Positions 1-64,000 of a stretch of 64,000 bases of DNA are shown here, one piece after another. Origin of the DNA: Euprymna scolopes. Taxonomy: Eukaryota. The notes beneath the pieces are model-generated. The model had not been told where the DNA came from. It did no database searches and saw only the letters and a program-made list of their open reading frames with translations. The position numbers were made by a program, and so were the translations under genes. Every line of letters begins with the position of its first letter. Position 1 is the stretch's first letter. The stretch lies in assembly GCA_053919585.1 (NCBI GenBank), contig CM132792.1. The stretch is one strand, 5' to 3'.

Positions 1-12831: not shown

Positions 12832-13238
12832 TTGAACACCCCCTCCCAGGAGGGGGACCTTCGTGGCCTTTTGGCCAAGATCAAAGCGTAGTATCTGTTC
12901 CGGTAGATACTGTAAGTAACGACCATATGTGGGAGCAACCCCACATATAAGACCTTGGTCAATGTAGGGGCAACCCTTCATATCAATTGTCACTATCCGG
13001 GGGAGTTGGCCCCCATTTCCCCTTCATTCCTCAGATTAAAAAATCGACCTTGTTCCTAATTTACTCGGTGGGGGAGCAAATAAATACCAACCCCACATAC
13101 CAGTGTGCAAATCACTATCGAGCTTCCATTTCCCACCTCTCGAATGCTGGTCCTTTTTCCCTTCACTCTCCTCCCCTCTCTCCACATTAAAAAACGACCT
13201 TGCCTAATTTGCTCAGTTGGGAAGCAAATAAATACAAT
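12832..13238 (+). mobile_element. Insertion with a U2 snRNA-derived head (SINEU-like or chimeric retrocopy) flanked by a 15-bp direct repeat
   Basis: ATCCATTCCCTATCT at 12817-12831 and 13239-13253. U2-like segment starts at 12857; the element ends in a hairpin plus AATAAA. Confidence 0.7.
12857..13014 (+). ncRNA. U2 snRNA-derived sequence (variant or pseudogene; no canonical Sm site)
   Basis: CTTCGTGGCCTTTTGGCCAAGATCAAAGCGTAGTATCTGTTC matches the U2 5' end (stem I and the GUAGUA branch-point recognition sequence at 12888). It is followed by hairpins at the IIa/IIb/III positions and a loop-IV-like ATTGTCACTA. Confidence 0.75.
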
Positions 13239-13250
13239 ATCCATTCCCTA

Positions 13251-13317
<67 letters not shown>

Positions 13318-14420
13318 ACACGGATATTGCTAGAGTTGCATCTTTATTTTGTTACTTAGTCCATCGCCTCCTATTCAGATGAGAAGGAGTAGACTTCGAA
13401 TATCTGGCATAAAGAGTTTTGATAACCTCTACGCCCTGTATTTTATCGTCTTGTTTAAAATGGATGACTAAATCTATATGCAGCATTATATATTTTTCTA
13501 TATTCAATATAGTTTCTCTTGTATTCAAGCTCCACCTGGATGTCGTTGTTTTTAAATATTTTATTTAAAGAAATATTATATACATCTGGGATCCTTTTTA
13601 TATACCTATACACAACAGACGATTTAAAGTTATATCTCCTATATTTTATACTACCCTAATGGGTAGAGCGTTTTTTTTAAATTAAATTTCTATGATTATC
13701 GAATGTATGCATTCGTACTTAATAGTTAGATCTCTGTTTCACTTATTGACAATGCAAGGCTCTAAGAAAGCACCCTTGTTATGGACGTGCACCAAAAGGA
13801 GAGAAATATAATTTTATTATAAGTGGAACAGCTCGATATTAACTGATGCTTTCTGCACGTTTACGAGGCCGGTGTCAGCAAAGTTAGGAGAGGAGTTCAT
13901 CGTATGACACTAAGACTGGTAATCACAATATAGAAAAATATATTTTCGAGTACCAAATTTCACTCGTCTTGATTGCACTGGGTCCGTTTTCCTATGCCCT
14001 TAAACGATTAACTTTTGAATGTAAAATGAGCAGGCCTTTTAAAATAGTGCATTTGAGCGCATGCTAAAATATAACCAGCAGCAAAGGTTGGTTAGATCAC
14101 GAAAGGATTAGCAACGACAATAGCTGAAAAAAAGCGCATATTCAAATAAAGAAGTGTCCGTGAGAAGAAAAATAGAAAAAAAAGGAAAACAATGCACCAC
14201 GTGATCGGGAGAAGCAAAGTACCCGTGGTCAGCAAGTGGTTGGATGAAGTAGAAACGCTACCAGACTAGATGGACATGTGCAGAGAATGACTATTTAAAT
14301 GCTGTCGAGAGGGGAGAGTAGCGATAATATGAATGTATTTTTAAAAATGTCGACACGGATTTTTATTTCTTTACTTCTTTTGTAACTGCAACGTTACAGT
14401 CTCACTTTTGTCACAGCCGT

Positions 14421-14476
<56 letters not shown>

Positions 14477-14639
14477 ATTGAATCACGATAAATTTGACAT
14501 ATCCTTCATAGCTTAAACGGGGAGTAACTCCCATAGATCAAATAAATAAGCTTACTTTGAAAATAAATTAATCACGACATACATTAATTTTTAAATAAAT
14601 TAAACAAATTAACTGAAGATAAGGGTTAATATGAAGTTC

Positions 14640-16430
14640 ATACTAGCTTTTTAACTTTATATTTGTAAGAAATTCCAAGAGTTCTCCGCAAACTAAGCAT
14701 GTGAAATGTGTTCAGTTTCTGTTCTTTGTGGCTGTAGAGTGTCCATGCTTTGCTGTGATACAGATGGATGTTGGTGACACTGGCCTCCGAGATGATAAGG
14801 TGTTTATTTTCCCACATCATAATTGTCAATTAAACAAGAGTTGTGGGTGCCTTCACAATGGGCTTATTGAGTTCTACATCGAGAGATATGTTTTCTGAAG
14901 ATATTGGAATTGATTGATTACATATAAGCACTGTCGAATTATACTGATGCTGCAAGATATGGCTCGTGACGTGGATTAAGATGAGGCTGCATTCTTTGCA
15001 AACGGTGAAATACCTTCGCAGAATTTTGGTCAATAATAGCAACTTGTCGGACCTTTGGTTTGGATCGAGTGCGGTTGATGCTGAAGAGACGGGCTCCGAT
15101 CTGGAACGATGCTAAAGTCCGTTTTCTAAAGAATTTAATGCATGTATCAGGAGAAGTACAAAGAAAATGTCAAATAATGTGGAACCATGCACGTATCCTT
15201 GTAGTGTATTGTATGCGCTTGTTACCATACGTCTTTTTACACCTAATTCAGCAAGCTGTCTGTATCGAATTCCTCGGTGTAAATCATATAGTCGTGACAT
15301 AACGCTATAAGGCTCAGGAGCTTGGGAGGGCAACCAATGAGAGGCAGTATCTTAAATAGTCCATCTCCACTGACTGGGTGGAATGGCATAGTGAGATCAA
15401 TGAAGACAACGTAGAATGATCCGTTTTACACTTCTCCTGCAGCTGGCATACTAAGAAGATAATGTTAATTGGGTGCGACAACCACACTGTGATTTATGGT
15501 ATATTCTCTTAGCACAAACCTGCAGTTTCGCTAGATGCGGGAAGCCATTTGCCAACGGTGTTTAGTAGCGATGCACCCCTATAATTATTAATTGTGTATA
15601 AGATAACTATTTTTGCATTTATCATATTCTCAGGGACAGCGCGTTCTTCCCAACAACGTGACAAGACTGTGTATTATGATTTTAGGGGAAGAGACTTGCA
15701 ACTCTTGATAATGTAACCTGCGATGGAATCAGTAATCGTTTTTTTTTTCGATGTAAGTTTGCCAATCGCCTAGAAAACATCTTCGATGGTTGTTGGTATG
15801 TCAACCGCAAGTAATTTTTCGTAGTGTGGGATCGTATGAAAGGCGATCTGGCTTACGTTTTTATTCTATTGAATAAGTAGTTCTCCACACATCTGTAAAG
15901 TTGTTGACAGAATTTCTCCTATCTTGGAATCTATGCGAGCGGCATTTAACGCACTTGAACCGGTTGCTTTCATAAAGCTGTCATGCATTACTTTTATATT
16001 TCCAGTTTCTGCAGTTTTTTGTTGGATGGAGTTGCATTGTTTGTTCTAGTACTCATTTTACACATGCAGGGATTGATAGCCTTAACCGAGATGTTCAAAG
16101 GGTTATTAGCGAGTCTTTACTTGGATTAATCTTGTATTTCTGAAGAACCATCTTGTGTTCTAGTTTCTTAGAGTTCGTATCGTATATACTGTTTGTTCAC
16201 CCTTTATTCTCTCAAAGGTTGAGATTACAGCAGCATGTGCGATCTTTCTTCAGATCTTTTTTGGAATTTCTATAGCTGAGCCGTCTGAGTGAATACAGAA
16301 AGGGAAACAAGTCCTATAAAATTTAGAAGTGTATCCACGCAAGCAGGTCAGAGCGGTACTTTCCACAGTCTCTACCAGCTGCTGCAGTAAATGCTGTCCT
16401 AGACATACTGGTCTCACTATCCATCCGAAG
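14640..16430 (-). mobile_element. Decayed RTE-clade (BovB-like) LINE, RT region
   Basis: Minus-strand fragments QLQEKC, VFIDLT..F..VS.DGLFKILPLIGCPPKLLSLI and WTLYSHKEQKLNTFHMLSLRRTLGI. Confidence 0.85.
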
Positions 16431-16537
16431 TACACCTCTGAAATCGATGAAAGTAGAGAGAAAGAGAGAGAGAGATTTGTGCTTTGGCATATCAACATAT
16501 CTCTACCAATGCTGAGGCTTGCACTTTGAAGGGACAA

Positions 16538-16852
16538 TGTAGTACTTACCAACAAAACAAACACCCACGTGTGTGTGCCTTGTATAGGCATGCGCGACAA
16601 CAAAACTTGGGTTTTCATAAGCGTAAGTCTCGAGGTTGTCAGGAATCTACAGGCGCGTGCACAAGAGAAGGGATTGAGATAGTGGAATAAAAGGCAGGTC
16701 GAGTGAGAAGGTTGTTGTTGTTGTCATTGGACGTTACAGTGATGCGTGCGTTAGCAGGTGATTAAGAGGCTGGTCTTTTTTTGTGTGTCAAGTCGCGCAC
16801 CTCGGTGGAGATCATATAAGTCGTGCACCTCGGTGAAGGTGAAGGTCATAAA
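16538..16852 (+). repeat. 5' LTR
   Basis: Starts TGTAGTAC; roughly 93% identical to 19881-20196 by manual count; has a ~28-bp tandem duplication near its 3' end. Confidence 0.95.
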
Positions 16853-16862
16853 CTATTTCGGC
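16853..16862 (+). promoter_or_regulatory. Non-canonical primer-binding site, complementary to tRNA-Phe nt 1-10
   Basis: CTATTTCGGC directly after the LTR is the reverse complement of GCCGAAATAG. Confidence 0.6.
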
Positions 16863-16893
16863 TATTTCGTTTTGTCTCTTTTCCTGGACAACT

Positions 16894-17323
16894 ATGGCTG
16901 GGGCAAAGTTTGATTTAAAACTGATACCCGAATTCAACGGATCCACTTCTGTTGTCGACTGGGTCGAAAGGGTTGAGCTGACCTGCAACCTCTGTGAAGT
17001 AAAGGGGGTGCATACCGTGATTCCCCTGAGATTGGCTGGAGGCACCCTAAGTGTATATCAGCAACTTAGTGCCGTGGAGAAGGCTGATATTACCTGTATA
17101 AAAAATGCTTTATACAAGGCATTTGCCATGGATCCCTGCACGGCCTACGAAACATTTGCCTCTAGGAAGCTCATGCCAGGTGAAACCGTGGACGTCTTCT
17201 TCGCGGAGCTGAAGAAACTTGCAGTTCTATTTGGCAATGGAGTGTCAGAGCAAACACTGGCGTATGCGTTTGTGGCCGGCCTTCCCACCCGTGTTAAGCA
17301 ACTGTTGAGGGCTTCCACGATGT
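16894..17323 (+). pseudogene. gag: Gag (capsid region), C-terminally truncated
   Basis: MAGAKFDLKLIPEFNG..IPLRLAGG..ETVDVFFAELKKLA..FVAGLP..LLRAS; homologous to the gag at 48235. Confidence 0.85.
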
Positions 17324-19883
17324 TTGGAAACCCCAGTGTGTGCTGCAGTTCACATTGATCGGCCTGATTTTAAGGTGGACTACGACCCTCACCAAAAAGC
17401 ATGGACTGCATCGTGGAAGTGGACAGAAGGAAGGGCGCCAACCGAACTCAAGAATAGCATTGCAGAGTACTCGGTACCCGACAAGGCCCGTAATGAATAC
17501 GAGAAGGAACTTGATGCATGGATCCAGGATGGATGGCTGATCCCCTACCCCAACAAGCTGGGACCACCCAAGGGTCTGATTCCCTTAATGGCGGTAGTCC
17601 AGTATAACAAATCAAAAGTTCGTCCGGTGCTGGACTATCGTGAACTCAATAGATACATTGAGACGTACACTGCCGATGCTGACGTGTGCGCCAGCAAGCT
17701 GAGAGAATGGCGCCAGAAGGGCTCCAATGTGTCTATAGTAGACTTGCGGAAGGCTTATTTGCCGGTGCGAGTGGATGAGACATTGTGGCCGTTCCAGACA
17801 GTGTGGTTCCGGGGTCAGAGATACTGCCTTACTCGACTTGGCTTTGGGCTGAATGTGGCACCGCAAATCATGAAGACCATCGTAAATGCAGTGTTGTCCC
17901 AGGAAAAGACCACTGAGGACGCAACATCGGAATATATTGACGATGTGTACGTCAAGAAAGACGTACAATCTGCGTCGCACGTCAGAGAAGAGTTAGCTCA
18001 ATTCGGGTTGGAGTGCAAGGGTCCCGAACGTCTGAGGGATGGAGCACGGGTATTAGTATTGGACGTTTGCGGGAAAGACGGTACCTTACGATGGAGGCGT
18101 GGCAGTGAGTGATGTTATTACGCGGCGGACTATTTTTTCCTTGTGTGGGAAACTTATTGGTCACTTACCAGCGTGTGGCTGGCTTCGAGCAGCTGTGGGC
18201 GTCATCAAACGCAGGGCAAGTTTAGTAACTACAGGTTGGGATTATGTATCTGATGATGCTCTTCTAAATCTGATGACGACAGACACCCTAGAGAGAGTTA
18301 ACAAGGAGGACCCTGCCCGTGGAGAATGGTGTGTCGATGGGGACACTGTGAATGTTTGGGTTGACGCTAGTTGGGAGTGTTATTGGAGCAACGTGGAAAT
18401 GTAATTAAAGACGCGTGCTGGCTGCGACCCGTGAATTATGCTCAACACATCAATCTGGCGGAACTGGATGCTGTTATGAAGGGTTTAAATATGGCACTGC
18501 AATGGCAGTCAAAGAAGTTACACTTGTACACGGATTCTCTCTGCGTCTACCACTGGGTGTCCGACACTCTTTCGGGACGAACGAGAGTCCGCACTTAGGC
18601 AGACAGTGAGATGTTAATTCGGCGGAGGCTAAACACCCTGAAGAGTCTGGTATCAGAGTATGACCTGTCAGTGAGTGTAACGCTCGTGGCATCACACTGT
18701 AATCGTGCAGACCAACTAACCCGTGTGCCTCACAAATGGTATGAAGCTGTGAAGACAGGCGTGGAGTTCGCTGCTCGATCTTGCGCAGTTGGCGCGATTA
18801 GCTCATGCCAAATACAAAGAATTCATGTGCAGAGTGGATATCCAGGTATCAAAAGAACTTTGTATTTTGCGAGGCGTGTGGACCCGGCAGTGACAAGGGC
18901 GGATGTCAGGCAGATCATCACGCACTGTGAGGCATGCCAGTCTATCGATCCTGCACCTGAGCAATGGCAGAAGGGGCGATTGGAAGTTGAGCATGTGTGG
19001 CAACGATTAGCGATGGATATTACCCATTACAGTGGTAAGCCCTTTCTAACCCTTATCGACTGTGGACCTACTCGTTTTGCGGTGTGGCGGCAAATGACCA
19101 GGCAGGACTCGGCGAATGTTGTCCGCCAACTGTCATCTATCTTTTCTGGGCGAGGTGCGCCGGAAGAGATATTGACGGACAACGATGCTGTTTTTTGTAG
19201 CCACCAAGTTCGGCAGTTGTTGAATGAGTGGGGTGTCCGACTACGACTGCGATGTGCTCATGTGACATCAGGGAATGGCATTGCTGAGAGGAGCCATCGT
19301 AGCATCAAGAGAATTGCTGCCAGACAGCAATGCACCGTTACGGAGGCCACGTATTGGTATAACATCACACCAAAGGATGGGAAGACACTAACAACAGCAC
19401 CGGCCAATGCCATACACAAATACCGTGTTAGGATAAAGGGCATTGACACTGTCAAACCAATCGACGAGGACAGTCATGACAAATACAAGGTAGGGGATCC
19501 AGTTTGGGTTAGAACCCCTGGAAACCGGTGCACCGCCAAGTTCAAGCGAGGACGAATATCTGGAGTGGTCAGCCAGCAGTCGGTCATTGTTGATGGAACC
19601 CCATGTGCGCGATCTTCGCCCAGCTAGTGAAGTACATCCCACAACTACAGAGAGCGATGAATCATCAAATAATGACCTGCTGATGAGTGAGGTCACCGAG
19701 CAAGAGAGTGGTAGTTGTAGTTCGTCTGATCAGGCAGGATCAGAAACAGAACCAGAACCACACCCAGAACCAGAACCAGAACCTGAATCCGAGATTCTAA
19801 ATACCACCCTTCGCAGAAGCCAACGAACTAAGAGGCCACCTCCGGAGTGCACTCTATGTGATCATCAGATCAGGGGGGAGTGT
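17324..19883 (+). pseudogene. pol: Pol (RT, RNase H, integrase) with frameshifts and stops
   Basis: RT: RPVLDYRELN, VDLRKAY, LGFGLNVAP, YIDD. RNase H: WVDAS, INLAELDA, YTDS. Integrase: H..YPG..CEAC, MDITH, TDND, NGIAER. Confidence 0.95.
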
Positions 19884-20196
19884 AGTACTTACAAACAAAA
19901 CAAACGCCAACGTGTTTGTGTCTTGTATAGTCATGCGCGACAACAAAACTTGGGTTTTTATAAGCGGAAGTCTCGAGGTTGTCAGGAATCTACAGGCGCA
20001 TGCGCAAGAGAAGGGATTGAGATAGTACTATAAAAGGCAGGTCGAGTGAGAAGGTTGTTGTTGTTGTCATTGGACGTTACAGTGACGAGCGCGTTAGCAG
20101 GTGATTAAGAGGCTGTTTTTTTGTGTGTGTGTCAAGTCGCGCACCTCGGTGAAGATCATATAAGTCGTGCACCTCTGTGAAGGTGAAGGTCATACA
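19881..20196 (+). repeat. 3' LTR
   Basis: TGT...ATACA following the PPT; TATAAAAG at ~20029. Confidence 0.95.
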
Positions 20197-20219
20197 CAAT
20201 TCTAACTACACATCGTCGA

Positions 20220-20613
20220 TCTAATCCTATGAATTGAAGTTGCCGATTATAAGCCCAAAGCTAAATATGCGTGGAACTGGGCGGCGGCAGTCGTTCCTGA
20301 CGATAAAAGGGGTTTCTTAGCCTTCATCGGACAGCTACCTCCTCTGAGTTCTCAGCAAGGAAGATATTGTTCTGGCACTGATCAGCTGCTTCGTGGAGTC
20401 CATGGGGCATTAGATCTCTTCTAAAAATTTGACGAAAACCGATGCCTCGAACAATATAACACAACTCAAAAAGAAACCAGCACTAAAGTACGGGTGTTGG
20501 ATAGTCTCCACTAACACGCATAAAACTGCTGTCCTCAACAAAGTATTATTGCACCCAGAGATTGCATTGCCGCCCTGCAAGAAATACGTTGGCACTGACA
20601 ATGAAGATCTTGC

Positions 20614-20615
<2 letters not shown>
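20220..20615 (+). mobile_element. RTE LINE 5' region and start of AP endonuclease
   Basis: KKKPALKYGCWIVST..KTAVLN, then IAALQEIRW in a shifted frame. Confidence 0.7.
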
Positions 20616-20693
<78 letters not shown>

Positions 20694-21446
20694 TTTTGAT
20701 AGGATAAATGTTATTTACAAAGGCGCCAGTAAAGAAATATTTTTACTGTAGATGCGTTTAAATATTTCAGACAACAAATATTCGTTAAACATTCTAAGGG
20801 GTTGCATTTTATTAACTCGACGTTTTCCGACTCAATTTGTAGACATATGTTTAAAATACCTTATTTTTATTTTTTGAAATGTTGTGTGCAGCCATTTTCA
20901 AATCAATATCCTCACGATTCTCTCATCAATTACGAACATCACAAATTGATACAACATTCAATAACATGAGGCACAAGAAAGCGCCGGTTAATGACTTTCT
21001 TGATCAACCAGTCATGTGCGTCGAACAGTTTTTATTTCATAGTCGTTTAACTATGAGCATACATAGATCCGAGATTAAAACGTTTCATTTACTCTGGGAA
21101 TTTCATTTCATATCACAACACAAATATTGACAGTGATGATTCTTTTACAGATATGAATATTCTGATGACTGTTTCCTCTTATATGAGTGAATAAAGTCAG
21201 CTTAGCATAGTTTGTTCAACGAGTGTGAAATCATGTCTGGCAAATCAAAAATATAGGGATGGCTATCGCGATGAGAACGTTAAATCCATGAAATATCACA
21301 TTTGCTACTGATATAAATATCACTAAATAGTAAACTCATATCATTAAACAGCAATGAAAAAAATAATTAGACTCAGGGGAGATTCTGGCAAAAACTAAAG
21401 TTTATATGAACGAATATTTAGTGGATTATATTTAATTTTCCCCAAT

Positions 21447-21597
21447 TTGTAAAACATCCTAATAGTACGTTGTATTTGTTTTTTTGTAAAGCATCCTAAT
21501 ATAAGTTTCTTTTGTCTTTTTGAAAACCTCCTAATATTAAGTTTATTTATTTTTTTGTTTTTGTAAAGCATCCTAATATTAAGTTTCATTTGTCTTT
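21447..21597. repeat. Minisatellite, ~4 units of 37-45 bp
   Basis: Recurring TTGTAAAGCATCCTAATATTAAGTTT. Confidence 0.85.
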
Positions 21598-22630
21598 CTC
21601 AATAAGGTTTAATTTATTGTTCAATACAAAGTACTCGTTAGTTGATGATAATCCCTTTTTGTACTTTTCTCCAACCAAAAAAAATTATATTACTACTTGG
21701 ACGTAAGAGTTACTTTTAGGAGCATGTCTAACAAGGCTATTATTTGGGATCGTGTAGAACAAAGGAGGAAAGGGAATTGATCACTTAAATGTCTGTTTAT
21801 ATTAAGGGAAACAAAACAGCAAGGAACTTCAAAACCTAGGATAGAAACAATTGGAATAGAAGTCTTCCCGAGATGTAAGGACGTGAACAGCAAAAGAATG
21901 GGATTTTCTATTTGTTGAGTTAATCGTAAGTATGTACCTCGAGAGACGCACATACTTACGAACATATTCAATTTAAGTAATTACAAAATAGATACAGGAA
22001 TGGAACATCGCGGCGATGAGATACAGATTTGGGCTTGATCGATAGTGGGGGACTCATATTTGAGATTATTAATTAGACTCTGTCTAAGAACAAGAGACGA
22101 GTGGTAAATTCACCAGTTCATATATGGCACCAATATCACATGCCTTGGTGAATTGTGGCTCTGTAAAGATATATAATGCTCTTAGGCGTGAGAATATTTC
22201 TAGCTCGATAAAGGAGTCCAACTGAGCGAATATTACATTTATAAAGTGACTTTTCTGAGAACCTATTTACATTTTGTTAGGATTAAAAGGCAAAAAAAAA
22301 CAGCTGTAAAGGGTATGTACGTAAACATACTTAAGATATATTGTTCAACAAGATAAATTTGATTTATTGCGGACTATTATCCTTATCTTTTCTTAGTTGT
22401 TTCACGACGTTTCGGCCAACTATTCCTCTGGCCTTCGTTAGAAAAATAGTCCGCAATAAATAAAATTAATAAATAATATTCATCTCAATAATGAATTCCA
22501 ATTAAATAATATGTTCTATTCCCTACGGACTCGACTATGGAAGATCAGATGATAAATAAACATGAATTTATGAATCCAAAAAATTCAACCTTGATCGCTC
22601 TTTAGCGGCGCAGTTTATAGAGAGATTTCA

Positions 22631-23349
22631 TTTTTTTTTACACAGTGATCACCACTTATCAAGGCCCGGAAGCCACTCAGGGATAAGGGTTATTGCAAGT
22701 GCATTACGTTAGTGTGGAGATTTGATGAAGTGTTTACTTAAGGGGGCGGTTCATTAGGAATTTGTTAACATTGGACTTGAAGACATTCAAGTTGCAGTCC
22801 GGTGGGAAGCAGGCAGACGGAACAGAGTTCCACAGGCGTACAGTTCTAAGAAAGAAGCTTTGTTCATGGAATCTTTTTTTTTTGACAGTGGATTCGGCTA
22901 GACGGGTGTTTTTCGTGAAAGATTGGCGAGGGGGGACCAGAGATTGGAGTTCAGACGAGCACCTGCCATGGAAATAACGATAAAACAAGGATAGGCTCGC
23001 AACGTCTCTTCTGTGGGAGAGAGGTTGCAGGGTAGAGAAAAGGGCATCCCCCACTAAGCCACGAAGTGTATTTTGTACTCTGTCAAGGCAGGATTGGCTG
23101 TTTTTTGCAGCTCCTGCCCAGATATGGCAACAGTATTCAATCCTTGGACGTACTGGCTTTTATATAGATAGAGAATTGCATCAGTATTGAGATATCTTCT
23201 GAAGCGGTAGAAGGATCCCACCATCTTTCCAGCGACCTTGGCAACAGACTTGATGTACGTGTTCCATTTCAGATCAGGAGTAAAGGTCAAACCCAGAAGC
23301 TTGTCAAAACACGGGGCCTCACCCAGACGAGAGCCATCCATCACAATTG
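22631..23349 (-). mobile_element. CR1-like LINE 3' part (family A)
   Basis: ORFs KLLGLTFTPDLKWNTYI..LYLYKSQ and LQPLSHRRDVASLSLFYRYFHG..WNSVP; poly(A) appears as a T run at 22631. Confidence 0.95.
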
Positions 23350-23514
23350 GCTCGGTTCCAAGCGAACATTGTCTGAAGATAGCGGTTTCAATCCTACCCA
23401 AGGCCGACCAGAGGCTTACTTGGCCAAAACGTGGTGAGCGAAACCAACTGCGGAAGGCAGTAATTGCCGTGGATGCAGTCAGGAGATTCAGAGTTCCTAT
23501 CCCGTCGCGGTTAC

Positions 23515-23555
23515 CACCTGACGAAGCCAGAGGAATAGTTGGCCGAAACTTCGTG
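23515..23555 (+). ncRNA. Minimal hammerhead motif (cleavage-triplet G mutated)
   Basis: cac-CTGACGA-AGCCAG(aggaatag)TTGGCC-GAAAC-TTC-gtg; the inverted copy keeps GAAAC-GTC. Confidence 0.65.
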
Positions 23556-25265
23556 AAACAACTAAGAAAAGATGAGGATAATAGTCCAGAATAAAAAATA
23601 AAATTAATAAATAAAACTCATCTCAATAATGAATTCCAACTAAAAAATAAGATGAAACCTATATCAGTAGACGCCGATAGAACAAGTATTTCTGGTCATT
23701 TAAAGCCGGGAAAAGTGGACAAATCAGGATTTTTAAACGGTTATTCGTAACAATTGTTTGATTGTAGTAATAATTTCTATGTGTATCATTTCCTCGCGAA
23801 CCTGTATAATATTAATGTACGAATTATGTTTGGTTATGTTGGCGGAAATGGGTGCACGATTCAACGTTGGTAACAATTTTTTAATCTGCATAAATATCTT
23901 TTTTTCTACACAGCAACTAAATTATTTATGGCATTTAACTAAATCGATTTAACACTTATATGTTCTCAACACTAATCTTAGAATCAAGGCTTTTCTACTC
24001 TCAATCTATAAAGTTATATCCTAATCTTCCCAAAACAAGCTATTTAATGTTTTAATGTTACACCTGAGATGGTAAACAAGGTTTGATCCCTAAGTTGCTT
24101 ACGGTCCCATATCCGAGAGAGGATATAAACTCTTTTATGTTAAAACTTATGATGAATAACACACAGGCTTTCATATATAAGCATTTGCATATTTATGATA
24201 GACAGAAGAGTTTCGATAGTCAGTCGCTTCTGAAAAGACTTATACTGAGGAAATATGTATCTGGTGTTAAGTTAATGCATAGTGAATTTTAATTTTATTC
24301 ACACTTTATACACATATGCCCACAGAAGAGTCATTTGGTAACATTGTAATGTTATGTCGACTTCAGAAAACGAAGTAAGTAAAACACTGAATTCTTCTTA
24401 TTGCCGTAATCTCAATCTGTGCGTTTATCTCATCATTGCGTTAATGAATTGCAGTATCGAAACTGCCGGAAATCATTTACTCGTTGCTAAAGACTACTGG
24501 CTGGGTCAGTTAAGCCTTTTCTTTTTTGGTTCTATTTAACAACGATTATTAATTTTATAAGGGTAATTATTAATTTTTTCTCAGCCACATGTGAGATTTA
24601 GTAGTCTAAATAATTGGAATCTGGGAAACATTTGGAATCAGATATCTGCTTATGTACATTTAAATGGTGAATTGCCTTAATATTGCGTTATTATTCCTTT
24701 ACTAGTCAATGAACATTTATATCCCATTTCTTAGCGGGGTACCATTGTTTTTGTTTGTTGTCATAATTAAAACCCATGAATTTATTTTATTGCAAATAAA
24801 AACGTATGGGAGTTTCTAAATAACTTCAAGAATACTATCAGTGTGTCAGGAAATTCTCTGTTGTATCTTTTCTCATAAAATTTACATAATCTTAGATAGC
24901 CCAGTAAATACGCCGGTGTGATTACATTTATGAAAACATACCGAGTGTTATTCAAGGGTCTTAATGACTTAATTTATGGTTTAAAAATTTAGGACATCGT
25001 ATTATTTATATTACAAATTCTTGGTTGGTAAAAATAACCTGTTATTATTCGAGGTAATATCATTCTAATAAATGTCCCCTTAAGCTCCCGTTTAAAATAA
25101 ACTTCTAGTAGACGAAATATATATCTAGTAAAGAAATGCTTTGATAAAATATATGTGGCGACTATTGAATTCGATTATGTAGATTTGCTATTTTCGGTGT
25201 TCAACGTGACAGCAAGTATAGTTTATAGTCTCTGGGCAAATAATTTTATTGTTCAAATATGCATA

Positions 25266-25341
<76 letters not shown>

Positions 25342-25974
25342 GTGCATTTGCACCAATGTATGCATTTTATGTGCGGTTGTGTATGTCATCAGTTTTATCA
25401 TTATGGTAGTTTTATCATGATAGTATTTTCTATTTTTTTTTAACCTTTCAAAATTTATTTTGTCTGTTCAATTTTTTCTTTATATATTTCAAATATCGAA
25501 TTATTTCTATTCTTCCTTTTAGTGGGATTAATCACATTTTACTTTGACAGAAAAAAAAACGTGCCGGTATCTTTTACTTTGGCGAATTAAGTCTGGAGCG
25601 GAACGCATAGAATTGTGTATTTGCAATGTTTGAAGAAACGATAAAATATTCTTGCTTTTAATAAAAAAAATCGAGATGTCTTGAGGATCAAACTGATATG
25701 AATTGAAAGAACACAAACGGAGCTCATCGCCCAAGATCTATAATAAATATCAATGTGCATTTATTAATATATAATTATATATATTTCACCCAGTTACGCA
25801 AAAGTTAGCGATTAAAATAATTCCCTTTTCTAGGCGGATGAAAGTTATTACAAATAGGGCTAGGATGTGAGAAAATGTGTATAAATTTATAACAATACCT
25901 GAAAATTGCCTTACAGCCTGAACAGGCAAAGTCAGGAGCCTGACTAACACACACACACACACACACACACACAG

Positions 25975-26023
<49 letters not shown>

Positions 26024-26215
26024 CTTTTTAGAATGTTAACAGTCACATTTGGCCGCTACAAACAGTCATCTGTTTTAGTCAATTAGATTTCGTCAGGCGC
26101 CGCTGGCCCTCCGAATAAATAATTAAAAATATTTTGCTCCTGTTCAGTTGACTACCTCATTGAGTTCATTAGTTCCTACTTTTGAATAACGCAAGCCTGT
26201 ATATATATATATATA

Positions 26216-27800
26216 CTAGCAGTTCCGCCCGGCTTTCCGTGGACCCTATATACTGTTCCTAACTTTATGTGCGTATGTACGGTAATGATTTTCTATAAAA
26301 AAGGCTTTCTTAACTACCGTAGAGAAAAGTTGGTAGAGACCGCAAGCGTAATTGTTTTTTTAAATTGGACCCCGATTTTGAACCCTTAACATTTATTGTT
26401 TTGGGTTCGAATTGAATTCCCATGATTGATACATGTCCAAGTAACCGACATAAAGAATTTCAAGTGTTCAGACCCAAAATTGGTGGAGGAGTTTGGTAGA
26501 GTTTGCAAAGGTCAACTCTGTAAACTTTGACCTCTTGCAAGACAAATATTCACCCAAAACATGACTAAAAGTTTGCTGCATCTCTGAACATCCTTTATGT
26601 AAAATTTAACATGTTTAGTCCCAGAATTGGCTTAATAGTTTGTATGAGACCGCAATGGTAATACCTCTTTAACTTTGACCCCTTGAAAGACAAATTTTAA
26701 GCAAAATCACGATTAAAAAGCTTAATACATTTATGTAAAATTTCAAATGTTTAGACCAAAAATTTGCTGAGTAAATTGGTAAAGACCGCAGACGTAATTT
26801 TTTTAAAACTTTGACCCACATTATGACCCTTTAACATTTATTATTTTGGGCAAAAATCAAAGTATAAAGTTCGATCCATACCAAGTAACCTATATCTAAA
26901 ATTTAAAGTGTTTAGACCTAAAATTACCGGAGGAGTCTGAAAGGTCAAATCGTTAAACTTTGACGCCTTAACAGGCAAATTCTGATCGAAAACTTATTAA
27001 AATTTCCCCCCAAATCTCAATATCTCTTATGTTAAATCTGGAGTCTGTAGACTGAAAATTGACAAAATTATTTGGTAGGGAATATATATATAATCGTCTA
27101 TGTGTATCAGACTGTACCCAAATAGGCTCCTAAAAACCTACCATATACGTTGATAGAGGATTGCAGTTTCAATCTGGATCTGAAATGGGCATGATTATCA
27201 CCCTCCACTCACTGGGTCGGGTGCCTAGGGAAAAGCCATATACACTCTCACATAGTTTTATGTAGGTATACCAAATTTGGTCAGATTAATCGCCATAGTT
27301 CAGATAAAATTTTCGATGGGTTACACCATTAACTTCCTTAAACGTGAGTGGGGCGTTAGGAAGGGTCACTTCTAATTGGAAACCATGTGCACACTCACAC
27401 AGTTTATTTTACACCCGTAAAGCTAAAAAATATGTAAGGATTATACACCATGGGGTGGGGGAGATTTTTATACGTACCACCAGTCACCCTCGCTAATGGG
27501 TTGAGGATCCTAAGTGTGTCACTTATAAATGGGAACCCTATGCACGCTAACATCACTCGATATAGATCTGCCGAACTACAATGGGGAAGAGGTATTTATG
27601 TGTTACAACTCACACCGACGTAGCTGCGATCCCATTGGGGTCACCTATAATAGGAAACTCTAATTATTGTTTATACGTTTGCGTCAATAACACTCTTACT
27701 ACTGTACCCTTGTGTTCTTTTGTAGGGGGTTACTATGGTTTTGATACCCCAAATGTTTTATACTTTCATAAATCAGAGTTTAGTTTTTGAAAAACACTTT
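26216..27800 (-). mobile_element. Non-autonomous Helitron-like element with internal tandem subrepeats
   Basis: Minus-strand 3' end has hairpin CCACGGAAAGCCGGG then CTAG|T at 26216. About five 140-165-bp units (TTGGTAGAGACCGCA..CTTTGACC..AAATTT..TGTTTAGACC) lie in 26330-27080. Distal boundary uncertain. Confidence 0.65.
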
Positions 27801-29975
27801 TTTAACCCAGACTTAGAAAACAAAATTAACTCTACCAGAAAAATCATAACGGGCAAATAACAGATTGGTAATAGTGTTACTGAATTAACCAACAGAGAAA
27901 CGTACATTTATCCCAAACACCATAAATCAGATTTTCTTTAATAAACTCTCTGCTTGACTTATAAATCGTGTGAAACCTGCAAGAGGACAAATAATCAAAA
28001 ATCTATGAATAGCAAATCTATTTACAAATTGAATCTGTGGATGAATACGACCAAGACTATTAGTTGGTTCTGTCATATCAAAACGAAAGAATATTATATG
28101 GAATTCGATATTGAGAATTACTACCTTTGAATCACGTAAGCATTTTTAAAAGAAGTTAAAGAATTTGCAACCTTCCTCTGCGATATCTCTAACAATGAAA
28201 TTTATATCATTAGAAAATCTTAGAATGATGGAGTCATAACTAACAAATGAAGGCCTTCGATAAGGTATGGCATAAGGGACTACTTCACAAGATTTCCAGC
28301 TACGGTATTACTGGAAATGTTTTCTTAATCTTTAAATCATTTCTCTCCGATAGGTTCATAAGAGTAGTGGTTGATGGGCAGAACTCAGAGGCCCACAGTA
28401 TTAATGCTGGAGTCTCCAGGGGTCCATCCTGGGCCCAACTTTCTTCCTGATCTACATCAATGATCTCCCAAAACACATACTTAAATCATTCGTTGACATC
28501 TATGCTGATGACACGACCATCTATGGCAACACATCAAAGGCCGTAAATGACAAAGTTCTCTCTAATTCTCTCTCCTCTGATCTTGAGCAAGTGGTACAAT
28601 AGGGGAAGAGGTGGCTGGCCACTTTTTATGCATCCAAAACCAAGCTTCTATCTTTAGATAATCAACGCTCTGATCCCCATCTGGCATCAATTGAAATGGA
28701 CGGCTCTCGTCTTGGAGAGGCTCCATGTTTTGACAAGCTTCTTGGTTTGACCTTTACTCCTGATCTGAAATGGAACACGTACATCAAATCGGTTGCCAGG
28801 GACGCTGGGAAAATGGGGGGGGGTCATTCTACCGATCCAGAAGATGTCTCCCTACTGATGCAATGATCTATCTGTATAAAAGCCAAGTACGTCCAAGGAT
28901 GGAGTACTGCTGCCACCTCTGAGCAGGAGCTGCTAAAAACAGCCTATCCTGCCTTGACAAAGTACAAAATAGACTTCGTGGTTTAGTGAGGGATGCCCTT
29001 TTCTCTTCCCTGCAACCTCTCTCTCACAGAAGAGACGTTACGAGCCTGTATTTGTTTTATCGCTATTTCCATGGCAGGTGCTCGTCTGAGCTCCAATCCC
29101 TCGTCCCCCCTCGCCAATCTTTTACGAGAAACACCCGTCTGACTGAAACTACTGTCAATAATTTTCCCCACTCTTTGTCTGTGCCTAAATCCAAACGTAG
29201 ATTTCATGAACAAAGCTTCTTTCTTAGAACTGCACGCCAGTGGAACTCTCTGCCACTTGCCTGTTTCCCACCTGACTACAACTTGAACGTCTTCAAGTTC
29301 AACATAAAAAAAACTCCTGACAAACCTTCCCCTTAAGTAAGACACTCTATCAAAACTCCCAATACTAATGATTACTACAATACTATCTAATTTATTACTG
29401 TACACGCAATAACCCTTATGCCTGAGTGGCCTTCGGGCCCTGATAAGTGGTGACCTCCATGTAAAAAAAAAATGAACAGTTGACTAGACGGACTCCGGCT
29501 GGGTTCTTATTAACAAATATATAGGGGACAAAAATGAACAAAGCTGGGCCATTTTCATGTTTCGGTGGATTGCTTAGACTCAGCGCAAATGACTGGTATA
29601 CTAGGACTTTGTATATAATCTTACTAGGGATATTGATGAGTAAACAGTAAGTTTTTATATAGATAACGGGCTTATAGTTGTAAAAAATATTATGGTAATA
29701 TATGCGAAAAAATAAGGGAACTCATAAACGAAATTAGAAGAATTCTTCTAAAATTGTAAATAAATTCAAATCTAAAAACAGAAAATATCTAAGACGTAAC
29801 TTTTAATTTAATTAAAATGATTATGCGGTCAATATAAAACGGATAATGCAAATCCGGTCTACGTTCAACTATTTTTGAACTCTTAAAATCAGTAATAAAA
29901 CTAATCCTCAAATATATTAAGCTAAAGAATGAGTAAATGCTATTGGAATAAATTACCTTGGACTCTCACACAACT
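27790..29975 (+). mobile_element. Decayed Naiad-type Penelope-like RT fragment, split by a CR1 insertion
   Basis: YIYPKHHKSDF, SA*LIN, LNLWMNTTKTISWF, FDIENYY before the CR1; DSAQ..ILGL, YIDNGLIV, SNLKT.NI*DVTFNL after it. Confidence 0.75.
28247..29472 (+). mobile_element. CR1-like LINE RT and 3' end (family A), 5'-truncated
   Basis: [38 protein letters not shown]; family-A 3' UTR and A tail. Confidence 0.95.
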
Positions 29976-29978
29976 TTC

Positions 29979-31000
29979 TATCAAGTTGACAAGAAAGTTA
30001 TTGCGGTTTTTATCTTTTAAATCCAGATGAACATATCTCGGCTTAAGCAAAAATCTAGTTGAGATTAATTAGCTAAAAGTTTTTTTTTTTATATTGCTTT
30101 TATTTTTTAAGCATTTCTCACGCAGAATATTGTCGAGACTCTTAAAAAGTGGGAGTCGGTAGTTCAGAAGTCGAGAGATTATGGAGGATGAGACAGAGTT
30201 TTGTGACCGTTGTGCACATCTGCATGGTCGGTTTGGAAATGTGTGGAGGAGACTTAGGTTTTTTAGTTGACTAATGCCGGGTGTTGTTGTGGAAATTTTT
30301 GATGCATTTTGTCTATTTGTTGAGAGTACTTTAATGCCGTAATTGTTTCACCTGTATTCAAAATATAATAATGGTTAAGACATGTTTCAGACCATAAAAC
30401 AGTCAACATCAACTTTTCTTACTGCAATTCTGGCTCCAGTAAGAGTTGTTTAGTTTCGTCTGCATCTAACCTAAGAGCTGTGTCGCCAGATGTCGTAAAA
30501 AAGAAACACTTTTCATCGCAAATCAGAATTTCACTTAGAAACGGTCGTTTCTTTTGCGTAAAAGAAAGGAAAATGAGATTTAATAACGGCGTTCATTTGG
30601 TTGTCATTCAATTTGTTAGGCACTTATTTATCAAGTTTTTGTCCATCAAATCACTCTCAAGCGGTAGCATAGTGGGTTACGTTACGTCTAATTAAGAGGC
30701 AAGTTCTCGAACAGTTATGCGTGGATCTGCTTCCACCAAAGCTTTTACTTAATCGTTGTCACCACGATTGGCGACCTATAGGTTCATCATCTTCAGGACT
30801 CTCGTTGCCACCAGGAAATGTCTTACAATTCTATTGTACTGTGCGTTCAGTAGTGGTTCCTGAACCAAACGCTTCGTTTATATCGCGAGCTATTTCAGCA
30901 AATTTTTAATCAACCAATATCTTCCATGCAACATACAATAAAAACGCAAAAGGATGCTGTAATAATTGTAATAACTAAGAATATATAATTAAAACAATAG
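29979..31000 (-). mobile_element. Decayed mariner transposon
   Basis: TA followed by TIR-like TCAAGTTGACAAGAAAGTTATTGCGGTTTT; minus-strand AEIARDINEAFGSGTT.ERT and KKLDK*VPNKLNDNQ. Confidence 0.8.
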
Positions 31001-31658
31001 GAAGATTTAAATGATTGAAATATATCCAAACAAAATTAATCTAAATACACTTAATCATATAACTCTGTAAATAAATAAGACTTAACTCTTTTACTACATC
31101 TAAAGTGTATAACACTACAATTACTACTAAGGAAAGCTCTTATATATGTATATACTATATTAGTATAACTGTTAACTCTCAAGGAAAACAATTCCCTAAT
31201 AGCCCTTATTATATAATTTAAACATCACTATAGGGAATTAGCCAACCAAATAACACATCAATTATAAAATATGACATTTATAATAAATTAGTAATTGTTA
31301 AGCTTTAAATTCACCATGCTACTTATGTCTTATCGAGAAATTATATATAAAAGAATAAAATGGTAGAGAAAAACCTCGTAAAAATGCATAAAACATATAA
31401 ACATTATAGGCGTTATACATTATGCTTCTTAGTAACTTAATTATTCTTATTTAAATTTACATACACATATAAAATCGAGGTTTGCTTACGCTACTCCTAT
31501 ATAATCTGCATTTTAAAATGTTATTTTTTCCTAATTCTATTATGTAATTTACATATATATATATATGATTAATAATTTTGAAACAATACATTTTAATAGT
31601 TCTGTAATAATTCTATTTCACTATTAAGAACTTCCACCTAGTATTCCATAAAGTAGTG

Positions 31659-31907
31659 GTTCTGGATATGACCTTAAAATATATCCAATGGTGAAGCCCC
31701 AGCTTGCGGGTTTTGGGGAGTGTGAAGCCACCCTTTAATTGCCATTGCTCCACTTTGACCCGGAGTGGTAGGACCTGTTAAGGTCCCAACTATGGGTTAA
31801 ATAGAAACCGACTTGAAAAATATCTTGTATTAAAATGTTTTTTCTTAAATCACTGGATTCGGCATTAAATAACCTAAAAAGGGTTGATATGCCGTAAATC
31901 AACCGAC
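31659..31907 (+). mobile_element. 5'-truncated copy of the SINE at 56641
   Basis: Collinear from CTGGATATGA to GGTTGATATGCCGTAAA; flanked by the direct repeat TCCATAAAGTAG (31645 and 31924). Confidence 0.9.
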
Positions 31908-33214
31908 CCTATAGCAATATATATCCATAAAGTAGATATACATGATTCAATATAACTGGCGTATACTTCTCATTGTCTCTTTACTATTTTGATTTACCGT
32001 CTCTTGATCTTGCTTAAGAATTTTTTACATTACAATATTCTTGTTATTTATTATCATTATGCCACCTTTTCTTCTATTCTCATTATCTTAAATATTTAGT
32101 CAATATGTTATAAGATATATATTATCTTATACATATATATGTATATATATATACATATATACCTTGATATGTATATATATATACACACATATATAGATAC
32201 ATATGAGGATCTTTGCCAACTTTATATCATACATATCAATATTAATATTTTTCCTCATTGTTATCCCCGTATTTTTGTTTTAATGACTTCCTCAGCCGTA
32301 GATATATTATAATGTATTTTTCTACGTTTACATATCAAATAAATATAAATATATAGTTAACTATTAATGTATTCTTTGTTATTTGCGAGTATATTTTTGT
32401 AATATATTCTTGAGTCTATGTATGCTATAGTGACTTTTGAATAGACGAGAGGAATCGAAAAAACAAAAAAAATATGGCGCCTGGGTATGTTATAAATATA
32501 AACAAACATTTCATAAAAATAGAAAATATTTCATGAACACATATTTGTGTAATGTAGAGTCATTGCTAATGTCAATAAACAATATCTTAAATCCAACAAT
32601 ATAAAGAACATCTTCGAAAACAACCGTCTGGATGAAATAATTTACTTTTTGAAACTAACCGGCCTTATTGATTTTTTTTTTAAATCTACAAAACAACTCA
32701 ACTAAATTCTATGAATAAATATTCAAACACATTAATACCTTTTCCTAAATCACTTAATTTTTCATTAAATAACATAAAAAGTGTTGATATACCGTAAAAA
32801 AATAACCAAACAAACATAAATGAGAGAGGTGTATATAATGTAGGTTACGGGTGTATATATTGTGTTTATGTAATTGTTGAACAACATTATGCAGATGATT
32901 ACGTTGTCAGTGGTAGAACAAATCATATAGACGTATAACTTGTGTTGTGACTCTGACACGAACAATGATGTAGATATATTGGCAATGTGTTTACAGATGA
33001 GGGAGGCGACTTCTTTAATGATTACCGAAAAGAGTGTATATCGTAGCGCTTTATATAATAGACCGTATGTACATGTAAAATGTCGAGCGATGATGGTATG
33101 CTCCATCTGTGTTAACAGGGAATGAAAATGGTTCATTTAAAACAAAAAATAAACACATACCTGCTTATTCAAAACAGCATGATGGAATAGTTGTATATAA
33201 AATAATACACGGAA

Positions 33215-33995
33215 AACATTACATTTTTTTGTTAACTAACTCATCAGGAGTTAGTCGTTGATATACACAAATAAAAAACGAATTAAATTCTCCCGAAAGA
33301 GCAATTACTCGTGGATATACGAGAGAAGATTTACTAGGGGATTCATATAAAAAAATAATATAAAATTATATGAAATGTATTAGGAATAAAGAAACGATTC
33401 TAAAACATCCCATTTATACGAAATTAACACTAGCTGGATTTTCGGTCAGGTGTTGACCTGTTGCATATTCCAATACAGAAGAGGGGCGAGAGCGACTTGG
33501 CCAGTCTAATTTCTGCCGGGATAGGTTGGCTAATTTAATCTGCAAATTTAAGGAAGTTCGATATATATCACTGAAAATTAAATTCATTAATAATATTGCT
33601 TTATGTGATGTAGGGAAATCTAGCGTATCCATCGTGACCAGAGGGAATGCAGATTTCACACCAAAAACCGAACATAACCCAATCGACGCGAAACAGTTTG
33701 ATACAGACCCAATTATCCGTCTGCTCAAACACTGACCAGCATCTCCAATCCAAATATTTTTATAAACAGGGCACTTGGAGGAACCCAGCGATATAGGAGA
33801 ATTGTACTTTTCTACTTGATTATTAATAATATAGTTAATCAAATTTTCTGGATAACTATTACAAATACAAATGACTTTAACAGTGTTCAATTCCTGTTCA
33901 TGCTTGTTCGTAGAACATTTTTAAGGGCTCTATACACTAATGTCTGAATACATCCTATTTTGCTGGAAGTATGCACGTATATACCGTCCAGTGAA
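33215..33995 (-). mobile_element. Decayed Penelope/Poseidon-type PLE (RT thumb, linker, GIY-YIG) with a degenerate 3' hammerhead
   Basis: FTGRYI, TLVYRALK.CS, NSYPEN, KCPVY..WIG, GQHLTENP; downstream CTGATGA-GTTA(gt)TAAC at 33231-33247. Confidence 0.8.
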
Positions 33996-34830
33996 CAAAA
34001 CAGGGGAGAGTAAAGCTGTAGCCCTCGATATATCTAGGGTGTTTAACAGGGTATGGCACGATGGTCTTCTAAGGAAAATTAGATCGTATGGTATCACTGG
34101 AAGCATACATAATGTAATTAAATCCTTCCTAAGCAAGAGAAAAATCCAGGTTGTCCTCGACGGTCGTACATCTAAACAATATGATAGAAATGCGGGAGTA
34201 TCTCAAGGGCATATCCTTAGACCTTTATTATTCTTTATATTCATAAATGTCCTCCCTGATAAAATTGTTTCTGAGATGGGTATATTTACTGATGACACCA
34301 CTCTCTATAAACGGCACGAGGGGAAAACAAATGAACACATATCTAAGGAAATGGCAGAAACACTAGATGATGACCTCCTATCTGTAGTGACTGAGGACAA
34401 AAATGGAGGGTCACATTCAATGCTGCCAAGACTAAGCTTGTTTCCTTCAATAATTACAAGAAACCTTCTCTACCACCAATACTTACAAGAAACCTTCTCT
34501 ACCACCAATAGCAATGGCCAAGAATACATTAGTCGAAAGTTTGTCAAAAGTACTTCCTTTAAACTCCTCGGCCTAACGTTTACAGGAAACATGAACTGGA
34601 ATAGATACATTGAGAGTCTTGCCAAGCCTGCAGTTAGGAAGGTGGGATGTCTCTACCGTGTTAGAAAACTACTTACGCCTGAAAGTATCATGTACCTCTA
34701 TAAGGCCACCATTCGCCCATGTATTGTCACATTTGGGCTGGTGCATCTGTTACTTGTGTCTCACTTCTTGACAGGTTTTAAATAAGAATCGCCCACCTGG
34801 TAGGTCCTGAACTGTCATCTAGGCTTCAGA
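33996..34830 (+). mobile_element. CR1-like LINE RT fragment (family B)
   Basis: AVALDISRVFNRVWHDGLL, FTDDTTLY, KLLGLTF, LYKATIRP. Confidence 0.9.
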
Positions 34831-34834
34831 GATA

Positions 34835-35951
34835 TCGTTACATATTTACTGTCGTCGATAAATACAGAAGATACCCTTTGCTTGCCCTTGTCACGATTGT
34901 TCTTCGTAAACACCAATCAAGTGCCTGATAAATATTTTCTCAATATTCGGAATCCCCTCATTTATCTATTCCGATCGAGAATCTTCGTTTATGTCGGAAG
35001 GATTCAAAACTTTTTGGACGCGACTTGGAATTGGATCCAGCAACACTAGTGCATACAACCCATGAGGCAACAGTCATTGCGAGCGCTACAACATCATTAC
35101 TTGGAACACCCTGTTATTAGCTCTTCAATCTAGAATATTACCCCCTAACGGTTCTGTTTTAAATGCTATTCGCTCCCTGCTGTGCACTACCACAAATGCA
35201 ACTCCTCACAAACGCAAGTTCAACTTTGAAAGGCGCTCTTCTACTGGTACTGCTTTTGCTGTTTGGCTCTGTGGCCATTGGGAGCTATTATTAAAACGGG
35301 TTGGTAACAGAAGCAAATATGACCGATTGTCGAGGTAGTGGAACACCTCGAAGCTAACCCTACACATGCAAGAATATGACATAATGATGGCCGGGAAGAC
35401 TAAGTGACGCTGAGATATCTAGCTTGTTTTCCACGCTCTGAGAGACCTAAAGATCCCGCTAAAAGTATTCAACCCGACATTGCAAATGCAGACCAGATCA
35501 AGTCCTGTTAGTACTACGCCTAATACATGAAATGAATTTTACTATAAGAGTCAGAACGATGAGAACCAACCTTCCCAGAGGACAACCGGTCCTTCGAATA
35601 GCGAAGTACCTCCACGCCGATCTAACAGAATTCGCAGACCAGTCCAGCGACTGGGTTTATAAAACAAAAAAAACCCTATTTATAAGCTCTTTTACAAGTG
35701 AGGGAGACTGTTATATTTTCATTTAAATTGTTTTGTCTTTTCTGTTTAAAATATTTTCATTTAAATTATTTTGTTTTCACTAATTAAAAAATAGATATGC
35801 AAATTCAGTTTCTTGCCACGTGGTTTTGCACGTGTTCCTTATTCTTTAAAACACTGAGTTCTTCCTCTCTTACTTGAGTAGCTGTAAATTTTGTTCAATA
35901 AATCTTGGAAAGAGGTTTTGTTTCACGTCTTCATTTACTTACAAAACTACA
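34835..35951 (+). mobile_element. Gypsy 3' fragment (integrase, PPT, 3' LTR) of a different family
   Basis: VVDKY.RYPF, IFSIFGIPSFIYSDRESSFMS, AYNP*GNSHCERYN, PRRSNRIRRPVQRLGL*; purine tract GAGGGAGA; LTR TGTTAT (35709)..AATAAA..CTACA (35951). Confidence 0.85.
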
Positions 35952-36101
35952 GCAATAAGTATATGAACAATATATCATATACTATATGTATATGTACAGT
36001 ATGTTATATTACACATATTACATGTAAATATGATAGAAAAATAATTACGTACAGTTTAGAAAAATAAATCCTCTAATTTGAAATATATTACACCAGCATT
36101 G

Positions 36102-36229
36102 NNNNNNNNNNNNNNNNNNNNNNNNNNNNNNNNNNNNNNNNNNNNNNNNNNNNNNNNNNNNNNNNNNNNNNNNNNNNNNNNNNNNNNNNNNNNNNNNNNN
36201 NNNNNNNNNNNNNNNNNNNNNNNNNNNNN
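36102..36229. other. Assembly gap
   Basis: Run of N. Confidence 1.
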
Positions 36230-36989
36230 TTAAAAAATATAGCGTTCACTAGTAAGTTCTATAGGTTGTACATGAAATCTATTATTTAATACACACACGC
36301 ACACACTCTCTATCTCTCTGTGTGTCTTTCTCTCTCACACACGTATTTTTATATTAAAGTGTATATTTTTGTATATTTTATGCATTTGGGTTACATTGAT
36401 TTCTTCTTGACCCACCGTGAGTAGAAATTCACTAGAAATAAAAAGATCCAGCCCCAAAACGCAAAGACCCATATAAAAATATAAAAAGTGACACCGATTG
36501 AAATGAAAAAAAATGTGTATTAAACAAAATAAAACAGCACCATCTTTTACTAGATTATATGTTATGGAGACACACAATAAAAGTAAGCAACGCATGACAT
36601 GGTTCCCAGATATGCCAGTATTCCATTGTTAATCATGATTGTTTTCATAAAATATATAGGTAACATTTGTGTCTTCTGAATAGCTGACAAGTAAGAATTG
36701 AAAAAATTCATATTACTTTTTTCTTTTCAGGCAGTCCATTAAAAATATAAATACAATCAACTACAATAAAAAACTACAATATCTTATAGTATATTTTCAA
36801 CAACATAACTCAGAAAAAATGTATTATAAGTTTGACTTTGACTATATTTTCTCAGTAATTATATATCCTTTAAGAGAGTACATATATCCACATGTGTATA
36901 TTGTATATAATCCTTCACCCGAATGGTTTAATTAATAGTAAAGCACACAAAGAACGCTACACATATTCCTTAATTTCGTGTACGAAACA

Positions 36990-37846
36990 AAGTACTGTGG
37001 CATGGCCGACGCTGTATCACATCTCACTTTCGGCGAGAAACTTCTGGAACACACCGAGCGCTTCCCATATCTCGGAAGCCACTTGAAATCCAACACTAAC
37101 ATCCAAAACGAATGCGCCTAAAATGAGTCGGAGCAGACTAGGTCCCTATTCAAATCGGCGTGTTTCAAGATAGCGACATCCGGACAGACACCAACTTAGC
37201 TGTATACAAAGCTGTCCTGTATCCGACGTTTTTCCATGCCTCAGAGAGTTGGGCAACGTACTGTCGATACCACAAGGCGCTGAATAAGTTCCACAAACGC
37301 TGCCTGCAGACCATTCTGAATATCTCCTTGGAGTAACAAATACGCCAACCTCAGTGTCTATCAAGGAGTCAAAACCACCAGCATGGAAGGTGTAATCATT
37401 AGGAAGCAGTTGAGGTGGACGGGCCACCTCGTTAGGTTGTCGGATTCTTAGCGGCTGAAAAAAATATTCAAAGGGCAGCTAAAATAAGAAAAATGCACTC
37501 TAAGAGGCAAGCAGAAATAATATAAGGATCTTCTGAAAGCAGACCTAAGGAAGTGCGGTATTAACACATACACATGTAAGACCCAGACCAAGGATAGGCA
37601 AACTTGGTGACAGATCTACGTTAAAGGCACAGCTAGCTTCGACGTCAATCGACATGCAGACAGCAATGAGAAGAAAAAGAGAAAGGGGGGAAAAGAGAAG
37701 GACCTACTCAAGCTATCTTTTAAATGGAAATGGAGCTGTCTGCCCTTACTGTAAAGGGCAATTAAGGTGCCAGGAGTGAACTTATCAGCCACTTCTGCCC
37801 ACAATAAATTACGAACACGACAATCAACTATACTGCTGAAGATTTG

Positions 37847-37895
<49 letters not shown>
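36990..37895 (+). mobile_element. RTE-clade LINE 3' part with (GA)n tail
   Basis: FPYLGSHL, RVFQDSDIRTDT..VYKAVL, SESWATY..LNKFHKRCLQTILNIS, QLRWTGHLVRL, terminal CPYC..LISH knuckle. Confidence 0.9.
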
Positions 37896-37897
<2 letters not shown>

Positions 37898-39227
37898 ACA
37901 GAGAGGTTTGGTTACAAGAAACATTAACATAATTATAGAAAAGTTGGTGAATTATATATAATGCTTGTTGATGCTTGGCGAATCCACTATATCGAATACC
38001 TGAAATATTAATTCAAAATAATAAACATTACATCAATGCTGCAAGCATGGAATCATACCCACTTCCTACATCCACGCAGGTAGCCAAATATTAACATATG
38101 ATCAATTTTGATTAATGTTTTTTCTTGAAGTGAACAAAGAGGGTTCCTTTTTAGTTGTGATTTAGAAATTCGTCGTTTTTTTTCGTTTTTTTATTTTTGA
38201 AAATAATGTTCACTTCTCTAAATAAAGTATTATTGCATTGCTAATATGAAATATGTGCCCAAGTCATGAGACAATATTTCGAATCGGAAACATACCTCTA
38301 CATAAAGCAAAATAATGAATGAATTTGAAACAATTATGAATTCAAAAATTCAATTCGTAATAATTAAAAGCAAATTTATTACCATTGCTTGTGATCAAGT
38401 ATGACTAAGAAATGTAAAAAAATACTGGTGCATTTATCGTGTGAAATACAAGTAGCTTAAAATAGGAGATTCTGACATGACGTCTAGTGCGAGCAATAGA
38501 TCCACTTTGAACATTTTTACATATAGTTATTTAGTCGCATATTATTACTACTATATATGACAAATATATACTACATTGCTTCCAAAATTGGGGGAAACGA
38601 CTGTAATGTCAATAGAAAAACAAAGGAATTGATGCCAAAATACTCTTCATAAGGATAATTGAAGTACGCGGGATAATTGTCTCATGATAATGCACAGACA
38701 CCGCACTTATAAAAAAAACCAACATATAACAAGTAATTATTGTATAATATGCACAGAATAGTTTCTTCATCCAGATGAATTACACATAGATAGACAATAA
38801 CTTACTCTCAAATAGAAAACATATTAATTATATAAATAAATAAAAAAGTGTTTATCAATAGTCGGGTGTCGATCTAAAAATATTAACTAATAACCTCTTA
38901 TTTTTAACTCCAAAAAAGATGAAAGACTATGAAGACGGGATATGTACCATTAAAACGAACGATCTTTTGTGCGTCGGAGTTTCTACATAGTCATTGTTAT
39001 TCTCAATAATCTTGAGCCTGCACGATAGCCGTACATAGCACCCCGAACGCTCATTATAAAAAGATCAGCCCCCTACTTTGTAATTTGTAAAGTAGAGAGC
39101 TAAAAAACGAGAGTAGTATCCTTAAAACGAGCTATCTTTTGTACTCCAAAATTTATTTGGTTACATAGTAACCATCATTCTTAATGCGCCTTTGCAATCA
39201 AATCAATGAGGTATCCCTGCTTCTAAT

Positions 39228-39320
<93 letters not shown>

Positions 39321-40753
39321 CAGGGAGAAACAAAGAAAAACATGTGCTTCATCCAATAATTTATTGCCATCGAAATCGGTGAATGGCTCAATTTCTAATC
39401 CAATCGTTGGCTTGCTTATTCTGGTAAGGTGAAAAAAACTAGAGGACGCTTCACATGCTTCATCGCAGTCTACATTACACTGTAGAGAATCTACTGTAAG
39501 TTTTCTGAAACTATCTCTAAATAATGGCTTCAATTAAAGTTCAAAATGCAGATGTCAAGTGCCATAGTTCAGTAATGTTTCAAACAGAAACATAAATTTT
39601 GAACGATCCCCTTTCTCATCAACGAACAAACTGTGGATTTTATGAAATTATTTTTACATAATCAATTAAATTAAAGGTAAACGTAATAAATATAAGTAGC
39701 CTGGTTCAGTTTTCTACTCACATAAACCATCCATTTCGAATGCACCGCTGTCTTATAAAAGAATGTACTGTTGATTTTATAGGTTTCTGCTTTTGCAGTG
39801 GTGAAATGTACTTGTGATGGTAGGTTGTATAAAAGTGCTAAAAAATCGGACTTCCTTATTCACCGAATTTATTTAGGTATTGCTTTTCTATACTAATCAC
39901 ACGTATTTCGATACAAAACCAACGCGAAAATACAGTTATGGAAATTTCCAAAAATTCGATTCAGTTGTTTTTTTTTATTAGAAAACAAACTCATAAACAC
40001 ACAAACAACTTTCATTTCTTATAATAGTTGATATACAAGATTATATATAAATCACTAACTATTTTGCCAGTATCATTGTAGAATTTAACAACACTGCCTA
40101 CAACTCCCTTGGAACGTTTCACTTTTCTCTTTTAGTAAAAGTACAATAGTCTTAATCTAAATGTATTATGAAACCTTTTTGCTATTGTCGTATTCATCGA
40201 TTTTATCTTTAGAAGGCATTATTTTTTTTCTAACGACCAACCATCATTAAATAAGCGATATCTCATTTTTATTGGCGAAATCGTCTGTCAAGTTCTTTTT
40301 CAATCTCACTTTGTTTATGTTCTCTTTCACAGTTTTTTTTTTATTTTAGATTCAATAACAAACAGCACTTTGGTTTGTCAAGATACAAAAACACTTCCGA
40401 TGCAAAAAATATTAATGCCTTAGGCCATTACAATCAAAACAATACAATACAGACGTAAAAAAAAAGATAAAGTAAGTTTCACACTCGTCAAAAATTAAAT
40501 AATTAAATAGGAGTTTCTGCCATTACAGATTTCTATCAGTACCATTATTACAGAAAGGAGGGTGAGTTTCGCTAGATGGTTAACAAACGAACTGATTACC
40601 GGCTGTGGAGTGTTCCCCCCCCCGTTATTCCTGTATTGTATGACAGGATACTTATATTTTTTAATGTCGTGGGATTGTGTGTGACGTATTACTAATGTCT
40701 ATAGTGGGCTCTTCAGTATTTGAACCAGGTGTTCTTATCTATCTATCTATCTA

Positions 40754-40801
<48 letters not shown>

Positions 40802-40949
40802 GATATATATATATATATTTATTTCATGATTTTCTTGGGGGTACAAAACTTCGGAATTCATTTTATATATATAAAAAAAGGCCGAGAACAAAAGGAAAAT
40901 AGATAGCGACTAAAAAATAAAAGTAGGGAAATAAAAAAAAAAATCAAAA

Positions 40950-41800
40950 CGAGTCAAGTTACATGTTTCGCCCTTACTCATCAAAATTGGAATCGAGGGT
41001 TTTATTTTTAATACTTTGTTTTTCTTAATGATAAAATTAAAAAAAAGACGGGAGCAAGAGCAATCGTATGGGGATGAATTTTAGAGGCTGATCACGTTTA
41101 AACCCAACAAGCAGTCCTTTTGCTTACAGAGGGAGGGCTTCCTAAGGCAAACGTGGACAGTCTCCAAGACTTTTAGATGATATACGGATTGAGCTCGACT
41201 CAATACGGAGAAAGAGTCGATGCTGAAGTTCGTACACAATCCCGTATTTAATAAAGTGTTCAGTTATAGCGGATCCATATGTGTTGTTTACAGCGTCGGT
41301 TGGTATGACCATTCCATTCCTGATTTTGCTTGGTACATGTTGTAATATGCGACTTACCAATTTTAAAGACGTTCGACCTACGTAGTCGGCACCGCAACCA
41401 CATTTAAATGAATAAATGAGATTAATAATATGATGAGGGGATAGAACATTTTTTTTTATTGGAAGCCATTAATAGTGTTGTATTATACACAGCATCAGCA
41501 TTTGAAGCAAAATAACATCCTTCAACAGTTGAACTAATTTATTTGGAGAATTTTTCACTTACTTTCCCCAACCACGGCAATCCAAAATAAACCGGACATT
41601 TATCCACCATATTGGGTTTTGTTCGTAAAAACTCTTTTCATTTTAATAGTGGTTTCAATTACATCTAAAGAGTACCCATTATTGGACAACACATCCGTAA
41701 TTGTATTTAATACTTCATCCAATTTTTCTGGCGAGTAGATCATTAAGGCATGATGTGTTAATGTCCAAATTTAATTATATTTGCGCTTCTTAGGGCAGAA
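40950..41800 (-). mobile_element. Penelope/Poseidon-type PLE 3' part (GIY-YIG) with hammerhead remnant
   Basis: NGYSLDVI, KCPVY..LPLVG, NLIYSFKCGCGADYVGRTS..RILQHVP, SAITEH; hammerhead-like TTGATGAG..CGAAACATGTA at 40955-40989. Confidence 0.88.
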
Positions 41801-41802
41801 TG

Positions 41803-41850
<48 letters not shown>

Positions 41851-41973
41851 TAGCAAAATATCCAAAAATTAAGAATAATTGAATTTCAACACGAGTCCTT
41901 GATCGTGCTCAATCAAAGAAAGCAAATTATATTTTTATTCTCTGTGTAAATACAGTCAGATCTTGCTACAATG

Positions 41974-42010
41974 TGCAGACGGTTTCAATCATATTCGATT
42001 TCATCAGGCA
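41974..42010 (-). ncRNA. Minimal hammerhead motif
   Basis: Minus strand reads tgc-CTGATGA-AATCG(aata)TGATT-GAAAC-c-GTC-tgca. Confidence 0.65.
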
Positions 42011-42929
42011 AGAAAAATTAAAATACAAAAATTAGAAAGGGTCCAGACGTTTTCAAAATTTTGAGGAGAGAATTAATGGTATGAGTGGCAATGAAATTCT
42101 AACTTTATTTTTTTTTATTGACATTCATGGCATTTTGACAAGGATCCGTCACCTCTGATCAGCTAGTCACATATCTTTCGGTTCAACTTGATCGGTCACC
42201 TAGTTTGATGTATTTTTACATGTTTTGATAATATATCAAACCATACTTCCACGTCTCTTGCTTACTTCCAGTTAAATATATAGATAGATCAATAGATAGC
42301 TAGATCGATCGCTAGATAAATAACCGTCAATTTCTATTATGCTCAACCAACTATATAACGCCTGGTATTTTTCAAAAAACGAAATTTGACAAGATAAGAT
42401 ATAGGTAAAAATTATGCCAACAGTAAAATTATCTGATTGATAGGAAATACATGAACGGATTTTTAACAAAGGAAAGCACAGTTTTGTATGTTTTTTATTG
42501 AAAATTAAATGGCACATTGTAAGCGATAAAATACAAAAAAGAATACACCAGTTAAACAATAAGCTTCAACGAAAAGTATCTTGCACTTAAGCGCAAACAC
42601 ATATGCATAATTATTATTCTAGTTTTGACTAAATCTTATTGGAATGGTTCTTTTAGATTTAAGTAATGATTTTGTATATCTATGGAATTTGACAAACGCT
42701 TGCCGATCGTAATACTGCTTTTTTACGTATTTGTAGTTATGATCGATTTTCACTGTTTCTGTTTGGCAATTTCTCCATTACGAATCACCATATCTTATGC
42801 ATCCGAGAATTCTGTTATTGGCATTAGTTTTCCCGATGATGTTTTTGTTAGTATTTCTTCAAGAAGGACATTATACAGGTATGGAATAGACAATGTACAT
42901 ACGCAGATTAATGGCATACGTTCACCAAG

Positions 42930-43645
42930 AAGCGATCTAGGGGGAGCTAATGTCGAGAGCGAGAATTTTGACGACGACTAGGGAACAAAATACACGGTCA
43001 CCCAACAACAGCAACAGGGTCCAGAATATTCCTGTTAGTGTGATCTGTTTCAAATACAATGTTAAAGGCCACCTTGCAAAGGACTGCCGAAAACGCGGAA
43101 CACGGTATTACCGGTGCGGTGAGTGTGGACTCTGGGCTCGGAACTGCTCGAGAAACGAGCCAAGGGAGGTCGCATAAGCGCTAGTCTCCTTCCCCACCAA
43201 GATGTGAACACGACGCTCCCGGTGATACGCATTCATGTTGACGGGATGTGATATTTGGCGCTTATTGATACAGGGTGCGCTAGGACGATTTTACATGCAG
43301 ACCGGTGCCGGTCTTGGAGAAAAACGAACGTGAATATCAAAACGATTGGTGGAATATCCCATGCGTGCTGCGGTGTTGGAGCGGTCTCACTGATGAAGGT
43401 GTGCCCACTGATGAAGGTGTGTTTGCCAGAACCGATGTGTTAGTGGTGCGTGGCAACTCGCTGGGGTTTCTAGGGATCGACGCCATAAAAGCTCTGGGAG
43501 CTGTTGTTATTGAGCCTACAGGACCAGTGGGGCTGGGCGGAGGAAAAATATCAAATGCGTAGCCATTTCTATAAATGAAAAGGATTTCACCGCCACCTTT
43601 GACCATCCATACCGTACGTCGATCGCATCCTGGAAATGGTCTGAC
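42930..43645 (+). mobile_element. Internal fragment (gag knuckles, protease, start of RT) of the same Gypsy-like family
   Basis: CFKYNVKGHLAKDC, RCGECGLWARNC, ALIDTGC, LGIDAIKALG, DFTATFD..ASWKWSD. Confidence 0.9.
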
Positions 43646-44626
43646 AAAATTTTCGACCTATTATTTCGAAACAGCTCCACAGACCCACCACCTATGGTTT
43701 GCTATGTTTAGAAAATTATGCTGGCGAAGCTGAGGAAGAAGGGCCGAAAAAACTGTTTTCTGGACCAAATCTTTTTTTTAAATCCTCCGAATGCACTTAT
43801 GGGCATATTATGATTATTGAGATTGCATTTTTTAAAAAAAATTATGTGAGTGAACAGATGAAAACTGTAAAAGTTATCAAATGCATAATTATTGACGGCA
43901 TCGAAAACTACGACATTATTTTGTTTATTAAAGTACGATATGAAGCGAGTCAGTTACGTTTAAATGTGTAGTTACTCTATGAGTCTACTTTCTACTGAGG
44001 TAGAATAAAAAATGTATTGATTCCTTAGTCCTTTGCTTGGTATGTATATTAAAGTAAACCGATAGTCATAACAAAATATCAACCAGATAAGAACGTTCCT
44101 TTAAGGAGAAATCTATGAGCATCTCTTCGAAATTCCAATTTGAAACATAGTTAGGGATGCCATCTTTCATTCTCTACTAATATTTCACTGCTTTATGTTT
44201 ATTTTCTTAAGATATGTTGTAGTGAACTTCAATCAATGTCCCTTCATTAAAATATCCAAACACGTCTTGCTAATAACATTTTAAATACTTATTCCTTATT
44301 TCTGTGTTTACTTAAAATTAAATTGAATTCCTATGAGTAGAAGTGTTCTCGAAATATTTACCCGAATGTGGAACACAATGATATCGGTTTGTTCCCCAGC
44401 TTATAACTATTTACTCATGTTAAAGTTCAAGATTGTCAAATCATTGTTGTACTTGCTTACAACTATTATTACTAGTACTCACGTGGTTTCCTCACTACTT
44501 ATTTCACAAACTCATTAACCCTTATTCTCAAAAGTGATTTTGGCCTCAATTAACAATGACTCTTTATTATTGAAATAAACGAGATTTTACAACAAATAAA
44601 AAGGTTAAGACATATCTCATAGACAG

Positions 44627-44756
44627 TGTATCAGAAGTCTTTGTCTAACGCAACATCTGCCATCTTGGCCTCTTTTATTCTTTTTCTGTCTTTCAGCCTG
44701 CTGCCGAGACAGATTCTCGCCCGTTTCTGAGGTACGTCCACTCTATGCTTATCACA
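44627..44756 (-). repeat. 3' LTR with ~240-bp internal deletion
   Basis: Both ends match the 5' LTR; the junction falls at CAACA. Confidence 0.9.
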
Positions 44757-47538
44757 CTCCATCCTGATCTCATGATCACAGAAATGGCAATGGGTTGGTA
44801 ATCGCCGTCGCTGGGTGCTTTACCGAAAGGGAACCATGCATGCCTCTTCTTCGCTTAAGCTCTAGTCCGCGGACTGGAGGTTGAAGAATACTGCTTCCGC
44901 TTGGAGGCTACTGATATCAGAGTTATATTCTGAGTGAACTGATGTGAACCAGAGCGATGTATCACTGGTCCCTTCCTTGGAGTCAAACTCGCCCCTGTTG
45001 TTCACGGGTAGCCGCGATTGTGTTATCGGCCGTAGTCCTTAATGTGACGGAAGCACACCGTCGACACACTGCTTGCTTGCTGATCACTTCAGTGATTGCC
45101 CAAGTCCATACTAAGTAGAACATTTATGTCGCGGGTTTTGATCAACACAACACCCCCTTTTGGGGTCACGTTGTATAAATAAACTGCTTTAGACACCGCA
45201 CAGCCCGTTCTGCCGGCGATAGTCTTGACATTCCTGGTGTTCCGCTCAATAATCCCATTCCTTTAGGTACGTAGGCACATCGAAACCGCAGATGTACTCC
45301 TCAGCCATCGATAAACTTTCTGAATTGTTCACTGTTGAAAGCGGTACCGTTGTCAGTTAGTATCTCCGTTGGGGGGCCACGTTCGAGAAAGATGCCGTTT
45401 AGCTGACGGATTACTGCTGCCGGTGGAGCGGAAACCATATCGCAAACCAATATGGGCCGCATTCAATGAACGTTAGGTAATCCTCGGAGTTGGAGTGAGT
45501 AACATCTATCGCCAGTCGGCTTCAGTGGCTCTTTGCGTCCAGTTTTCCTTTTCCCCAGCGAACGGATGCCGGGTCAATGGATTGGCAAGGCACACAGCTG
45601 TCAACCACTCTTTTAACGTCTGCTTTTCGTACTTCAGGGTCATCCAGCTTATCAAAATACAAGGTTCGCTTGATCCCTGGATGTCCACTTTGGTGGTGGA
45701 CTTCATTGATTCAACCACACTGAGCAGAACACGGGGCTGCGGTGCAGGCCGGTTATATGGGTTCGATGGTTCTAGTGGTGTCAATCCATCTGCGGTGAAC
45801 TCTTGTTAAACAATCAGCCTTGTTCAGGTTGGATCTACCCAGTGAGATTTCCATTAACAGCGTATACTCTTTTTTATCCTCATGGGGGTATCGAACCGCC
45901 GTCGGATGAGCATCTCGCTCGTAGCTTTAGATCGTACTCTGGCTCTCCCCGTAAGGGTGTTCGAAATCCACTTGTCGACGCAAGCAGAATCTATAAACAG
46001 CCGAAGGGTAGTCGACTTCCAGAGGATCGCCAAGTTTTTCCCCTTGATGACGGCATCAAGCTCTGCCAGGTTTATATGCCGGGAGTCCCGTTCTGGGCGA
46101 AACTAGCAGGCATCTTCCACCACAGCTCCATCATGGACTATAGATACGGCCGCGGAAAGAGAGCTCGCTTCACCCCCACACTAAGGTCCCGGCTGTCGAC
46201 GCACTATCTGCCCCATGCAGGGTCCTCCTTGCGCACTCTGGTGAGGACTTCCTCCAGCATTGTGTTGAGAAGGGAATCGTGTACCACATCGTCCCATCCA
46301 GTGGGGCACTCAGACGCTCTCCTCTTTATGAACGCCACCGCAACACGGAGCCAGCCGCCCACAGGGAGGCGTCCAATCAATTTTGTGGTCAAGAAAATAC
46401 GTTTCTTCGTGTGACATCGTGGGGGATGTCTGAGACTTCATTTATCCGTTTCCAATGCAGGACGCTGTCTTCTCCCCAGACCTGTAAACCGATCACCCGT
46501 GCGCCATCATTTAGTCTCTCCAGCTCCTGACTGAGAAGTCCAAAGTTGCGAAGATTCTCCTCTACACGCGTCGCGGATACACCCCCTTCATTCACGTACA
46601 CTATATGCAGATTTTGCCTGCCTTATGCGCTCATCCTGAGCAAGAATGGCGTCAACGATCATTAGCCTAATTGATGGCGCCACGTTGAGTTCTAACCCCA
46701 TACGGGTTAAGCAGTATCTTTTCCCTTTAACCAGAACTGTCTGATAATAGATAGTGACTGGTGTACACGCACTTGAAGGTACGCCTTCCGAAGATCAAGC
46801 ACTCACACATTAGACTCTGTTACCGCCATTCCCATAATTTATCAGTACAAACGTCTGCGCGGGCCGTAAAGGAGTCCACTTGCTTGTTTAACTCCCTATA
46901 ATCGAGCACCGGCCTTACTTTTTGTTTTTTGGCTGGACGATTGCCATTAGTGGGATTAAACACTGGAGGCCCAATGCCTTCTCAAGATAAGGAACCAGTC
47001 ATCCATTGTCGATCCAGGTCTGTAGATCCGTATCATACTCTACGCGAGCTCCGGGGGAAATCTTGTACTCTGACACTCTACTGAACAAATTCTCTGGCGG
47101 TTGCTCGTCTGACCACTTCCAAGCCATAGTCAAGGACTTCGTGCACTGATGAAACTCCGCACGGAAATCAGAATTATCTAGGATGAGTGCCGCGCAAATG
47201 CACTCTTCGCGTTGGGAGAACATCACGTTCCCGGCTCCATTTATTACGACTCCGCCCAGCTGAACAATTGCGCCCATTCCTAGGAGTACATCGTAACCGA
47301 GTAGTTCCCTGTCCATAATCAGAGCTTGCACGGCTACTTCAGACCCGCTTCCGATGATAATGTGGATGCCACCTTCTCCGTAAGAGAACAACGAGCTCCC
47401 ACCTACAGTTAGCACCGGAGTTCTCGTCGTTTTCCAAGTGTCGCAACGTTATTTGCGCACAAGTGTCCACAAGCGCAAGGCATCTACACCCATTAACGCG
47501 TACGCTCACCGCAGATAGAGCCTTGTTTAATGACGAAC

Positions 47539-47584
47539 TGGGGAGAAGACTGGCGCTCTAACTTCCTTCCCCATCCCGTTTCCC
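47539..47584 (-). promoter_or_regulatory. Putative -1 ribosomal frameshift signal (gag-pol)
   Basis: In-frame G GGA AAC followed by stem TGGGGAAGGA..TCTTCTCCCCA; the protease lies in the -1 frame. Confidence 0.75.
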
Positions 47585-48247
47585 GGACAAGCGCGAACCA
47601 AGTGTCCCCGATTTGTGCATTTGTGACACTGCGGTCCGCAAGGCTTCAAGGTCGTGACCGCAACAAAAGGCAATCACAGGCCCACTGGTTTCGACCGCCG
47701 CATCTGAAGCAGTTAACACTTCTGGTGTTCTCGCTAGGTGTAGGCAGTGGAGTAGGTGCACATGCGGCCTCTCAAGGTTGAACTGTGGTGACGACCTCCT
47801 CACCTCTCGTATCCATCAGCACGGCACGAGCCCTCTCTAGCAGCTCTTTCAATGACAGCTCGTCCATTCGGGTTGAGGCTCGCAAAAGTCTCTTTGCATC
47901 GCATGGCAATCCATTTACGAAGGCTCCCTTTATCCAACACCATGGTGACATTTCACCTACCAGGCGTGGTAGCCGCTGACAACCCGTCAAAAACTCATCT
48001 ACGGTCTTCCCTGGCCGAAGGCGGAAGACAGTCAACTGCTCCAATGCCGTAAACGAATCCGTCCCGTAAGCCTTTAGAAGGGCACGCTTTATTTCCTCGC
48101 ACTACTCGCTCCACCTTGGTTACCTCGCACAGCTCACACTAACTCTACAGCCTCTAGCCATTCTACTATTAGAACGTCCGTCGCTGCGCCACTAAACTCG
48201 GGGATGAGTCGGAGGTCAAACTGTCTTATAACCATGATTAGAATACA

Positions 48248-48259
48248 ACCGGAATAGCT
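48248..48259 (-). promoter_or_regulatory. Non-canonical primer-binding site, complementary to tRNA-Phe nt 1-12
   Basis: AGCTATTCCGGT immediately after the LTR end ATACA pairs with GCCGAAAUAGCU with one mismatch and one G-U pair. Confidence 0.55.
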
Positions 48260-48632
48260 TGTATGAGAAGTCTTCGTCTAAAGCAAAGCAACACAACTTT
48301 TTTGTTAAAACGTCAATCAGAGGTTCGCTAGTCGCAAGTTGAGTCGAGTAGAGTTCGCTGTTCACACCACTAGATACACGTCGACGTTCTCTATTCGCAT
48401 GTCTTAAAGGATTCTCCCACTCCTCCCAGCAACTCGCCTTTTATAATGTTTCGGGCACACCCACTTTGCATATACCACACGAGACTGCTCGAGATCTACG
48501 CGTGACCGGAGGCTTTAAAAGACAACAGCTGCCACCTTAGCCTCTTTTTTTTCTTCTTTTGATGTCTTTCAGCCTGCTGCCGAGACAGATTCTCGCCCGT
48601 TTCTGAGGTAGGTCCTCTCTATGTCTAACACA
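48260..48632 (-). repeat. 5' LTR (373 bp)
   Basis: TGTG..TATAAAAGG..ATACA; homologous to 44627-44756. Confidence 0.92.
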
Positions 48633-50094
48633 GACAGATAACTAGAAATATAACATTGCCAATTTACAAAGTTTATGATATTGTGCCTTATATACAACAT
48701 TGTAACTCGTTCTGAAAAGACTCACTGTTTTTTAACACAAAGCATATTTGAATACGAGTAATATATTCACCCTCTAATCGATGAAAGTGTACACAGTATA
48801 TGCACCCTTGTTCTCGTGTGTGATCAGGTATAGATAAAATGCTCAAGCGCTGATGTACTTCATTGGATATTTAATTAATATATACAACATGGGCCATTTA
48901 TGTCCAGGGTGAGGGTGATGCAAAGAATTTAACATGGAAACGGTCATGTGAGAAGTTGCGAAAGAATGAGACACCGAAAATTGATAGATGTATTGATCGC
49001 GTTAAATTATGCTACATTGTAAATTGTCGCCTTACCCACACTTGGATTCTTGATTAAAACACGATAAATAATAAAATAAAAGCATCTGTTTACCGTAATG
49101 TTTACTAGTCTAACGACAGAAAGTCTTATAATTTCATCTCCTGATTTTGATTGGATTAGAAGAAAAACAGAAGAATCCTTGCCATAGATGCAAACAATCA
49201 AAGGAAAATAGATAACGAAATACATTTTATGTTTTTTCTATCATTTAATAAATTGTCTTAAAAGTGGTATGTTATTACAACGAGGATGCACTGTGCTTTC
49301 GTCTTTGTGGAGAAATAAGAGAATTGAAGGATAAGCTCTTATTGTATTTGAATTTTTCCATATTCAGTTTTTTTTTATTACTATTAAAAGTTACATCAAG
49401 TTTTCCAAGCTTTCCACTTGATCAAATCGATCAACTGGTTTCGAATCAATCGGGAAATTAAAAACTGGAAGACTAAAATACGTATATTACTTTTGATCGA
49501 ATAAAAGGCATGCTTCGAAAGCAAAACAAAGCTGTCAGTATGTGTCAAATCAACAGAGATTAGAGTAATCCCTTTCAACCATATTGACTAGATTTGCTAT
49601 AATTCAAGAATCGTAATAAAAAACAACCAATACATTTCTAACCGGAATAAAAGTTTGTGATTGTTTATTTATATTCCTTTCTCGAAAGGTAATATTTTTG
49701 ATCCGATGGTAATAGCAAATTGCGTGCTCCTTAATAAGTAGGGCCGTTGACTGCATCGATTTCGAATAGATGAAACGAATCTTTTGTAAAATTCCCAATC
49801 GAATATCCAGCCAGCGCAAAAGAAATTGGCAAAATACGGATTAGAGTAAAAATAATATATGATTAATTAGTAAACATGATCGAATCGCTTAATGTTATTC
49901 AACATCGATTAATGTTATTGAACACTTGCACAAACCATAGCCACTTCATAATCTGTTTTTATATCAATTTACACGCACAGCTGTGCACCATCACATAATT
50001 CGTTCAATGTGTCATTTATACTCTATTTTTCCCAGTCTAGCTTCAAACTAACTCTAACGCAGCAAATACTTATATTAACCCTTACCTTGAACAA

Positions 50095-50212
50095 ATATAA
50101 GGCACAATCACGTAGACGCCACAGTGCTTTTCCGATCGCCAACGTTAAGCAACACTGGGTCTAGCAAATACCAATCTGGTGACAATTTAGGACAACCAAA
50201 GCGCTGTATGTA
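50095..50212 (+). mobile_element. 5S rRNA-derived sequence (SINE3 head or 5S pseudogene), diverged
   Basis: GGCACAATCACG..TCCGATCGCCAACGTTAAGCAAC..GGTGAC..GCTGTA follows the 5S layout. Confidence 0.7.
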
Positions 50213-51184
50213 GGTGGAAGATTAGGACAGTTCTCGCTCTTACCAAAGTCTGCATTAGTGGCTTGCGCCTGCATGAACAGTTATATGAAAATATTATGAA
50301 GTTTAACAAATACCATTATTTCGATAGCCGGCGTAAACTGATGTTGAGAGACTCAACCAACCCTAACTCGAGAAATGTTCAAACATGACTTATCAAAGTA
50401 GACTTTATAGCGTGTGGGGGGTATATTTTTTTTATAAATTAATAAAATATATAATAAAATGGTTGCAGAAATTCCCCTCTGGCCAGAGTAAGCTAGGGTT
50501 GCACCAACAGATGCGGCACACAAATTTATTATGTTTACACTATTAGCCACACTCTTATGTAATTTTGAACAGCATTTCACACACATTTATTCACACACAT
50601 TTTTCACACACGTTTATTCGTTATAGGAAAATCCTAAATTATATCCTAGGAGCAACATCATTACAGTTGCAACCATCTACACTAGAAATAGGTGCTATTT
50701 TTCTATTTTAATAAAAGTACTCTTACCGCTTCCAGTCAACATCCGGAGGTATGCTGCATTTTGAACAGATATGGCGTTGCACCCTTATTATTTGGATCAT
50801 ATATTATACACATAGGTAATCTTTCCATTTTTCCGAATCCAAAATTAATTATTTCTCCCTTCTAACATTCCGTCAAATCTCATTGTCAACCACAAAAACA
50901 CACACTCCAGATATTTACAAACAGGCGTCATTCTATAGAAGATGCACTCATTTTAAATAAAATACCCCAAATGCAAATATATTAGTACATCGAAACATGT
51001 CTATAAGCCAGGACTACTTTTATTTTTACATTAAATACACCGTACATGTTAACCTTTTTTATACAGCTACACTACCGTGTTACATCGTTGTGTTTACATA
51101 AATCCAACATCTTGTTTTCCGACACATTGAAACATGCTGATAAGCATTATTTCTTCTTTATTTTTAATACGGCTGACTAAAATC

Positions 51185-51500
51185 TTTTTTATATGCTAAA
51201 TCGATCGATGCTTCGGTCCAGTCTCGAAAGACAAAGGATACCCCTGTAGGGCCAGTTGCGCGTGTAATTGTGAGGCAAGGCTCGTGCAATCTCTAACCAC
51301 ACCTCTCCTGAATCGATACTGTTTCGGCCAGTGGCAAGGAGAAGACCAGGACGACTAGAAACAATGCCGAGATAAGTGGGGAGCACATACAGCACTGGGA
51401 AGTCCCAAATGGTGACCCATTTAGTACTGGCCAGGTTCAACGTTGCTTAACTTCGTTGATCCAGCGGAAACGGGTGTGTAAACGTGATTATGCCGTATAC
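51185..51500 (-). mobile_element. SINE3: 5S rRNA head, ~190-nt body, A tail
   Basis: Minus strand GTATACGGCATAATCACG..GATCAACGAAGTTAAGCAACG..AGTACTAAATGGGTCACC..TGGGA..GTGCTGTA, then an unrelated body ending TATAAAAAA. Confidence 0.85.
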
Positions 51501-52740
51501 GGTAAATAAAAAATAAATTAACAGATTACCCGATTATTACAGTCGAGACACAGCTTTTCTGAGATTTGTAAACCTGTAAACTACCTAAAATATTTGATTT
51601 ATAAAAGCTTTGTCCTTATATAATTGAAGCCGATGCCGACACACTCACTAAATACTTGAACAATCGATATCGTTTTCTTTCACTGCGAAATAAGCTGCTC
51701 TTTTTAATGAGCGTTCATTTTATGCGTAGACATTTTTGCTAAGTCATCCATATTTCACGATACATACGTTTTAAAGGCGTATGCAAATCATTCACGCCTC
51801 GCGATACGTACGTGTCAAAGGTGTAAGTTCGACGTCCCCATCGTAAGTTCGCCGTGAAGCAAGCGTCTAAAGTGTTTCGTTTTTTATTGTTTTGCCCGTA
51901 AGCGTTAGACGTTTGAGCATTGATATTGCGGCTATTTCTTTATGCTTGCACGGGTACTCGCTGCTATTTACAATTTTTAAGGGAATTGCGTTGTTTTTAT
52001 TGTTTCTCTTATGGCTACCACGGGTAATTACTATTATTAAATATTTAGTTTTAATTTTTAAACGATAATAGGTGAAAAAACAAAATAAATTGTTTTTGAC
52101 TAATTTCCTTTAATTGCATTTCTTTGTAGGTATATCTATTGAAAAATGTCTATAAACAATATTTCTTTCAAAATTATAAAATACTTACATTGTTTCAAAT
52201 TATAAAGTGTTCTATTTATATTGTTTATAATATAAACAAAATTCTGTACATATTTTTAAAATAAATAACCATTGTTTATTATCTAAAGAAAACATTCTTT
52301 TTATATTTCGTCTTTTTTCTGCCTGTTAAAAACTCCCACTTTCTGAGGTACTGTTTACATGTTTACACCGAATAGTAATAGTGACTATAGCATTTTATTC
52401 CTTTTAAGTGATTGAGTGTTCGAGAGTATGTTGCCACTAAAAATTCAGTCTAGCCAACAAAAATACCATATCCTAAACCATACCCTGCCTTCCAGATTAG
52501 TACACACGAGTCGAATAACACTGCAATCACCAAATTTTCTTATTCGTTCATATTATTTGCGCGTGGAAATCCTGACAGCGATTATCAAAGTTAGATTACG
52601 TGGCAAATTTTTGGACAACTCCATGCCAACTCCAAAACATGGGGTTTCTTTTTCAAAATCATAAGCATATTGCAAACATAGGGAAGTTTGGGGTATTCAT
52701 TCCGAAAACTGTTCTTAACATGAGGTGGTTGAGTGTTGAG

Positions 52741-52788
52741 CAACAACAACAACAACAACAACAACAAAAGCAACAACAGCAACAACAG
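52741..52788. repeat. (CAA)n microsatellite
   Basis: About 16 CAA/CAG-type triplets. Confidence 0.9.
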
Positions 52789-53749
52789 CCGTACTTATTT
52801 TTTTACGCTTTGGCAAGGCATGTTACCAGTGAGCAACGCCGGTTTACGAGCCATATTAGTTTCTTTTAATTGGTGATGATTTATCTGAAAAGCTTGGTAT
52901 TAGTAAGAATCCTAAACTTGTGTAAATATTTCTACATTATTAATAGAATTATTTTCGCATCTTTAAATATTTGTGTGTATATCATTTATTTCTTTATAAA
53001 GTAAAACAGCTGCTCGGCGTAAAGTGTCCAAGTATAAGACATATTTAATTTAATTTAGTTTCATGCGAAGTTTAACATAATCGTCAAAATTCAGATTGCT
53101 CTCATATAATGCATCAATAACTAAATGCTCTTAAATTTTCAGCTTCCCTGGAGATTATAAATAGTTTTAAAAATATGAGTACCATCTCTCTTATAAAAAT
53201 TAAAATGCATTTGATTTATAACCCATTTGACATTATCTGTATAGAATTCTCTAATTTCATTTTCTCTTGAAAAACGTTAAGGGTATACCGTACATTTTAG
53301 AGATTTTCCCGGATCAATATCATATATTGCATTTTGATCAAATTTTACATATTCTTATATATAAGGATAAGTAATAATAAGGTCTATAAAAAATTGTTCA
53401 TATTAATGCGGATAAATAAATCTCCTGTCTGGCAGGTTGAAAGTATAGAATTGACAGTTTTTTTTATCTTATTATTCAATATGACAGTACAACATTGATA
53501 GCGCGTGTACCAGTTGTTATATCAGCAGTTGTATAATATCGTGATGGTGTTATTACTACTTGAAGCGACACTTTACTTATCTCCTGTGGGATTTCTCTAG
53601 CCCACAACCACTCTGGGAAGACCCGGTCAATAGTCTACTTGTGCTGCGTATTTGTTGTAAAACGTAATCAATTTGTCCAATCCATTCTAATCCCAAACTA
53701 GAAGAGCACAAATGAAATGAAATCCAAAAGTAAGATTTACGTTCAAACC

Positions 53750-56510
53750 AAGCATTTACAAAAACTAAATAAATTCGTTGCAACTCTTAATCCTCCCATT
53801 TACAAATATCCGAAAGATTAGATATAACCGAGATGATGTAAAGAAGTTTTTTTCTTAGTAAACTCCCCAGATAGTCAAGCATTAATTAAGACAAACGTTA
53901 CACTACACACTCCTCTCGAACTTGAACAAGATATATGGACAGAATTGCACATTATATCCATAACATCGTTCCATTAATTATAAAAAGCAGTGTAAAATCA
54001 TATAATAAGAAATTGGTGTACTTTAAATTAGCCTTACAACACTACATATGTTACTATTAGTTTCTCTATCGTGCTCCTTCGAATAAAGGGTCTCTAGGTC
54101 TACCATGTTTCTAATAGTATATATTTAGTACTCTCCTGTGTTTCTAACGTGGAAGTACATGAGCCTAGGGATGTTAATGTTCACAATATTAACGGACTTG
54201 ATTAATTGAGCTACACAGATGCAGCTGATAGCAACAGTCATATCTTTGTATCGCATTCAATAATATATAGACATTGCCAATGGTCTCGTAGATCATATAA
54301 ATCAGTTAGCCTTACATTTAGATCGATTCCATGCCATAGTATCACATGATTGCGTGAAAATGCCACGAGTCCTCTAGGGAACGACGATCATGTTGTATTG
54401 GTTAAAATAACGCTATTCTAGATTTTAATCTGAGAAGTCGTTTCTCAAAATGTCAAGACGCATCAAAAAGTCTGATTGGAATAGCATAAGTAAACATATC
54501 AGAGATACATCATGGACTAATATCTTTATTGTCATTTTCTAAGATAAGTTAATTATGCAAAGCAGGCAGTGAGCCCCATGTTCTTACAAGGAAGAATTAT
54601 AGCAAGCTATCACTCATCAAAGTTCACTTACAACTTATGCAGTTGCCATTGCCCAGATACTGAATGCATTCTGACCATTCGCCCGTCACAATCAACGTAC
54701 ATGTAGGCAATAGTTTCTTAAAGTTTGAAATAACATAAAAACTGAAATAAGTGCAGATATGAGACAGCATACCGAATGTTCAGGAAACGCATCAAATTGC
54801 AAAAAATATGGACTATTAATTTTTCGAAAATTTATAAAATTGTGGTAAATAAAAAAAATCAACAATTCCCCAACCAAATAACAACCATGATATCACTTGC
54901 ACAGTAGCTGAGAAAGCTAATCTATTTGCGCAACTGTTGGCCTTCAACTACTACTTAGTCCACTAAAAAAGATCCTTAAAAAATTTCCCTTTGTAGCCAG
55001 AACCCACACTAGTAGATCTGAAAACCATACTGTCTGGGTCTGATCTTATCCATGTCATATAATTTCATAAATGCTCCGGTTAGTTAGACCCTGATCCTCC
55101 AACCTCTTTAACAAATGCCTAGTTGATGTTTGCTTTCTAAGTAGCTGGAAATGTGCCTTTATTTTACGAGTACTCAGGAATTCTCTCCAAATAACTGATC
55201 CGTTCAATTTTCGTCCAATTAGTGTATTGCATTATTCGCTTAAATCTTCGAATCTTTAATCAATCAAGCAATAGTACACAATTTTTCTAATTGCCAAGCT
55301 TTCTTCTAAACAAAAGCACCAATATGAGAAAGCGCAATGTAATTTTAACCGTAATCTCTGTGTGGATATACTATGTAATGGATATGATAGGAGAAGTTAA
55401 AGTTGTAGTTCCTGATATATTCAAGGCGTTTGACAAGTTCTGACATGAAGGGATTCCCGAGAAAATAAAACCCTATTGTATTTCTGGAAGAATAATGAGT
55501 ATATTCATACACCTACAATATCAGTAAAATATTACGCATATGAACCGGTATGAATCAGTATGGTCCAATGTGATCCGAGAGCTCAATTCTTGGATTTTCA
55601 TGACTGACTAAGCTTATAAAATTGTGTCAAAGATAAGAATATTTGCTGATAACACTATACTCTATAATAAACATACACCTAAAACGAATAAACGCATATC
55701 AAAGGCAATAGCAGAGATCCTAGAAAGCGATCTAAAGTAGTAGTATTAATAGTAGTAGTAGTAGTAGTAGTACGTGGCCATAAGTGGGTGCTAACATTTT
55801 ATTCTGCTAACACTATACCATTTCAACAACAAAAACCTTTTCTGCCGTAGATTGCTATTACTAATAACATTCTACCTGAAAGGACGGTTGTTGAACTCTT
55901 CGGCCAAATAAGTACAGGTAATATTAATCCGCACAAATACATTGTAGAACTTACCAAATTTTCTGCAAAGAATTGTGGTCCTATTTACTGCCAGATAAAA
56001 TTTCTCATATTAGAGGACATCCTGTGTCTTTACACAGCAACACTTTTCCCATGAATGATGTATGCTTAAACATCTGAACTGGGACATAATACACTAGTCA
56101 CCCACTCTTAGACAAGGTCTAAAAAATTACAAAACCTAATAACTCTGGCACTATCGGCATAGCTCCACGGTCGCAATATCGTAATACTTTTCTTGTTTTA
56201 CAAGGATTTAATAGAATATGATCTGTTGACTTACAACACTTTACAACTTATGACTTGCCTCAAAAGCAGCATAATCTTCACTGTTCAGGTTTCTAGATGC
56301 AAGAAATCTTACTACTCTAATAGGTTCTCCCCCTCGTCTACTAGATTTTTAAATGCTGTTACTCTTTCCTGCACCATTACCGTACTTACATGAAGAAGTA
56401 TAAATGGGATTTTAGCATCTTGCTGCTCAACTTCCTTCAGTTGTCTGCTAGACATGAATCTAAATAGTAGCCCCTTATACTCAAGTAGCAATATGCATTG
56501 GGATGAGAAT
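53750..56510 (+). mobile_element. Heavily decayed near-complete CR1-like ORF2 (family B-related)
   Basis: Ordered remnants LYRAP, GDVNVH, PLGNDDH, SWKCA, NFRPIS, DIFKAFDKF*HEG, IFADNT. Confidence 0.8.
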
Positions 56511-56640
56511 AAGTAAAATAGAAGGGTGCGAATAAGAGCTGTCAGTTAAATATAAAGAGAAAAATTAGGTATAATAAGAGAAACTGTATCATTACAATTT
56601 TAAGAAATGTTTATGTGCGTTTTTAATCTTTTAAATGGCC

Positions 56641-56986
56641 CGGCCCTGTCGGTGGGGCATTAGAATACGCCGACTGCCCCCTGCAGAGGGTAAAAGTCCC
56701 TCAATGTGGGTCCTGGATATGATCTTAAACTATATCCAGTGGTGAGGCTCCAGCTTGTGGGTTTTGGGGAGTGTGGAGCAACCCTTTAATTACCATTGCT
56801 CCCAGGTCCACTCTGACCCGGAGTGGTAGTACCTGTTAGGGTCCCAACTATGGGTTAAATAGAAACCGATGTGAAACAACAAATATATTCTATTAAAAAA
56901 TTTTTCTTCAAAATCTTTGGATTCGGCATTAAATAACCCGAAAAGGGTTGATATGCCGTAAAATAAAAACAACCAACCAACCAACA
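56641..56986 (+). mobile_element. Full-length SINE (346 bp) with 11-bp TSD and (CAAC)n tail
   Basis: TSD TTTAAATGGCC at 56630-56640 and 56987-56997; second copy at 31659; 3' stem GGCATT..AACCC(gaaaa)GGGTT..ATGCC. Confidence 0.92.
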
Positions 56987-57629
56987 TTTAAATGGCCGTT
57001 AAAATATAAAACTTATTATTTAACAACGTCTATTTAACATAAATACGCTGATTACAAAATACCTAGCAGTAATTCTCGCTAATTTTATGCGTGTCATGTC
57101 TTATATTTATAAGAGGAATTGTATTTAAAATCGTTTAAAGTACCATTTGGCAATCCGTTTTAATTTTGTGTTTCTGGCAAGTTATAAGGTAATTGGTTTA
57201 TGAAAGATATAATTTCCTGTAATGCAATATGAAAAATATGATTCTTGATATTCCAGCCTGTTTGTCACAAAAATCCTTGCAGAAAAGTCCATATACGTAA
57301 CACTGTAGATATCAGTACTTTTTACTAAATACGATCGAACTGACAAGAGACAACAAAAAGAGTCTACATAAATTTTAGCAATATTAAACTAGAAAGATGA
57401 CAACGTCTATTTAACATAAATACGCAGTCATCAATCATGGTAATATTTTCTTTCAAGAAAAATAGATTGTCTCTTCTGACAAAAGTCTTTATAGGATATT
57501 GGAGCGACCAAAGAACTAAGAATACATAAATTTTATTCAGACATTATTTCGAATTCCTGAGGGATTTGTGATATTTCGGATGGGCTCGTAATCCACAAAG
57601 CATTCGATCGATTTGCAAAATTTCTTAAG

Positions 57630-57770
57630 NNNNNNNNNNNNNNNNNNNNNNNNNNNNNNNNNNNNNNNNNNNNNNNNNNNNNNNNNNNNNNNNNNNNNNN
57701 NNNNNNNNNNNNNNNNNNNNNNNNNNNNNNNNNNNNNNNNNNNNNNNNNNNNNNNNNNNNNNNNNNNNNN
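57630..57770. other. Assembly gap
   Basis: Run of N. Confidence 1.
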
Positions 57771-57779
57771 TTTTCGGTT

Positions 57780-59013
57780 TTTTAAATTTAAATTCAGATA
57801 AACAAATCTGAGCTCAAACATACATTTATGGATCAATATAAACACTATCGGAATAAACACACTTTTCCCAACGTATTCCCAAGTGTATTTTTGCCAGAAA
57901 CCCACAAATTTAGGGTCCTCGTGGCGATTAAGTCGCTGAAGGCTTTTTTGATATCGCTGAGGTTTTTGAAGCATTTCTCACACAAGAAAGTTATCGAGAT
58001 GCTTGAAAAATGTAGCAATCGGGAGGTAAGAAATCTGGAAAGTATGGCAGATGAGGCTGAGTTTCGTAGTCGAATTCGGTAAACATCTTCAGAGTCAGTG
58101 TAGTTAAGGTGCTGTCTAGCATTGTTGTGGAGGTTAATTGAGCTTTTTTGTCGACTAATGCTGTTTTTTTGTCGAAGTTTTTGATGCCATTTATCCATTT
58201 GTTTACATATTCTCCGCCGTCATGGTTTTGTCGGGATGTAGAAAAAAACCCCGTAATGAATGAAAATGGTCGGAGACTACCAAACAGTAAGCATGACTTT
58301 CTTTTGCTACAACTCTAGGTTCGGGAAATATTGTGGAACTTTGTCTAACCAGTGAGTTGAGCGTCTCCGGTTGTCGTAAAGAACCCACTTTTCATCGCAA
58401 GCCACAACCCAGTTGAGAAACAGGTAATTTTTATTGCGTAAAAATAGAAAGATGACACTTCATATCAGCGTTTTTTTGGGTTGTCGTTCAATTTGTGAGG
58501 CGGCCATTTGTCAATATTGTCGTCTTTCAAACATTTCTCAAGTTGTTGAGAATATACATTACGTCACACCCAGAAGCAATTCTCGAAAAGTTGTGCGTAG
58601 ATTGGCCTCGACTAAGGCTCTTAATTGATGCTATGAACATCAGATAGCTGACCTCTACGCTCATCATCTTTTATCCTCGTTGCCTCTATTTCTTACACCA
58701 CCATTATTCTGTGCGTTCCTGAACCAAATGTTTCGTTTATATCGCGCACTGCTTACACAACTTTTCAGCAGCTTTTTGGCCTACCGAGAATTGAAATAGG
58801 GAAATTGTCAGGAAAAAAATATTTTTTTAAACGTTTGGGGAAAAGACATCCAATTTTTAAACAATTGGAATTTAAACGATTAGATAAAGTGAAACCCCTT
58901 ATTAAAATGATATATAAAGTAAACGTATTATAACTAAAATTATTTTAAAATACACCATTTTAATTCAATTTTTTTCATAAATTCTACAAGAACATTCCTT
59001 TAAACCTGATAAT
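57780..59013 (-). mobile_element. Decayed mariner transposon
   Basis: Minus-strand RDINETFGSG, VACDEKWV, LHNNARQH, YFPDFLPPDCYIF, RWEKCV. Confidence 0.85.
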
Positions 59014-59512
59014 ATTGTTAACGTACAATACCAACTAAGTATAACTTATGCAATCCGATAGTTTCGTGCATGTATTATTACGAAATATAACTCGCTGAAA
59101 TTAAGGAAACTCTTTCGCTTATTGTCTTAACCCGAATGATTTTTTTCTCAAATACATTTTACAAATTTAAACAAATAGATAAACATTTCTATTGCCGTAG
59201 ATAATGCATAACTCCTAACGCAATAATTTACATATATAATGAAGAATATGGTTTAAAATGCATTACTTCTGCAATATTTGAGGATTTGCTGACAAAACGT
59301 TCATGGCTTAATCCAGGACAGAATAGACGTCGCTATCCTCTATCTTATACAGCTATTCTCACAAAATAGAATTGTAGGACTGTGCGACGGAAACAGCGCG
59401 TTTTTCTTTACTTTGATACTGATTTTGACATCATAGTGAACGTTGTGTATTTAGGTACGCATAAAAATTACACGGTGCACACACAATTTCTTATATATAT
59501 ATATATATATAC

Positions 59513-59562
<50 letters not shown>

Positions 59563-60053
59563 TTGTATGTGTAATCATAATTCTTCTTTAAAAATAATGG
59601 CAAACATGATATAATTTGTGGCTTACCTTAATTATATTTCTCAAAATTTGCAATTTAATGTACTGTGTTGTTTAAATACAACAGATTGACAAAAAGCTGC
59701 AAAAAAGACAAAATACAATATACGCTGTGGTGTTCGAATCTTTCGTGGTTATACCAGGGGGTATACAAATAGCATAATTGTTAGAAATGGAGACAATACT
59801 AATACTAATGATCCATGCCGTCTCCTGCAAATTTATCTGAACCCTCTTGAACAATACATTTGATTAAATGGTTCCACAACAAAATTACACAAACATATAT
59901 CCCATATAAACAGTAATTATATAAAAAAAGTTTAATTATTTATTACAAAAGGTTTAAAATACCCATTCATGTAGTTATGCTGTGTATGAAAGAAAACCGT
60001 GAAAACATTATATATATTTCAATTATTTTTGGGAATCTATGACCTAACAGTTA

Positions 60054-61230
60054 TGTAACGAAGCGGAGCGCTTTCATGGTAATGTGGTGAAAATTGTGGG
60101 AACGCAGGCTTACCTCTTAAACGGCCTCGGTGTGCACTTTGCCGACGCAGCCTCAAGATGCTGAAAAGTGTCTAGAATGGTGTTATATAACAATGCAGTC
60201 TCGCCGAATCGCGTGTGCTCTCGCGCACATATGCAAATATGCAAATTTGGAGGAATCTGTCTTTTATAAAAATAGACCACTGAAACAGATGAGACAGATG
60301 TGAAACCGCGTCTACAGAAAATACTGACGGGCGACGCTGCTGCAGTGAGCTGATGTTTTGCGTGTTCTTTTTAGTTTCGTTGCAACGTCAGGTAAAATAG
60401 CGCGTATGGGCGTGTGACAAAAGGTCAGAAGCAGCCAATAGGGGGGGGTAGCAAAAATAGTAGCATCAGCAGACCTCTTAGCACATATGCTGTGTTAGTA
60501 ATTCTTCTAATACACTCACCTACAAAAGACAGAGAGTCTGTTCTGTATGCTGTCAGTACTCAGGGGCTGAGAAAGGAAGAAGAGAAAGAAGAAGAAGAAG
60601 AAGAAGAAGAAGAAGAAGAAGAAGAAGAAGAAGGGGTAGGCGTGGTTGGTTTTATGGGAAAGAGAGCGGGACTAACCGCGATAATTCCTGAGATTTGAGA
60701 GGAATAAAAATCCGAACTTGAAAGCAGAGAAAACAGTGAGAGGAGAGGAAAGTTCCTTCTTTAACAAAGTTCCAGCTCACAGTGAGAAAGAAATGAAGCT
60801 GAAGGACCTAGCAGTTTTAATATGCAAATTAAACAAATGTGCACCCGCTGATGTAACGAGAGCGGGAGAAAAAAGGGGCAGAAGATAGCACGTAGTCGAG
60901 CAAAAAAGGAGAGTAAAGTTCTACCTGGAAAGATGAACGTATGAGGTCGAAACCGAGAAAGTACTGACTTAGAACGGTTACAGGTGGCGAGGACAGAGAC
61001 TTTTAAAAAGCTCGTATTATATGGCACAGCGTTGTAAAACACATGTGTGTACGAAAAGACATTAGAATGATAATAAAATACGTCCTTTTCGTAGAAGAAC
61101 GAATAAATGCCTTTCATTTACTCTGTAAAAAATGCTGAGACGGATTTTTATTTCTATCCCATTTTTTATTGTTCCTTTGCGACGAATATTAGACAACGTG
61201 TGAGTGCGAGTTGTTTGTAATGTAACAACA
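60054..61230. mobile_element. Putative solo LTR containing a (GAA)n tract
   Basis: GC-richer island bounded by TGT..ACA with flanks CAGTTA/CAGTTC; AATAAA at ~61101; no coding motifs. Confidence 0.4.
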
Positions 61231-61647
61231 CAGTTCCCGTGTAATGGCCACATTAATAAAAAAATAATTATTATTACATTGTTTGCTATCACAACGCGTT
61301 ATCTAGACATAATATTCATCTCTCCGACTTTTGCTTTACTTGCAAAGATCTACAAAAGCTGACTTCCGTCCGTATTATCATAGATACAGTTTAGTTAATG
61401 ACAAAAACATGATACTAGCATAAAATAAAATCAATTCTTGAAGCAAACTATTTATAAACTTAATCTAAACGTGTTATATCTCCGTCCACTCCGCTTGATA
61501 AAAGCAATCAAATTATTTAACGGATCTCCATATGACTGTGCATGTAAAAACTAAACAATGTTAATCTCATGTTATAAACACCGTGTGTTCATAAACTGAA
61601 AGAAGAAAAATTGAAATAAAATAGAAGCAACGACTAAAAGTGTTGTA

Positions 61648-63399
61648 TTAGGTTGGTGCAAAAACCATTTCGTTTTCTCACATATGTTATTTTTATATAT
61701 AATTTCTGAATTCATTGAAATATATAGTCATTATATATAACTTAAAAGCACGCTTTTCGCTCTATTTAATCGTCTTATTCATTTCCGTTCTCAATGTCCT
61801 TATTCATTTTGTTGCAGGCTTTTCGACAGCATAGACAAAATTCAAATCGGCACGATTTTCCTTTTCCAGTTCAAACTACTCCGAAAAGTTTTTATTTACA
61901 TGGGTATCATCACTTATCAAGGCCAAAAGGCCACTGAGGATAAGGGTTAAAGAGTGTACAGAAGAAATTGGACAATACAGTAATCGTTAGTAATGGAAAT
62001 TCGATAAATTTGGTAAATGATATGGAACGGCTCATCAAAAACTTGTTTGCGTTAGACTTGAAGACAACCATATTGTAGTCAGCTGGAAAGCAGAAAAACT
62101 GGAGACAATTCCATAGGCGTGCTATTCTAAAAATAAGTTTTGCTCATGGAATCTACGTTTAGGTTTAGGCACAGATAAAGAGTGAGGGAAATTATTGATA
62201 GTGTTTCTTGCTAGACGGGTGTTTTTTGTGAAAGTTTGGCGAGGGGGGCATATTTTGGAGCTCAGCCGAGCACTTGCCATGAAAGTAACGATAAAGCAGA
62301 GACAAACTCGCAACATATTTTATGTGAGAGGTTGCAGGGAAGAGAAAAGGGCATCCCCTACGAGGCTATGAAGTCTATTTTGAACTCTATCAAGTTGCCG
62401 AGATAGATCGTGATATCCATGATACGTTTGGCCCAGGAACTCCTAATGAACGTGTATCACAAATGTTGTTCAAGAAATTTTGCAATTGTGACGAGAGCCT
62501 CGACGATGAAGACGCTCGCAGCCGGCTTACTGCGGTTGATAACGAACATTTGCAAGCCTTAGTTGTAGTCGATCCTCGCAAAACTACACGAGAATCTGCA
62601 ATGTAAGTCGACGTCGACCAGTCAATAGTTGTTCGCCATTTAAAGCAAATGAGAAAGTTAAAATAGTTGGATAAATGGGTGCCGCATAAATTGAACGATA
62701 ATCGAAAAATCGTCGTTTGGAGATGTCTTCTACGCTCCTTCTGCGCAATAAAAACGATCCATTTCTCGAGAAGATTCTGTCGTGTGGTAAGAAGTGAAAC
62801 CGGCGATGTTCGGAACAGTGGTTGGATGTCGGAGCTCCACAACACTTTCCAAGGTCGAATTTGCACCAAAAAAAGTTTATGGTAGCTGTTTGGTGGTATG
62901 CGGCCGGTTTCCTCAATCACAGCGTTTTCAATCTGGGCAAAACGATTACGACGGAGAAATACTGCCGACAAACTGACGTAATGCACCAGAAACTCCAACG
63001 TATGTGCACGGGATAAGACAATATGTACGAACGAATTCTCTTTCATGCCGACGCTTGCCCACATGTTTCTTAACTGATCATGCAGAACCTCCACGAATGG
63101 AGCTACGAGACTCTGACTCATCCGCTATATCTACCGGACCTCTCGCCCAACGATTATCACTTTTTCAAGCATCTCGTCATCTTCCTGCACGAAAAATGTT
63201 CAAAAGCCAAGACGATGACGAATCGGCCTTCAATGATTTCATCGCTTCCAGAACCTCGGGATAAATAAACTTGTTTCTCGTTGGCAAGAATGTTTCGATT
63301 CTAATGGTTCTTATTTCGATGAATACAGTTTCTTGTTAAAGGAGTGATGATCTTTTGAAGTTGAACGTAAAATAGGACATTAGTCTTGCACCAACCAAA
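61648..63399 (+). mobile_element. Full-length decayed mariner (Hsmar1-like TIR) interrupted by a CR1
   Basis: TA|TTAGGTTGGTGCAAAA..TTGCACCAACC; transposase DKIQIGTIFLFQFKL, DKWVPHKL, KKFMVAVWW, HPLYLPDLSPNDYHFFKHL. Confidence 0.95.
61891..62391 (-). mobile_element. CR1-like 3' fragment (family A) inserted in the mariner
   Basis: Family-A C-terminus and 3' UTR; AAGTT duplicated at 61886-61890 and 62392-62396. Confidence 0.9.
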
Positions 63400-63404
63400 G
63401 AGAA

Positions 63405-64000
63405 AACATCATGTCTGCAGTAAAACTAGGCCGGTACTGGGTTGTAACGTTCAATGTTGCCAAAGCTAAGTTTATTTCCTTTGATAACTTGAAGAAAGCT
63501 TCTCAAGTACATATTGCCATGGCTAATAATACACTGCCTGAAAGTACTCTCCTTCAGCTCTTAGAGTTAACATTCACAGACAACATGAATTAGAACACAT
63601 GATTTGAAGCAATTACCAAGGCTGCTGTGATGAAGGCGTGCTCTCCCTACCAAGATACAAGACTACTGGTACCGGAGGATATTCTTTATCTATACAAGGC
63701 CATGGTTGGCTCATTCAAGGAGTATTGCTTCCCCATCTGGTTTGTACATCTGCCACTAGTCTCTCGCTCGTAGACAGGGTTCAAATAAGAGTTGTAAACG
63801 ATTATCAACTAAACTGTAACCTCTGTCCCATCGCCGAGAGGTGGCATATTTATGCCTGTTTTACAAGAATTTCAATGGCAAGTGCCCTGACGAACTTCGA
63901 ACACTAATACCCTTGCGACGACAATTTTCTTGACAAACCCGACAAGCAGAAAAAATCCACCCCTACACAGAAGAGACCCCTAGATGATGTAAAGCTTTTT
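63405..64000 (+). mobile_element. CR1-like LINE 3' RT fragment (family B), runs off the window
   Basis: WVVTFNVAKAK, LLELTFTDNMN, ILYLYKA, EYCFPIW. Confidence 0.85.

What the first reader, a model, noticed from the sequence alone, without database searches (positions are those of the whole stretch)
16851..16869. LTR retrotransposon PBS complementary to the extreme 5' end of tRNA-Phe rather than a tRNA 3' CCA end
Seen: no TGG follows the 5' LTR. Instead CTATTTCGGC (16853-16862) abuts it, followed by a partial duplicate GCTATTTCG. Known: metazoan tRNA-Phe(GAA) begins GCCGAAAUAGCU, so this is a 10/10 complement of nt 1-10. The match runs beyond the 7-bp acceptor stem (CTA pairs with U8-A9-G10), so it is not merely a sense copy of the tRNA 3' arm. 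Non-canonical priming modes I know are anticodon-region tRNAiMet halves (copia, Ty5) and cis self-priming from the transcript's first 11 nt (Tf1). Inference: this family may prime from a 10-12 nt 5' tRNA fragment, either pre-formed or released by the element's RNase H in a trans version of the Tf1 reaction. I do not recall this being described but cannot check the literature.
Basis: partly seen in the sequence, partly recalled or inferred. Interest (0 to 1): 0.9.

Follow-up and report, generated by a model that had tools for sequence, protein, structure and literature searches.

The report
Retroelement primed from tRNA 5′ end
A degraded jumping gene in this mollusc-type genome, and its relatives in barnacles, crabs, prawns and a whipworm, carry a 12-base site where DNA copying must start that pairs with the first 12 bases of a transfer RNA instead of its tail, which suggests a way of starting reverse transcription that I could not find described.

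Summary
The window holds an old copy of a compact LTR retroelement with an internal deletion (5′ LTR 16538-16850, 3′ LTR 19881-20194). Directly after the 5′ LTR lies AACTATTTCGGC (16851-16862). In 25 of 30 sister copies it reads AGCTATTTCGGC, a 12/12 complement of nt 1-12 of the host tRNA-Phe(GAA), which ARAGORN confirmed.

The same 12-mer sits at the same place in a second family of this genome (Pol 60% identical, LTR unrelated), in two barnacle families and in three environmental relatives. Two decapod elements carry AGCTATCTAGGC and a Trichuris element AGCTATCGAGGC. Both variants complement 5′ ends of real tRNA-Phe(GAA) genes. A second crab family carries AGCTATCCGGGC, the complement of nt 1-12 of a tRNA-Lys3-type sequence.

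No LTR contains a complement of its own site, so Tf1-type self-priming is excluded. No canonical TGG site exists, and some leaders are only 12-17 nt long.

Most likely reading: the minus-strand primer is the 5′-terminal 12 nt of a tRNA, released by a cut after nt 12. The priming itself is inferred, not shown. Six full-text searches on priming found no description. Two earlier notes of this scan reached the same reading on other pieces of this genome.

The parts
16533..16537 (.). 5′ target-site duplication GACAA
   Evidence: Matches CACAA at 20195-20199 in 4 of 5 positions. Related young insertions have exact 5-bp duplications.
16538..16850 (+). 5′ LTR (313 bp, TGTAG...GGTCATA)
   Evidence: Direct repeat with 19881-20194 at 92-93% identity. 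The end is fixed by 3′ LTR/flank junctions.
16851..16862 (+). Primer-binding site, AACTATTTCGGC here and AGCTATTTCGGC in 25 of 30 sister copies; complement of tRNA-Phe nt 1-12
   Evidence: The same 12-mer or host-type variants sit at the same junction in 10 other lineages.
16861..16869 (+). Second copy of GCTATTTCG (tandem 9-mer with 16852-16860), specific to this family
   Evidence: Absent from family 2 and from all other lineages.
16894..17358 (+). gag remnant; the C-terminal zinc knuckles and the protease are lost in a deletion of about 645 bp
   Evidence: ORF list. Intact-length copies encode a 250-aa Gag with two CCHC knuckles. The deletion was mapped against L047.
17324..19627 (+). pol remnant in several frames: RT (RVT_1), DUF7047, RNase H (RVT_3/RNase_H), integrase (Integrase_H2C2, rve)
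19873..19880 (+). Polypurine tract GGGGGGAG
   Evidence: The same tract precedes the 3′ LTR in family 2 and in most crustacean relatives.
19881..20194 (+). 3′ LTR
20195..20199 (.). 3′ target-site duplication CACAA

Best explanation
The 12 bases directly after the 5′ LTR are the element's minus-strand primer-binding site. They pair with the 5′-terminal 12 nt of host tRNA-Phe: the 5′ strand of the acceptor stem, then U8, A9, and G10-U12 of the D stem. To prime, the tRNA must be cut between nt 12 and 13, so that U12 offers a 3′-OH next to the last U5 base. RT then copies U5 and R. Later the plus strand copies the 12-nt RNA and runs off its 5′ end, which fixes the site at exactly 12 nt without needing a modified base as a stop. 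I favour cleavage of the annealed tRNA by the element's own RNase H, a trans form of the Tf1 reaction, which uses the first 11 nt of an RNA. Shown: the position, the complementarity, conservation across deep divergence, host-type variants, and the lack of any other candidate site. Inferred: that priming occurs from this duplex, that the primer is exactly 12 nt, and which nuclease cuts.
For: The 12/12 complement abuts U5 in 25 of 30 family copies. The host tRNA-Phe(GAA) starts GCCGAAATAGCT. The same site sits directly after the LTR in family 2 (Pol 60% identical), in two Amphibalanus families and in environmental relative L183. L184 and L185 carry it upstream of gag, but their LTR boundary was not verified. 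None of the 9 LTRs compared show blastn similarity, and Pol tree branches are 0.4-1 changes per site. The differences between sites lie only at the positions opposite tRNA nt 4-6: AGCTATCTAGGC in two decapods, AGCTATCGAGGC in Trichuris, and AGCTATCCGGGC in a second crab family of the same genome. GCCTAGATAGCT and GCCTCGATAGCT are 5′ ends of real tRNA-Phe(GAA) genes, in 37 of 42 and 40 of 44 hits. GCCCGGATAGCT is the 5′ end of human tRNA-Lys3 (PMC8715211). For the TAG variant, the tRNA genes found have TCTGGGC as the 3′ strand, so the site TCTAGGC is antisense to the 5′ strand and not a sense copy of the 3′ arm. Leaders are as short as 12 nt (Trichuris) or 15-17 nt (decapods), which leaves no room for another site. 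Complementarity stops exactly at tRNA nt 1 on one side and at the LTR edge on the other. The PPT (CAGGGGGGAG in most lineages) is the only other conserved non-coding motif. The duplexes are stable, at -18.7 to -23.5 kcal/mol.
Against: No molecule has been observed: no strong-stop DNA, no 12-nt fragment, no cleavage assay. A 12-nt 5′ tRNA fragment is shorter than the known classes of 5′ fragments (my own knowledge). The tRNA sets of the decapods, the barnacle and Trichuris were not examined, so the link between variant and host rests on tRNA genes from unassigned metagenome contigs and on human tRNA-Lys3. The metagenome pattern included the Phe-type D arm, which biases the hits towards tRNA-Phe. 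Family 1 LTRs end in TA, not CA. Older subscription literature, such as the first Cigr-1 paper, could not be searched.
Confidence: 0.62

Rival explanations
1. The site and the tRNA are the same, but the primer is a pre-formed 5′ tRNA fragment made by a host nuclease and then packaged, rather than cut from the annealed tRNA by the element's RNase H.
For: copia uses a pre-cut 5′ fragment of tRNAiMet (established knowledge). tRNA-Phe genes are hugely amplified in this host, with 767 matches. All the sequence evidence for the main explanation applies here equally.
Against: The known 5′ fragment classes are 14 nt or longer (my own knowledge). The same exact 12-nt end would have to be made for tRNA-Phe and for a tRNA-Lys-type RNA in hosts from four phyla. 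An enzyme carried by the element explains that more simply.
Confidence: 0.2
2. The 12-mer binds the tRNA 5′ end for another purpose, such as tRNA or genome packaging, an annealing anchor, or a target of host silencing. Minus-strand synthesis is primed in another way.
For: Retroelements make extra contacts with their primer tRNA outside the primer site, for example the bipartite site of Ty3 (established knowledge).
Against: The site sits at exactly the U5 edge with no spacer in every lineage whose LTR end could be fixed. No canonical site or other conserved motif lies between the LTR and gag, and the Trichuris leader is only the 12-mer. No second stretch complementary to the tRNA is shared between families.
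Confidence: 0.08
3. The primer is a different RNA with the same sequence, such as a tRNA-derived SINE transcript, a pre-tRNA, or the element's own transcript (Tf1-type self-priming).
For: Self-priming is known from fungi to vertebrates (PMC4600332). The length of 11-12 nt fits it.
Against: No LTR holds the primer-sense 12-mer even with 3 mismatches, nor any exact stretch of 6 nt or more. The transcript start suggested by RNA contigs reads TCAGTGAAACGC. A SINE with a matching 5′ end would be needed in every host, including one matching the Lys-type site. Pre-tRNA leaders differ between gene copies, yet complementarity stops at nt 1.
Confidence: 0.07
4. The match is a chance resemblance without function.
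For: Conservation within one young family would mean nothing on its own, because the copies decay neutrally.
Against: The chance is about 6e-8 per element at a fixed position, and the pattern was seen in 11 lineages with unrelated flanking sequence.
Confidence: 0.01

Closest known systems
Tf1/Tf2 (S. pombe), Tj1 and the sushi group: self-primed reverse transcription
   Same: The primer site is short (11 nt against 12 nt) and abuts U5. The primer is the 5′-terminal stretch of an RNA, so a cut must create the 3′-OH. The plus strand can run off the primer's 5′ end. In Tf1 the element's own RNase H makes the cut (established knowledge; overview in PMC4600332).
   Different: Here the partner is a host tRNA acting in trans, not the element's own transcript, since no complement exists in the LTR. 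The Pol lineage is different, and its RNase H is of the RVT_3/RNase_H type.
copia, 1731 and Ty5 (hemivirus-type): priming by a 5′ fragment of tRNAiMet cut in the anticodon loop
   Same: The primer is a 5′ fragment of a tRNA made by an endonucleolytic cut, not the CCA end.
   Different: There the site pairs with the anticodon stem-loop (about nt 25-39) of tRNAiMet, and the element has integrase before RT. Here it pairs with nt 1-12 of tRNA-Phe or a tRNA-Lys type, the cut would lie in the D stem, and the gene order is RT-RH-IN.
Canonical retroviral, Ty3 and Ty1 primer sites
   Same: The site lies directly after U5. It is complementary to an abundant host tRNA, and the tRNA used differs between families.
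   Different: Canonical sites start with TGG and pair with the 3′-terminal 8-18 nt including CCA. Here there is no TGG and the opposite end of the tRNA is used.
Cigr-1 clade of Ty3/Gypsy (Ciona; reported in molluscs, PMC6238403)
   Same: A compact gag-pol LTR element of about 4.2-4.5 kb, abundant in some mollusc genomes. This is a lead from memory and from PMC6238403.
   Different: Membership was not tested because no reference sequence was available. Pfam finds RVT_1-DUF7047-RVT_3-rve and none of the Gypsy RT_RNaseH domains. A Pol profile hits retroviral IN and RT best.

Membership tests
LTR retroelement with RT-RH-IN order | Two direct LTRs, a 5-bp target-site duplication, and a polypurine tract before the 3′ LTR | tested here: met
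   Exact duplications in relatives.
LTR retroelement with RT-RH-IN order | gag with CCHC knuckles, protease, RT, RNase H and integrase | tested here: met
   The window copy lacks about 645 bp.
Canonical tRNA 3′-end priming | TGG followed by the complement of a tRNA 3′ end, within a few nt of U5 | tested here: not met
   No TGG at the junction. Leaders of 12-17 nt in Trichuris and the decapods hold only the 12-mer.
Tf1/sushi self-priming | Primer site complementary to the first ~11 nt of the element's own transcript | tested here: not met
   No complement in any LTR, even allowing 3 mismatches. The apparent transcript start is unrelated.
Tf1/sushi self-priming | Primer released by the element's RNase H | not testable with these tools
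   Needs biochemistry.
copia/Ty5 half-tRNA priming | Site complementary to the anticodon stem-loop of tRNAiMet | tested here: not met
   Complementarity is to nt 1-12 of tRNA-Phe. tRNAiMet itself was not compared.
copia/Ty5 half-tRNA priming | Integrase upstream of RT (Pseudoviridae gene order) | tested here: not met
   The order is RT, RNase H, integrase.
BEL/Pao | Pfam Peptidase_A17, DUF1758/DUF1759, DUF5641 | tested here: not met
   None of these were found.
Ty3/Gypsy (possibly the Cigr-1 clade) | Gypsy-type RNase H (Pfam RT_RNaseH / RT_RNaseH_2) | tested here: not met
   Only RVT_3/RNase_H and DUF7047 were found.
Ty3/Gypsy (possibly the Cigr-1 clade) | RT phylogeny placing it with reference elements | not tested

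The most novel reading that the evidence does not exclude
A whole lineage of retrovirus-like elements, spread across animal phyla, starts reverse transcription from the first 12 nt of a host tRNA (Phe, and in one family a Lys3 type). The element's own RNase H cuts the fragment off the annealed tRNA, which would be a trans form of Tf1 self-priming. The site follows the host's tRNA sequence and can switch between tRNAs while keeping the rule of 12 nt from the 5′ end.
Probability: 0.35. Interest if true: 0.9.

Novelty: new variant of a known kind. Interest (0 to 1): 0.8.

Why it matters
Three ways of starting minus-strand synthesis are textbook for LTR retroelements: the tRNA 3′ end, a half tRNAiMet, and self-priming. 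A fourth, using the extreme 5′ end of a tRNA, would bridge the last two. It would also show that measuring about 11-12 nt from an RNA 5′ end is a more general solution than thought.

Primer-site finders look for tRNA 3′ ends and so miss this lineage, which has at least 5,481 junctions in this genome alone. The work on small RNAs that silence retroelements found here centres on 3′ tRNA fragments. For this lineage, the 5′ fragments would be the ones that compete with the primer for the site.

The prediction is directly testable with one enzyme, one tRNA and a short RNA.

Tried and rejected
- **Tf1-type cis self-priming.** No complement of the site exists in any LTR.
- **A second shared tRNA contact.** Only chance 8-mers turned up. 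A 12-nt match in the L183 LTR comes from a palindromic T-arm/B-box-like GGTTCGAACC motif and is not shared.
- **The near-match at 30888-30899 in the window.** It has no LTR context and is at chance level.
- **Tying the Phe variants to their hosts.** No tRNA genes lie in the fetched decapod, barnacle or nematode loci. The metagenome contigs that carry the tRNA variants hold no Pol relatives. No paper prints these 5′ ends.
- **Trichinella locus L186.** No LTR pair or 12-mer could be recognised, so it is undetermined.
- **The Lys3-type 5′ end in this genome.** It was not found. Only the Lys-CUU type GCCCGGCTAGCT is present, in 92 copies.
- **Other searches.** Relatives in IMG/VR: none. Single-sequence PDB search with the RT: nothing.
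- **RNA runs.** They are held only as contigs, so the starts and ends of molecules could not be read.

Full report
**What is in the window.** A direct repeat pair marks an LTR element: 5′ LTR 16538-16850 and 3′ LTR 19881-20194, at 92-93% identity. A polypurine tract GGGGGGAG (19873-19880) precedes the 3′ LTR. The flanks GACAA and CACAA form a decayed 5-bp target-site duplication.

The interior encodes a gag remnant, RT (RVT_1), DUF7047, RNase H (RVT_3/RNase_H) and integrase. Sister copies of about 4.33 kb have a 250-aa Gag with two CCHC knuckles and a protease. The window copy lacks about 645 bp of gag and protease. It is an old, broken copy.

**The observation.** The LTR end is fixed by the 3′ LTR/flank junctions in the window and in L010, L024 and L027. 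It ends ...GGTCATA at 16850. The next 12 bases are AACTATTTCGGC. In 25 of 30 sister copies they read AGCTATTTCGGC. GCTATTTCG is repeated in tandem in this family only.

The genome has 767 matches to the tRNA-Phe 5′ 25-mer. ARAGORN calls these genes tRNA-Phe(GAA), and they begin GCCGAAATAGCT.

**Conservation beyond the family.** This is the key test, because copies of one family share the motif by descent. I looked at twelve lineages, and the junction or the leader could be read in eleven.
- A second family in the same genome (L053-L058) has Pol 60% identical to family 1 and a 428-bp LTR with no similarity to it. It shows exact 5-bp duplications, and some LTR pairs are identical. AGCTATTTCGGC follows directly after ...CTTACA, and unrelated sequence comes next.
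- Two Amphibalanus families have the same 12-mer directly after their LTR.
- Three environmental relatives carry it. L183 has it directly after the LTR. In L184 and L185 it lies upstream of gag, but the LTR boundary was not verified.
- Macrobrachium and one Petrolisthes family have AGCTATCTAGGC.
- A Trichuris suis element has AGCTATCGAGGC, followed at once by the gag ATG.
- A second Petrolisthes family, from the same assembly, has identical LTRs, the duplication CCGCG and the site AGCTATCCGGGC.
- The Trichinella locus was unreadable.

None of the nine LTRs compared resemble each other. Pol tree branches are 0.4-1 changes per site. Apart from the polypurine tract, this 12-mer is the only conserved non-coding element. 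In this genome, CA plus the 12-mer occurs 5,481 times against 1 for the reversed control.

**Do the variants track tRNAs?** The sites differ only at the positions opposite tRNA nt 4-6, which lie in the acceptor stem.
- A metagenome scan found both GCCTAGATAGCT... and GCCTCGATAGCT... as 5′ ends of genes that ARAGORN calls tRNA-Phe(GAA), in 37 of 42 and 40 of 44 hits. The pattern included the Phe-type D arm, and the contigs are not assigned to hosts.
- In the TAG-type genes the 3′ acceptor strand is TCTGGGC, with a G·U pair. The element's TCTAGGC is therefore antisense to the 5′ strand, not a sense copy of the 3′ arm.
- GCCCGGATAGCT is the 5′ end of human tRNA-Lys3 (PMC8715211). The crab's own tRNA was not checked.

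Two young families in one crab genome with different 12-mers argue for two different tRNA partners under one rule: 12 nt from the 5′ end.

**Alternatives tested.**
- No LTR contains the primer-sense 12-mer, even with 3 mismatches, nor any exact stretch of 6 nt or more.
- Contigs from poly(A) RNA runs cover family 2. They stop about 63 nt before the 5′ LTR's end and about 33 nt before the 3′ LTR's end. That suggests a short R beginning TCAGTGAAACGC, which is unrelated to the site. Contigs are weak evidence for ends.
- No canonical TGG site exists, and some leaders are only 12-17 nt long.
- No second tRNA-complementary stretch is shared.

**Mechanism (inferred).** A primer must have its 3′-OH paired next to the last U5 base. 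With this duplex, that base is U12 of the tRNA, so the tRNA must be cut between nt 12 and 13.

The closest precedents are two. In Tf1, the first 11 nt of the element's own mRNA are annealed and then cut by the element's RNase H. In copia and Ty5, the primer is a 5′ fragment of tRNAiMet cut in the anticodon loop. Both are established knowledge, and PMC4600332 gives the overview of self-priming.

A 5′-terminal primer also lets plus-strand strong-stop synthesis end by run-off, which fits complementarity stopping exactly at nt 1. The duplexes are predicted at -18.7 to -23.5 kcal/mol.

The site may track the host tRNA either by copying of the primer or by selection. Retroviruses copy the primer, whereas Ty1 and Ty3 inherit the site (PMC7472051).

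**Classification.** Pfam gives RVT_1-DUF7047-RVT_3-rve, with no BEL/Pao or Gypsy RNase H domains. A profile of 16 Pol proteins hits retroviral integrases (MMTV) and RTs (HIV, foamy virus) best. Relatives at about 50% identity occur in Trichuris, Trichinella, decapods and barnacles. It may be what repeat libraries call Gypsy-Cigr, but that comes from memory plus PMC6238403 and was not tested.

**Literature and earlier notes.** Six full-text searches on priming and tRNA fragments found no description of a primer site for a tRNA 5′ end. The papers read from those searches did not describe one either. Old subscription papers were not searchable. Two earlier notes of this scan (s1-244830, s1-241393) reached the same reading on other pieces of this genome. 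I re-derived their points independently.

**Verdict.** The priming chemistry is untested.

Noticed in passing
window 51384-51500 (-): Full-length 5S rRNA match (Rfam RF00001, 50.6 bits, above the gathering score).
   Followed up: no
G000 C28:101.70-101.72 Mb and C18:100.09-105.52 Mb; L040: tRNA-Phe genes are massively amplified in tandem arrays with periods of about 219 bp and 335 bp. There are 767 matches to the 5′ 25-mer. Within one array some copies carry anticodon AAA instead of GAA.
   Followed up: partly
G000 C18:104.18-104.36 Mb: A tandem array (period about 498 bp) of 92 genes beginning GCCCGGCTAGCTCAGTCGGTAGAGCAT, which is tRNA-Lys(CUU)-like. The exact Lys3-type 5′ end GCCCGGATAGCT... 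was not found in this genome.
   Followed up: no
window 16848-16850 and 20192-20194: Family 1 LTRs end in ...ATA, not the usual ...ACA, giving termini TG...TA. Family 2 and all relatives except L185, whose LTR boundary is unverified, end in CA.
   Followed up: partly
L183:155-200: The LTR of an environmental relative holds a palindromic, tRNA T-arm/B-box-like motif (GTGGTTCGAACCCGGGA). It is not seen in other families.
   Followed up: partly
L056:1128/5674: Contigs from RNA libraries join the two flanks and skip exactly 4,545 bases with a 5-base overlap. This is an empty site: the insertion is either polymorphic or lies in a repeated flank.
   Followed up: no
L059:1826-2139 and 6445-6759: In Macrobrachium, the element together with about 313 bp of flank appears duplicated as a unit.
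   Followed up: no
L188:871-2131 and 6587-9054: The barnacle element, whose LTRs are identical, is inserted into a long satellite array with a period of about 135 bp.
   Followed up: no
window 30888-30899 (+): AGCTATTTCAGC, a one-mismatch copy of the 12-mer with no LTR nearby. It is judged to be chance.
   Followed up: yes
window 10530-26070: Many long (AT)n microsatellites lie in this stretch, and an 88-nt repeat pair sits at 26594-26681 and 26730-26817 (74% identity).
   Followed up: no

What the first reader, a model, noticed from the sequence alone, without database searches (positions are those of the whole stretch)
48248..48259. Second, divergent LTR element keeps the same anti-tRNA-5'-end motif at the same position
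Seen: this element's LTR shows no obvious alignment to that of the 16538 element beyond the termini and TATA, yet ATACA is immediately followed by AGCTATTCCGGT. This pairs with tRNA-Phe nt 1-12 with one mismatch and one G-U; tRNA-Lys GCCCGGAUAGCU is a slightly weaker alternative. Only ~24 nt separate the LTR from the gag ATG, leaving no room for another PBS. Inference: conservation of CTATTYCGG between otherwise diverged leaders points to function and places the primer 3' end at tRNA nt 10-12.
Basis: partly seen in the sequence, partly recalled or inferred. Interest (0 to 1): 0.8.

Follow-up and report, generated by a model that had tools for sequence, protein, structure and literature searches.

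The report
Retroelement primer site pairing tRNA-Phe start
A dead copy of a second, very different family of retrovirus-like jumping genes has, exactly where DNA copying must start, a 12-base site that pairs with the first 12 bases of phenylalanine tRNA rather than a tRNA tail. I could not find this way of starting reverse transcription described.

Summary
On the minus strand, AGCTATTCCGGT (48259-48248) directly follows the 5' LTR, whose ends are fixed by a CTGTC target duplication. The gag ATG lies 24 nt further on.

The window copy is degenerate. Among 29 other copies of this old family, 15 read AGCTATTTCGGC, the exact complement of host tRNA-Phe(GAA) nt 1-12. The other family in the window (16538) reads the same in 27 of 29 copies, although gag is only 39% identical and the LTRs do not align.

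Relatives in a barnacle, two decapods, two trichinellid nematodes and three unidentified assemblies keep AGCTAT-NNN-GGC against the LTR end. Only tRNA positions 4-6 vary. Three of the four variant triplets occur in eukaryote-type tRNA-Phe genes in environmental DNA, but I could not read those hosts' own tRNAs.

Self-priming is excluded, because the LTRs hold no complement of the site.

Most likely the first 12 nt of tRNA-Phe prime minus-strand synthesis, perhaps after cleavage of the annealed tRNA as in Tf1.

I found no published description, though only open-access text was searchable. The scan reported the same site before on other DNA of this genome and on this window's first element.

The parts
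48248..48259 (-). Primer-binding site of element 2. This copy reads AGCTATTCCGGT. Most sister copies read AGCTATTTCGGC, the complement of tRNA-Phe nt 1-12.
48260..48632 (-). 5' LTR of element 2 (TGTGTTAG...CTCATACA, 373 nt). It has a TATA-like box near 48449-48442.
48633..48637 (-). Target-site duplication CTGTC, upstream copy.
48237..48247 (-). Rest of the leader (GTATTCTAATC; the T at 48247 completes TGTAT). In this family TGTAT is an inverted copy of the LTR's terminal ATACA.
44771..48236 (-). Degenerate internal region in the order gag (CCHC knuckles), protease, RT, RNase H, integrase. It has many stops and frameshifts.
44757..44770 (-). Polypurine-tract-like AGATCAGGATGGAG, directly before the 3' LTR.
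   Evidence: compare (AGATCAGGGGGGAG)
44627..44756 (-). 3' LTR of element 2, 130 nt. It carries an internal deletion of about 243 nt and is about 90% identical to the 5' LTR where the two align.
44622..44626 (-). Target-site duplication CTGTC, downstream copy.
16851..16862 (+). Primer-binding site of element 1 (the other family). This copy reads AACTATTTCGGC; 27 of 29 sister copies read AGCTATTTCGGC.
16538..20194 (+). Element 1, with LTRs at 16538-16850 and 19881-20194. It is the comparison family.

Best explanation
The 12-mer is the minus-strand primer-binding site of an LTR retrotransposon with the gene order gag, protease, RT, RNase H, integrase. It pairs with nucleotides 1-12 of cytoplasmic tRNA-Phe, that is the 5' strand of the acceptor stem, nt 8-9 and the first three bases of the D stem.

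Inferred steps:
- The gag protein, which has two CCHC knuckles, helps to unwind the tRNA and anneal it.
- A 3'-OH is made after U12. I think this most likely happens by cleavage of the annealed tRNA at the end of the duplex by the element's own RNase H, as Tf1 does with the first 11 nt of its own RNA. A host-made 5' fragment is the alternative.
- RT extends the primer into U5.
- Plus-strand strong-stop DNA later copies the 12-nt primer and runs off the tRNA's 5' end, which regenerates a PBS of exactly 12 nt.

Because the PBS is re-copied from the primer in each cycle, it follows the host's tRNA-Phe.

Shown: the position, the exact complementarity in this host, the conservation, and the absence of self-complementarity. 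Inferred: that priming happens at all, how the 3' end is made, and the re-copying.
For: 1. Geometry. The sequence that abuts U5 is the place where the primer must sit. Here it abuts the LTR with boundaries fixed by target duplications, both in the window and in a young barnacle copy with 98-99% identical LTRs and the duplication GGCAA.

2. Exact 12/12 complement of host tRNA-Phe(GAA) nt 1-12:
- 15 of 29 copies of family 2.
- 27 of 29 copies of family 1.
- The 15-mer ACA+AGCTATTTCGGC occurs 3,214 times genome-wide, against 0 for the reversed control.

3. Conservation while everything around it diverges. Gag identity between the two families is 39%, the LTRs are unalignable at z = 1.5, and the leaders differ.

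4. Relatives keep AGCTAT-NNN-GGC against the inferred LTR end; only tRNA nt 4-6 vary:
- Barnacle and one sequencing-run contig: TTT.
- Two decapods: CTA.
- Trichuris: CGA.
- Trichinella: CGC.
- Two unidentified assemblies: TCC.
 Eukaryote-type tRNA-Phe(GAA) genes beginning GCCGAA, GCCUAG, GCCUCG and GCCGCG all exist in environmental DNA.

5. The two decapod elements share the same variant although their gag proteins are only 54% identical.

6. In family 2 a T/C polymorphism at the base facing tRNA A5 stands at 30:10 genome-wide, against 325:4 in family 1. It does not follow the LTR tree. This is what partial re-copying of a mismatched PBS from the primer would give.

7. The 12-bp duplex has -18.7 kcal/mol. 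From established knowledge, Tf1's primer pairing is 11 bp, a comparable length.
Against: - There is no direct evidence of priming: no cDNA ends and no particle-associated RNA.
- A 12-nt 5' tRNA fragment is shorter than the usual 5' tRNA fragments, and the nuclease that would make the 3'-OH is unknown.
- I could not read the tRNA-Phe genes of the decapod, nematode and barnacle hosts, so host-by-host matching at nt 4-6 is not shown.
- The TCC variant implies a tRNA starting GCCGGA. In 120 environmental loci that start appeared only once, and as tRNA-Thr, not tRNA-Phe. This host has no tRNA-like sequence with that start.
- LTR ends in most relatives are inferred from the preceding CA, not from a second LTR.
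- The LTR tree is star-like and poorly resolved, so the polymorphism argument is weak.
Confidence: 0.7

Rival explanations
1. The site does bind the 5' end of tRNA-Phe or a 5' tRNA-Phe fragment, but for another purpose such as packaging, control of gag translation 24 nt downstream, or recognition by host small RNAs. Priming would then use something not yet seen.
For: Complementarity alone shows pairing potential, not priming. The site lies close to the gag start in family 2.
Against: - The sequence touching U5 has to be the primer site for the LTR to be regenerated, and nothing else lies between the LTR and the 12-mer.
- The distance to the ATG varies from about 3 to about 90 nt among relatives, which argues against a translational role.
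- An element would not conserve a target for its own silencing.
Confidence: 0.1
2. The primer is another host RNA that ends in, or is cut to, GCCGAAAUAGCU. Candidates are a transcript of one of the hundreds of tRNA-Phe gene copies or pseudogenes, or a tRNA-derived repeat, rather than mature tRNA-Phe.
For: The host has 695 matches to the tRNA-Phe 5' 15-mer, and in 3 of 6 sampled loci ARAGORN called no tRNA.
Against: The same logic holds in hosts with small genomes such as Trichuris and Trichinella. There the variants also look like tRNA-Phe starts.
Confidence: 0.08
3. Tf1-type self-priming: the 5' end of the element's own transcript folds back on the site.
For: The site is 12 nt long, close to the 11 nt of Tf1. 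Earlier notes of this scan report self-complementary PBSs in other families of this genome.
Against: - The longest exact complement of the site plus 7 nt in its own LTR is 6 nt in family 2 and under 5 nt in family 1.
- The conserved GCGAATAG in the LTR gives at most six pairs.
Confidence: 0.03
4. Chance, or a relic: an antisense tRNA fragment captured once and carried along without function.
For: The window copy alone (2 mismatches) is within chance expectation.
Against: - An exact 12-mer sits at a fixed position in two families and thousands of copies.
- It is kept across phyla while the flanks are unalignable, and changes are confined to three positions.
Confidence: 0.02

Closest known systems
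Canonical tRNA-primed LTR elements and retroviruses (HIV-1 with tRNA-Lys3, Ty1 with initiator tRNA-Met, Ty3)
   Same: A host tRNA pairs with a site that abuts U5, a CCHC nucleocapsid is present, and the PBS is regenerated by copying the primer.
   Different: Those sites start with TGG and pair with 8-18 nt of the tRNA 3' end including CCA, so the natural 3'-OH is used. Here the partner is nt 1-12 of the tRNA and a new 3'-OH must be made.
Half-tRNA primers: copia and 1731 (Drosophila), Ty5 (yeast), Tca2 (Candida). From established knowledge; PMC5445492 also cites a PBS complementary to an internal tRNA region.
   Same: The primer is a 5' piece of a tRNA produced by cleavage, not the intact 3' end.
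   Different: Those sites pair with the anticodon stem-loop (about nt 25-39) of initiator tRNA-Met or tRNA-Arg, and the fragment is about 39 nt long. Here pairing is with the extreme 5' end, the fragment would be 12 nt, the tRNA is Phe, and the elements are not Ty1/copia.
Tf1/sushi self-priming (Schizosaccharomyces pombe Tf1; summarised in PMC5445492)
   Same: The first 11-12 nt of an RNA pair with the PBS, and the 3'-OH is made by cutting at the end of a short RNA duplex. The 5' end of the primer gives a run-off stop.
   Different: In Tf1 the RNA is the element's own transcript. Here the LTR has no complement and the partner is a host tRNA.
Odin retrotransposons and lokiretroviruses (PMC9040795)
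   Same: Both are retrovirus-like pol genes. Here an extra domain (DUF7047) lies between RT and an RNase H of the RVT_3 type, and the best solved-structure matches are retroviral RT and integrase.
   Different: Kinship was not tested by phylogeny. That paper reports Odin only in sea anemones, and its text does not mention a PBS or tRNA.

Membership tests
LTR retrotransposon, gypsy-type gene order | Two LTRs flanked by a short target-site duplication | tested here: met
   LTRs at 48632-48260 and 44756-44627, with CTGTC on both sides. The barnacle relative has the duplication GGCAA.
LTR retrotransposon, gypsy-type gene order | Gag with CCHC knuckles, then protease, RT, RNase H, integrase, with integrase last | tested here: met
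   The Pfam families RVT_1, DUF7047, RVT_3, Integrase_H2C2 and rve match in that order on element 1 and on the Trichuris pol. The zf-CCHC family matches gag. Element 2 itself is too broken for a Pfam scan but follows the same order by eye.
LTR retrotransposon, gypsy-type gene order | Ty3/gypsy-type RNase H domain (Pfam RT_RNaseH, PF17917/PF17919) | tested here: not met
   This domain is absent from nearly all homologues; RVT_3 and DUF7047 are found instead. I therefore assign no named clade.
BEL/Pao | Pao-type peptidase (Peptidase_A17) and the accompanying DUF1759/DUF5641 domains | tested here: not met
   None appear in the Pfam scans or in the precomputed domains of 120 homologues.
Ty1/copia | Integrase upstream of RT | tested here: not met
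   Integrase follows RNase H.
Canonical 3'-end tRNA primer site | TGG plus the complement of a tRNA 3' end, within a few bases of U5 | tested here: not met
   The bases after the LTR are AGCTAT... in all nine elements. The only nearby TGG is the ATGG of the gag start, at a variable distance.
copia/Ty5-type half-tRNA primer site | Complement of the anticodon stem-loop region of a tRNA | tested here: not met
   The complement maps to tRNA-Phe nt 1-12. I did not test it against the full host tRNA set.
Tf1-type self-priming | PBS complementary to the first bases of the element's own transcript (R region) | tested here: not met
   The longest complement in the LTR is at most 6 nt. The transcript start itself was not mapped.
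tRNA-Phe 5'-end primed lineage (this scan's working group) | A 12-mer AGCTAT-NNN-GGC abutting the 5' LTR, equal to the complement of the host's tRNA-Phe nt 1-12 | tested here: met
   Met for this host. For other hosts only the motif is shown; the host tRNAs could not be read.

The most novel reading that the evidence does not exclude
A metazoan-wide, retrovirus-like lineage of LTR elements, found in molluscs, barnacles, decapods and trichinellid nematodes, starts reverse transcription from the first 12 nt of tRNA-Phe. The primer would be released by RNase-H-type cleavage of the annealed tRNA at nt 12/13. This would be a third way of using a tRNA as primer, mechanistically a cross between copia and Tf1. 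Re-copying of the primer would explain both the host-specific changes at nt 4-6 and the unlinked T/C polymorphism in family 2.
Probability: 0.45. Interest if true: 0.85.

Novelty: new variant of a known kind. Interest (0 to 1): 0.72.

Why it matters
Three ways of starting minus-strand synthesis are textbook knowledge for LTR elements: the tRNA 3' end, an internal cut in a tRNA, and self-priming. A primer taken from the extreme 5' end of a tRNA would add a fourth.

- It would explain why standard annotation tools, which look for tRNA 3' ends, fail to find a PBS in thousands of invertebrate elements.
- It points to a nuclease step that could be studied with recombinant protein.
- It gives a simple marker (AGCTAT-NNN-GGC after the LTR) for an abundant lineage whose pol looks closer to retroviruses than to Ty3.
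- This particular finding adds that a second family, with only 39% gag identity to the first, keeps the same site. That is independent support for function.

Tried and rejected
- Self-priming was rejected: the LTRs hold no complement of the site.
- A host tRNA fitting the window copy's own variant was sought with two patterns and not found.
- tRNA-Lys was rejected as partner. Against the majority motif it gives one mismatch and two wobbles, against none for tRNA-Phe.
- A hairpin presenting the site in a loop (ATACA/TGTAT in family 2) is not conserved in relatives, so I dropped it.
- Three other near-matches to the 12-mer lie in the window. The two I looked at, 30888 and 62397, sit in an unrelated repeat with no LTR end before them; 43743 was not examined.
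- Reading the tRNA genes of other hosts failed in every way I tried:
  - No tRNA lies in the fetched loci.
  - Searching the full text for the three variant tRNA starts found nothing.
  - The host genomes are outside the searchable collection.
  - Run names are coded.
- Three look-ups of family-2 relatives returned no DNA.
- Literature searches for a 5'-end tRNA PBS found nothing relevant. Subscription papers are not covered, so the absence of a description is not proven.
- The two protein-atlas searches did not settle the superfamily.

Full report
**What is at the coordinates**

The finding lies on the minus strand. Window 48248-48259 reads AGCTATTCCGGT on that strand and directly follows ...CTCATACA.

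Element 2 spans 44627-48632.
- Its 5' LTR is 48632-48260 (373 nt, TGTGTTAG...CATACA).
- Its 3' LTR is 44756-44627. It is only 130 nt long because of an internal deletion of about 243 nt, and is about 90% identical to the 5' LTR where the two align.
- Both ends are flanked by CTGTC, a 5-bp target duplication. The LTR boundary is therefore fixed, and the 12-mer begins at the first base after it.
- A purine-rich tract, AGATCAGGATGGAG, precedes the 3' LTR.
- Twenty-four bases after the LTR an ATG opens a frame reading MVIRQFDLRLIPEF. This is the conserved start of this lineage's gag.
- The interior runs gag (CCHC), protease, RT, RNase H, integrase, but is full of stops. It is an old, dead copy.

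The host genome is 5.9 Gb. Earlier notes of this scan call it a mollusc. I did not verify the species.
- Host tRNA-Phe(GAA) genes begin GCCGAAATAGCTCAG. There are 695 matches, many of them in tandem arrays.
The duplex energy is -12.8 kcal/mol.
- The LTRs of the two families in the window do not align: z = 1.5 against shuffles.
- One detail differs for the 16538 element. Its LTR ends ...GGTCATA, not ...ACA, because most 3' LTR matches elsewhere in the genome stop at that base. Its own copy reads AACTATTTCGGC.
- Taken alone, a 12-mer with two mismatches is not beyond chance in 64 kb: 5 were found and 3.4 expected. The case therefore rests on position and on the other copies.

**The other copies**

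I compared copies and tallied the 12-mer instead.

Family 2 has at least 747 candidate copies, 87-91% identical to the window copy. I read 29 other copies.
- 15 have ACA + AGCTATTTCGGC + TGTATTCTAATC + ATG. This is the exact complement of tRNA-Phe nt 1-12.
- Most departures are CpG decay (TCAG, TTGG, CCAG, CTGG) or a C in place of T at the base facing tRNA A5.

Family 1 is younger, at 96-98% identity with at least 2,126 candidates.
- 27 of 29 other copies have ...GGTCATA + AGCTATTTCGGC.

Genome-wide, the 15-mer ACA+AGCTATTTCGGC occurs 3,214 times, against 0 for the reversed control. Family 2 accounts for only about 30 of these. Many further families in this genome therefore share the site.

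No host sequence fits the window copy's CCGG variant as a tRNA start.

**Relatives elsewhere**

The gag proteins of the two families are 39% identical. Gag and pol homologues occur in these hosts:
- Macrobrachium rosenbergii
- Petrolisthes manimaculis
- Amphibalanus amphitrite
- Trichuris suis and T. muris
- Trichinella species
- many unnamed assemblies

The DNA next to gag reads as follows.

| Host or source | LTR end | 12-mer |
|---|---|---|
| Barnacle | CTACA | AGCTATTTCGGC |
| Sequencing-run contig related to family 2 (48% gag identity) | CACA | AGCTATTTCGGC |
| Macrobrachium | TTCA | AGCTATCTAGGC |
| Petrolisthes | CACA | AGCTATCTAGGC |
| Trichuris suis | AACA | AGCTATCGAGGC |
| Trichinella murrelli | CACA | AGCTATCGCGGC |
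| Two unidentified ENA assemblies | ACA | AGCTATTCCGGC |

- The barnacle copy is a young insertion with LTRs 98-99% identical. It has the duplication GGCAA and the same purine tract as family 1, so the 12-mer abuts a fully defined LTR there too.
- In all nine elements only the three bases facing tRNA nt 4-6 differ. The flanks on both sides are unrelated.
- The two decapod elements share their variant although their gag proteins are only 54% identical.

**Are the variants tRNA-Phe starts?**

I could not read those hosts' tRNA genes. As a weaker test I scanned metagenome contigs for GCC-NNN-ATAGCTCAGTTGGGAGAGC and typed the hits with ARAGORN.
- tRNA-Phe(GAA) genes exist with GAA (19), GCG (25), TCG (3) and TAG (1). 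By my own knowledge of Drosophila tRNA-Phe, the TAG gene's anticodon and T arms look arthropod-like; this was not tested here.
- GGA was seen once, as a tRNA-Thr.
- Three of the four non-mollusc variants are thus known tRNA-Phe starts somewhere in nature. Matching host by host remains to be done.

**Mechanism**

The sequence that touches U5 is where the primer sits, because the end of the minus-strand primer defines the LTR edge. That rules out a hidden site further downstream.
- The only nearby TGG is the ATGG of the gag start, at distances from about 3 to about 90 nt.
- Self-priming in the manner of Tf1 is ruled out. The LTRs contain no complement of the site longer than 6 nt.

The remaining reading is pairing with tRNA-Phe nt 1-12, a 12-bp duplex of -18.7 kcal/mol. 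Complementarity ends sharply at nt 12 in every element, since the preceding base is the LTR's terminal A facing tRNA C13.

I infer the following.
- A 3'-OH is produced after U12. Most likely the annealed tRNA is cleaved at the duplex end by the element's RNase H, by analogy with Tf1 (established knowledge; summarised in PMC5445492). Otherwise a host nuclease makes the cut.
- The tRNA's 5' end gives plus-strand strong-stop synthesis a natural run-off. That would explain why the site is exactly 12 nt long.

One further observation fits re-copying of the site from the primer.
- In family 2 the base facing A5 is T in 30 and C in 10 exact 21-mers genome-wide. In family 1 the figures are 325 and 4.
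- The C copies are scattered over the LTR tree: 9 changes, against 8.4 in shuffles.
- A source element with a mismatched C would yield both kinds of progeny.
- The tree is poorly resolved, so this is only a hint.

**Classification**

- Pfam finds RVT_1, DUF7047, RVT_3 (RNase H), Integrase_H2C2 and rve, and in some homologues retroviral-type aspartic protease families.
- There is no Pao peptidase and almost never a Ty3-type RNase H domain.
- The best solved-structure matches by sequence are retroviral: MMTV integrase, foamy-virus and HIV RT.
- I file it as an LTR retrotransposon with gypsy-type gene order and a retrovirus-like pol, and assign no named clade.
- A link to Odin elements (PMC9040795) is a lead only. 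That paper does not mention a PBS.

**Novelty and earlier notes**

- Searches of the open-access library for a primer site matching a tRNA 5' end, for the motif itself and for DUF7047 found no description.
- The only papers holding the host's 12-mer use it as a probe against tRNA-Phe.
- Subscription literature is not covered.
- This scan has reported the same site several times on other parts of this genome and on this window's first element. I re-tested the core claims myself.
- New here:
  - the fully bounded barnacle copy;
  - the tRNA-Phe variant survey;
  - the T/C polymorphism.

**Verdict**

The site is very probably a working primer-binding site for the 5' end of tRNA-Phe. How the primer's 3' end is made is unknown.

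Noticed in passing
family 2 copies genome-wide: The PBS base facing tRNA A5 is polymorphic: T in 30 and C in 10 exact 21-mers, against 325 and 4 in family 1. The C copies are not clustered on the LTR tree. This may be a trace of the PBS being re-copied from the primer.
   Followed up: partly
L072:3828-6824; window 17324-19627: Pol has DUF7047 between RT and an RVT_3-type RNase H. Its best solved-structure matches are retroviral RT and integrase. This may be a dual-RNase-H, retrovirus-like lineage (compare Odin elements, PMC9040795).
   Followed up: partly
one search hit list: The RT-RNase H region is 56-76% identical between whipworm, decapod and barnacle elements. That is high for such distant hosts, and horizontal spread is possible.
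   Followed up: no
G000 contigs C18 and C28: tRNA-Phe genes stand in long tandem arrays, with a 219-bp period on C28. There are 695 matches to the 5' 15-mer in all. In 3 of 6 sampled loci ARAGORN called no tRNA, so some are probably pseudogenes.
   Followed up: no
window 30840-30910 (+) and 62390-62450 (-): Two near-matches to the 12-mer lie in two copies of an unrelated repeat that resemble each other. By eye it looks like the N-terminal coding part of a mariner-type transposase on the opposite strand. There is no LTR context, so these are chance matches.
   Followed up: partly
window 44627-44756: The 3' LTR of element 2 has lost about 243 nt, between short GTTG/TTTG repeats.
   Followed up: partly
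window 19866-19880; L198:6835-6850: The purine tract AGATCAGGGGGGAG before the 3' LTR is identical in mollusc family 1 and the barnacle element. The pol C-terminus just before it ends with a conserved C..CDHQIRGEC-like motif.
   Followed up: no
L072:3001-3060: The annotated start codon of the Trichuris suis gag gene model lies upstream of the primer site, inside the presumed U5. The deposited protein therefore probably starts too early.
   Followed up: no
window 16538-20194: The two LTRs of element 1 are only 92% identical, although its leader and gag start are 96-98% identical to sister copies.
   Followed up: no
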